DNA of 40,390 nt, taken from Methanothrix sp. Its GTDB lineage: Archaea; Halobacteriota; Methanosarcinia; Methanotrichales; Methanotrichaceae. The number at the start of each line of letters is the position of its first letter. Positions within the stretch are counted from its first letter, which is position 1. The notes beneath the pieces were generated by a model that did no database searches, was not told where the DNA came from, and worked only from the letters and a program-made list of their open reading frames with translations. The stretch covers positions 1 to 40,390 of the forward strand of contig JAXGJB010000022.1 in NCBI GenBank assembly GCA_040770465.1, given 5' to 3'. This document shows positions 1 to 40,390 of the stretch, piece after piece. The position numbers and the translations under genes are program-made.

Positions 1-1
1 G

Positions 2-514
2 TACGCCCGGACGGATGACGGGATATCGCCCCTCGCCTTCCCGTCTCGTCCCGGGGCGGTGGTGAAGGCGAACGGCTACGCCCACCTGGAGTCGGGGATC
101 ACGACGGAGGACGCTTCGGAGATCACAGCCGTCCAGTACAAATCCCTCCGAAAAGAGGAGAGCCTGAAAAAAGAGCTGGAGGGGTTGCCAACAGTTCGAA
201 CTTACGGCTCCGAAGATGCATCGACGACCCTTCTCTGCTGGGGCTCAAACAAGCCGGTCTCTTCCGAGGTCGGGGAGAAGCTCGGCCTGCGGGTCGTCCA
301 GCCGGTGGTCCTCAACCCCTTCCCGGTCGCTTCGTTCGAAGAGGCCCTCAGGGGGGTCGAGAGGATCATTTCCGTCGAGACGAACTCCACGGGGCAGCTC
401 GCCCGGCTGATCAAATCTTACGGATTTGAGGCGGACGACCTGATCCTGAAGTACGATGCGAGGCCCTTCTCCGTCGAAGACCTCGAAAAGAAATTAGCGG
501 AGGTGACGAGATGA
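2..514 (+). CDS. korA: 2-oxoacid:ferredoxin oxidoreductase alpha subunit, C-terminal part (5' end outside the window)
   Basis: Frame open from base 2 (YARTDDGISPLAFP...). Motifs WGS, LRVVQP..LNPFP, VETNSTGQL and ILKYDARPF match the OFOR alpha C-terminus. Overlaps the beta gene by 4 nt (ATGA). Confidence 0.88.
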   Translation, partial: YARTDDGISPLAFPSRPGAVVKANGYAHLESGITTEDASEITAVQYKSLRKEESLKKELEGLPTVRTYGSEDASTTLLCWGSNKPVSSEVGEKLGLRVVQPVVLNPFPVASFEEALRGVERIISVETNSTGQLARLIKSYGFEADDLILKYDARPFSVEDLEKKLAEVTR

Positions 515-1365
515 ACCCGAAGGATCTTGGGACGAAGGCAGCCAACACCTGGTGTCCGGGCTGCGGAAACTTCGCCATACTGAACGCCATAAAGCCGGTC
601 CTCGCCGACCTGGACGAGGAGGGGGTCGTGGATATCGAGAACGTCGTTCTGGTAGGTGGGATCGGCTGCCACGCGAAGATCGTCGACTACGTGAACGCCA
701 ACAGCTTCTATTCCATCCACGGCCGGACGATACCCGTGGCCACGGGGATAAAGCTTGCAAACCCCGACCTCACCGTCATCTGCTTTGCCGGTGACGGCGA
801 CGCCTACGCCGAGGGGCTCGACCACCTGATCTTCGCCGCCAAGAGGAACGTCGACATAACGGCGATAATCCACGACAACCGGGTTTACGGCCTCACCACC
901 GGACAGTACACCCCCACATCGCCTTCGGGGTTTGTGGGCAGGTCGACGCCGTCGGGGCTTGAGGTCCCGCCGATAAACCCGCTCGAGATCGTCTTTGCCA
1001 GCGGCGGGTCTTTCATCGCCCGGGGCTACTCCAGCAAGTTGGAGCTTCTCAAGGAGATATTCAGGGAGGCGATCCTCCACCGGGGCTTCTCCTTCGTCGA
1101 CGTCCTCCAGGTCTGTGCCACCTTCTTCAACCTGTACGATCGGTACAACGAGAGCTGTCGCCCCATCGAGGACCACGATCCTTCCGACGTCGCGAGGGCT
1201 CAGGAGAGAATATTGGAGTGGGACTACAACTCCGACGGTCCGATACCCCTGGGCGTATTCTACAGGAAGGAGGCAACGACCTTCGGGGACAACTTTGCGA
1301 AATTCAACCCAAAGATGACGGACCTCGACGGCGCGATAAAGAGGACCCTTTCGGGGTACATCTGA
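511..1365 (+). CDS. korB: 2-oxoacid:ferredoxin oxidoreductase beta subunit (TPP-binding)
   Basis: WCPGCGNF, GIGCH, HGR, TPP motif GDGD...HDNRVYGLTTGQYTPT; GGAGGTG RBS upstream. The substrate is not determinable from sequence. Confidence 0.92.
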   Translation: MNPKDLGTKAANTWCPGCGNFAILNAIKPVLADLDEEGVVDIENVVLVGGIGCHAKIVDYVNANSFYSIHGRTIPVATGIKLANPDLTVICFAGDGDAYAEGLDHLIFAAKRNVDITAIIHDNRVYGLTTGQYTPTSPSGFVGRSTPSGLEVPPINPLEIVFASGGSFIARGYSSKLELLKEIFREAILHRGFSFVDVLQVCATFFNLYDRYNESCRPIEDHDPSDVARAQERILEWDYNSDGPIPLGVFYRKEATTFGDNFAKFNPKMTDLDGAIKRTLSGYI

Positions 1366-1409
1366 GGCTGGAGGATCTCGGGATGGAGGCTTCCCTCTCC
1401 AGCCGATCC

Positions 1410-1423
1410 AAAGGATTAAATAC
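1410..1423 (+). promoter_or_regulatory. Putative BRE/TATA promoter for rubredoxin-ferritin
   Basis: AAAGGATTAAATAC (purine-rich BRE followed by a TATA-like box) in the AT-richer intergenic gap. Confidence 0.4.
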
Positions 1424-1543
1424 TCCGGGAGATAGAATACAGTGTTGTATTATTAGACATGTTTTAGGGGGCTTTGAGCCTTGAGATGAGGCTCATCCCC
1501 ATCGATTTGAGTCCCTTTGATTCCGGTACATGAGGCGAGATTG

Positions 1544-1705
1544 ATGGCGAAGAAGTACACTTGCACGGTCTGCGGATACGTCTACGATCCAGCGAAGGGC
1601 GACCCCGATTCTGGGGTTGCTCCAGGTACCGCTTTTGAAGATCTTCCCGATGACTGGACCTGTCCCGTCTGCGGGGCGACAAAAGACGCCTTCGAGGAGA
1701 GCTGA
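1544..1705 (+). CDS. Rubredoxin
   Basis: [16 protein letters not shown]...[11 protein letters not shown] carries two CxxC knuckles in 53 aa. ATG at 1544 is preferred over the TTG at 1517. Confidence 0.96.
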
Positions 1706-1723
1706 ACCGGGAGCTGATGATAG

Positions 1724-2254
1724 ATGGCTGGGATTGGCGAGAAGATGACGAAGGCTCTGAACGAGCAGGTAAAGTGGGAGCTCTACTCCTCCTACCTCTA
1801 CCTCTCCATGTCCGCCTACTTCTCGGCAATGAATTTGCCGGGGTTTGCGAACTGGATGAGGGTTCAGGCCCAAGAAGAGCTGATGCACGGGATGAAGATC
1901 TACGACTTCGTGATCTCGCGGGGCGGGAGGGCGGAGCTGTTGGCCATCGATAAGCCGAAGTTCGAGTGGGCGTCTCCTCTTGACGTCGTCGAGGAGGTCT
2001 ACAGCCACGAGAAGAAGGTGACTGGGCTGATAAACGGGCTCGTCGACCTTGCGGCGAGCGAGAAGGATCACGCCACCTCCAATATGCTCCAGTGGTTTGT
2101 AAAAGAGCAGGTGGAGGAGGAGGCGAACGCCAGCGAGATCGTCGAGAGGGTGAAGATGGTCAGCGGCGAGAAGGGGATCGGCGTCCTCTACATGCTCGAC
2201 CGGGATCTGGGGCAGCGGCCGCCGAAGCTTCAGCCGGTCGTCTCGGCCAAATGA
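1724..2254 (+). CDS. ftnA: Non-heme ferritin
   Basis: [34 protein letters not shown] and [11 protein letters not shown] form the ferroxidase-centre pattern. Confidence 0.93.
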
Positions 2255-2397
2255 TCCCGGCATCGATCTCGGCTTCGATCCCGGCTTCGGGGCGGCGTCA
2301 GTGGCGGTGGTGGCGGCGGCGTTGGCGATCTCGGGTTTGGGGCGATCTGTTCCCCTCTACCCCCACCTCCCGTCCAGCGTCCCGCCGTCCCCGAAGC
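2253..2397. repeat. Three imperfect 12-bp tandem repeats plus a GC-rich long-range inverted repeat 3' of ferritin
   Basis: GATCCCGGCATC / GATCTCGGCTTC / GATCCCGGCTTC at 2253-2288. GCTTCGGGGCGGCG (2284-2297) pairs with CGCCGTCCCCGAAGC (2383-2397) with one bulge. Confidence 0.6.
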
Positions 2398-2574
2398 GTT
2401 ACTTGTCATCGAATAGAACGATGAAAATAAGCCGATCGGACGGATTCGATCGGTGAGAGATGAGGCAATTTGCTTTGCGTCTTGCTCCCCGAGGGAGCGA
2501 TGGAACAGCCTGATAGAACGCCTGGAGTCATCGACATAGAGACTAGCGAATCTGAGAATTTGGTGGTGATTTAG

Positions 2575-3525
2575 TTGAGCGGATCAAAAGATATGAAGCT
2601 GGGCATCCTCGGACTAGGAAAGATGGGCGGAAACCTCGCGCTGCTGGCGAAGGAGAAGGGAATCGCCGTGGTGGGGAAGTCGAGGTCCGCCAAGCCTCAT
2701 CTTGAGAGAAAGGGCGTGAAGGTGGTGGACGGGTACGAACCCCTCGTCGACTTCCTGGACCAGCCCCGGGTGATATACATCTCCGTCCCGGCGGGGGCGA
2801 CGGTGGACAGGATCGTCGAAGAGCTCGTCCCCCACCTGGACGCAGGCGACGTGGTGATCGACGGCGGAAACTCCTTCTACCTCGACTCGGTGAGGAGGGA
2901 GGAGGACCTACAAGATCACGGGATATTCTTCCTCGACTGCGGGACGAGCGGCGGGCTCGATGGTGCCCGGAAGGGGCCCTGCTTCATGGTCGGCGGGAAT
3001 AAGAACGGGTTCGAGGTCGCCGAGCCGATCCTGACAACCATGGCCGCCGACGGGGCCTGCATCTACACCGGCGAGCCCGGATCCGGCCACTTCACAAAGC
3101 TCGTCCAGGACGGCGTGGAGGCGGCGATGATCCAGGCGATCGGCGAGGGCGTCGCCCTCCTCCGCGAGAGCGACTTCGACCTAAGCCTCGAGAAGATCTT
3201 CAAGAGCTGGGCGAGCGGGGCCACCGTCCGTGGCTGGCTCGTCGAGCTGATGGCAAAGAGCCTCGCAGAGCAGAGGTTCAGCGACGTCCCGACTCACGTC
3301 GAGGATACCGGGGAGGTTAACTGGCTCGTCCACGACGCCATCGAGAAGGAGATCCCGATCCCCGTCATCGCCCAGGCGGCGATGGAGATCTTCAGGTCCC
3401 GGGACAAGAACTGCGACGCCTGCCGGTCTGTGGCGCTGATGAGAAACAGCCGCGGCGGCTACCCTCTCGGGAAGGACGATCAGCTCGCCAGGGAGAGGAG
3501 GACGAGCAGGACGGAGAAGATCTAG
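2575..3525 (+). CDS. Short-form 6-phosphogluconate dehydrogenase-like protein (beta-hydroxyacid dehydrogenase family)
   Basis: GLGKMG Rossmann motif, VPAG, IDGGNS, DCGTSGG, MVGG, GSGHFTK and VEDTGEVNW. Alternative ATG start at 2593. Confidence 0.82.
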   Translation: MSGSKDMKLGILGLGKMGGNLALLAKEKGIAVVGKSRSAKPHLERKGVKVVDGYEPLVDFLDQPRVIYISVPAGATVDRIVEELVPHLDAGDVVIDGGNSFYLDSVRREEDLQDHGIFFLDCGTSGGLDGARKGPCFMVGGNKNGFEVAEPILTTMAADGACIYTGEPGSGHFTKLVQDGVEAAMIQAIGEGVALLRESDFDLSLEKIFKSWASGATVRGWLVELMAKSLAEQRFSDVPTHVEDTGEVNWLVHDAIEKEIPIPVIAQAAMEIFRSRDKNCDACRSVALMRNSRGGYPLGKDDQLARERRTSRTEKI

Positions 3526-3614
3526 ACCGAAACGCGGTTTTCTGAGGCGGGCGGGAAAGCACGCCTGCCTCAGCTTTTTTTCGAGGGATTTTTAGGCCAT
3601 CTCTTTTCTCCGTT

Positions 3615-5105
3615 TTACCTGATCATCACGTTGCCTAGGGTGACCAGGAATAGCGCGAGGAGGAGCCAGCCCAGGACGTCCTCCAGCATGACCGCGTATT
3701 TCCAGCCCTCTTTGGGCCGCCAGTCGTGCGGAGGCTGTGATACGAAGACCATCATGCTGAAGTAAAGGGCGTCTTTGAAAGAGAGGTCTGTGACGAAGGA
3801 GGCGTTCCATATCCTGCCAGGTAGCTGGCGGAGCGTGCTTGGCCTCGTCTTCAGCAAGGTACCCAATTTCCTCCTTAAAATCTTTGAAGTAGCCACCATC
3901 CTTCCCAACATATTTAATATTTTATTGAATGGCATGCAACATACAGATGAAACGCTCCATTCCCTTCCGCCGTTCTCATGTGCGTTTATATGGTGTGGCG
4001 CCGTGATTTTATAGATTCCATTACCCGCCCAGAAAGCTATTCCGAAAAGAGGGATTAGCACAAAGCTCCATGCGAGTGTGTAACCTGGCCGAACTCCGTA
4101 TCCACACGTCAACAAGGCCAAGACGTCGATGTACTTGGACCAGTAAAACCAATTCTTCCTCCCTTGCCGCCATTTCCTATAATCATAATAACATCTATCA
4201 GCATCTTCGAATTGCTCAAGTTCTTTAAAGTTTTTGACCAGCTTCGAGTATGTGACTCCATCGCATACCGGACTTTCGATAGACCTCCAATCGATGTACA
4301 GGCGCGTGAAATCGAGGCCGCTCAGGTATAGGACGCCGCTGAACACCGCTCTACCGAAGTCGGCATCGCTGCCGCTGAAGACCGCACTACTGAAGCTGGC
4401 AGAGCTGCTGAAGACCGCCCACCTAAAGTTGGCAGAGCCGCTGAACCGCGCATACCCGAAGTCGGCATCGCCGTGGAACTCGACCTCCCTGAATTCAGCA
4501 TAGCCGCTGAAGTTCGCCCAACAGAAGTTAGCAGATCCGTTGAACACCGCACTACTGAAGCCGGCAGAGCCGCTGAAGACCGCCCACCCAAAGTTGGCAT
4601 AGTCGCTGAAGTTTGCCCACCCAAAATTGGCAAAGCCGCTAAACTTCGCCCACCCAAAGTTGGCATAGTCGCTGAAGTTTGCCTTCCAGAAGCTGGCAGA
4701 GCCGCTGAAATTAGCTCCCGGAAACCAGGCTTCTTCGGTGAAATTGGTGCCCTCGAAATTGACCGGCTCTTGAAAGATGGAGTTACCGAGGTTCACGTCT
4801 CCTCGAATTTCAGAGTCTCTAATGCTTATCGAAGATTCGACTAGCTTAACCTCTTCGGTCAAACCCAAATACACAATTTCATCCCAAGTCCTCTCAACCT
4901 GCTTCGTTTGCAGATCCAGCCCGCTCAGATCCAGATCCCCTTCGACAATCACGCCGTCGTACTCCACCGGCTCGCCCCGCTCGATCTTGGCCAGGATCTC
5001 GCTCGCCTGGACGATCGGCCGGGGGTCATCGGCGGGCGCGCCCAAGGCGGGGCTCGCGAGGAGCGGGGCCAGCAGAAACAGGGCCAGGATCGGGGAGGGT
5101 CTCAT
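3615..5105 (-). CDS. Pentapeptide-repeat protein with signal peptide and C-terminal membrane (2TM channel-like) domain
   Basis: Signal peptide MRPSPILALFLLAPLLASPALG; 11-aa periodic F(S)xxAxFxxAx repeats; GYGVRP before a TM helix; DALYFS pore-helix-like motif and a final TM helix. Confidence 0.85.
   Translation of the reverse strand: MRPSPILALFLLAPLLASPALGAPADDPRPIVQASEILAKIERGEPVEYDGVIVEGDLDLSGLDLQTKQVERTWDEIVYLGLTEEVKLVESSISIRDSEIRGDVNLGNSIFQEPVNFEGTNFTEEAWFPGANFSGSASFWKANFSDYANFGWAKFSGFANFGWANFSDYANFGWAVFSGSAGFSSAVFNGSANFCWANFSGYAEFREVEFHGDADFGYARFSGSANFRWAVFSSSASFSSAVFSGSDADFGRAVFSGVLYLSGLDFTRLYIDWRSIESPVCDGVTYSKLVKNFKELEQFEDADRCYYDYRKWRQGRKNWFYWSKYIDVLALLTCGYGVRPGYTLAWSFVLIPLFGIAFWAGNGIYKITAPHHINAHENGGREWSVSSVCCMPFNKILNMLGRMVATSKILRRKLGTLLKTRPSTLRQLPGRIWNASFVTDLSFKDALYFSMMVFVSQPPHDWRPKEGWKYAVMLEDVLGWLLLALFLVTLGNVMIR
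4330..4775 (-). repeat. 33-bp (11-aa) imperfect coding tandem repeats
   Basis: Recurring units such as CCACCCAAAGTTGGCATAGTCGCTGAAG and GGCAGAGCCGCTGAA on the + strand. Confidence 0.85.
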
Positions 5106-5255
5106 CTGGCAATAGGATTATTCGAAGATATACAAAAAGTTTGGGTGGGTTTGGTTTGAGCCTGCGGCGATGGGAAAGATATTTTGGCCTCTTGATCAGA
5201 TTATGGTGAGAAAGCGAGCCCGAATTAGAACGAACATCAGTATGCAGAGGTGGTG

Positions 5256-5943
5256 ATGAGCGATTCCGATATCCGACCCCTACGAGCACCAGGTCGACCG
5301 CTACGACCGCTGGTTTGAGCGAAACCAGGCCGCCTACCTCTCGGAGCTCGCCGCCGTGGAGTCCTCCTTGCCCCTGTTCCATCGGGGCCTGGAGGTGGGG
5401 ATGGGGACGGGGCGGTTCGCCGCCCCCCTCGGCATCGCCGTCGGCCTCGACCCGTCGGTGCCGATGATGGGGGCCGCCCGGAGGCGGGGCGTCACCTGCG
5501 TCCGGGGCGTCGCCGAGCGGCTGCCCTTCCGGGACGGGGCCTTCGATCTGGTTCTTATGGTCACCGTCGCCTTCCTCCTCAGCGACAAAATGGCCGCCTT
5601 TCGGGAGGCTGCAAGGGTCCTCGCGCCGGGCGGGGTGGTCGTCGTCGGGTTCATCGATAGGGAGAGCCCCGTCGGCAGGCGGTACCAGCGGGAGAAAGGG
5701 GAGAGGGGAGAGGAAGGCGGTGGGGGTGGTGGTGGCGGTGGAGACGAAGGCGGATTTTACGGCGAGGCCCGCTTTCTCGCCCCCGAGGAGATGGCCGCCC
5801 TCCTCGAAGCCGCCGGATTTGCCGACCTCGCCTTCGTCCAGACGCTGTCTTGCGAGCCGGAGACGATGACGGAGGTCGAGGCCCCGCGGGCTGGGTGGGG
5901 CCGCGGCTCCTTCGTCGTCGTCCGTGGGATGAAGAAACGGTGA
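5256..5943 (+). CDS. Class I SAM-dependent methyltransferase with an apparent +1 frameshift near the start (in-frame ORF 5356-5943)
   Basis: LEVGMGTGRF motif I, GLDPS and GVAERLPFRDGAFDLV. The N-terminal segment YEHQVDRYDRWFERNQAAYLSEL (from 5281) is in the main frame, but the RBS-preceded ATG at 5256 is one base out of frame. Confidence 0.8.
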
Positions 5944-6032
5944 TGGAAGTCGTCCTCCTCCTTCATCCTGGGATCACGAGGGCCGATGGCAAGGGTTATA
6001 GACCATCGTCTTTTTGGGAAGGGTGAACTTTC

Positions 6033-6593
6033 ATGGACAGCATATCCATCCTTCTCATCGCCGTCGGCCTCTCCATGGACGCCTTCGCCGTCTCTGTGAC
6101 CGGCGGGGCGACATTGACAGGCAAACGGCTGAAGGGCGCCCTTTTGGCCGCCCTCTTCTTCGGCGGCTTTCAGGCCTTGATGCCCGTCATCGGCTGGCTG
6201 GGCGGGCTTGAGTTCAGCGACTTTGTGACCGGCTTCGACCACTGGATCGCCTTCATCCTCCTCGCCCTCATAGGCGGCAAGATGATCTTCGAGTCGATGA
6301 CGGATGGGCCATCCAAGTTGGCGGGAAACCTCCTGGACCTCCGCCTGCTGACACTCCTGGCCATAGCCACCAGCATCGACGCCCTGGCCGTCGGCGTCAC
6401 CTTCGCCTTCCTCGACGTCCCGATCTTCGTACCCGTCGCCGTCATCGGGATCGTCACCTTCGCCCTATCGTTTCTCGGGGTCTTCGTCGGGAACCGCTTC
6501 GTCGGCATATTCGAGAACAGAATCGAGATCGTCGGCGGCCTCATCCTCATCGGGATCGGGCTCAAGATCCTCCTGGAAGACCTTTTCTTTTAG
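6033..6593 (+). CDS. mntP: Manganese efflux pump MntP family
   Basis: Twin motifs LSMDAFAVS and ATSIDALAVG, plus FGGFQALMP and DHWIAFILL; six hydrophobic helices. Confidence 0.93.
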   Translation: MDSISILLIAVGLSMDAFAVSVTGGATLTGKRLKGALLAALFFGGFQALMPVIGWLGGLEFSDFVTGFDHWIAFILLALIGGKMIFESMTDGPSKLAGNLLDLRLLTLLAIATSIDALAVGVTFAFLDVPIFVPVAVIGIVTFALSFLGVFVGNRFVGIFENRIEIVGGLILIGIGLKILLEDLFF

Positions 6594-6826
6594 GTGCCAA
6601 TTGTCGCTAGCTCAAGAGCAGCTCAGATCTCCCTTACGAGGGCCAACAGATCCTCCGGGCCGGCTAAGGGGTAAGGGGGGGGCCCGTGCGGGAGAGACGC
6701 CGCCGGACGGAGTGAGGGCGGGGTCGGCTCGACGCTAGCGCCACCCCCCTCCACACACCGCAGGATGAAGGCCGACCCCGTCTCGGGCATATGACTTGGG
6801 ATCGCGCCAGTTTACTCTCCAAAAAA

Positions 6827-9118
6827 TTAGGCTGGGGCCTGGAAGGCCTCAGCCAGATGCTCATCGAAGTAGCCGAAGAGGCGGTGGATGTAGTAGGGGT
6901 CGTAGCTGAGGTCGTGGTTCCTGTTGGTCATCACCAGAAGGTCGAAGGGCCTGTCGGCCGCGATGAGGGCGTCCACAAGCTGCATCGTCATGCAGGGGTT
7001 GACGTTGTCGTCCACGTCTCCGGTCACCAGGAGGAGGTTGCCCGTCAGGTTCTCAGCCTTGAGGGCGGTGATCTGCTCATCGTAGTCGGGCTTCAGCCCC
7101 TCGTACTTCTCGCCCCAGAAGGAGGCATAAAACCTGCTGTCGTAATCTCCGGACGAGGCGACCCCCACCTTATAAAAATCAGGATAGGTGAGAAGAGCCT
7201 GGGCGGTCATGAAGCCTCCCGCGGAATGGCCGAAGATCCCCACCCGATCCAGATCCATGTAGGGCCTCTCCTCTGCCAGCTGCTGTAGGGCGTGGACGTG
7301 GTCGGCCAGTCCTCCCGCATCCCCAAGACGCCCATACCCGGCATCGTGAAACTCCTTGGACCGATAGGGCGTCCCCGGCCCGTCCAGGGTGACGACGACA
7401 AACCCCAGCTCGGCGACGGCCTGACCCCTCCAGAAGATCTTGTTGACCCAGGTCTCCTCCCCTGGAAACGATTTGGCGGTGACGATCGTCCAGGGTCCGG
7501 GATAGACGGTCTCGATCACGGGGTACTTCATCGTGGGGTCGAAGCTGGTGGGCTTGATTATCAGGCCGTACAGATCAGCATCGCCGTCGGCCGACTTCAC
7601 GCTGAAGACCTCGGGAGGCTTCCAGCCCAAATCGATGAGGTTATTTATGTCCCCCTCCTCCAACTTCAGGGTGACTGATCCATTCAGGTCCCTGAGAACC
7701 GTCACCGGCGGATGGTCCACCCGAGAGTAGGTGTCCAGAAATGCCGTCCCACCCGGAGAGATCTCCAGGTCGTGATCTGCATCCTCGGGGGTGAGAAGCT
7801 CGATGTCGGTTCCGTCCAGCCTCGCCCTGTAGAGGTGGCGGCGGTAGGGGTCGCGCCCCGGCTCTCTCCCCCCGGCGGTGAAGTAGACCTGCGACCTATT
7901 TTCATCCACGTACAGGAGCGTCCGAACCGCCCAATCTCCGGAGGTTATGGCGTTCTTCTCCTCTCCATCCTCGCCGCAGAGATAGAGGTGGCCATACCCG
8001 CTCTTCTCAGAGAACCAGACAATATCACCGCTGTCCAGGGGCCAGAAGTTGGGAGGGCTGGCGTAATCGAGGTTCGCCTCCACGTAGGTGGGCCCCTCTT
8101 CCTCCAGGATCTCCTCGGTCTTGCCGGTCTCAGGGTCGGTCTTCAGGAGGCGGAGTGCCTTCTCGCCCCTCTCGGCGTAGAGGGAGTAGAGGATCTCGCC
8201 GTCGTCGCTCCAGATCTGCAGAACGTCACCCTCGGTGTCCATCAGCGATACCTCGGGCTGGGGCCGGTAGTCTACGGGGATAGTCCTCCTCTCCTGAAGG
8301 TCGACCACCAGGGGCTCGTAGATCGGCACCGTCTCGTCGTCGGGCATGGCGAACTTATACTCCCACACCCTGGGCCGTGAGCCGTTACCGGGGGCGTACT
8401 GGAGGAGGTTGAGGGCGGTCACGTTCCTCTGGTCCATCCTGAAGGTGGCGATGCGACGGCAGTCGGGGGACCAGACGGCGTAGGGCTTTGCGGTCTCGTT
8501 CAGCCTCGCCAGACTGACAGGATGGGATACCGTATCCGATCTCTTCGCATAAGCATAGTCTGCGGAGCCGTCGGCCGTCAGAGGATATCTATCGCCGGTG
8601 GCGATCTTCCTGACCCAGAGGTTGCCGTCCTCGACATAGAGGGCGAGCTTCCCATCGGGGGAGAGGATCTCGCCGGGGCCCGCATCCATGCCGGGAGGGG
8701 CTTCTCCGATCGCTGACCGCCCCCTGTCCCACTCCCAGGTCCTGTTGAAGGCCGAGAACCTGACGGTGGGGTCATCTATTTGAATCTCAGAGAACGGCAG
8801 GTCCGACGGGTCGACCTCAGAGCCCGACGCATCGGCCAGGGCTTCAGCGAGGGCGGCGTGATCGAAAGCGGGCATCTTCGTCCCGTTTTTCGCGTCCACC
8901 AGGACGAACTCATTTCCATCCCGACCCGTCCTGAGGTACCAGAAGGAGTCGGTTCCATCGATCCAGTTCGGGCTGACGCTGATGTTGTAGAGGGCTGGTA
9001 TGATTTCAGCGGGCAGGAACTCTTCGGCTCTTGCTATATCGTCGTCGTCGGTCGAGGAGAAGGCGACGGGAGCGATCAAGAGCAGGGCCATCAGAATGGG
9101 AAAAATAAGCGGGCGCAT
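6827..9118 (-). CDS. Secreted S9B (dipeptidyl-peptidase IV-like) serine peptidase
   Basis: Signal peptide, DPP-IV-type propeller region (SPDG, WSPD), YPGP, nucleophile motif GHSAGG, DDNV Asp and a C-terminal His. Confidence 0.92.
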   Translation of the reverse strand: MRPLIFPILMALLLIAPVAFSSTDDDDIARAEEFLPAEIIPALYNISVSPNWIDGTDSFWYLRTGRDGNEFVLVDAKNGTKMPAFDHAALAEALADASGSEVDPSDLPFSEIQIDDPTVRFSAFNRTWEWDRGRSAIGEAPPGMDAGPGEILSPDGKLALYVEDGNLWVRKIATGDRYPLTADGSADYAYAKRSDTVSHPVSLARLNETAKPYAVWSPDCRRIATFRMDQRNVTALNLLQYAPGNGSRPRVWEYKFAMPDDETVPIYEPLVVDLQERRTIPVDYRPQPEVSLMDTEGDVLQIWSDDGEILYSLYAERGEKALRLLKTDPETGKTEEILEEEGPTYVEANLDYASPPNFWPLDSGDIVWFSEKSGYGHLYLCGEDGEEKNAITSGDWAVRTLLYVDENRSQVYFTAGGREPGRDPYRRHLYRARLDGTDIELLTPEDADHDLEISPGGTAFLDTYSRVDHPPVTVLRDLNGSVTLKLEEGDINNLIDLGWKPPEVFSVKSADGDADLYGLIIKPTSFDPTMKYPVIETVYPGPWTIVTAKSFPGEETWVNKIFWRGQAVAELGFVVVTLDGPGTPYRSKEFHDAGYGRLGDAGGLADHVHALQQLAEERPYMDLDRVGIFGHSAGGFMTAQALLTYPDFYKVGVASSGDYDSRFYASFWGEKYEGLKPDYDEQITALKAENLTGNLLLVTGDVDDNVNPCMTMQLVDALIAADRPFDLLVMTNRNHDLSYDPYYIHRLFGYFDEHLAEAFQAPA

Positions 9119-9297
9119 AATATCATCTCAAAAAATAATTAGATACAATCATTCTATTTAAATGATCGCACAACAGGCGGCAATCACACGACATGCGGCA
9201 ATCGACCACAGACAACATGGCGATCGATCTACAATGCGCTGTTATGGATGAGGTCCTCCGCGGGAGGGTCCAACTTCCAGCCGATGAACGTCGACCT

Positions 9298-10674
9298 TCA
9301 CCTGAACAGCTTCGAGAAGCTCCTGCAACGATCGCCGATCTTCTTTGAGAGCGGCTCCTCGGCGGGAGTTTCGTCCCTTTGATGATCGAGTCTGCCATGG
9401 CACTTCTTGAACTTCAGCCCGCTTCCGCAGGGGCAGGGATCGTTTCGACCCGGCTTCAAAAACGCCCTTACCACCTTTCCCTCGTGAGATCCCGTATAGC
9501 TCATGATGTTGGCAGGAGCCCGGCCGGCCAGAAGCTCGCTCGCCATGAACCGCATCGAGCCGTCGATGTGTTTGAAGAACGCCCTGTAGCCGGGACAGAG
9601 ATAGTTGAGACCCGGCTCTCCATCGGGCGTTTTGACGAAGCGGTTCTTGGGACATTCGCCGTTGCAGACGAATCGAACCTCGCACCGGCGGCAGTATTCG
9701 GGCAGAGTATCAAGCTTGTCGCGGCCGAACTTCCGCTGCTTTGCCGAGCCGGCGATCTGAGCGAGGGGCATCTCGTTGATGTTGCCGAGGAGGTACTTCG
9801 GCTCGACGAAGTGGTCGCAGGAGTAGACGTCGCCGTTGTGCTCTACGACCATCGCCGTCCCGCAGGTCTCAGAGAAGGCGCATATCCCCGAAGGTCTTCC
9901 GAACCAGGCGGCGAGGGCGACATCGAAGATCTGGACGAAGGTCTTCCCCACGTCTCTTCTGACCCACTCGTCGAAGACGGCGATGAGAAAGCGGCCGTAC
10001 CTCTCGGGGTCCACCGAGCGGTCGGTGACGCGGTCGCCCTCCTGAAACCCCGTGGAGTTCTCCCTCTCAACGATGGGTATGAACTGGATGAAGTCGGTCT
10101 TCACCTCGTCTCGGAGGAATCGGTAGACCTCCAGGGGGTGGTCCTGGTTGGCGGCGTGGACCGTGGTCAGGATGTTGAAGTCGACCTTGTGCTTGCGGAG
10201 GAGGCGGGCGGCGTTCATCACCCGGTCGAAGGTGGGCCCTCCGGCCTTGTCCACCCGGTAGGCGTCGTGAAGCTCCCTCGGCCCGTCCAGGGAGAGGCCG
10301 ATGAGAAAGCCGTTCTCGCAAAAGAACTCGCACCATTCGTCGTCGAGGAGGGTGCCGTTGGTCTGCATGGTGTTCTGGAATTCTATTCCCGGGCGCCGAT
10401 ACTTCTCTTCGAGCGAGATGGACCTCCGGAAAAAGTCCAGCCCCATCAGGGTAGGCTCTCCCCCCTGCCAGGCGACGGTGACCGAGGGGTTCTTCTGGGA
10501 CTCCGTATACTGGCGGATATAGCTCTCAAGAAGCGAGTCGGACATCCGGAAGCTGCTCTTAGGATATAGGTCCTTCTTGGAGAGGAAGAAGCAGTATCTG
10601 CAGCCCAGATTGCAGATCGCCCCCGTGGGCTTTGCCATGAGATGAAAGCCGGGAAGTGGGCCCTTCTTGCTCAT
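9298..10674 (-). CDS. Anaerobic sulfatase-maturating enzyme (radical SAM/SPASM) with C-terminal SEC-C motif
   Basis: [14 protein letters not shown] (CxxxCxxC), WQGGEP, QTNG, SLDGP; SPASM cysteines ([24 protein letters not shown]); SEC-C motif [19 protein letters not shown]. Confidence 0.94.
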
Positions 10675-10782
10675 CGATTGGCGTTCTCTTTTCAGGGTTA
10701 ATTAAACTTCGCACATCCCGAAGATCCCCATTATGACCTTGAAATGAAAAACGTCGAGCGGCGGCAAAACCGGAGAGGCGCA

Positions 10783-12368
10783 GTTTCAATGGGGGCACGA
10801 CTTTTCAGCCATGGATAGGAGGAGATTCTGTGGAAACGCTTACTGGTGAATCAAGGATGGAATTTCAATGGGGCCACGACTTTTCAGCCATGGATAGCCA
10901 ACGAAACGCTCGAATGTGATGGCTACCTGGATGGTTTCAATGGGGCCACGACCCGAAGGTCATGGTAAGACGCCGACTGCCACCGTCAAGGTATACAGCA
11001 GAGACCTGGTTTCAATGGGGCCACGACCCGAAGGTCATGGTAAGATTTTACCCGGACGGACACACAGAATCGTCCGATAACGTTTCAATGGGGCCACGAC
11101 CCGAAGGTCATGGTAAGTGGTCAAGTGGTTAGGTCCTTCGATCTGGGAAGCCGAGGTTTCAATGGGGCCACGACCCGAAGGTCATGGTAAGAGGGAGGGA
11201 GATAGCCTCAATGACTAATAACAACGAGAGTTTCAATGGGGCCACGACCCGAAGGTCATGGTAAGTCTGGATATCCGTAGGCATGGCTCTGATGTGTGCC
11301 ATCCTGTTTCAATGGGGCCACGACCCGAAGGTCATGGTAAGCGAGGTGGATTGATGAAATATCACGTCTCCGAGGGGAAGTTTCAATGGGGCCACGACCC
11401 GAAGGTCATGGTAAGACCGCATTAAGGAAAACATTCCTATCTGCGGAATTGATCGTTTCAATGGGGCCACGACCCGAAGGTCATGGTAAGTATCCGTCGC
11501 GCTGCGAGCCTAAAGCCCCTTGCCGTATGTTTCAATGGGGCCACGACCCGAAGGTCATGGTAAGGAAACAAGTCGTCCGAGACGTAGCCGAAGCCCGGCG
11601 AGTTTCAATGGGGCCACGACCCGAAGGTCATGGTAAGTGAAATTCTTGTGTTTGGATACGATAGCGCAGACGACGTTTCAATGGGGCCACGACCCGAAGG
11701 TCATGGTAAGTGATGAGATCAAAGTGGAACCGACTGCGACTGCAAAGTTTCAATGGGGCCACGACCCGAAGGTCATGGTAAGACCAGAAAGCGCTTATCT
11801 TGGGCGACCTTCTGGTTATGTTTCAATGGGGCCACGACCCGAAGGTCATGGTAAGTGATGGCGGAGGACCAAGCAAGGATGAGAAAAAGATCGTTTCAAT
11901 GGGGCCACGACCCGAAGGTCATGGTAAGAGGAGGCGAACGAGACCATCCAGGAACTAACAGAGAAACGTTTCAATGGGGCCACGACCCGAAGGTCATGGT
12001 AAGCCGAGATTGCAATGCCTAACAATACCACAAATTTGCGGTTTCAATGGGGCCACGACCCGAAGGTCATGGTAAGAGTAAAATGAAGCAGAAACAACCA
12101 GGAATGAAGGTGTTTCAATGGGGCCACGACCCGAAGGTCATGGTAAGAAAGATATGGGTGTCCTTATTTCTGCTTATAAATTGGGTTTCAATGGGGCCAC
12201 GACCCGAAGGTCATGGTAAGAGTACCATGAATCCGAACCAAAGCGTGAAACTCGAAGGTTTCAATGGGGCCACGACCCGAAGGTCATGGTAAGAGAGAGT
12301 GATGACATAATGAAGCTACAAGATTGGGTAAAGTTTCAATGGGGCCACGACCCGAAGGTCATGGTAAG
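10783..12368 (-). CRISPR. CRISPR array: 22 repeats of 36 bp (20 of type B, 2 trailer repeats of type A) and 21 spacers of about 35-43 bp
   Basis: Type B (+ strand) GTTTCAATGGGGCCACGACCCGAAGGTCATGGTAAG occurs 20 times from 10934 to 12368. Type A (G/A)TTTCAATGGGG(G/C)CACGACTTTTCAGCCATGGATAG starts at 10783 and 10862. Minus-strand transcription is inferred from the 3' ATTGAAAC end, the stable tetraloops, and the leader and cas2 on the right. Confidence 0.98.
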
Positions 12369-12825
12369 AGCTAGAGTTTTACGACCTTAATGCATAGCGA
12401 AAAAAATCTATTTTGCGCGAACCTCCGTCACTTCTGCGATTCGATACAGAAGATAGCCCGATTTTTTGCCGTTTTCGATATGCAGAGACACTGCACGGAC
12501 GATTTTTTCAAATGTGCCAGCTGATATCGATGGGTTTTTTGAGGGGAGGTTCGCGCAAAAATCTCGGTTATTTTGACGGCTTCATAGAATTTTCGATATC
12601 GGGCAGCCATCAAACCGATGCATATCGATTATCTCTTTGCTATGCCCTGGGATGGGTATAGCGTTATCCATCCGTCTGGATCGAATGGCCTTTGATCAGC
12701 TATCAAAGGGGCTTATTCACCCAGATGCCCTTTTTTGTATGTGGTGGATTTGACTGCTATTAAACCTTTTGCCACCTGCCCCACCACGCCAGCATAACAA
12801 TTAACGTTTATTGATAATAGTATGA
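12369..12825 (-). promoter_or_regulatory. CRISPR leader with a 16-bp inverted repeat and a candidate BRE/TATA
   Basis: AT-rich non-coding stretch between cas2 and the first repeat. TTTTGCGCGAACCTCC (12411-12426) pairs with GGAGGTTCGCGCAAAA (12545-12560). Minus-strand AAAAGGTTTAATAG at about 12757-12770 points toward the array. Confidence 0.75.
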
Positions 12826-13134
12826 TTATACTATTATGTACTTCCTCCTGGGCGAACCTAGCGGTGCGACCCCCAAAAACTCGATCCTATCCTCCATCCA
12901 TCCTTCTGCCGGTCCCATGTCGATGATCATGATCCGATCCTTTTCTGGTTCCATGATATCCAATAGAGCTGCCTTCAGCTCCACCCGCCCCCTGCCGGTG
13001 AGCCGACATCCGAATACGGAATAATGGATGGGATCTCCAAAGCCCATCATCCTCTCATGAACCTTCTTCAGCCGCTTGACGTCCATGATGTCGTAGCTCA
13101 CGATGTAGAAATGTAGCCCAGTCAGGGCCATCAC
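12826..13134 (-). CDS. cas2: CRISPR-associated endonuclease Cas2
   Basis: YIVSYDI..KRLKKV....GFG..IHYSVF.C.L pattern; about 100 aa; directly downstream of cas1 and next to the leader. Confidence 0.93.
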   Translation of the reverse strand: MMALTGLHFYIVSYDIMDVKRLKKVHERMMGFGDPIHYSVFGCRLTGRGRVELKAALLDIMEPEKDRIMIIDMGPAEGWMEDRIEFLGVAPLGSPRRKYIIV

Positions 13135-13421
13135 CTCCGAGAGAAGGGCGGATACTCCGCTATCTCCCCGGAGAGGACCCGAGAGAGAAGCCTCGCCTGA
13201 ACCTCCATCACCCTCCGATAGGAGAGCTTGTAGCCGAACAAGGGATGCCTCACCTCGGTCCCAACGCGGTGCTCATAGGCGGCAAGCACCTTCCTCTTCG
13301 CCGACGGCTCCATCGTGACCCCAAGTTCAGTCACCAGAAAATCGTCTTTCTTCAGCTCTCTGTTGTTGAAGAGGGCTATGACCACCGGCTCGGCGACTTG
13401 TGGCCGGAACTCCTCAATCAA
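13131..13421 (-). pseudogene. cas1: 3' fragment of cas1 (about 96 codons; resembles the C-terminus of type I-G/I-U Cas4-Cas1)
   Basis: EEFRP..A..VV, YEHR...EVRHPLFGYKLSYRRVMEVQARLL...L.GEIAEYPPF. Similarity starts abruptly at the (D)LxEEFR motif; upstream is the T-tract and stop of the sulfatase gene. Confidence 0.9.
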
Positions 13422-13431
13422 AAAAAAGAAT
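13420..13431 (-). terminator. Oligo-T archaeal terminator candidate for the sulfatase gene
   Basis: Minus-strand TTCTTTTTTTT about 30 nt after the sulfatase stop codon. Confidence 0.5.
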
Positions 13432-13462
13432 GGAGGGGAGAAAGGAGACGCTTTCGTCTCCG

Positions 13463-15160
13463 TCAGCTCGCTCCCGACGAGATCGGATACGCCCTCGAAG
13501 GAGTATTCGGATACTCCACCATGCTGGCCACAAGCCCTCGATAGATCCTGGTGAACGCGCTGATGACGAAATCGTGCTCACCTGCGATGTTGTGCTCCTC
13601 ACGGGGGTCCATCTCGATGTTGTAGACAGCGGGGATCTGGCCGTAATAGCTCTCAGGCCCCTGGAACGAGTCGTACCCCTTGGTGACGACCTTGAACTGA
13701 TGCCACCTGACGGCCGCGGGAATCGTGTTGGCCGCGCTATCGGTTCCGATGTACCAGACCACCCACTCCCGGTTCGAGTCATCCTGTCTTCCGAGGATGA
13801 ACTCCGACTGGTCTATGCCGTCGATCGGCCTGTCCGCGGGGATCTCGCCGCCGCCAAGGACGACCAGGGTGGTGAAGAGGTCGAGGGTGCACATGATCCC
13901 GTTCGACGACCTATCGGCCTCGATCATTCCAGGCCACCAGAATATGCAGGGAACCCTGACGCCGCCTTCATAGATTGTGCCTATCCCGCCCCGGAAAGGC
14001 GAGTACCCCGAGTCTGGCCACTGGTCGAGGGTCGGCCCGTTGTCGCTCGTCAGAACGACGATGGTGTTGTTCTCGATCCCAGCCTCACGGAGGGTGTCAA
14101 GAACCTCTCCGACGTAAGAGTCCATCTCCATCAACCCGTCGCCGTAGGCGCCTTTGCTGGACTTGCCAGCCCATTTCGGGTTCTGAACGCTGGGGAAATG
14201 AGTCCGGACGAAGGGGAGGTAGACGAAGAAGGGCTCGGTGGAGTTCGACTGATTCTTGATGTAAGCGATCGCCCTCTCAGTACACTGCTCATCAATGAAC
14301 GCCAGCGACGATACGTTCAACGCCGCAACCTGAGTGAGGTTCTCGCCTTTCTTCGCCTCCACCAACCCCAGGGGCTCTCCCGACTCCCAGCTGGAGTCGA
14401 AGCCGATCCGCTCGCTCTGGGTGTAGGAGTTGAGGTGATACAAAACCCCGAAGTATTCGTCAAAGCCCATGTTCTGAGGCTCACTCTCGTAGATGTCCCC
14501 AAGATGCCACTTGCCGAACATCGCCGTATTATAGCCGGCATCTGACAGCACCCTCGCCAGGGTCCTCTCGTCGGGAGATATGCCGGCGTTTGATCCGGTC
14601 TCCGACGCCAGAGCCATCCCCGTCCGGATGGGGAGCCTCCCGGTCAGCATCGCCGCCCGTGTGGGGGTGCACTGGGTCTCCGAGTAGAAGGATGTCAGCC
14701 TCAGACCCTCTTTTGCCATCTCGTCCATCCTGGGTGTCGGAGCGCCCAGCACCGCCCCGCCGCCGTAGCAGCCTGGGTCCATGTACCCCATGTTGTCGGC
14801 GAGCATGATCACGATGTTCGGCCTTGGGGCCGGCGCCACGTCCTCATGCATCGCCTGCTGAAGGCTGGAGTTGTTGGCGAGAACATTTTTCCTGTTCGTT
14901 ACGACGTCCGCACCCATGTCCTCTGGAGCGTCCGCCTGATCGTCACCTGTCCCATTATCGCCTGAGCCGCCGGCTTTCAGATCCAGTGGTATGACGGACA
15001 GGCCAGTGTTCCCTGAATCAAGGCCGCCTGCAGCGATAAAAATTACAAAAAAAGCTGCTATAGCCAATTTGAATAGAAGCCCAATTTTGATACAGACTCC
15101 TCCAATGCGGGTAATTTGCCTTTTTCTTATATAACTATTCTTCCATGATTTCATCTTCAA
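13463..15160 (-). CDS. Cys-type formylglycine-dependent sulfatase (arylsulfatase family) with N-terminal hydrophobic anchor/signal
   Basis: PNIVIMLADNMG, QCTPTRAAMLTGR (CxPxR), GKWHLG, SDNG and YEGGVRVP. The start is uncertain (TTG 15160 or ATG 15154). Confidence 0.93.
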   Translation of the reverse strand: MKMKSWKNSYIRKRQITRIGGVCIKIGLLFKLAIAAFFVIFIAAGGLDSGNTGLSVIPLDLKAGGSGDNGTGDDQADAPEDMGADVVTNRKNVLANNSSLQQAMHEDVAPAPRPNIVIMLADNMGYMDPGCYGGGAVLGAPTPRMDEMAKEGLRLTSFYSETQCTPTRAAMLTGRLPIRTGMALASETGSNAGISPDERTLARVLSDAGYNTAMFGKWHLGDIYESEPQNMGFDEYFGVLYHLNSYTQSERIGFDSSWESGEPLGLVEAKKGENLTQVAALNVSSLAFIDEQCTERAIAYIKNQSNSTEPFFVYLPFVRTHFPSVQNPKWAGKSSKGAYGDGLMEMDSYVGEVLDTLREAGIENNTIVVLTSDNGPTLDQWPDSGYSPFRGGIGTIYEGGVRVPCIFWWPGMIEADRSSNGIMCTLDLFTTLVVLGGGEIPADRPIDGIDQSEFILGRQDDSNREWVVWYIGTDSAANTIPAAVRWHQFKVVTKGYDSFQGPESYYGQIPAVYNIEMDPREEHNIAGEHDFVISAFTRIYRGLVASMVEYPNTPSRAYPISSGAS

Positions 15161-15336
15161 CTTAAATAGAACTCAACGAGAAGAATTAATCTAAAAGTCG
15201 ATTTAGGTCGTAAAAGCGTGTAAATGATGGAACTTCGCTGAGCATGCCATTTTGTTTATAAAGTTAGATATCATATGGTCTTATGTGCGTAAGTCCTAAA
15301 TCCTAGAACATACACTAGAAGCGCATTGGAGGGAAG

Positions 15337-15699
15337 ATGATCGGATTGACTTGGCTTTGCATCTCTGACAGACTTAAGAAGGGGGAAAGGGAGCTCGACC
15401 GCCAGGTCGTCCGAGCTGCACCGATAAGGGATATCGAAGGACGATCAGGCGCTGGCCCGGATATCTCCATGATGAATTTCTTCACCATCAGTTGGAATAT
15501 CAACTGCAGCGAAAAGGCTGAAGAGTACGACCACATAAATTGGGATTTGTTGTGTCCACTCTCAAAGGCACCCGATGCGGGCCCAGAGGGGCTCTTCATG
15601 CCTCCCGGCAGCCATGACCTGGATCGAGCTGTTTTTGAAATTCTCCCGTCCGATATCGCGAAGACCGAATCCGGGGACGATGAGTTTAGAAATATCTGA
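15337..15699 (+). CDS. Hypothetical protein (uncertain), co-oriented ahead of the TelA operon
   Basis: ATG preceded by GGAGGG; ends 12 nt before the next gene; no recognisable motif. Confidence 0.35.
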   Translation: MIGLTWLCISDRLKKGERELDRQVVRAAPIRDIEGRSGAGPDISMMNFFTISWNINCSEKAEEYDHINWDLLCPLSKAPDAGPEGLFMPPGSHDLDRAVFEILPSDIAKTESGDDEFRNI

Positions 15700-15711
15700 G
15701 GGCAATAGCAG

Positions 15712-16458
15712 ATGGACCGAGAAAAGCAGATTAAAGCGCTGGGCCTGAACCTGGGCATCGCAGGAGCCAACATAGTTGTCTTGCCGGAGGTTATCGAGGT
15801 TATCGCCGCTGGCGGTGCGCTGGCAACCGTGGCAACCGCCTTTGGCAGCGCATTCGTCTTCCTGAGCGGCGCCGGGCTGATCTACGGCAATTATAAGCTC
15901 TTCGCTGAGTCTGAGAGAGAGGCCCAAGCTGATAAAATAATGACGGCGGAAGATTATATTGAAGAGCTGAATGAACGCAGAGATCTCAAAACATTCGAAA
16001 AAACCATTGACCTGATGCTCGATCAGATTGAGCGGCTGCAGAAGAAGAATAAAATTATCCGGGACATCCTCCTGCAGATCTTCAGTGCCTCCGAGATGAG
16101 CTACAAGAAATTCGACGGCGTCATCTCCGAGGTGGAGAAGATATTCTTTATGAATATCCGCAGCATCCTCAATAAATTGGATGCTTTTGATGAAGAGGAC
16201 TACCTATTCATCAGAAAGAAGCGCGAGTCTGAGGATTTTTCCGAGAAATTCATGGATGAAAAGATCGAAGTTTATAATAAATATATTACTTTTGTGAAAG
16301 CGGCCACCGAAGATAATGAGGCGATCCTGCTGAAGCTTGATAAGCTGCTCTTGGAACTCTCGGGGCTGAACAGCGTGGAGAGCGGCCAGCTGGAGAAGAT
16401 GCCCGGTATGATCGAGATCGATGATCTGATCAAACAGACGACAAACTATAAGAATTGA
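15712..16458 (+). CDS. Membrane-anchored helical protein, XpaC-like partner of TelA
   Basis: Two N-terminal TM segments followed by a long helical/coiled-coil domain; first clear gene of an operon ending in telA. The family call relies on context. Confidence 0.65.
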   Translation: MDREKQIKALGLNLGIAGANIVVLPEVIEVIAAGGALATVATAFGSAFVFLSGAGLIYGNYKLFAESEREAQADKIMTAEDYIEELNERRDLKTFEKTIDLMLDQIERLQKKNKIIRDILLQIFSASEMSYKKFDGVISEVEKIFFMNIRSILNKLDAFDEEDYLFIRKKRESEDFSEKFMDEKIEVYNKYITFVKAATEDNEAILLKLDKLLLELSGLNSVESGQLEKMPGMIEIDDLIKQTTNYKN

Positions 16459-16474
16459 GGAGAGGAGAATCAGC

Positions 16475-18160
16475 ATGCCAAGCGATGCCGACAAAAAAGT
16501 AATTTGGAAGATATTGGGAGCAGCAGTTGGAGTATTCATTTTAGTATATCTGGGAATTAGTCTATTCGGTCACGGTCCAGATGAACGAGATGCGATTGAA
16601 AGGCTGGATTCCATCGTCGAAGATATCGACGTGAATACGGTCACGCATGAGCCGATGCCGGTCGACATTATTCCCGAAAACCTGACCGACACCTTGCCCG
16701 ATGTAGACGACAGTTACCCCCCTCAGGTTACAGAGACCACATCAAGCTACATCGAGATATTCTCTTCGACGGAGAAAGCCGGGAGCGGCACCGACGGCTG
16801 GCTGACAGAGGTGGCCCAGGACTTCAACGACGCGAGAATAAAGATCGACGGCAAGCAGGTATCGGTAAGGCTCAGATCAATCCCCTCCGGGGAGGCCGCC
16901 GATTACATCACCTCCGGGAAGTATCGGCCGGATGCCTATACGCCGTCCAATGAGCTCTGGGGCGAGGTGATCATCTCCCAGGGGGTCAAAACCGAGCTGG
17001 TGGAGAAGAGGCTTGTCGGCAATGTCGCTGGGATACTGCTCACCAGGGCCAAAAAAGACGAGCTTGTAAACAAATACGGGGCAATCAACACCACGACGAT
17101 CGCGGATGCCGTAGCAAACGACGAGCTGGATATGGGCTACACCAATCCCTTTGCCAGCTCCACCGGGCTCAACTTCCTGATCTCGGCTTTATACGCCTTT
17201 GACAGCAGCAACTTATTGAGCGACAAGGCAGCGGCAGGGTTTGAGAGCTTCCAGCCCAACATTCCCGTGGTCGCCTATACTACCCTGCAGATGAGGGAAG
17301 CTGCCAAATCAGGTCTTCTTGACGGTTTCGTCCTGGAGTACCAGACCTATGTGAATACGCCGGATATCAGGCATTACGAGTTCACCCCCTTCGGATTCAG
17401 ACACGACAACCCGATGTATGCGATCGGTGATCTGTCGCCGGAGAAAAGAAAGATCCTGAACGAGTTCGTCGAGTTCACCCAGCAGGAGAAGTATCAGAAC
17501 CTGGCCACCGAATATGGCTTCAACGGCCTCGAAGGATACAAATCCGAAATAGGACCGGTCAGCGGCGACGAGATCATCCAGGCCCAGAGACTCTGGAAAA
17601 ATGTGAAAAATGCCAAGCCCATCTGCGCGATCTTTGTGGTCGATGTCTCCGGCAGCATGGACGGCGAACCTCTGAATAACCTGAAGCGCTCGCTCCTCGA
17701 GGGCCAGAAGTACATCGGCGGAAACAACCTCGTCGGCCTGGTCTCCTACTCCGACGACGTCAACATCGATCTGCCGGTTGCAGAGTTCAACCTAGATCAG
17801 AGGACCCTCTTTGCCGGAGCGGTTCATGATATGCAGGCCGGCGGCGGCACGGCAACCTTCGACGGGATTGCCGTCGCCATGAAGATGCTCGTAGAACAGA
17901 AGGCCGCAGGTCCCGATAGAGATCCCAACCTGAAACCGAGGATCTTCGTCCTCAGCGACGGCGAGACCAATGAAGGCCACAAGCTGAACGAGATCAGAGA
18001 TATAGTGGAGGAGCTTGGAATACCCATATACACAATCGGCTACAATGCGGACATCGAGGCCCTGAAAGAGATCTCCAAAATAACAGAGGCTGCCTGTATC
18101 AACGCCGATACCGATGACGTTGTTTATAAGCTGAGCAACCTGTACAACGCCGAGCTGTAG
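16475..18160 (+). CDS. Membrane-anchored substrate-binding-protein-like domain fused to a VWA domain
   Basis: N-terminal TM helix; SSTEK, SG and TNPFASSTG periplasmic-binding-fold motifs; C-terminal MIDAS VVDVSGSM, GGTA and LSDGETN. Confidence 0.88.
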   Translation: MPSDADKKVIWKILGAAVGVFILVYLGISLFGHGPDERDAIERLDSIVEDIDVNTVTHEPMPVDIIPENLTDTLPDVDDSYPPQVTETTSSYIEIFSSTEKAGSGTDGWLTEVAQDFNDARIKIDGKQVSVRLRSIPSGEAADYITSGKYRPDAYTPSNELWGEVIISQGVKTELVEKRLVGNVAGILLTRAKKDELVNKYGAINTTTIADAVANDELDMGYTNPFASSTGLNFLISALYAFDSSNLLSDKAAAGFESFQPNIPVVAYTTLQMREAAKSGLLDGFVLEYQTYVNTPDIRHYEFTPFGFRHDNPMYAIGDLSPEKRKILNEFVEFTQQEKYQNLATEYGFNGLEGYKSEIGPVSGDEIIQAQRLWKNVKNAKPICAIFVVDVSGSMDGEPLNNLKRSLLEGQKYIGGNNLVGLVSYSDDVNIDLPVAEFNLDQRTLFAGAVHDMQAGGGTATFDGIAVAMKMLVEQKAAGPDRDPNLKPRIFVLSDGETNEGHKLNEIRDIVEELGIPIYTIGYNADIEALKEISKITEAACINADTDDVVYKLSNLYNAEL

Positions 18161-18174
18161 AGGAGGGAGCTTTT

Positions 18175-19314
18175 ATGGCTTTTACGATGGAGGTGCCCGA
18201 TGAGGCGGCGATCAAAAAAGAGGTACAGGAACAGGTCGAGCCAGAGCCTGCGGAATTAGGGCAGCTTCAGGATCTGGCGGAGAGCAACGTTTCTGAGATT
18301 CTGACCCTGGATGTCGATGAGTTCGCCAAAAAGAGGTCCATCCTCCAGTCGATCGAGTCCTTTGGGGCCGACTCTATGAAGAGCTCGGCCGTCAAAAACT
18401 CTCTATTGCAGGTGACCGTCGGAAACCTCTCCAGAGACGGCGATGAAGGCGGCGTTGTCGCAAAGGGCTTGATGGATCTGAACCGGGAGCTGAAAGATCT
18501 GGACCCAAGCCTGATCGACTTCACCAAGACTGGCATCCTCGGCAAGGTCTTCGATCCGGTCAGGGCCTATTTTGCCCGATACCAGAAGGCAGATTCGGCG
18601 ATTGCGGATATCATCGTCTCTTTAGACAGAGGGAAGACGATCCTGAAAAACGACAACACCACTCTCGAGATCGAACAGCAGGCACTGCGCAATCTTACCA
18701 AGAAGCTGATGAAAGAGATCCAGCTCGGAATCCAGATGGACAGATCGATCGAGATGCAGATAGAAGCGGCAAAAGCCAGGAACGAAGACCCGGAGAAGGT
18801 CAGGTTTGTCGCTGAAGAGATCCTCTTTCCGCTCCGGCAGCGGGTCATGGATATGGAGCAGATGGTCGTCGTCAATCAGCAGGGAGCGATGGCGATGGAG
18901 GTTGTGATCAGGAATAACCGGGAGCTGATGCGAGGGGTAGATAGAGCCCAAACCGTGACCATCTCGGCTCTGCGAACCTCAGTGACGGTTGCCGGCGCTC
19001 TCTACCACCAGAAGATCGCCATGAAGAAGATTGAGATGCTCAATGAGACCACAAATGATATCATCATCAGCACCTCGAAGATGCTGAAGGATCAGGGCGC
19101 AGAGATCCAGAGACGATCGATGGAAACAAATATCTCCGTCGAGACGATGAAGACCGCCTTTGCCGATGTCATGGAGGCGCTGGACTCCATCAGCACATAT
19201 AAAGAGGAAGCTCTGCCCAAGATGCGGGATACCGTCAACCAGTTCAGGGAACTGGCAGCCAAAGGCGAAGAACAGATAGAGCAGCTTGAGAAGGGCCATA
19301 AACTGGCACTGTAA
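18175..19314 (+). CDS. telA: Toxic anion resistance protein (TelA/YaaN/KlaA family)
   Basis: All-helical 379 aa; FG..., L..L...LKDLDP, YFARYQ, I..I...L..GK..L..DN, LRQRVMD and NN.EL..GVDRA..VTI.AL pattern. Confidence 0.88.
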   Translation: MAFTMEVPDEAAIKKEVQEQVEPEPAELGQLQDLAESNVSEILTLDVDEFAKKRSILQSIESFGADSMKSSAVKNSLLQVTVGNLSRDGDEGGVVAKGLMDLNRELKDLDPSLIDFTKTGILGKVFDPVRAYFARYQKADSAIADIIVSLDRGKTILKNDNTTLEIEQQALRNLTKKLMKEIQLGIQMDRSIEMQIEAAKARNEDPEKVRFVAEEILFPLRQRVMDMEQMVVVNQQGAMAMEVVIRNNRELMRGVDRAQTVTISALRTSVTVAGALYHQKIAMKKIEMLNETTNDIIISTSKMLKDQGAEIQRRSMETNISVETMKTAFADVMEALDSISTYKEEALPKMRDTVNQFRELAAKGEEQIEQLEKGHKLAL

Positions 19315-19461
19315 GGAGGTCGCCAAAGGAAGTAGCCGATTTTGGCGTTTATAATAATATAAAAAGACGATCAGGACCCTGGGAAGATCCAGGATCCTTA
19401 GATCGCCTCAAGATGCCAGCACATAATGGCAAATTCGACTGAACCGTCCACTGTTTCGCTT

Positions 19462-22032
19462 CTAACCTTCGACCTCCAATACGACCTTCTCCAGGGTCCC
19501 GTTGAACTCGAACGGGCTCTCGTAGCTCTCGGCGACCGGGGTCTGGGGGTCCTTCCCCACCTCAAGCCCCTCCTCGAAGGAGTATCTGGACGGCTGTGTC
19601 ACCACCTCGGCGCTGCCCTCCTCCTGGCCGTCGATGTAAAGTGTTGAGACGCCCCCGTGGCTTGCAGTCAGATCGAAGTCCATCGTCAGGACGGAGGGAC
19701 CGGCCGGGACCTCAGAGGTCGACGTCACTGTATAATGTCTTATGCCCACGAAGTTGTATTCGTAGACGAGATGACCGTCCATGACGAAAAGCGATAGACC
19801 GCCGAAACGCCCGCCTATGGAGAAGAGGACCCCCTCGGCGCCAGCTTCAGGAACGTCCACATAGGCCGTGATCGTATAGGAGTGGTTCAGCGTGTCGGGC
19901 AGCTCCGGCTCGACGATCTTCTCAGTGCCCGGATAGTAGGCGAAGACGCCGGTGATGGGGGTCGGCTGGAACCTGACCTTCTGGCGATCGTCCAGGGGGA
20001 GGACGTTGTACTTGCCGGCCTCGCTGAACCAGAGGTCTATCATCTCCCGGAGCATCAGAGGATATTCGGAGGCCAGGTCGTGGACCTCGGAGAAGTCTTC
20101 GTCGGTGTTGTAAAGCTCCCAGGTGTCGTTGATGAAGTCGCCGCCGGATTCTGGCGGATGGTAAGCCGTGGCCTTCCAGCCGTTGTACCAGAGGGCTCTG
20201 TTGCCGACCATCTCATAGTACTGGATGTACTTGCCCGTATCTGCCTCGGGGTCGGTGAGGCTCGCAGCAAAGCTGACCCCTTCGATCGGCTTCTGGGAAT
20301 ATCCGTTGTAGACCTCGGGCGCCGAGAGCCCCAGGATCTCCAGGACCGTGGGAACTATGTCGACGGCATGGGTGTATTGCTCCCTTAATCCTCCCCCATC
20401 CTCTATCAGCGCCGGGTAGTAGACGATCATGGGGTCGTGGATCCCGCCCTCGTGGGTGTTCTGCTTGTACCTTTTGAAGGGCGTGTTCCCGGCCATGGCC
20501 CATCCTTCGGCGTAGTGGTTCCAGGTCGTTGTTCCGCCGAGCTCGTCGATATGAGCGAGGATTGATGCCAGGTTCTCGTTGATGCGGTTAAAGTAGAGGT
20601 AGTTGTTCGAGGTACCGTTAAATCCGCCCTCCCGGCTGGCTCCGTTATCCGATACGAGTATGATCATCGTGCCGTTCAGCTGGCCCGCCTCTTCGAGGTG
20701 GTCCAAAAACCGCCCGATCTGGGCGTCTGTATGGGTCAAAAACCCGGCGTAGACCTCCTGCTCCCTCGCAAAGACCATCTGCTGGTCTTCGTTCAGCTCC
20801 TCCCAGGCGGGGATATCGGGGTTTCTCGGGGGAAGCTCTGTATCTTCGGGCACGATTCCACTCGCTTTCTGCCGCGCAAGGGTCTCGTTTCGGACGGCAT
20901 CCCAGCCCTCATCGAACCTTCCCTTGTACATGTCTATGTACTCCTGGGGAGCGTGATGGGGAGCGTGGCAGGCTCCGAAGGAGAGGTACATGAAGTAGGG
21001 ATGGTCCGGCTCCGCAGCCTGCTGACTATTTATAAATCCTATGGCGTGGTCGACCAGGTCCTCGGAGATGTGGTACCCCTCTTCAGGAGATTTTGGCGGG
21101 TCGACCCTGGTGGTTCCACTGACCAGATCTGGGTACCACTGGTTTGTCTCGGATCCGATGAACCCGTAGTACTTTTCAAAGCCCCTGCCTGTTGGCCAGT
21201 TATCGAAAGGCCCACCTGCATTAAAGTGCTCTGAGAGGTGCCATTTGCCGACGGCGAAGGTGTTGAAGCCGTTTGAAACGAGGATCTCAGGCAACGTGGC
21301 CGCGTTCTTCGAGAGGGTCATGCTGTAGCCGGGGTAGCCGGCGGGCAGCTCCATGACGGCCCCTATTCCGACGGAATGGTGGTTTCTGCCGGTCAGGAGG
21401 CAGGCCCTCGTCGGAGAGCACATGGCCGTCGTATGGAAGTTGTTGTAGCGAAGACCCCCAGCCGCCAGCCGATCGATGTTGGGGGTCTCAATCGGCCCTC
21501 CGAAGCACCCTATCTGGCCGAAGCCGACGTCGTCCAGGACGATGAAGACGACGTTGGGAGTTCCCTTTGGAGGCTGCACCGCCACCTCAGGGCAGGGCGT
21601 CGAGTCCTTGTAAGAGATGCCGATGACCGGCTCGCAGCCAGAGGTCGAGCTGTAGGCGGATTCCTCGACGGCGAGATCTCCGCTGGTGGTCTCGGAAGCC
21701 TCGGTGCCCTCATCCTGGCCATCCTCACCGACCTGGACTCCAGCTCCGGCCGCCATGACCACGAGGCGGGGCTCTCCTCGGGGCAGAACGACGTCCTCTT
21801 CGGCCACCGATTCCAGATCCGCGTTCCTGGCCAGAACCTTTCTTCTATTCGTCAATTGTTCATTGCCGGATCTGCTCAGGGCGTCATCTCCCTGGTCATC
21901 GATTTCGTCGGACAATAACGGCATGTTAGTCTCAAAGCTATCTTCTCCCTCTTCTGGCACCGCAAGTGTCGTCACAGAGAGGAGCAATATGAAAACAACG
22001 GTCAGGATAGCGGCAAAATCCCTTCTCAGCGT
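19462..22032 (-). CDS. Large AtsA-like Cys-type arylsulfatase with signal peptide and C-terminal beta-sandwich domain; start codon apparently ACG
   Basis: PNVVFIVLDDVG, MCSPTRACLLTGRNHH, GKWHL, HAPHH, SDNGAS and HEGG. The frame stays open upstream of the TTG at 21987 up to an ACG at 22032 that lies 7 nt after GGAGG. Confidence 0.93.
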   Translation of the reverse strand, partial: TLRRDFAAILTVVFILLLSVTTLAVPEEGEDSFETNMPLLSDEIDDQGDDALSRSGNEQLTNRRKVLARNADLESVAEEDVVLPRGEPRLVVMAAGAGVQVGEDGQDEGTEASETTSGDLAVEESAYSSTSGCEPVIGISYKDSTPCPEVAVQPPKGTPNVVFIVLDDVGFGQIGCFGGPIETPNIDRLAAGGLRYNNFHTTAMCSPTRACLLTGRNHHSVGIGAVMELPAGYPGYSMTLSKNAATLPEILVSNGFNTFAVGKWHLSEHFNAGGPFDNWPTGRGFEKYYGFIGSETNQWYPDLVSGTTRVDPPKSPEEGYHISEDLVDHAIGFINSQQAAEPDHPYFMYLSFGACHAPHHAPQEYIDMYKGRFDEGWDAVRNETLARQKASGIVPEDTELPPRNPDIPAWEELNEDQQMVFAREQEVYAGFLTHTDAQIGRFLDHLEEAGQLNGTMIILVSDNGASREGGFNGTSNNYLYFNRINENLASILAHIDELGGTTTWNHYAEGWAMAGNTPFKRYKQNTHEGGIHDPMIVYYPALIEDGGGLREQYTHAVDIVPTVLEILGLSAPEVYNGYSQKPIEGVSFAASLTDPEADTGKYIQYYEMVGNRALWYNGWKATAYHPPESGGDFINDTWELYNTDEDFSEVHDLASEYPLMLREMIDLWFSEAGKYNVLPLDDRQKVRFQPTPITGVFAYYPGTEKIVEPELPDTLNHSYTITAYVDVPEAGAEGVLFSIGGRFGGLSLFVMDGHLVYEYNFVGIRHYTVTSTSEVPAGPSVLTMDFDLTASHGGVSTLYIDGQEEGSAEVVTQPSRYSFEEGLEVGKDPQTPVAESYESPFEFNGTLEKVVLEVEG

Positions 22033-22206
22033 ATTGAATCCTCCGAGCTTATGTTGTAATCGTGTATAAATAAACCTTTGTATCGAAAGGAAATTTTTAG
22101 ATAGTTTTCGGACGCTGATGATCGATAGAATGAGTCTGGTGAGGGAATGGCTCTATGAGTCCGCTCATCCTCGCTTCGGCTTACATACGCCCAGCATGCC
22201 GAATGC

Positions 22207-22312
22207 GTCTAAACGCCGATGCTGGAGCTGCTATGCTGTCTTCACGCCGATTCTGGAGCCGGTGAGACGTCTTTCACCTATATTCTGAATCAGCACAAAG
22301 TTTTTATTCATA
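22207..22312. promoter_or_regulatory. 31-bp-phased direct repeats and a BRE/TATA candidate in the divergent intergenic region
   Basis: GTCTAAACGCCGATGCTGGAGC (22207) and GTCTTCACGCCGATTCTGGAGC (22238) match at 19/22; a weaker third copy starts at 22269; AAAGTTTTTATT follows at about 22297. Confidence 0.45.
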
Positions 22313-22471
22313 AGATACGTATTAGATTCTATTATCGCCTTATAAATTGCTCTTAACTTCAACAGGATGTAGGGGATCACAATAATTACTTGACAAGCTG
22401 AAATCAGCTTTCTATGCCGTTCCAGGGAGAGCTATTTGATAAGGCGTAGCGTGACGAACAGGAGAAGAAAC

Positions 22472-24223
22472 ATGAAAATTGGAAAATATTCCCAGGCGAT
22501 AATCTTTTTGTGCTTTTTATGGTTATCGTCCGCATCGGCCTTTGAGCCCGAGTCGGTGGCCGCCAACCCCGATCTCGTCGCCCTCAACGCGGGATGGGTG
22601 CCTCCCACCATCTACAACGTGACGGACGGGGTTTACGTGGCGGTGGGCTACGGTCGCGCAAACCCGGTTCTGATAGAGGGGACCGATGGCCTGATCGTGG
22701 TCGATCCCGGTGAGAGCACAACCTCCGCAGAGATGGTAAAGGCGGCCTACAACGAGCATCTCGACGACATATTCTCACGAAAGCCCGTCAAGGCCATCAT
22801 CTACACCCACTACCACGACTGCCACATGGAGGGGACCAGCGTATTTGCGGGGAACGACTCGCCCGAGATCATAGCTCACGAGACCTTTGAGAAGAATCTC
22901 TTTGGCCCGGCTGCTTTAGCTAGCCAGATCTTTCCGATCAAGGTATACCGGGCCGTGAAGTACGCGGGTATTCCGTACCAGAAAGATCCGGGCTACTTCG
23001 TAAACGGAGGGATCTTCCCCTTCTCGATCCCAGGCCCGTCTGGCTACCTGCCGCCCACCATGACCGTCGGCGACGAGCTGGAGACGAACATTGCCGGCAT
23101 AAACCTCACCCTGGTCCATGCGCCCGGGGAGACCACCGACATAATCTACGTATGGCTGCCCGACGATAAGGTGATAGTTCAGATCGGCAACTTCTACAGG
23201 TCGTTCCCGGCCATCAATACGCTTCGAGGCGCCTCTCACCGAGATCCTTTGAACTACATCGCCAGCATAGACGACATGAGGAAGCTCAACGCCGAATACC
23301 TGGTCCTGATCCACAGCGGCGGAGGGCCGATCGTCGGGGCTGAGAACGTCAGCCGCACCCTCACCAACGCCCGCGACGCTCTCCAGTACGTCCACGACCA
23401 GACCGTCCGCCTCATGAACCAGGGGCTCACCCCCGGTGAGATAATGGAGGAGATCCAGCTGCCGCCCCACCTCGCCAACGATCCTAATCTGAAGGAATAC
23501 TTCGGGGAGGTGGACCGGGACATATTCCAGATATTCCAGCAGTATATGGGATGGTTCACCGGCAAGAGCAGAGACATCTTCCCGACATCTCCTTCCGAAG
23601 AGGCGGAGAAGATGGCTTACCTCGCCGGCGGCATCGATGAGCTTGAGGTCAAAGCAAAGGCGGCTCTGGATGGGGGCAACATGAAATGGGCTCTGACCTT
23701 CTCAGACTACGTCCTCCTCCTCGATCCGGAGAACACTGAAGCTCGGGAGGTCAAGAACTCGGCGCTGCTCTCTCTCGCTGAAGAGTCCTCCAACGCTCAG
23801 GTGAGAAACTACCTCCTCTCCGAGTACCTCGAAGAGACGGGCCAGATAGAGATCCCGATAGAGAAAGGCTTCAGCCTATTGGACGATAATATCGTCTTCT
23901 ACATGCCCATGGAGACCGTATTCAGATGCATGGCCGTGAGCCTCAACGCCTCCAAGGCCCTGGATGAGGAGTACGCCGTCTCCCTCGAACTCTCGGATGA
24001 TCCAGTATCTGGCGACTATGCCATATATGTCCGGAGGGGGATTGTGGAGGTAGAGGAGGAGATCGCCAGCGATCCGAAGTTCACCATCGTCACCGACACG
24101 CTGACCTGGAAGAACCTGGTCATGGGCAAGCTCAACCCTGAGGAGGCCGTCTCCGGCGGGAGGGTCGAGATAAGCGGTGCCGATCCTGAGGAGTTCTACG
24201 GGTTCATGGACCTCTTCAAATGA
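22472..24223 (+). CDS. Secreted alkyl-sulfatase-like protein (SdsA1/BDS1 type: MBL fold, dimerisation domain, SCP2-like domain)
   Basis: Signal peptide from ATG 22472; VTDGVY, IEGTDGLIVVD, PVKAIIYTHYHDCH, APGET, TLRG, RDALQYVHDQTVRLMNQG, YMGWF and RNYLLS. Confidence 0.9.
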   Translation: MKIGKYSQAIIFLCFLWLSSASAFEPESVAANPDLVALNAGWVPPTIYNVTDGVYVAVGYGRANPVLIEGTDGLIVVDPGESTTSAEMVKAAYNEHLDDIFSRKPVKAIIYTHYHDCHMEGTSVFAGNDSPEIIAHETFEKNLFGPAALASQIFPIKVYRAVKYAGIPYQKDPGYFVNGGIFPFSIPGPSGYLPPTMTVGDELETNIAGINLTLVHAPGETTDIIYVWLPDDKVIVQIGNFYRSFPAINTLRGASHRDPLNYIASIDDMRKLNAEYLVLIHSGGGPIVGAENVSRTLTNARDALQYVHDQTVRLMNQGLTPGEIMEEIQLPPHLANDPNLKEYFGEVDRDIFQIFQQYMGWFTGKSRDIFPTSPSEEAEKMAYLAGGIDELEVKAKAALDGGNMKWALTFSDYVLLLDPENTEAREVKNSALLSLAEESSNAQVRNYLLSEYLEETGQIEIPIEKGFSLLDDNIVFYMPMETVFRCMAVSLNASKALDEEYAVSLELSDDPVSGDYAIYVRRGIVEVEEEIASDPKFTIVTDTLTWKNLVMGKLNPEEAVSGGRVEISGADPEEFYGFMDLFK

Positions 24224-24652
24224 ACGGCGGGTGGGGGCGTTTTTCAACGCCACCATCCAATATTTTTCCGCCTTCCCGAGTTCGTTTATCGTCGACTGCC
24301 CAAAAGCTTCGGCCTCGAAGCTATCTTCTGCATGGGTATTGTACTCGCAGTCGAAATCGCCGACGCGAAGCTCCTGCCGCCGGAATATGAGGTTGTCTTC
24401 GAGATACTCCATCGCCCGAGCGGTCCAACGGAGATTCGGCTTGCCACAAAGAGAACGGTATACAGGTCCCCGAGGACTGGAATGGGATCGATGATCACCA
24501 TACCTCCTCAAACGGTATCGGCCGATGAGAATTAGTCCTCTCAATATTTGAGAATGAGCGCAACATATTTAGCATCGTAAGCTTCAATAGCAGGATATCG
24601 GACCGCTCCTTGAAGATGGAGGGTCGAGCGTTCACCGAGGGGAGAGAAGACC

Positions 24653-26833
24653 ATGAGGATCTGCTCTATTCTGATTTTGATCTTGACGGCTGCGACGTCG
24701 TCGCTGACGGCACCGGCGGTTGCGGACGGCATCATCATCGTCGATCCGCCCCCGGACGTTCCGATGGTGAAGCTGGACGAGGCTCTTGCCATAAAGTATC
24801 ATCATGTCAACGTCTCTATCGAAGATCAGGTGGCCACCACCAGGGTCGACCAGGTCTTCGTCAACGATAACCCCTGGACCGCCGAAGGGACCTACGTATT
24901 TCCCCTGCCCGAGGGGGCGGCCGTCTCCGACTTCGTCCTCTGGGCCGACGGCGAGCCCGTCAGAGGCGAGATCCTGGAGGCCGACGAGGCCCGGGAGATT
25001 TACGGCGAGATCGTGAGGAGGTTGGGCGACCCCGCCCTCCTGGAGTACGTGGACAGAAGGGCCCTGAAGGCCAGCGTCTTTCCCATCCCTCCAGGTGAGG
25101 AGAGGAGGATAGAGATCGAGTACAGCCAGCTCCTCCCCCTGGAGAACGGCCTCGTCCACTACGTCTACCCCCTCAGCACCGAGAGGTACTCGTCGAGGCC
25201 TCTTGAAGAGGTGGTGATGACCGTCGCCGTCGGGTCGGCGGTCCCCATCAAGGCGGTCTACTCTCCCAGCCACCAGGTCTTCGTCGAAAGGGAGGACGAC
25301 TTTTCAGCCCTCCTCGGCTTCGAGGAGCGAGAAGCTCTGCCGGACCGGGACTTCGAGCTCTACTACTCGGTGAGCCCCGAGGATGTGGGGCTCTCCCTCC
25401 TCAGCTACAAGGAGCCCGGAGAGGACGGCTTCTTCTTGCTTCTCGCGGCACCCAAAGTGGAGGTGGAGGCCAAGGACTTGGTCGCCAAAGACCTGATCCT
25501 GGTCTTGGACGTCTCGGGGAGCATGGAAGGTGAAAAGATCGATCAGGCGAAGGACGCCGCCATCCACGTCCTCGATAACCTGAACCCCGAAGACAGGTTC
25601 AACGTCGTCGCCTTCTGCACTGGCATACGGGCGTTCAGCCCCAACCTTGAGCCCGCCTCAAGCCGGGAAGCGGGCAAAGCCTTCATCGAAGGGCTCGAAG
25701 CTCTTGGAGGAACCGACATAAACCGGGCCCTTATGGAGGCGGTGGGGATGGCGGACCAGGAGAGGCCAACGACGGTGATCTTCCTGACCGACGGCCTGGC
25801 CACGGTGGGGGTTGAAGATACGGCCACGATCCTCGAGAACGTCGATGAGGCGGCTCCCGAAAACGTCAGGATATTCAGCTTTGGGGTGGGAGACGACGTC
25901 GACACCGACCTTCTCGACCAGCTCTCCATCGACCACGGCGGGGCCAGCACCTACGTCCGGCCAGGCCAGAGGATCAACGAGACCGTCTCCGCCCTCTACG
26001 CCAAGATCAAAAATCCGGTCTTATCGAACTTGACGATCGATTTCGGCGATGTCGTGACGGACCGGATCCGCCCGGAGAGGGTCCCCGACCTTTTTGTCGG
26101 ATCACAGCTCGTGCTGGTGGGGAGGTACCGAGCCGGAGGCGAGACGAACATCACCCTGTCGGGTACGGTGAACGACAAGACGGTCTCTTTGGTATACCCC
26201 GAAATCAACTTCACCGAAGACGGCGGGGCGGAGTTCATCCCGCGGCTATGGGCGACAAGGGCCATCGGCAGCTTTCTCACCGAGATCCGGCTCCACGGAG
26301 AGGACCCGGAGCTGGTGGACGCCATCGTCGCCCTGTCCATCCGATACGGGATCATAACCCCTTACACCTCCTTTTTGGTGGAGGAGGACGTTTTCTCGGA
26401 GGGGGGTAGAGAGGCGATATCCCGAAACGTCCGAGAGGAGATGGTAGCAGAATTGGCCGCTCCCTCTTACGGATCGACGGCGGTCGATAAGGCGGCCTAT
26501 CAGGGAGCGATGGCGGAGGCGGAGGTGGCTCCGACAGGCGGCACCATATCCTTCAAGCCCTCGATGGCGGGCGCAGAAGGCGGCGTCTCCGGGTCCGTGA
26601 ACGCCAGCGAGGTCGTAAAGCAGATCGGCAGCAAGACCTTCATTCTGAGGAACGGGACCTGGACCGACACCACCTTCGACGGAGCCGGAATGGAGACGGT
26701 GTTTGTGGAGTTTCTCTCCGACGACTACTTCGAATTGATCTCCGAGAATCCCGACCTCGGCGACTACTTCGCCCTCGGCGAGAGGGTGATCGTCGTCTGC
26801 GAGGGGACTGCCTACGAGATCGGTGAAGCTTGA
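24653..26833 (+). CDS. Secreted VIT + VWA domain protein (inter-alpha-trypsin inhibitor-like)
   Basis: Signal peptide; VIT pattern VATTRVDQVFVN..EGTYVFPLPEGAAVSDF; MIDAS LDVSGSM, GGTDI and FLTDG; RLWA and TPYTSFLV. Confidence 0.92.
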   Translation: MRICSILILILTAATSSLTAPAVADGIIIVDPPPDVPMVKLDEALAIKYHHVNVSIEDQVATTRVDQVFVNDNPWTAEGTYVFPLPEGAAVSDFVLWADGEPVRGEILEADEAREIYGEIVRRLGDPALLEYVDRRALKASVFPIPPGEERRIEIEYSQLLPLENGLVHYVYPLSTERYSSRPLEEVVMTVAVGSAVPIKAVYSPSHQVFVEREDDFSALLGFEEREALPDRDFELYYSVSPEDVGLSLLSYKEPGEDGFFLLLAAPKVEVEAKDLVAKDLILVLDVSGSMEGEKIDQAKDAAIHVLDNLNPEDRFNVVAFCTGIRAFSPNLEPASSREAGKAFIEGLEALGGTDINRALMEAVGMADQERPTTVIFLTDGLATVGVEDTATILENVDEAAPENVRIFSFGVGDDVDTDLLDQLSIDHGGASTYVRPGQRINETVSALYAKIKNPVLSNLTIDFGDVVTDRIRPERVPDLFVGSQLVLVGRYRAGGETNITLSGTVNDKTVSLVYPEINFTEDGGAEFIPRLWATRAIGSFLTEIRLHGEDPELVDAIVALSIRYGIITPYTSFLVEEDVFSEGGREAISRNVREEMVAELAAPSYGSTAVDKAAYQGAMAEAEVAPTGGTISFKPSMAGAEGGVSGSVNASEVVKQIGSKTFILRNGTWTDTTFDGAGMETVFVEFLSDDYFELISENPDLGDYFALGERVIVVCEGTAYEIGEA

Positions 26834-26916
26834 AATCGAGAGGGCGAGGGCGAGGGTTATGGTGACACTTCCGCCGCCCGCCCAAACCTCTTCAAATTCG
26901 ATAAAGGGATGATGAT

Positions 26917-29007
26917 ATGGGAAAGAATTCGACTATATTGAGCCTGGTTGCAGTCGTCGTCCTCTTTTTTGCCCCCTCCATCGGGCTGGACCGCGCCCGG
27001 GGATACGATGATGCCGACTGGTACCGCTCCGATCCTCCAGCTTCGCCGGAAGGGCTCTTCGACGAGGGCCCCTATTTCGGAGGGGAGGAGGCCGGAAGCA
27101 TCTGGATATCCGATGTCGCCGGGAATGGCCGAAGAACAAGCCTGGAGATCCCCATGGGGGTCTGGGGGAGGGTGATGATCTCGCCTTCCGAGACTGGCGA
27201 GCTATCGCTTTTCTGCAGGTATCCCACGGGAACCGTCGATAAGATTTCAGAGGGATATGTTGAGGCTGGCCGCGTCTATTCCGCCTGGTACCTGGCCGAA
27301 TGGCCGGGGAAGTATGAGGTCTGGTACGAACTGGGAGGAAACGAGAGCGAGAAGGTGGGGTTCAAAGTTCAGGCAGAGGCCTTCGAGGAGGAGGTGGTCG
27401 CTTTCCCCCCGCCCAGACGGGTTTCGGGAGGAAATCTCTTCGCGGAGGCTTCAGTTGAGGAGGCCGTTTTTGAGGCTGCTCCAGCCCCTTCCATCGGACT
27501 TGCGGTCGGCGGGGCCAAGGACATCGATAACTTCCGGGAGAACATCGATCAGGGCTACATGCCCCTCCCGACGGACGTCACCATCGAGGGGCTCTTCTAC
27601 GACTACTACTTTGATACCGGCGAGGTTGAGGCTTGCAATGAGCTCTTCTGCCCCTTTTACAGCTCAGCCATATCAAAAGACCCCATATCCGGAGAGGCAG
27701 AGCGTTACCTCTCCGTCGGCCTCAACTCGGGGATCACCAACTTCTCAAGGCCGAAGCTGAACCTGGTCATCGTCCTAGACTACTCCGGCTCCATGGGCAG
27801 CCCCCTCAGCGACTACTACTACGACGCGTTTGGAAGTATGGTAGAGGTCGACGAGGATGATGAGGGCCTGACCAGGACGAAGATGGAGATCGCAGACCAG
27901 GCTGTGGCCGACCTTCTGGGCCGCCTCGGGGATGATGATCGCTTCGGCCTCGTCGTATTCAGCGACGATGCCTACGTCGTCGAGCCACTCACCAGGGTCG
28001 ATGAGAAGAACCTCACCGCCATGGAAGAGGCCATCCTCAGCATCGAAGAATACTCCGGCACTAACATGGAGGCTGGGATGGAGAAAGGAACCTCAGCCTT
28101 CGGCAAGTATGTCGAGATCGATCCCGCTGATCGGGAGAACAGGATCGTCTTCGTCACCGACGCCATGCCGAACCTCGGCGAGACGGGGGAGGGCGGCCTT
28201 CTCAAAATCCTCCAGAATAACGCCGACCGGGGGATATACACCACCTTCATAGGGGTGGGGGTAGACTTCAACACCGAGCTCGTTGAGATGATCACCGGGG
28301 TCCGGGGTGCCAACTACTATTCGGTCCACTCGGGGGGCGAGTTCGAAGAGAGGATGGACGAGGAGTTCGACTTCATGGTGACGCCGCTCGTCTTCGACCT
28401 TCACCTCAGGCTGGACGCTCCAGGCTACAGGATAGAGGAGATCTACGGGTCGCCGGAGGCCGAAGAGGCGACGGGCGAGATCATGACCGTCAACACCCTC
28501 TTCCCCACCAGGGCCGAAGAGGGAGAGGTGAAGGGCGGGATCATACTGATCAAGCTCAACCAGACCTCCGACGGCGACAACCTGACCCTGAAGGTCAGCT
28601 ATCGGGACAGGAACGGGACGTTGGACGGAGAAGAGGCTCAGGTGATCTTCCCGGTGGCGGAGCCCGACTTCTACGACAACAGCGGCATCCGGAAGGCTAT
28701 CCTTCTATCGAGGTACGCAGACCTTCTGAAGAACTGGATAATCGATGAGAGGGAGGCCCTGGATAATGGGAGGTCCATCGAGCCCTCGGTCACTCCGGAG
28801 GGCGGGATCGTGGTGCCGGGGACCGTAGAGCTGGGCCGGTGGGAGCGGCAGTCGATGCCGCTAACAGTATCGGAGCCCTACAGAAACCTCTTTTTGGCCT
28901 TCGGAGCCCACTTCGAGAACGAGAGCGAAGTTCTGGGGGACCCGGACCTCCAGCAGGAGGAGGTGGTCCTCGAGAAGCTGAGCCGACGCCAGGGAGATGA
29001 AAGCTGA
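26917..29007 (+). CDS. Secreted VWA domain protein (YfbK-like) with an extra N-terminal beta domain
   Basis: Signal peptide; GGAKDIDNFRENI, EGLFYDYYF, LNLVIVLDYSGSM, GTNMEAG and VTDAMPN. Confidence 0.9.
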   Translation: MGKNSTILSLVAVVVLFFAPSIGLDRARGYDDADWYRSDPPASPEGLFDEGPYFGGEEAGSIWISDVAGNGRRTSLEIPMGVWGRVMISPSETGELSLFCRYPTGTVDKISEGYVEAGRVYSAWYLAEWPGKYEVWYELGGNESEKVGFKVQAEAFEEEVVAFPPPRRVSGGNLFAEASVEEAVFEAAPAPSIGLAVGGAKDIDNFRENIDQGYMPLPTDVTIEGLFYDYYFDTGEVEACNELFCPFYSSAISKDPISGEAERYLSVGLNSGITNFSRPKLNLVIVLDYSGSMGSPLSDYYYDAFGSMVEVDEDDEGLTRTKMEIADQAVADLLGRLGDDDRFGLVVFSDDAYVVEPLTRVDEKNLTAMEEAILSIEEYSGTNMEAGMEKGTSAFGKYVEIDPADRENRIVFVTDAMPNLGETGEGGLLKILQNNADRGIYTTFIGVGVDFNTELVEMITGVRGANYYSVHSGGEFEERMDEEFDFMVTPLVFDLHLRLDAPGYRIEEIYGSPEAEEATGEIMTVNTLFPTRAEEGEVKGGIILIKLNQTSDGDNLTLKVSYRDRNGTLDGEEAQVIFPVAEPDFYDNSGIRKAILLSRYADLLKNWIIDEREALDNGRSIEPSVTPEGGIVVPGTVELGRWERQSMPLTVSEPYRNLFLAFGAHFENESEVLGDPDLQQEEVVLEKLSRRQGDES

Positions 29008-29252
29008 TAGGCGAGATTGGTCACTGGCCCACGGACCTGGGCGCGGAGAGCGTCCCGGGCTGGGTGCTTGCGAAAGTTCCGAGGAGCTGGGAGCCGCCAT
29101 CTCGGCATTCCGGTGGCATGATCAGAAGACGGCGGATCTTCTCACCTGGCCGCCGTCCGGCTCTTAATCTTCCAAGGCCTGCTGGCATCCATGCTTTCGA
29201 TCGGCGATCCGGCGATTTCGATGGAGTGCGGCTCGGCCGCACTGCATCCATC

Positions 29253-29684
29253 TCACTCGTCGTCAGTCGACGAATATCCCAAGTCAACGGATTCCGGATC
29301 TACCGGTTCGAATAGCATATTCTCGTCGATCTCGGCCAGCGCCTTTTCACAGAGATCCACGTTCTCCAACAAAAGAGCGCCGTACCAGGTTAGGAAGTAC
29401 TTTCCATCCACGAGCTTGACGACGTCCAGGTTTCTCATGGATATCAGCTCGTGGTTGAGCTTGTTTCGGTCCAAACCGGTATCGGTCTGGAGGTCTCCAA
29501 AAACCCGGCCGGTTCGGTCGTCGTACAAAATTCTGGCTATGATCTTCGAGCTGTTCTTGTAGAGTTTTCCCATGGCCTTTGACACGTCGCATGTCTTTCT
29601 CCCCGCAAGGTCGGTGCCAGCAACTGCGAGGTTTCCTCCTGCCATCAGAAGAATAATCAGCATGAACGGACCGATTCGTTTCAT
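29253..29684 (-). CDS. Winged-helix (ArsR-like) protein with a signal-peptide-like N-terminus
   Basis: GGAGG RBS; hydrophobic N-terminus MKRIGPFMLIILLMAGGNLAVA; FGDLQTDTGLDRNKLNHEL..M...DVVKLVDGKYFLTWYG helix-turn-helix plus wing pattern; acidic tail. Confidence 0.65.
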   Translation of the reverse strand: MKRIGPFMLIILLMAGGNLAVAGTDLAGRKTCDVSKAMGKLYKNSSKIIARILYDDRTGRVFGDLQTDTGLDRNKLNHELISMRNLDVVKLVDGKYFLTWYGALLLENVDLCEKALAEIDENMLFEPVDPESVDLGYSSTDDE

Positions 29685-29856
29685 TTATGCTTCCTCCTGC
29701 ACTCAACATCACATAAATGATCAATCTTCTATATAAGAATGTCGGATGGTTTGACATTTGGATATTCAGCACATCGAACCATTTGATAACCCGACAGATT
29801 TAAGTATTTGTGCCGACTATATTCTTCTTAAAAGTAATCTGGGGTGATAAGAGAAT

Positions 29857-30150
29857 ATGCCAGACATCCGCCCTTCGCGGGCCATCATAGAGGCGATAGA
29901 CCAAAACCTGCTGACTAGCTTCGATACGCTGGCAGATAAGCTGGACAGGTACCCGGGAATGCCGCTTGACGAGGGTGGGGGATCGATATCCTCCACCCTT
30001 GCAGACGGCGAGCTTCGGACGATGTTGACGCTTATCTTTTTTTACATGCTGGAGGAGAAGATGTCCCGGGGATCTCTGAGAGAGATAGGGATTTCCGGCT
30101 TAATTTCGCTGGTGGAGCAGATGGTCAAAGACGCAATCTTTAATTTTTAA
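29857..30150 (+). CDS. Small helical hypothetical protein, divergent from the wHTH gene
   Basis: GGGGTGA RBS, ATG start, TTTAAGTA TATA-like box upstream and an AT-rich terminator-like tract after the stop. Confidence 0.6.
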   Translation: MPDIRPSRAIIEAIDQNLLTSFDTLADKLDRYPGMPLDEGGGSISSTLADGELRTMLTLIFFYMLEEKMSRGSLREIGISGLISLVEQMVKDAIFNF

Positions 30151-30282
30151 GCTATATTTTTTATAAAATTTTCTATGCCGTTCTATCCTAGGGGTCCGAA
30201 CTCTGCCCTCTGTTCGCCTGCCCTGGATCAGCGAATGCCGGCGAAAGTCTTGAAATCGGAACCGGATCGAAAGAGGCGCTCA

Positions 30283-32238
30283 TCAATTCCGGCCGTCGCC
30301 CTCCATCTCGACGACATCTCCGGGATCGCCGAACCTTGCCCTCATCTCGTAGACGCCGTCCTCCTCCCAGACCTTCTCAAGGGCGAAGCCCATCTTCTGG
30401 AACATCCAGAAGATGCGGCTGTTGGTGGTGAGGACCTCCGCCACAAACCCGAGGATCCCCTGCTTTTTCGCCAGGTAGGCGAGGCGGGCGAGGATCTCTC
30501 TTCCCACCCCCTGTCTCTGATAATCGTCCCTCACCACGTAGGCGACCTCGGCGGTCATCGTCTCGCCGAAGAGGCCGTACTGGCCGATCCCGACGACCGT
30601 CTCCTTTCCGGCATTTCCCGTCTCTCCGTCCACCACCGTCGCCAGGATCACCATCTTCTTCGAGTAGTCGATGACGGCGAACTCCTGGAGCCATCGGTGG
30701 GATAGCTCCTTTTTTGCGGTCATGAACCTGCTGTAGAGGCTCTCGTCGGAGAGGGCGTGGAAGAACTCCTTGAGGAGGGGCTCGTCGGTGATCTTGACTG
30801 GGCGGAGGAGGATGGCAAGCCCCGATTTCGTCGTCCTTCTGATCTCGAGGTCCTCGGGGTAGATCCCGGCCTCGCCGGGGACGAAGGCCTGATCCGGGTA
30901 GATCAAATTCAGCCTCTTCGCCTCCGAGATCAGCCAGGGGCGGTGGGAGGGATCGGCGATGGAGATCAGGTCCATCGCCCTCTCCCGGACGTTCTTGCCG
31001 TGGAGGTAGGCGATCCCGTGCTCTGTGACGACGTAGTGGACGTCGCCTCGGCCCAGGGTCACGCCGGAGCCGGGAGAGAGCGAGGGGACGATCCGGGAGG
31101 TTCTGCCGCCGTCGGCGGTCGATGGCAGGGCGAGGATCGACTTTCCTCCCGGAGCCAGAACTGAGCCGCGCATGAAGTCGGCCTGGCCTCCGATCCCGCT
31201 GTAGTGGGCGCCACCCAAAGATTCGGCCGTCGCCTGGCCCGAGAGGTCGATCTCGATGCAGCTGTTGATCGCCGTCATCCCCCGGTTCTTGGCGATCACC
31301 AGAGGGCTATTGGTGTAGTCGATGGACCTGAACTCGACGAGGGGGTTGTCGTCCAGGAACCTGTAAGTCCTCTCCATCCCCATGCAGAAGGAGGCGACGG
31401 CTTTTCCCCGATCGATCGTTTTCCTGGAGTTGTCGACGACCCCCGACCGCATCAGGTCCGCGAGGCCGTCGGTGAAGAGCTCGGAGTGGACCCCCAGGTG
31501 CGTTTTGCCAGCGAGGTTCGATAAAATCGCGTTGGGGACCGACCCGTATCCCACCTGGATGGTGGAGCCGTCCTCGACGAGCCGGGCGACATAGCTGCCG
31601 ATCCTCTGGGCGATCTCGCCACTGACCGGATCCTGATATTCGAGAAGCGGCTCGTCGCAGTAGACCAGGTAATCGACGTCGTCGACGCTGACAAACCCGT
31701 CGCCGTGGACCCGAGGCATCCGGGGGTTGACCTGGGCGACGACGATCCCCGCAGCCTCCACCGCCGATTTGACGATGTCGACGCTGATCCCCAGGCTCAT
31801 GAGGCCGTGCCGGTCCGGCGGCGAGGTCTGGATGAGGGCGACGTCGATGGGGGTCGCACCCTTCCGAAAGAGCGCCGGGACCTCCGAGAGGAATATCGGG
31901 GTGTAGTCGGCGGCGCCCCGGTTGATGGCCCCTCTGCTCCGCGACCCGACGAAGAAGGAGTTGAGCCTGAAGTTCTCCCGAAACTTCTCCTCGGCGCAAG
32001 GAGCGATCCCCAGGGTCCAGACGTGGATCATCTCGGCGCCGAAAAGGGAGTTTGGCCTCTTCTCGACGTATCGCTTCAGGGCTCCGACCAGGTACTGGGG
32101 CTCGCCGCAGCCGGTCCCAACGAAGATCCGGTCGCCGGGGTGGATCTTCTCGAAGATGGCGTTCTCCGGCCAGAACTTCTTCGGCCACCTCTTCTTCATC
32201 TCATCGACTGAGCTTTTGTCGTCCGGATAGAGCGCCAA
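30283..32238 (-). CDS. Acetyl-CoA hydrolase/CoA-transferase (Cat2-like) fused to a C-terminal GNAT acetyltransferase
   Basis: GCGEP, ADYTPIFLSEVP, SPPDRHG, LGVHSE (catalytic Glu), GIGGQADF and VVTEHG. The GNAT part has LLRPV...DEPLLKEFF..LSDESLYSRF and AEVAYVVRDDYQRQGVG. Confidence 0.92.
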   Translation of the reverse strand: MALYPDDKSSVDEMKKRWPKKFWPENAIFEKIHPGDRIFVGTGCGEPQYLVGALKRYVEKRPNSLFGAEMIHVWTLGIAPCAEEKFRENFRLNSFFVGSRSRGAINRGAADYTPIFLSEVPALFRKGATPIDVALIQTSPPDRHGLMSLGISVDIVKSAVEAAGIVVAQVNPRMPRVHGDGFVSVDDVDYLVYCDEPLLEYQDPVSGEIAQRIGSYVARLVEDGSTIQVGYGSVPNAILSNLAGKTHLGVHSELFTDGLADLMRSGVVDNSRKTIDRGKAVASFCMGMERTYRFLDDNPLVEFRSIDYTNSPLVIAKNRGMTAINSCIEIDLSGQATAESLGGAHYSGIGGQADFMRGSVLAPGGKSILALPSTADGGRTSRIVPSLSPGSGVTLGRGDVHYVVTEHGIAYLHGKNVRERAMDLISIADPSHRPWLISEAKRLNLIYPDQAFVPGEAGIYPEDLEIRRTTKSGLAILLRPVKITDEPLLKEFFHALSDESLYSRFMTAKKELSHRWLQEFAVIDYSKKMVILATVVDGETGNAGKETVVGIGQYGLFGETMTAEVAYVVRDDYQRQGVGREILARLAYLAKKQGILGFVAEVLTTNSRIFWMFQKMGFALEKVWEEDGVYEMRARFGDPGDVVEMEGDGRN

Positions 32239-32361
32239 CGCCTGCGACCTCCTGTGATCTGGCCGAAAGGCCCCCGCGAAAACTGAGGGCGGGCGGGGTT
32301 TCGGCAGGGATAAATATTGGTGAAGGTGATATTTATCGATGTTGGTATAAAAATGACTTAA

Positions 32362-32951
32362 TTAATCATGGAGGACTTCGAGTGAAATCCGACTATCCAT
32401 CACGCCCCGAACCTTGGGGTTGCTGCTGGACATCCGACCGAAGTACCGGTTATAAGCCCCGAAGCCGTGGGTAAGAGGAAGGAAGACTATCCATTCGTAG
32501 GGGTCTAGTTCGGTGCGAATACCAGTGGCAGCTTCCACCTTCTCCTTGAATAGAGACGCGTCGCCTCCTTTTACCCATAGACAGTCCACGATGCCGTGGA
32601 GCACTTCAAGATCCATCGTCTCGGCGATCTGCTTAGCATTGAGCTGCGGCTCCCTTGAGGTTGAGGTGATTGCCTTGTGGACCTCGATCCACCCGAACTT
32701 CGCATTCTTGTAGCCGGTATATCGAAACAGGTTACCAGCAACCTTTTCAGCACAGAGTCGAGGCCTTTGTACCTGGAATCGACCTTCTTCAGCTTCTTGG
32801 TCTTGAGCCTCAGATCCAGCAGCGGCTCGATAACGGAGCTTAGAAATCCAGGTTTACTGGACCAATCCAATTTCTCAGGTGATAAGTTGTAGTTGACTAT
32901 GATGGATGGGTAAAACGAGGTGAAGTCAAGCTCGTTAGCGTTTTCGTGGAA
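32362..32951 (-). pseudogene. Internal fragment of a family B DNA polymerase (archaeal PolB2-type), frameshifted
   Basis: ELDFTSFYPSIIVNYNLSPE (motif A), then KRLLVTCF, a 1-nt loss near 32723, then (G)YTGYKNAKFG, HGIVDCLWV and AYNRYFG. N- and C-termini are missing. Confidence 0.88.
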
Positions 32952-32964
32952 TCAATGGATATTT

Positions 32965-34848
32965 TTAGTCCATGTTAATCGATTTTACTTTCTCTTCACG
33001 AACCAAATTTGCACATTTTGTCAAATCTTCCCAGCATCCTGGAGAAGTTTTTATTTTTTTGCTTATATATCCCTTAAATATAGAATCGTCATCCATATTT
33101 AGAAGATGCTTATTTAATTCTTCAAAACTTTTCTGTTCTTCTTTGTATATTTTTAGAGAAACTGCATCCAATCTGTCATTCATAAGGACTATGGATGCGC
33201 CGATATCCGGATTTGGTTCTGCCCGATCTACAACCCATCCACCTGTGTTATGCACAACGACAGGAACTTTATTGGTATTACCGTTTTCTATTTGGAGTTT
33301 CTCGAATCTTTCATCTGGTTTATGGGTGTGTCCATATATGAATACCAGCTCTGGGATCACATTTGGGTCATAATGAAGTGCGTCTCTTGCTTGGGGCCAA
33401 GATAATTTTAGAAATTGGCTCAATCTAGCCTTAAGATCCTCGTCATCCATCTTGATAGTACTCTTCCGATTTCTTGTATTTGTTATAAATTGGATCACGG
33501 GTAAGAAGGTATCAAAAAGCTTAAAAAAATCTTTAATAATTTTATTTTTAAACACATTTCTGGGCATCATAATAAGACCCGATTTATTAGTTTTCTTTGT
33601 AAAATTGCTTTGAATTTCTTTTGAAATATCTCCTAGTTTATTAGGATTATTTATCACTTCCCATATCCTTTTTACCGTATCGCCCGCAGCCCCAGATCGG
33701 CCCAGAGTAGACCACATGAAGTCAATCCAAGCAAAATTCTCTCGTTCAAGGGTATCTAGATCACTCGGAAATTCTGCATTTGTTAGAATATAATTTAAAT
33801 AGCTTATAAGATAATAAGGCGGTTCTGTAAAATGACCATGATGCAAAATTGCGCATCTCTTACATCTCCTATTTTCCATACCATTATCCACTGATCGAAT
33901 TATATAATTAGGATATGATATCCGGATTTTTAAATCTTTGCTGAATAAGCTTTTTTTTAAGCTTTTCTTTAGTTGACGGTTTTTACCAGGAATCACAGGT
34001 TGCATTTCCTCCTTTTCCCTATATCGCCTATGGCGATTTATTAAGCTAGGTAGGAAGAAATTGCATTCATCTAGATGTGTTCCTGGAATCATTCCGGTAT
34101 TATGTCGCGGTTCAGGGAACTCACTTAAATTAGATCCTTTAATATCATCGCCATATTGAGTCTCCCTGGCAATCTCCCAAATATGGTGGTCATGATTTCC
34201 AGGAATGAATATAATTTCATTGCCAAAAAGCACTTTATAACCCATGATCCCTTGCATAAATTTATCGAAAATCATCGATGAGGCACCAATCTCTCCAAGA
34301 GCAAGATCGAGTATATCCCCATTCAATATCAATGTTGGACGAGCTTGATCTTTAAGAAGGCTTTCCAGGCAGTTGATAAGACATTCCATGACTTCGCTCT
34401 GATCAAATTCATATATTTTCAATTTGCCATTGTCTGATTTCACATAAAATTGCTTTTTTATAATACCATTGATTTCCAAGAATACTTGTTTTTTCTTATC
34501 GTCAAGTTTTAAAATGATCGTTTTCTCACGGTTATTTCTCTTATCGTCACGTCTTATTATCGTTTTCTCACGAATATTTCTATTATCGAGCATAATTTTC
34601 TCATATGATATATTATCTTTTTCAGATAAAACAATAGTATGATAATCAAGTTTATTTATATAAGCATCATTTTTAAAACTTATGTTATATTCAACTTTAA
34701 GCAAATCAGTAAGCCGTTTCTTTTCTTTGATCGAAATATTATCCCAGCAGAAAATATATTTGAATTTATTTAACAAACTTTTCTCGTCACCAAAGTGCAA
34801 ATCTGATAGAATTACATATTTAATCTCGTTATTTACTGAAGTACTCAT
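32965..34848 (-). CDS. Calcineurin-like metallophosphoesterase, AT-rich, with a large insertion
   Basis: All five motifs are present: SDLH, GDILD, GNHD, HHGH and GHTH, followed by NTGGW. The gene is visibly much more AT-rich than its flanks. Confidence 0.88.
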   Translation of the reverse strand: MSTSVNNEIKYVILSDLHFGDEKSLLNKFKYIFCWDNISIKEKKRLTDLLKVEYNISFKNDAYINKLDYHTIVLSEKDNISYEKIMLDNRNIREKTIIRRDDKRNNREKTIILKLDDKKKQVFLEINGIIKKQFYVKSDNGKLKIYEFDQSEVMECLINCLESLLKDQARPTLILNGDILDLALGEIGASSMIFDKFMQGIMGYKVLFGNEIIFIPGNHDHHIWEIARETQYGDDIKGSNLSEFPEPRHNTGMIPGTHLDECNFFLPSLINRHRRYREKEEMQPVIPGKNRQLKKSLKKSLFSKDLKIRISYPNYIIRSVDNGMENRRCKRCAILHHGHFTEPPYYLISYLNYILTNAEFPSDLDTLERENFAWIDFMWSTLGRSGAAGDTVKRIWEVINNPNKLGDISKEIQSNFTKKTNKSGLIMMPRNVFKNKIIKDFFKLFDTFLPVIQFITNTRNRKSTIKMDDEDLKARLSQFLKLSWPQARDALHYDPNVIPELVFIYGHTHKPDERFEKLQIENGNTNKVPVVVHNTGGWVVDRAEPNPDIGASIVLMNDRLDAVSLKIYKEEQKSFEELNKHLLNMDDDSIFKGYISKKIKTSPGCWEDLTKCANLVREEKVKSINMD

Positions 34849-35517
34849 TTTAAATCACCTTTTGGAAAGCTAGATTACATTATCATCTATTATAATAGAT
34901 AAAACTTTCTACGATGTAACAGAAGAGGCGAGTTCGCATTACAGGATGACCAAATAGCAGCCGAATGTCAGGCCGACGACGAAAACTCGCCAATGGTAAA
35001 CCAAAAGATTACAGAACAGTCTTGCAGACCACCGATTTTAGAGATGCCCGAATAAGTGAGAAGCGTAGCTTATCCTACAAATTGTAAGGCTGTAGACAAC
35101 GTAGCGGGCAGTTGCCGCCCCGGAGACCAAGGGCAAGCTATAAGTGCTGAATTCCAATACCAACCCCACACGTCAATTCGATCTACCGGTATTTTATTCC
35201 AAGCGCTAAAGGGTGGAGTATGCTTCGGGGCCGCACGCCCGGTATTCAGGATTTCAGAAATCTTTGAGTCGTTGTTGCCCAAATTTCCTGACCTGCAAGA
35301 TAGGTCCTTTACTCTCAGTTTACTCAGAATCGTGGCCCTCCGGGCCTCCCGAAGTAATAATCCCCGTCGTTCCCTTTACTCAAGCACATCAGTTAGATCC
35401 TTGAGGATAGAAGGTTTTTGATCCTTCCGCCGCCCGCTCTCACCTCCCTTGCCGTACCTCCCTTCCGATCCGTTTATCAATCCCCAGAGACAAGATACCC
35501 TTTTGGAGTGAACAAAA

Positions 35518-36093
35518 ATGAAGAGCTTGAAAGGAACCGAGACTGAAAAGAACATCCTCACCGCATTCTCCGGAGAATCCCAGGCGAGAAACCGGTACAA
35601 CTTCTTCGCCTCCCAGGCCAAGAAGGAGGGCTTCGAGCAGATCTCCGCCATCTTCGCCGACACTGCCGAGAACGAGAAGGAGCACGCCAAAAGGCTCTTT
35701 AAGTTCCTCGAAGGCGGCGAGGTCGAGATCACTGGAGCATTCCCCGCCGGGGTCATCGGAAAGACCGTCGACAACCTCCGGGACGCGGCCGCCGGCGAGA
35801 ACCACGAGTACTCCTCCATGTACCCCGAGTTCGCCGACAAGGCCGACCTTGAGGGCTTCCCCGAGATCGCCGAGACGATGAGGTCGATCGCCAAAGCGGA
35901 GATGGGCCACGAGGCAAGGTTTCTCGCCCTCAAAAAGAACATCGAGACCGGTCAGGTCTTCAAGCGGCCGGGAACGGTCAGATGGAGATGCAGAAACTGC
36001 GGCTACATCCACGAGGGCGCCGAGGCCCCGGAGGAGTGCCCCGCCTGCGCCCACGAGAAGGCTTACTTCGAGCTCCTCGCCGAGAACTACTGA
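35518..36093 (+). CDS. rbr: Rubrerythrin
   Basis: GESQARNRY, ENEKEHA, GENHE, MYPEFA and AEMGH diiron motifs; C-terminal CRNCG...CPAC rubredoxin-like domain. Confidence 0.96.
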   Translation: MKSLKGTETEKNILTAFSGESQARNRYNFFASQAKKEGFEQISAIFADTAENEKEHAKRLFKFLEGGEVEITGAFPAGVIGKTVDNLRDAAAGENHEYSSMYPEFADKADLEGFPEIAETMRSIAKAEMGHEARFLALKKNIETGQVFKRPGTVRWRCRNCGYIHEGAEAPEECPACAHEKAYFELLAENY

Positions 36094-36341
36094 TCGGGGT
36101 ATTCGAGGGCTCGGGCCAATATTCAGTCCCAGGTTCGGGCTCGGGTGAATTCGGGAGGGCTAGGCGCGGGTCCGGTGGAAGCCGGGGCGCCTCCCATCGC
36201 CACCCACCTTCCAGCCCTCCATTCTATTTTTCCCGACTTATCCGTCACTTTTGATCCCGCCTCGTGTAGTCCCGATAACTATAAATTATGAAACCTAATA
36301 AGTAAACTATAGGCTACTGTAGCCGATAAGGAGGTAAAAAT

Positions 36342-36824
36342 ATGGAAAATAAATCAATACTTTTGGTAGGGGTTTATTTTTTGATCGCGGGTGCGTATGC
36401 AGGCGGAGTTCCGCCTGACATAAGACTCTATATAGAAGGTCCGACGGACGAATTTCAGGGTCAAGGCTGTAACGATTCGGTTTCGTATCTGGTCAGAGTG
36501 TATAATTACGGAACGGATTCTGTTGCAGGAAATTTGGATGTAGATCTGGTTGGAATGAACTTGCATGTGGCGAGTTGCACGGACTGGCTTGGGAATATGG
36601 GGACTCCTAATGTTGAAGGTATCGGATCAGGTTCGTTACCAACCGACCCGGATTGGGCGATAAGATGGCACGTCGGAGATTTAGAATATGAAGAGGAATA
36701 TGATCTATTAGTGACTTTTTGTATATTGGATGAGAATTTTTACACCATTGATGGCACTGCTGGTTATTTTTATGAGGGAGCTTGGAACTCTGTGAGGGCT
36801 ATAAAGAGGGAGTGGGCGTATTAA
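36342..36824 (+). CDS. Secreted hypothetical protein (beta-rich, Ig/DUF11-like), AT-rich
   Basis: AAGGAGGT RBS; signal peptide MENKSILLVGVYFLIAGAYA; VSYLVRVYNYG and IRWHVGDL strand pattern. Confidence 0.7.
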   Translation: MENKSILLVGVYFLIAGAYAGGVPPDIRLYIEGPTDEFQGQGCNDSVSYLVRVYNYGTDSVAGNLDVDLVGMNLHVASCTDWLGNMGTPNVEGIGSGSLPTDPDWAIRWHVGDLEYEEEYDLLVTFCILDENFYTIDGTAGYFYEGAWNSVRAIKREWAY

Positions 36825-36869
36825 AACGTTCCTTTGGCAACAAGGTGTAAACTCCACCTCAAGATGATT

Positions 36870-37163
36870 TCAAAGGATTTTTGAGTTGTGGCTCGTCATC
36901 TCATCCATCTCCTGGCTATTTAAAGGAGGGCCCTGAATCGGAGGTCGATCAGGGCTCTCAGAGTTTTCTTTGGCCGTCTTGATACATGACTGGATCTGCC
37001 GTTCTCCTGATGGGTGGTAATAGGTTCTGTTTATATCTAACGTGTTGAAAAACTGGGCGTAATTGGAGAGCCACACTCCTTTCGTCTTCGCCAACCCGAT
37101 AGGATAGAACCGATCCACCTGGTCATTATAGGACCAGCCGCTGCATCGCACAAGAATAGTCAT
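36870..37163 (-). pseudogene. N-terminal remnant of a DUF72 family protein
   Basis: CSGWSY.D....FYP, WLSNYAQFFNTLDINRTYY..P is a degenerate form of the DUF72 N-terminal signature. Similarity fades after about 65 codons. Confidence 0.8.
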
Positions 37164-37396
37164 TGGATATAGATTATTGATTTCACATTAGTATAATCTT
37201 GATATGGAAGATAATGAAGGTGGGTCAGAAGAGAGCAATGAAAGGTATCCCTGGTGCAATCTCTTCTGACCTTAGAGCAGATCATGGGTAAGGGCCGGGT
37301 TCAACGCTGTGATCCAAGCCTTACAGAATATCATTGTCCCGACATTATAGAAAATCAAGAAGCTCGTGGCGCGAAAGTATTCGTTTTGTACTTTAG

Positions 37397-37610
37397 CTAC
37401 ATCTCAAAGACGAACGTTGACTCCACCCATGCTTTTCCAATGAGCTTTGCGTAATAATCTAGATCAAACCTGAAGGCATCCCACTCAGTATCGATATCCC
37501 ATTTGCTTGCACCACGCACGACGTATCCCACCATCATACCAGGCGAGACCTTCACACGCCTTTTCCGAAAGGCAACAATCGCTGAAGCCTGAAAGCATTC
37601 CTTATATATA
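37397..37610 (-). pseudogene. C-terminal remnant of a PolB2-type DNA polymerase
   Basis: ASA...R...V.PGM.VGYVV..A..W..D......FD.DYY..L..KAW.E resembles the PolB C-terminal region. It precedes the DUF72 remnant on the same strand. Confidence 0.65.
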
Positions 37611-37701
37611 AGGAACGTCATCGGTAGACTCAGAATGGCATTGCTTTTCATTCTAGATATGTAGTAAACGAGCTACTGTTTAAATATCGCCAGTAAATTA
37701 G

Positions 37702-37774
37702 GGCCGGAGCCGGGATTCGAACCCGGGTCATGGGATCCACAGTCCCAAAGGATGACCAGCTACCCTACCCCGGC
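37702..37774 (-). tRNA. tRNA-His (GTG)
   Basis: GCCGGGG/CTCCGGC acceptor stem, TGGGA-CT GTG GA-TCCCA anticodon arm, GGTTCGAATCC T arm and C discriminator. CCA is not fully encoded. Confidence 0.97.
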
Positions 37775-37777
37775 ACT

Positions 37778-39322
37778 TCAGCCTGACCCCATTCGCTCAG
37801 AGGAGATAAAACTTTCCCCGCTCTGCCGCCCCTGCCCGGTCTCCCGAGGCCGGTACGCCTCCTCGGCCGTCTCGATGACGAGGGCGAGGAGGTCATCGAG
37901 CCGGTTGATGTAGTAGACAGCTCCCAGGTCGCCGAGGGCCTCCTCCACCTGCCTGTTCTTGTTCGCCTCGTCGATGCAGAAGAGGACGAACCTTCCGATC
38001 CCCGCCGCCTCGCTGACGAACTCCCATTCGGTGTAGAGGTTCTGGATGTGGGTGTCGGTGATGCAGAGGATGAGGCAGCCGGGCCTCGCCCGCGCCAGAC
38101 CCAGCACCTCCCTGCCTGGGATGAAGGTCCGAGAACCGAGGTGCTGGATGAGGACGTCCTCCGCCGCCCCCAGGTCCCTCGTCCAACCCTGGACCGCCAT
38201 CCGGTCGCTGAAGCTGATGGCCGCCACCTCAGCCCCCTGGGCGTGGGCGAAAGAGGCAGCCTTGAAGGCGGCAAGGGTCGCTGCGTGGGTCTTCGTCCCC
38301 CGTCGGTGGCCATCCATCGACCCGCTGCTGTCAAGGGCGATCAGAAGGTCTGGGACCCTCTCGCCGCCGGCCGCCATCCCGCACCACTCCTCCTCTCGTT
38401 TGTAGGTGGTGACGCCGGGGATGAGCCGGGGCGCGAGGCTGAGGGAGTAGGCGACGTCAAGCTCGCTGGGGGGGTCTGAGAGCTTCCACTTGACGAGGCC
38501 TGCGGGATAAAAGCTCTTCATCAACCGTCTTTTCGGCCTGATCACTATGCTGTAGCTCTGGTCCCGGTACCACCGCAACAGATCCCCATCCAGCCCCAGA
38601 ACCGAGAGGGCCTCCCGATAGACCTCCGGCTCCAGATCCGAGGCGAGCCCCGAGAGGGGCGCCGACGCGGCGTTTCCGCCCAGCCCTTCGAGGGAGGGGA
38701 CCGTTCCGGAGCCGAGAATTCCCGTCTCAAGGGGCGCCAGGATCCTCGCCATCTGCATGCACTGCCTCGGCCACCTCGACCTGTCCCTCACCCCCCATTC
38801 GAATACGGAAAGGAGCATCTCCGACTCGGGTCGGCCCGTCGAGGGGAGGTCCACCCCCCAGAGGTCGGCGAGAAACCCCACCACCGCCTCGTCCAGGGGC
38901 GCCAGGTCCCGCCTCGCCAGGTCCCTCCAGCCGATGAGGACCTTCTCCTCGTCCTCCTCGCTCCGCTCAAGCCGGAAGGTGTCGACGACGATGTCGGAGA
39001 AGATCGTCACCATCCGCCTCGCCTGGCTTTTGTTTCGAATGGCAAGCCCCTCCAGGGCCGCCAGGGAGAGCCTTCCCGCCATCTCCAGGGACCGCGGGCA
39101 GAAGAGGTAGTGGACTATCAGGTGGTCGAAGAGGTTCTCCAGATACCGGTCGCCTTTGGCGAGGGTCTCCGAATCGATGACGATCCGATAGTTTCGAAAG
39201 GGAAAGCCCCTGCCATCTTCGCTCTCGTCGATGATGGGACGTGGCAGCTGGGGCCGATGCCAGTTGGACCGGGATATTTCCCAGATCTCAAGGAGCCTCT
39301 CTTCTGAGCAGCTTGCCGCCAA
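37778..39322 (-). CDS. VWA domain protein with an N-terminal degenerate metallopeptidase-like region
   Basis: IALDSSGSM MIDAS, ISFS and LCITD; N-terminal HLIVHYLFCP (HxxxH) and FSDIVVD. Confidence 0.85.
   Translation of the reverse strand: MAASCSEERLLEIWEISRSNWHRPQLPRPIIDESEDGRGFPFRNYRIVIDSETLAKGDRYLENLFDHLIVHYLFCPRSLEMAGRLSLAALEGLAIRNKSQARRMVTIFSDIVVDTFRLERSEEDEEKVLIGWRDLARRDLAPLDEAVVGFLADLWGVDLPSTGRPESEMLLSVFEWGVRDRSRWPRQCMQMARILAPLETGILGSGTVPSLEGLGGNAASAPLSGLASDLEPEVYREALSVLGLDGDLLRWYRDQSYSIVIRPKRRLMKSFYPAGLVKWKLSDPPSELDVAYSLSLAPRLIPGVTTYKREEEWCGMAAGGERVPDLLIALDSSGSMDGHRRGTKTHAATLAAFKAASFAHAQGAEVAAISFSDRMAVQGWTRDLGAAEDVLIQHLGSRTFIPGREVLGLARARPGCLILCITDTHIQNLYTEWEFVSEAAGIGRFVLFCIDEANKNRQVEEALGDLGAVYYINRLDDLLALVIETAEEAYRPRETGQGRQSGESFISSERMGSG
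37804..37817 (-). promoter_or_regulatory. Candidate BRE/TATA for tRNA-His inside the 3' end of the VWA gene
   Basis: Minus-strand GAAAGTTTTATCT about 30 nt upstream of the mature tRNA 5' end. Confidence 0.5.
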
Positions 39323-40145
39323 CCTTCTCAGCTCCCGCCTCGTCGCCGTAGCCCTCGGCCACTATAAGGCCGCCCTTCATCCTCCAGCCCGCCCTGGCTC
39401 CGGTCCTGCCGCCGACGGAGATGGCGCCGCCGCTCATCATGATCCCCAGATATTCGCCGGCATCTTTGCCGAGCCTTATCCGTCCCGACCGCATCAGCCA
39501 GCCAGCCCTCGCCCCGGCCCTCCCCTTGACGGCGATCCTGCCGCCGGAGTTTCCGACCCCAAGATAATTTCCGGCGTCTCCCCTGACCACACCCCAGCCG
39601 CCGGCCATATTCCTGAAGGCGTAGTCGCCGCAGGAGGAGCAGACGATCCCTCCGCCCCTCATCTCCTGGCCCAGGTAGTCGCCAGCGCTGCCGCGGACAA
39701 AAAGCCTACCTCCCGACATCTTCTCTCCCAGGTGGTGGGCTCTCCCCTCCGCAGTCCTGCCTGAGCCCACCGAGACCTTCGCCTTCGGCCCGGCGGCCGG
39801 GGCGTTCTCGTCCAGAATTATCGTCCCTCCTCGGAGCTCCAGGCCTGCATAGTTTTTGGGCGGCATGACCAGAGGCGTTGGGAGCCTCTCGGCGGCAAGG
39901 CTTGAAAGAATCCCCCAGATCGTCTCCTCTCTTCTACCCTTCGGCGAGGCCGAGACGACCAGGTCGACGATCGAGCCCGCCTCCTTTGGCGCAAGCTCCT
40001 CCACCTCCGCCCTCCTGGGCCTCTCTTTCAGCCTCTTGGCCAGATCTTCAAAGCCCAGGAGAAACTCGCCACTCTTCTCGTCGAGCCTCTTCTTCTCTCG
40101 GACCTTCCCGCCGTAGGCCTGGTCCATGAACCCCGACAGCTTCAA
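39288..40145 (-). CDS. GXGXG beta-helix protein (FwdC/FmdC or glutamate synthase C-terminal-like)
   Basis: Repeated G..M.GG.I.V.G.AG units (LGEKMSGGRLFVRGSAGDYLGQEMRGG and others). Confidence 0.88.
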   Translation of the reverse strand: MKLSGFMDQAYGGKVREKKRLDEKSGEFLLGFEDLAKRLKERPRRAEVEELAPKEAGSIVDLVVSASPKGRREETIWGILSSLAAERLPTPLVMPPKNYAGLELRGGTIILDENAPAAGPKAKVSVGSGRTAEGRAHHLGEKMSGGRLFVRGSAGDYLGQEMRGGGIVCSSCGDYAFRNMAGGWGVVRGDAGNYLGVGNSGGRIAVKGRAGARAGWLMRSGRIRLGKDAGEYLGIMMSGGAISVGGRTGARAGWRMKGGLIVAEGYGDEAGAEKVGGKLLRREAP

Positions 40146-40390
40146 ACCATCCTCTCCAGGGCTCTTGTGTAGTCGAGCCTGGCTATCGGGTCGTCGTTCT
40201 CCGAGAGCCTCTCGGCCGCCTCCCTCGGCGAGATCTCGCCGTCGACGGCCCTGGCGAAGATCATGTTCATCTCGCCGCGCTCGTTCAGCGTCCTGTTGAT
40301 GCTCTTCTCGACTAGATCCTTCACAAACTCGAGGCGCCTCGCCCCGTAGTAGGGGGGCCGCTCCAGCATCGTCCTGTTGGGGGATACCCT
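40142..40390 (-). CDS. C-terminal end of an upstream gene, possibly a MoxR-type AAA+ ATPase (partial)
   Basis: Frame open to the window edge (RVSPNRTMLERPPYYG...); overlaps the next gene by 4 nt. The MoxR call is based on context only, as no Walker motif is visible. Confidence 0.45.
   Translation of the reverse strand, partial: RVSPNRTMLERPPYYGARRLEFVKDLVEKSINRTLNERGEMNMIFARAVDGEISPREAAERLSENDDPIARLDYTRALERMV

Follow-up and report, generated by a model that had tools for sequence, protein, structure and literature searches.

Two repeat lineages in one CRISPR array of a Methanothrix genome: probable recombination between paralogous modules

The array, its leader and its genomic site

The window, a 40,390-nucleotide stretch of Methanothrix sp. 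DNA, holds at positions 10783–12368 a series of 22 direct repeats of 36 nt each, against 0.04 expected by chance. The 21 spacers that separate them are 35–43 nt long, the spacing of a CRISPR array. Two types of repeat are present. Twenty type B copies, the first beginning at 10934 and the last at 12333, are each 36 nt long with 0 mismatches among them, and together with 19 spacers of 35–40 nt they fill 10934–12368. Two type A copies complete the array: A1 (10783–10818), the terminal repeat, is separated by a 43-nt spacer (10819–10861) from A2 (10862–10897), and a 36-nt junction spacer (10898–10933) marks the boundary between the types. All of these features are assigned to the minus strand. 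On the plus strand the type B repeat is GTTTCAATGGGGCCACGACCCGAAGGTCATGGTAAG and the type A repeat is ...CGACTTTTCAGCCATGGATAG, and the minus-strand repeat reads ...CCCCATTGAAAC. Given this minus-strand reading and the position of the leader, the minus strand would be the crRNA strand, which would place the A repeats farthest from the leader and make them the oldest units.

An earlier reading of the DNA made without database searches (the sequence-only reading) had claimed that both trailer repeats carry the same 9 differences from 20 identical repeats, and our recount agrees. A and B differ at 9 positions, the same in A1 and A2; these comprise 7 of the 8 bases of the loop and inner stem and two positions near the 5' end on the crRNA strand. 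Each A copy also has a private change: C>G at 10795 in A1, with which the outermost stem pair is lost, and G>A at 10862 in A2, which makes the crRNA handle AUUGAAAU. At one repeat end A and B are identical over 19 nt (GTTTCAATGGGGCCACGAC), and the 3' tail CCCCAUUGAAA(C/U) is present in both types, in keeping with the shared 3' end described earlier. The same reading had put the A repeats at the trailer end of the array, and it is at the opposite end that we located the leader, cas2 and a fragment of cas1.

The leader (12369–12825, minus strand) consists of ~455 nt of non-coding DNA, ~400 nt of which is homologous to the leaders of two arrays of B', a one-base variant of B; one of these lies on another contig of the same genome (C32) and the other in a genome of the same genus (G032). 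Next come cas2 (12826–13134, minus strand; 102 aa; Pfam PF09827, E 9e-14) and a 96-aa 3' fragment of cas1 (13131–13421, minus strand) that matches only positions 233–282 of the 283 in the Cas1 profile. The array is thus adjoined by cas2 and by a leader with homologs at other arrays, and cas1 is present as a stump, cut at the module boundary, and not as an intact gene. The sole intact cas1 of the assembly is in a type I-B locus. Because only a stump is left here, the array probably no longer acquires spacers, or grows, through an integrase of its own.

The whole module spans 10711–13438 and interrupts a syntenic region. It is flanked by a radical SAM/SPASM gene (9298–10674) and a sulfatase gene (13463–15160), both on the minus strand, syntenic with relatives and outside the CRISPR system. 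Synteny with two relatives, G023 and G027, breaks at 10710 and 13439, and both have a gene of ~508 aa between the radical SAM and sulfatase genes that is absent from the window's genome (G000). These breakpoints suggest that the module, from the cas1 stump to A1, is a block that replaced the ~508-aa gene. A search for an older A array at this locus found no repeats between the radical SAM and sulfatase genes of G023 and G027, and the half-repeat common to this repeat family (see below) was found in 0 of 80 metagenome loci with genes for relatives (51–79% identity) of the radical SAM protein.

Two repeat lineages, each with its own leader

The genome assembly is in 66 contigs, with 94.85% completeness and 3.44% contamination, and "same genome" here rests on binning. 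It contains three other arrays: a small type A array on contig C13, a 17-repeat B' array on C32, and an array of an unrelated, unstructured repeat on C25 that adjoins a complete type I-B operon with Cas6b. The half-repeat TTTCAATGGGGCCACGAC is found, with at most 2 mismatches, in 70 of the 105 Methanotrichaceae genomes. Exact A repeats form arrays in two genomes of the window's genus, with 40 copies in G023 and with 6 and 23 copies in G024 (the total of 29 is that within the stretch fetched), and they occur as one or two copies each in G021, G029 and G033, also of this genus. Besides the 17 copies on C32, B or B' is present in two genomes of the same genus (G032 and G023) and in two of another genus (G015 and G016). 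Arrays made purely of type A, a search for which the sequence-only reading had proposed as a check, therefore exist on C13, in G023 and in G024.

Each repeat type goes with its own leader family, and the leader of the window array belongs to the B family. Its identity is 86.5% over 401 nt to the leader of C32, 83% to that of G032 and ~69% to the leaders of B arrays in the other genus. Between C13 and G023 the A leaders agree at 94%, and A and B leaders have only ~50 nt in common, beside the repeat. At the protein level, the Cas2 sequences of the A modules of C13 and G023 are 98% alike; the window Cas2 shares 58–63% identity with Cas2 proteins from A modules and 65% with the one encoded next to a B array in G016.

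The A repeats of the window match an A consensus that is specific to the genus and is also found in the C13 array: their 5' end is CTAT..., and the corresponding bases in other genera are ATTT, GTCT or CTGT. As B leaders are ~69% alike between genera, the B lineage appears to be older than the genus. With B predating the genus and the A 5' end specific to it, the A tail would derive from a contemporary A array of the genus and not be a relic of the birth of B. On the repeats and leaders compared, A and B are separate living lineages and not decay products. The claim that the two terminal repeats do not reflect trailer decay holds up well, since each type is an established Methanotrichaceae repeat lineage with its own leader family.

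These comparisons bear on the possibility that the two types arose in place, in an array that was born type A, whose leader-proximal repeat mutated stepwise to B and whose later acquisitions copied B. The polarity of the array agrees with this, since the older form would lie toward the trailer and the newer form toward the leader. Related arrays show single-step examples of the process (G015_C76, where CCCGG became CTCGG, as well as G015_C65 and G016_C25), and the Ou and McInerney preprint reports it as the commonest pattern of repeat mutation. The old-end variants of B arrays in G015 and G016 (n=3), however, are 1 to 3 bases from the main repeat, as against 9 here, and those 9 changes include a compensatory pair and the whole loop, with 0 intermediates among 22 repeats. 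Moreover, B has its own leader in another genus and is hence older than the window array, the A tail is of the genus-specific form, and the window leader is B-type and not A-type. We regard stepwise evolution within this array as quite improbable.

A shared hairpin and a candidate Cas6

On the minus strand, B, B' and A2 all fold as ....((((((((....))))))))............, an 8-bp stem capped by a tetraloop, with energies of −13.5 kcal/mol for B, −14.5 for B' and −10.7 for A2; A1, which has lost the outer pair, folds with 7 bp at −7.6 kcal/mol. The B loop is UUCG closed by a C-G pair and the A loop is GAAA closed by a U-A pair. From B to A the stem changes in one further pair, A-U becoming G-U. 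Across 19 distinct repeat variants from related genomes, 98.7% of pair cells hold standard pairs and 4 of the 8 stem pairs have compensatory changes on both sides. The observed covariation score was reached by 0 of 500 shuffles, and pairing falls to 30–46% when the stem partners are slid. By this pairing and covariation the hairpin is a conserved feature of the whole repeat family.

These minus-strand folds bear out the earlier description of a preserved 8-bp stem with a swapped closing pair and with UUCG (B) and GAAA (A) loops. The exchange of one tetraloop for another is as described, but it is less special than it had seemed: on the same stem the family carries GAAA, GCAA, GAAU, UUCG, UCCG and UUUG, and the loop is not conserved. 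Judged across these variants, the A/B swap is one case of a loop that varies freely while the stem stays fixed.

The genes beside the pure A arrays give a context for this hairpin. In G023 their neighbors are a 660-aa Cas4g/Cas1g fusion, cas2 and a Cmr1-6 operon, together with a 349-aa protein whose match is to the C-terminal half of Csb2. The C13 A array is accompanied by a truncated cas1 and cas2, with a type III operon, Csx3 and a 344-aa Csb2-like protein downstream. The type III genes of C13, 5–13 kb beyond the end repeat of the A array, include Csx11 (E 4e-136), a Cmr4-like gene, a Cmr1-like gene and further RAMPs; a Cas10-family large subunit and Cas7-like RAMPs, by which we recognize type III, are thus found near an array of the same family. 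The cas setting of pure A arrays, which the sequence-only reading had suggested recording, is accordingly a Cas4/Cas1 fusion, cas2, type III effector genes and a Csb2-like Cas6 candidate.

The candidate on C13 (57346–58377, 344 aa) matches Csb2 profile positions 242–491 of 492 with E 3e-23 and is the only full Csb2-family match in the genome (66-contig bin). Because only the C-terminal, Cas6-like half is matched, we take the protein to be a stand-alone relative and not Csb2 itself, a Cas5-Cas6 fusion of ~490 aa. Its homologs are also found near B repeats: one is encoded ~3 kb from the B array of G015, and another on the G032 contig that has a B' repeat and leader. When co-occurrence was tabulated by hand from two family-wide searches, the gene was present in 55 of 105 genomes, 49 of these 55 having the half-repeat, and in 32 of the 36 genomes with at least 5 half-repeat matches.

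The predicted structure of the candidate has a mean pLDDT of 62.7. The top Foldseek matches of the model are Cas6 proteins, albeit weak ones (E 5e-4, TM 0.2–0.35), and VIA gave a Z of 6.2 against Cas6 chains over residues 75–323, a score tied with those of unrelated single-domain RRM-like proteins. The sequence has no Pfam match, and against solved structures it gave chance-level matches only. Neither Pfam Cas6 (PF01881) nor TIGR01877 has a match in the genome, and the Cas6b of the I-B locus was detected only by Pfam Cas6b_N/C. Searches for the I-G effectors Cas7g/Csb1 and Cas8g/Csx17 found no match in the genome, and the same searches also gave 0 of 14 in control genomes.

A preprint on the type I-G effector (10.1101/2022.08.08.503147) reports that the Cas6-like domain at the C terminus of Csb2 binds the hairpin of the repeat and that an 8-nt handle remains after its cut, 4 nt 3' of the stem. 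Past the stem, A and B repeats alike continue with CCCC and AUUGAAAC, which at the level of sequence is the geometry reported for Csb2 cleavage. We propose that the minus strand would be transcribed from the leader and that a Cas6-type endoribonuclease related to the Csb2 C-terminal domain would bind the 8-bp hairpin. The candidate Cas6 would then cut 4 nt downstream of the stem, between CCCC and AUUGAAAC, leaving an 8-nt 5' handle. The resulting crRNAs may be loaded into the type III (Csx11-type) effector encoded on C13 by way of this shared 5' handle, which type III complexes use. Since the stem, CCCC and the handle are the same in A and B, both repeat types are expected to be cut at the same place and by the same enzyme, and the one Csb2-type Cas6-like gene in the genome could serve for both, in line with the sequence-only reading's suggestion that one nuclease may handle the two types. 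Compatibility with one Cas6 and one effector would explain a lack of selection against a chimeric array.

There are both likenesses to and differences from type I-G. As in that type, the repeat is 36 nt long, the hairpin is followed by 4 and then 8 nt, and adaptation genes of the Cas4g/Cas1g type lie beside the A arrays of G023. Unlike in type I-G, the candidate protein has no Cas5-like N-terminal half and the neighboring effector genes are of type III. The window array amounts to a natural test of specificity for a putative stand-alone, Csb2-related Cas6 that has been little studied: with the stem, the 4-nt spacer and the handle kept while the loop and closing pair are exchanged, recognition is predicted to be of the stem and tail and not of the loop.

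The A–B junction and its origin

CRISPR arrays are difficult to assemble, the genome is a draft assembled from a metagenome, and its bin includes a pure A array; an assembler might have joined the C13 A array to a B array through the shared repeat half. Several observations speak against such an artefact. The exact stretch shared by the two types is only 18–19 nt, the A copies of the window have private substitutions and spacers that are not on C13, and beyond its A end the array passes into unique flank for which relatives show synteny. Independently made contigs of a public run (X1), of 432 nt (10600–10892) and 106 nt (10870–10970), match the window with 0 differences, and together they link the unique flank, A1, A2, the junction spacer and the first B repeat. 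These short contigs possibly come from the sample behind the genome, which makes them a check of the assembler and not of the biology. A related strain in runs X2 and X3 has the same junction between flank and A1, with 6 differences in 129 nt and with a different next spacer, and A–B junctions occur in two other assemblies, one of which has only 2 contigs. Mis-assembly of the junction is very unlikely, and we find it barely credible as the source of the chimeric array. Other contigs of X2 and X3 diverge from the window at 10719, as would be expected of strains without the module; runs X2, X3 and X5 cover only parts of the window stretch.

A junction running from A to B toward the leader was found in 3 of 105 family genomes, those of the window, G023 and G032, all of one genus, and one of reverse polarity in 0 of 105. 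The patterns used require exact matches in specified parts, and decayed copies would be missed; as the genomes are related, the polarity of 3 to 0 is without statistical weight. The three junction spacers are mutually unrelated. In G023 the junction is a leaderless remnant made up of a degenerate A repeat, a vapBC cassette, an A repeat, a spacer and a B repeat, and the vapBC part and degenerate end repeat are 84% identical to the tail of the C13 A array. The G032 junction consists of an A repeat, a nucleotidyltransferase/HEPN cassette, an A repeat, a spacer and B', after which the contig ends. Neither the G032 nor the G023 junction locus is syntenic with the window or with C32.

A single old event might account for all three junctions, a chimeric array with B leader and A tail having formed in an ancestor of the genus and then been copied, moved and trimmed, so that the window, G023 and G032 hold its descendants. 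The shared polarity and the confinement to one genus would then follow, as might the 84% identity between the vapBC cassette and degenerate end repeat of the G023 remnant and the C13 A tail; deletion across the junction through the shared half would, we infer, give a new junction spacer and no hybrid repeat. On the other hand, 0 spacers are common to the three junction arrays, an A tail is missing from the B' array on C32 in the same genome, and the three loci are not syntenic. We consider a single ancestral event unlikely, though a serious contender.

We looked for an array from which the A tail might have been donated. The two A-linked spacers and the 72-nt trailer flank are unmatched elsewhere in the genome or in the loci searched (L080–L159 excluded). 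The trailer flanks of ten arrays have no convincing sequence in common with that of the window, which is not clearly homologous to A-array trailers.

Taken with the lineages and leaders described above, these observations lead us to conclude that the array is probably a natural recombinant of two paralogous I-G-like CRISPR modules, A and B, of one repeat superfamily. The joining of two lineages is indicated by the sorting of leaders by repeat type and by the B-type leader of the window. The sequence-only reading had proposed either recombination of two related arrays through the shared repeat half or replacement of the leader-end repeat; the pure A arrays elsewhere and the B-type leader here agree with a joining of two lineages, by whichever of these routes. 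Most likely, a B leader and B repeats would have been joined to the tail of an A array by homologous recombination or gene conversion, with the crossover inside the identical 19 nt (GTTTCAATGGGGCCACGAC), which would leave no hybrid repeat, as observed. The graft may have gone either way: an A array may have received a B leader end, or a B array an A tail. The resulting module would then have been placed, or kept, between the radical SAM and sulfatase genes, replacing the resident gene. Since A and B have the hairpin, the 4-nt spacer and the 8-nt handle in common, such a chimera would be tolerated.

The elements of this account have precedents. In Sulfolobales, as set out in PMC4390879, spacer-repeat units can recombine between CRISPR loci within one cell, repeats, leaders and Cas1 co-evolve as exchanged modules, and vapBC pairs are interspersed in cas cassettes. 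Inter-locus recombination, module exchange and vapBC are all features that the Sulfolobales case has in common with ours. Unlike there, the partners here are distinguishable repeat lineages, the chimerism is visible inside one array, and the organism is a methanogen of the Methanotrichaceae. Divergent repeats are usual at the leader-distal end, according to PMC8047081 and the Ou and McInerney preprint, and the variants of the window are leader-distal as well. Unlike degenerate terminal repeats, however, the A copies have the consensus of another living lineage and keep the hairpin by means of a compensatory pair. A full-text literature search, with subscription papers outside its scope, found no description of arrays made of two repeat lineages.

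Divergent terminal repeats, the spread of leader-end mutations, array recombination and the exchange of leaders, repeats and Cas1 are all already described, and the window array is an example of a known process with an unusually legible product and not a new kind of system. If a recombinant, it is a clean natural case of one array built from two living repeat lineages, and its sequence is direct evidence of recombination between arrays of different modules by way of a conserved half of the repeat. It also qualifies the use of spacer order as a record of time, in that the old end of an array can differ in origin from the remainder.

All three junctions have B on the leader side and none is reversed, and from this one might suppose a directional takeover, with B leader-plus-repeat cassettes repeatedly overwriting the growing end of A arrays in this genus. 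We hold this to be rather doubtful. If it were true, modules of leader and repeat would be competing, semi-autonomous units that spread via the conserved repeat half, the shared hairpin and handle would permit use of the same Cas6 and effector, and the same recombination through repeats would have had a second product, the toxin-antitoxin cassettes that repeats enclose at array tails.

Two further linkages concern cas2. A solitary A repeat in G021 has an A leader of a second kind and lies next to an 86-nt cas2 fragment with 92% DNA identity to the window cas2; on account of this fragment the window cas2 may be foreign to the B module. In the other genus, G016 has a cas2 like that of the window linked to a B leader. 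Together these linkages suggest that cas2, leader and repeats have been shuffled more than once in the group.

Intact and truncated cas1 genes

Both I-G-like adaptation modules of the studied genome (G000) carry a cas1 gene truncated at its 5' end, and in each the truncated gene abuts an unrelated one: an aldehyde dehydrogenase gene on contig C13 (cas1 at G000:C13:41226-41921) and a sulfatase gene in the window (cas1 at 13131-13421). The sole intact cas1 of this genome is found on contig C25, in a complete type I-B locus with its array (G000:C25:9420-21498; fetched as loci L007 and L008), where it is accompanied by cas2, cas4, cas8b, cas7, cas5, cas3, and cas6b. The long array that adjoins these genes (C25:18690-21498) is built of an unstructured 37-nt repeat with a terminal ATTGAAAC handle identical to that of the type A and type B repeats. 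Given that the same handle is present in all three repeats, handle-dependent effectors might share the crRNAs of the C25 and A/B arrays.

Array tails and repeat shuffling

At the trailer ends of arrays, toxin-antitoxin cassettes are found between repeats. The cassette is of the VapB/PIN type in the same-genus genome G023 (L065), in G015, a genome of another genus (G015:C76, L042:10995-11970), and on C13, where it is joined by an MqsA-like gene (G000:C13:42558-44979, L002); in the same-genus genome G032 it is a nucleotidyltransferase/HEPN pair (G032:C262, L067). In sequence comparison, the C13 and G023 versions of the unit formed by vapBC and the degenerate end repeat share 84% identity, and identity to the G015 version is ~73%; these values mark the unit as a conserved array tail of old date. 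On C13, the degenerate end repeat is directly followed by an IS5-family transposase (G000:C13:45115-46050; L002:6115-7050) and then by the type III operon.

A lone type A repeat in the same-genus genome G021 (G021:C16, L021) has a second kind of A leader, which resembles the leader of a 23-repeat array in G024, and is adjoined by an 86-nt cas2 fragment that is 92% identical to the window cas2. This arrangement is evidence that cas2, leader, and repeat have undergone additional shuffling.

Sulfatase-related genes

The window also contains sulfatase genes that form a cluster, as well as genes for an alkyl-sulfatase-like metallo-beta-lactamase and for a radical SAM/SPASM protein (9298-10674, 13463-15160, 19462-21987, and 22436-24223), a gene content that is unexpected for a methanogen. 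The radical SAM/SPASM protein carries a SEC-C motif and looks like an anaerobic sulfatase-maturating enzyme.

Follow-up and report, generated by a model that had tools for sequence, protein, structure and literature searches.

A CRISPR array with type I-G-like repeats and strand-biased spacers in a Methanothrix genome that encodes a type III-C module elsewhere

A 40,390-nt stretch of DNA from Methanothrix sp. (hereafter the window) contains a CRISPR array whose spacers are oriented as though their crRNAs were meant to pair with mRNA, while the adaptation genes beside it resemble those of type I-G. We consider it probable that this array, whose repeat family derives from type I-G, serves a type III-C effector in trans and that its spacers have been kept for mRNA pairing. 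A reading made from the window sequence alone (the sequence-only reading) had proposed an RNA-targeting effector in trans, and that interpretation is supported: contig C13 of the same genome carries a type III-C module. The behaviour itself has precedent. Passages of PMC8482600 describe both a coding-strand preference among type III spacers and type III effectors that share the arrays and adaptation modules of type I, and part of PMC5576922 likewise describes type III effectors using co-resident type I arrays and adaptation modules. The array is a clear example of type III acting on a type I-derived array with coding-strand bias, not a new kind of system.

The array occupies positions 10783-12368 on the minus strand and comprises 22 regularly spaced direct repeats of 36 nt separating 21 unique spacers of 35-43 nt, among which pairwise comparison found little similarity; the interval 10819-12332 delimited in the sequence-only reading is its spacer-bearing portion. 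Twenty of the 22 repeats are identical and form the leader-proximal block (10934-12368), the main repeat reading CTTACC...CCCCATTGAAAC in minus orientation. The two distal repeats, at 10783-10818 and 10862-10897 with the oldest spacer between them (10783-10897 overall, minus strand), are variants that match the repeat of a mini-array near the type III-C module on C13. In RNA folding the main repeat is predicted to adopt a hairpin of 8 bp capped by a UUCG loop, with a 12-nt tail CCCCAUUGAAAC after it (MFE -13.5 kcal/mol, z -2.8). The same stem is predicted at the same position in the variant, where compensatory changes preserve it (-10.7 kcal/mol), and in the repeat of a second array on contig C32 (-14.5 kcal/mol), with z between -2.8 and -3.4 across the three. 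The C32 array, which has no cas genes, and the C13 mini-array bring the family to three arrays in this genome (the window is contig C22). Regular repeats, unique spacers and the hairpin make this a class 1 array of the hairpin-forming type. An Rfam scan of the window returned a tRNA as its sole match.

Five indirect observations support transcription of the array from the minus strand, as the sequence-only reading had assumed. The reverse complement of the repeat terminates in ATTGAAAC; the cas1 fragment, cas2, leader and array follow one another in the same direction on the minus strand; the flank that begins at 12369 is a leader of about 400 nt shared with the C32 array; the two variant repeats sit at the array end far from that leader; and in run X5 a nearly identical strain has retained the leader and the distal variant repeat, with different content in between. 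Such differing leader-proximal content points to recent turnover in the population. The leader interval spans 12369-12825 (minus strand), its first ~400 nt beside the array being conserved with the C32 leader (86.5% over 401 nt), and contains a 12-nt inverted repeat (12415-12426 and 12546-12557). An RNA library, strandless and possibly containing DNA, matched the leader with one contig of 230 nt (12457-12687) and gave no contig for the array.

Beyond the leader lie an intact cas2 (12826-13134, minus strand; 102 aa; PF09827, 51.8 bits; TIGR01573, 27.1 bits against a cut-off of 24.5) and the C-terminal 96 aa of a Cas4g/Cas1g (13131-13421, minus strand), which lies right against the stop codon of a sulfatase gene (13463-15160). 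The description of the adjacent cas1 and cas2 as I-G-like stands insofar as the Cas1 piece fits the Cas4g/Cas1g model best (125.3 bits), but that piece amounts to the last 96 residues (model positions 451-546 of 546). With cas1 reduced to this stump, either new spacers are acquired through another Cas1 or array growth has stopped in this strain. A 458-aa ORF at 9298-10674, across the array from these genes and considered as a cas1 candidate, was rejected as an anaerobic sulfatase maturase (496 bits). The window holds no effector detectable with any cas query tried, in agreement with the sequence-only reading.

Spacers in the window are purine-rich on the plus strand, which would be the target (mRNA-like) sense. 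Across 10819-12332 their mean purine fraction is 0.587, exceeding 0.5 in 17 of 21 spacers and falling below it in 4 (sign-flip p = 0.0017; binomial p = 0.007), with an AT skew of +0.22 and a GC skew of +0.12; the purine richness noticed in the sequence-only reading is thus confirmed as beyond chance. The sister array on C32 shows the same asymmetry (13 versus 3 of 16 spacers, p = 0.015), and when the three family arrays are pooled the observed value was reached by 0 of 100,000 sign flips. By contrast, a type I-B array that the genome also carries shows none (20 versus 11 of 38 spacers, mean 0.507, p = 0.63; Mann-Whitney p = 0.011 against the window array) and is unbiased by all three measures applied here, namely purine content, codon model and RBS-ATG motif. 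The mean of 0.587 also lies above that of host sense strands (0.51-0.54), which suggests that the targeted elements are more purine-loaded than the host or that something else contributes to the skew.

Coding character was a second claim of the sequence-only reading, and as a test of sense it does not discriminate. Each of the 21 spacers is open in at least one frame on both strands, with 41 open frames on plus and 44 on minus; part of the coding impression was therefore chance, and we rejected the open-frame count. A codon model built from all long host ORFs called 13 window spacers sense-like and 8 antisense-like (p = 0.09) and gave 4:12 for C32, a weak and inconsistent signal. A model from 208 low-GC host genes gave 16:5 for the window (p < 0.001), although it partly re-measures purine content. 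The claim about translation-start signals is confirmed in part. A motif fixed beforehand (an SD-like pentamer, 3-10 nt, then ATG; RBS-ATG) occurs in 3 of 21 spacers on plus and 0 on minus, against an average of 0.44 in composition-preserving shuffles (P = 0.009). Two of the start regions proposed earlier were recovered in sense orientation on the plus strand, in the spacers at 11192-11229 (GGGAG, 10 nt, ATG ACT AAT) and 11342-11379 (GAGGT, 6 nt, ATG AAA TAT), but those near 12227 and 12310 lack an SD-like run and offer an ATG only; the third motif match, in spacer 10819-10861, is weak.

The same contrast appears across the Methanotrichaceae once arrays are sorted by crRNA handle, AUUGAAAC or AUUGAAGC. 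With this grouping, which was chosen after the data had been seen and compares kin that are not independent, 273 spacers in AUUGAAAC arrays of 12 genomes have a mean purine fraction of 0.549 (177 above 0.5, 81 below), with genome means above 0.5 in 12 of 12, and carry RBS-ATG 18 times in sense and 2 times in antisense; 186 spacers in AUUGAAGC arrays of 10 genomes have a mean of 0.498 (89 versus 86), with genome means above 0.5 in 4 of 10 and the motif at 3:6. Leaving out genome G000, the AUUGAAAC counts are 146 versus 74 for purine and 14:2 for RBS-ATG. Codon calls for the AUUGAAAC spacers are 179:94 under the low-GC model and 152:121 under the model from all host genes (p = 0.07). Translation starts show no enrichment beyond orientation, the motif occurring on either strand in 20 of 273 and 9 of 186 spacers (Fisher p = 0.33).

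The two groups of arrays also differ in their neighbours. AUUGAAGC arrays follow csb2 directly in all four array-bearing I-G-like loci (L055, L056, L061 and L064), and in L064, gone through gene by gene, Cas3g, Cas8g1/Csx17, Cas7g, full-length Csb2 and Cas4g/Cas1g all score above their cut-offs. AUUGAAAC-type arrays lie at most ~12 kb from type III genes in two genomes, G023 and G024, and, by coordinates, in G014, G081 and G083. Both G023 and G024 belong to the same genus; the former has Cas4/Cas1, cas2, the array and a type III-B module, the latter a type III-C module, the array, cas2 and Cas4/Cas1. In 13 of 30 loci, a type III module has a Csb2-like gene immediately upstream. Together with the mini-array on C13, these loci link the repeat family to type III modules. 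This within-family comparison resolves the apparent paradox that the adaptation genes look like type I-G and the spacers beside them like type III: of two sister repeat sub-families that share the same kind of adaptation gene, the I-G-sited one is unbiased and the type III-sited one biased. The G023 array, which adjoins type III-B, counts against this in showing no purine skew (18:18), although its RBS-ATG count is 3:0 and its codon calls are 27:11.

The C13 module consists of genes for a Cmr1-like protein, a RAMP, Csx11, a Cmr4-like protein, a 213-aa small subunit candidate and a further RAMP. The profile search of the genome found three RAMP matches there and Csx11 (TIGR02682, 455.6 bits; cut-off 248.95), and with its III-B-like gene order we assign the module on sequence grounds to subtype III-C. 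Associated with it are an upstream Csb2-like gene that matches model positions 242-491 of 492, the C-terminal half; a cas2 and a truncated Cas4g/Cas1g of 231 aa (model positions 321-546); and the mini-array, at a distance of 6-7 kb from the module. All six genes of the module are open, as is the Csb2-like gene; in or beside the locus there are also toxin-antitoxin genes, an IS5 transposase and a second, fragmentary copy of the Csb2-like gene. As far as passages of PMC3973734 define it, subtype III-C is MTH326-like and uses Csx11 as its Cas10 analogue; the C13 locus is alike in Csx11 and in a gene order resembling III-B, and differs in adding the upstream Csb2-like gene, the truncated Cas4g/Cas1g, cas2 and the mini-array. 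Part of PMC11229360 describes III-C loci as lacking cyclase active sites, half of them having an HD domain. Read by eye and unaligned to characterised Cas10, the Csx11 of C13 has an LHDYKK stretch near its N-terminus, and GGDD was not seen.

Type I-G (formerly I-U) comprises Cas3g, Cas8g/Csx17, Cas7g/Csb1, Csb2 and a Cas4-Cas1 fusion. The genome under study (94.85% complete) yielded no match to Cas7g with a model that scores a relative's Cas7g at 118 bits, and none to the Pfam Cas6 and Cmr2-type Cas10 models; its only Cas3 lies in the I-B locus. Csb2 is present solely as the C-terminal-half-like protein, and Cas4g/Cas1g solely as the fragments of 96 aa (window) and 231 aa (C13). By these searches for Cas3, Cas7g, Csb2 and Cas4g/Cas1g, the genome lacks both the type I-G effector set and a full-length Cas4-Cas1. 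What it shares with type I-G is the fit of the Cas1 remnant to Cas4g/Cas1g and a repeat that is a close sister of the canonical I-G repeat of its relatives. The handles are one base apart (AUUGAAAC here, AUUGAAGC in I-G), and the spacers are strand-biased here but unbiased in I-G.

Searches for protospacers gave no usable match. Five exact scans of viral contigs with 24-28-nt pieces (5 of 170 spacers, one piece each) and two of metagenome contigs (one spacer piece each) returned 0 matches, results that say little since exact scans with a single piece are insensitive. Whole-array blastn against cultured phages produced two weak matches (78%, E 0.5), and no self-targets were found in the genome itself or the collected loci. 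When the whole array was compared with 105 family genomes, repeats dominated the output, every inspected match being a repeat, including all 8 matches in five low-hit genomes, which were repeats or repeat edges. The sense orientation accordingly rests on the purine skew, the orientation of RBS-ATG motifs and the contrast with type I arrays; these proxies agree in suggesting, short of proof, that the crRNAs are antisense to mRNA.

We propose that transcription of the array proceeds from its conserved leader on the minus strand and that each repeat in the transcript folds into the predicted 8-bp hairpin. Cleavage of the transcript would probably fall to the Csb2-like protein, of Cas6 type, whose gene neighbours the type III-C module on C13, leaving crRNAs with the putative 8-nt 5' handle AUUGAAAC. 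Their loading would occur in trans, into the Csx11-based type III-C complex. No other cognate effector was detected in the assembly (95% complete), and by analogy with its family this complex would recognise invader transcripts. We infer that the main repeat, too, can be used by this complex and by the Csb2-like protein, because the hairpin is shared and the 3' 19 nt are identical to the C13 repeat (the 5' 17 nt differ). Cas4/Cas1-Cas2 may acquire spacers from DNA in either orientation; if protection comes only from spacers whose crRNA complements mRNA, the retained spacers would carry the mRNA-like strand, purine-rich and bearing RBS-ATG motifs, on plus. Like known cases of type III borrowing type I arrays, such an arrangement has no effector beside the array, repeats and adaptation genes of a type I kind, a type III module elsewhere and spacers oriented for crRNA-mRNA pairing. 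Here, however, the donor is I-G and the partner belongs to the little-studied, cyclase-less subtype III-C; the type III loci own a Csb2 C-terminal-half-like gene, and the I-G effector is absent from the genome.

An unlikely alternative is that the array is a fossil, in this strain no longer used, of a past type III or complete I-G/III partnership, its adaptation module having decayed and type III-C being inactive or refusing the main repeat. The 96-aa cas1 stump, the likewise truncated C13 copy, the C32 array without cas genes and the transposase, toxin-antitoxin genes and duplicated fragment at the type III-C locus would all fit decay. Against it stand 20 identical repeats, an intact leader conserved between two arrays, the recent turnover indicated by the X5 strain and a type III-C locus whose six genes, with the Csb2-like gene, are all open. 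We regard as quite improbable a source of asymmetry other than type III selection, whether primed or replication-linked acquisition from one-direction elements or crRNA use by type I-B Cascade. Cross-loading is conceivable, as the I-B repeat on C25 likewise ends in ATTGAAAC and yields the same 8-nt handle, and passages of PMC8482600 report coding-strand preference in some type I subtypes, I-A and I-B among them; AUUGAAAC arrays in G015 (99% complete) are mildly biased (10:6) although that genome gave no RAMP, Cmr2 or Csx11 match. Yet the I-B array of the genome under study and the I-G sister arrays are unbiased, and chance priming events would not give one direction of bias in 12 of 12 genomes. 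That short sequences merely happen to look purine-rich and coding agrees with open frames being equally common on both strands, but for the purine skew the sign-flip results and replication in 11 other genomes lead us to reject it, and as an account of the whole it is highly improbable.

Service to type III-C in trans remains our preferred explanation. A broader and rather doubtful extension of it is that in the Methanotrichaceae type III-B and cyclase-less type III-C captured an I-G adaptation and processing unit (Cas4/Cas1, Cas2, the Csb2-derived Cas6-type protein and the hairpin repeat), with the one-base handle change from AUUGAAGC to AUUGAAAC sorting arrays between DNA-targeting I-G and RNA-sensing type III. 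Were this capture real, the bias of AUUGAAAC arrays would be the first in-vivo sign of type III-C as an active transcript-sensing system, and the many RBS-ATG spacers could mean that mRNA 5' ends are preferred, by acquisition or by selection. To our knowledge, subtype III-C has no cyclase and no known ancillary effectors, and has seen little experimental work; oriented spacers in III-C-linked arrays argue that it still works by transcript sensing. Little is known about the viruses of Methanothrix-like methanogens, which are important in anaerobic digestion, and the spacers of these arrays offer handles for finding these viruses.

The CRISPR array (10783-12368) lies on contig C22 of a 2.54 Mb assembly (66 contigs, 94.85% complete) and has 22 direct repeats, each 36 nt long, separated by 21 spacers whose lengths range from 35 to 43 nt. 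Twenty of the repeats are identical; the two variant copies are those nearest 10783, and their differences are confined to the half opposite the GTTTCAAT end. In reverse complement the repeat has CCCCATTGAAAC at its 3' end, and its RNA is predicted to form an 8-bp hairpin whose loop has four bases, with CCCCATTGAAAC behind it as a 12-nt tail. Compensatory changes preserve the same hairpin in the variant repeat and in the repeat found in another array, that of contig C32. A generic scan of the genome found arrays on C13, C22, C25 and C32 only.

Five sequence observations agree that the array would be transcribed from the minus strand, as the sequence-only reading had proposed. In that orientation the repeat ends in ATTGAAAC, and the cas1 stump, cas2, leader and array are collinear. 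The 401 nt adjoining 12369 share 86.5% identity with the flank of the C32 array, which has no cas genes, and we take them to be the leader because of this conservation. The variant repeats lie at the leader-distal end. Finally, a contig from sequencing run X5, with 1 difference in 756 nt across the leader and cas2, has just one spacer, of 38 nt and different from ours, between the leader-proximal repeat and the variant repeat at the distal end. Array content is variable near the leader and conserved distally. In the X5 strain this single spacer, purine-rich on the + strand (24/38, counted by eye), stands in place of 19 spacers and 18 repeats (10898-12333). RNA data from one library comprised a single 230-nt contig covering the leader only. 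The leader also carries a 12-nt inverted repeat, GCGCGAACCTCC / GGAGGTTCGCGC (12415-12426 and 12546-12557; about 6678-6689 and 6809-6820 in locus L001), with arms ~120 nt apart. The C32 leader reads GCACGAACCTCC / GGAGGTTCGTGC, both arms being changed with complementarity kept. The inverted repeat may form a structured RNA within the leader or be a palindrome bound by protein.

On the + strand, the presumed target sense, the spacers are purine-rich as first noted: mean purine content is 0.587, with 17 spacers above and 4 below 0.5 (sign-flip p=0.0017; binomial p=0.007). The C32 array is similarly skewed (13:3, n=16, p=0.015), whereas the type I-B array on C25, with 38 spacers, a different repeat and the same orientation rule, gives 20:11 and a mean of 0.507 (p=0.63); the purine difference between the C22 and I-B arrays has p=0.011. 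Host sense strands reach only 0.51-0.54 purine, so a mean of 0.587 needs targets more purine-loaded than the host, or a further source of skew. Translation-start motifs on the + strand hold up in orientation. With the motif fixed before counting (a Shine-Dalgarno-like pentamer, 3-10 nt, then ATG), three spacers match on + and none on -, against a shuffle mean of 0.44 (P=0.009); counts are 1:0 in the C32 array and 0:2 in the I-B array, and host DNA carries the motif at like frequency on both strands (2.3% vs 2.1% of 37-mers). No enrichment of translation starts beyond the orientation effect was demonstrated (Fisher p=0.33).

The apparent coding character of the spacers is uninformative, every one of them having open frames on both strands (41 frames on +, 44 on -). 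Codon likelihood gave a divided answer. A model trained on 208 low-GC host genes (71% correct), which partly re-measures purine content, favoured sense over antisense by 16:5 for C22, with 7:9 for C32 and 19:19 for the I-B array. A second model, trained on the full set of long host ORFs and correct for 74.5% of host 37-mers, gave 13:8 for C22 and 4:12 for C32.

The window contains no effector, as originally stated: searches with 16 cas proteins, drawn from types I-B, III-B, III-C and I-G, revealed no other cas genes. The adjacent adaptation genes, on the minus strand, had been called type I-G-like. This stands insofar as the best model is Cas4g/Cas1g, but only the last 96 residues of the Cas4/Cas1 fusion remain (13131-13421, model positions 451-546 of 546), next to cas2 (12826-13134); tblastn with a full-length relative found no further Cas4/Cas1 sequence in the window. 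A sulfatase gene (13463-15160, minus) has its stop ~40 nt from the end of the stump. A cas1 identity for the ORF at 9298-10674 (minus) was rejected: it encodes a 458-aa anaerobic sulfatase maturase (496 bits). Array and cas remnant lie between the maturase and sulfatase genes, all on the minus strand, and the remnant seems wedged into that pair. The assembly holds no full-length Cas4g/Cas1g and two independent truncations, the other on C13 (L008:16226-16921); both start directly after a housekeeping gene (aldehyde dehydrogenase on C13, the sulfatase here).

Type III and Csb genes do occur elsewhere in the genome. RAMP proteins are found on C13 only, in the order Csb2-like gene (344 aa, with a match to the I-G Cas5/Cas6 fusion that is confined to the fusion's C-terminal half), inserted MntA-type gene, Cmr1-like gene, RAMP, Csx11 (455.6 bits; cut-off 248.95), Cmr4-like gene, 213-aa protein and second RAMP. 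Csx11 is described as the Cas10 analogue defining subtype III-C, with a III-B-like gene order (PMC3973734), and the III-C loci treated in PMC11229360 are without cyclase active sites, half of them having an HD domain. Located 6-7 kb from the III-C genes are a truncated Cas4g/Cas1g (231 aa), cas2 and a three-repeat mini-array whose repeat is the variant repeat of the window array. Neither Cmr2-type Cas10, Pfam Cas6 nor I-G Cas7g was found in the genome; applied to a relative, the Cas7g model does pick up a protein. C25 carries a complete type I-B locus (Cas1, Cas4, Cas8b, Cas7, Cas5, Cas3; L006:7268-18524) with its own array of 39 repeats (C25 18690-21496), whose repeat also ends in ATTGAAAC. 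As nothing in the genome matches Pfam Cas6, the I-B Cas6 is either one of three unassigned ORFs or shared. Next to or within the III-C locus (L009:1-3500 and 11396-12551) are an IS5-family transposase, a 178-aa SAVED-domain fragment, HepT-like and MntA-like toxin-antitoxin genes, a duplicated ~90-nt segment and a second small fragment of the Csb2-like gene.

Relatives show how these parts are combined. Across 105 family genomes, the repeat family occurs in 69, full-scoring Cas4g/Cas1g in 42, Cmr2 in 37, Csx11 in 15 and RAMPs in 45. One genome of the same genus, G023, has Cas4/Cas1, cas2 and a 39-repeat array followed by a complete III-B module; another, G024, has Csb2-like, Cmr1, RAMP, Csx11, Cmr4, small protein, RAMP, a 23-repeat array, cas2 and Cas4/Cas1. 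Among the matches listed, at least 14 genomes have Cas4g/Cas1g and Cmr2 on one contig, no more than about 15 kb apart. In 13 of 30 loci the Csb2-like gene immediately precedes a type III module; in others it is the complete Csb2 gene belonging to a type I-G locus, as in L064 (Cas3g 770, Cas8g1/Csx17 683, Cas7g 118, Csb2 192 and Cas4g/Cas1g 744 bits).

The repeat family yielded 459 spacers in 21 genomes, which are related and hence non-independent samples. The bias is seen in genomes with RAMP matches (326 spacers, 196:111; motifs 18:5 sense to antisense) and not in those without (133 spacers, 70:56; 3:3; Mann-Whitney p=0.005). Splitting by crRNA handle, a choice made after the repeats were seen, is sharper. 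The AUUGAAAC arrays (12 genomes, 273 spacers) have mean purine 0.549, a 177:81 skew, motifs 18:2 and means above 0.5 in 12/12 genomes, and remain skewed without our genome (146:74; motifs 14:2); the AUUGAAGC arrays (10 genomes, 186 spacers) have 0.498, 89:86, 3:6 and 4/10. Sense-to-antisense calls were 179:94 versus 103:83 with the low-GC codon model and 152:121 versus 95:91 with the all-gene model. AUUGAAGC arrays directly follow csb2 in 4/4 I-G-like loci holding an array, and type III genes are found near the AUUGAAAC arrays of G000 (our genome), G023, G024, G014, G081 and G083. Against a type III reading, G023 lacks purine skew (18:18), although its motifs are 3:0; G053 also lacks skew (7:8); and G015, 99% complete, is mildly biased (10:6) and yielded no type III gene.

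The best-supported account is that the array serves the type III-C system. Pre-crRNA would be transcribed from the minus strand and cleaved at the hairpin by the Csb2-like protein, and the AUUGAAAC-handle crRNAs would load into the III-C complex encoded on C13, which would recognize invader transcripts. The orientation bias would then reflect the retention of just those spacers whose crRNA can pair with mRNA, as PMC8482600 explains for natural type III arrays; that paper also documents that type III effectors share type I arrays and adaptation modules. No protospacers were found in the genome itself, in any examined locus, in cultured phages or among the hits inspected in family genomes, nor, using pieces of six spacers, in five viral-contig and two metagenome-contig exact scans; the case for guides antisense to mRNA is accordingly built on proxies and the contrast with type I arrays.

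Coding-strand-biased spacers in a type I-derived array serving a type III effector in trans are already known; this array adds a clear new case, from a family of archaea that matters for methane production. Specialists may be interested in the poorly studied III-C partner, the type III loci with a processing gene derived from Csb2 alongside adaptation genes of I-G type, and the sister I-G sub-family, one handle base apart and without bias. We did not find the arrangement described in literature on type III-C/Csx11 and Methanothrix CRISPR spacers, a search whose coverage takes in few subscription journals.

Contigs C20, C52, C61 and C43 have a G+C of 0.51-0.53 against about 0.58 for the genome, and 16 of the 208 long ORFs of low G+C are on C20. 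These contigs may represent mis-binned DNA or mobile elements, and no spacer of the genome matches them. The sole Rfam match in the window is a tRNA gene (37702-37774, minus; 58.4 bits).
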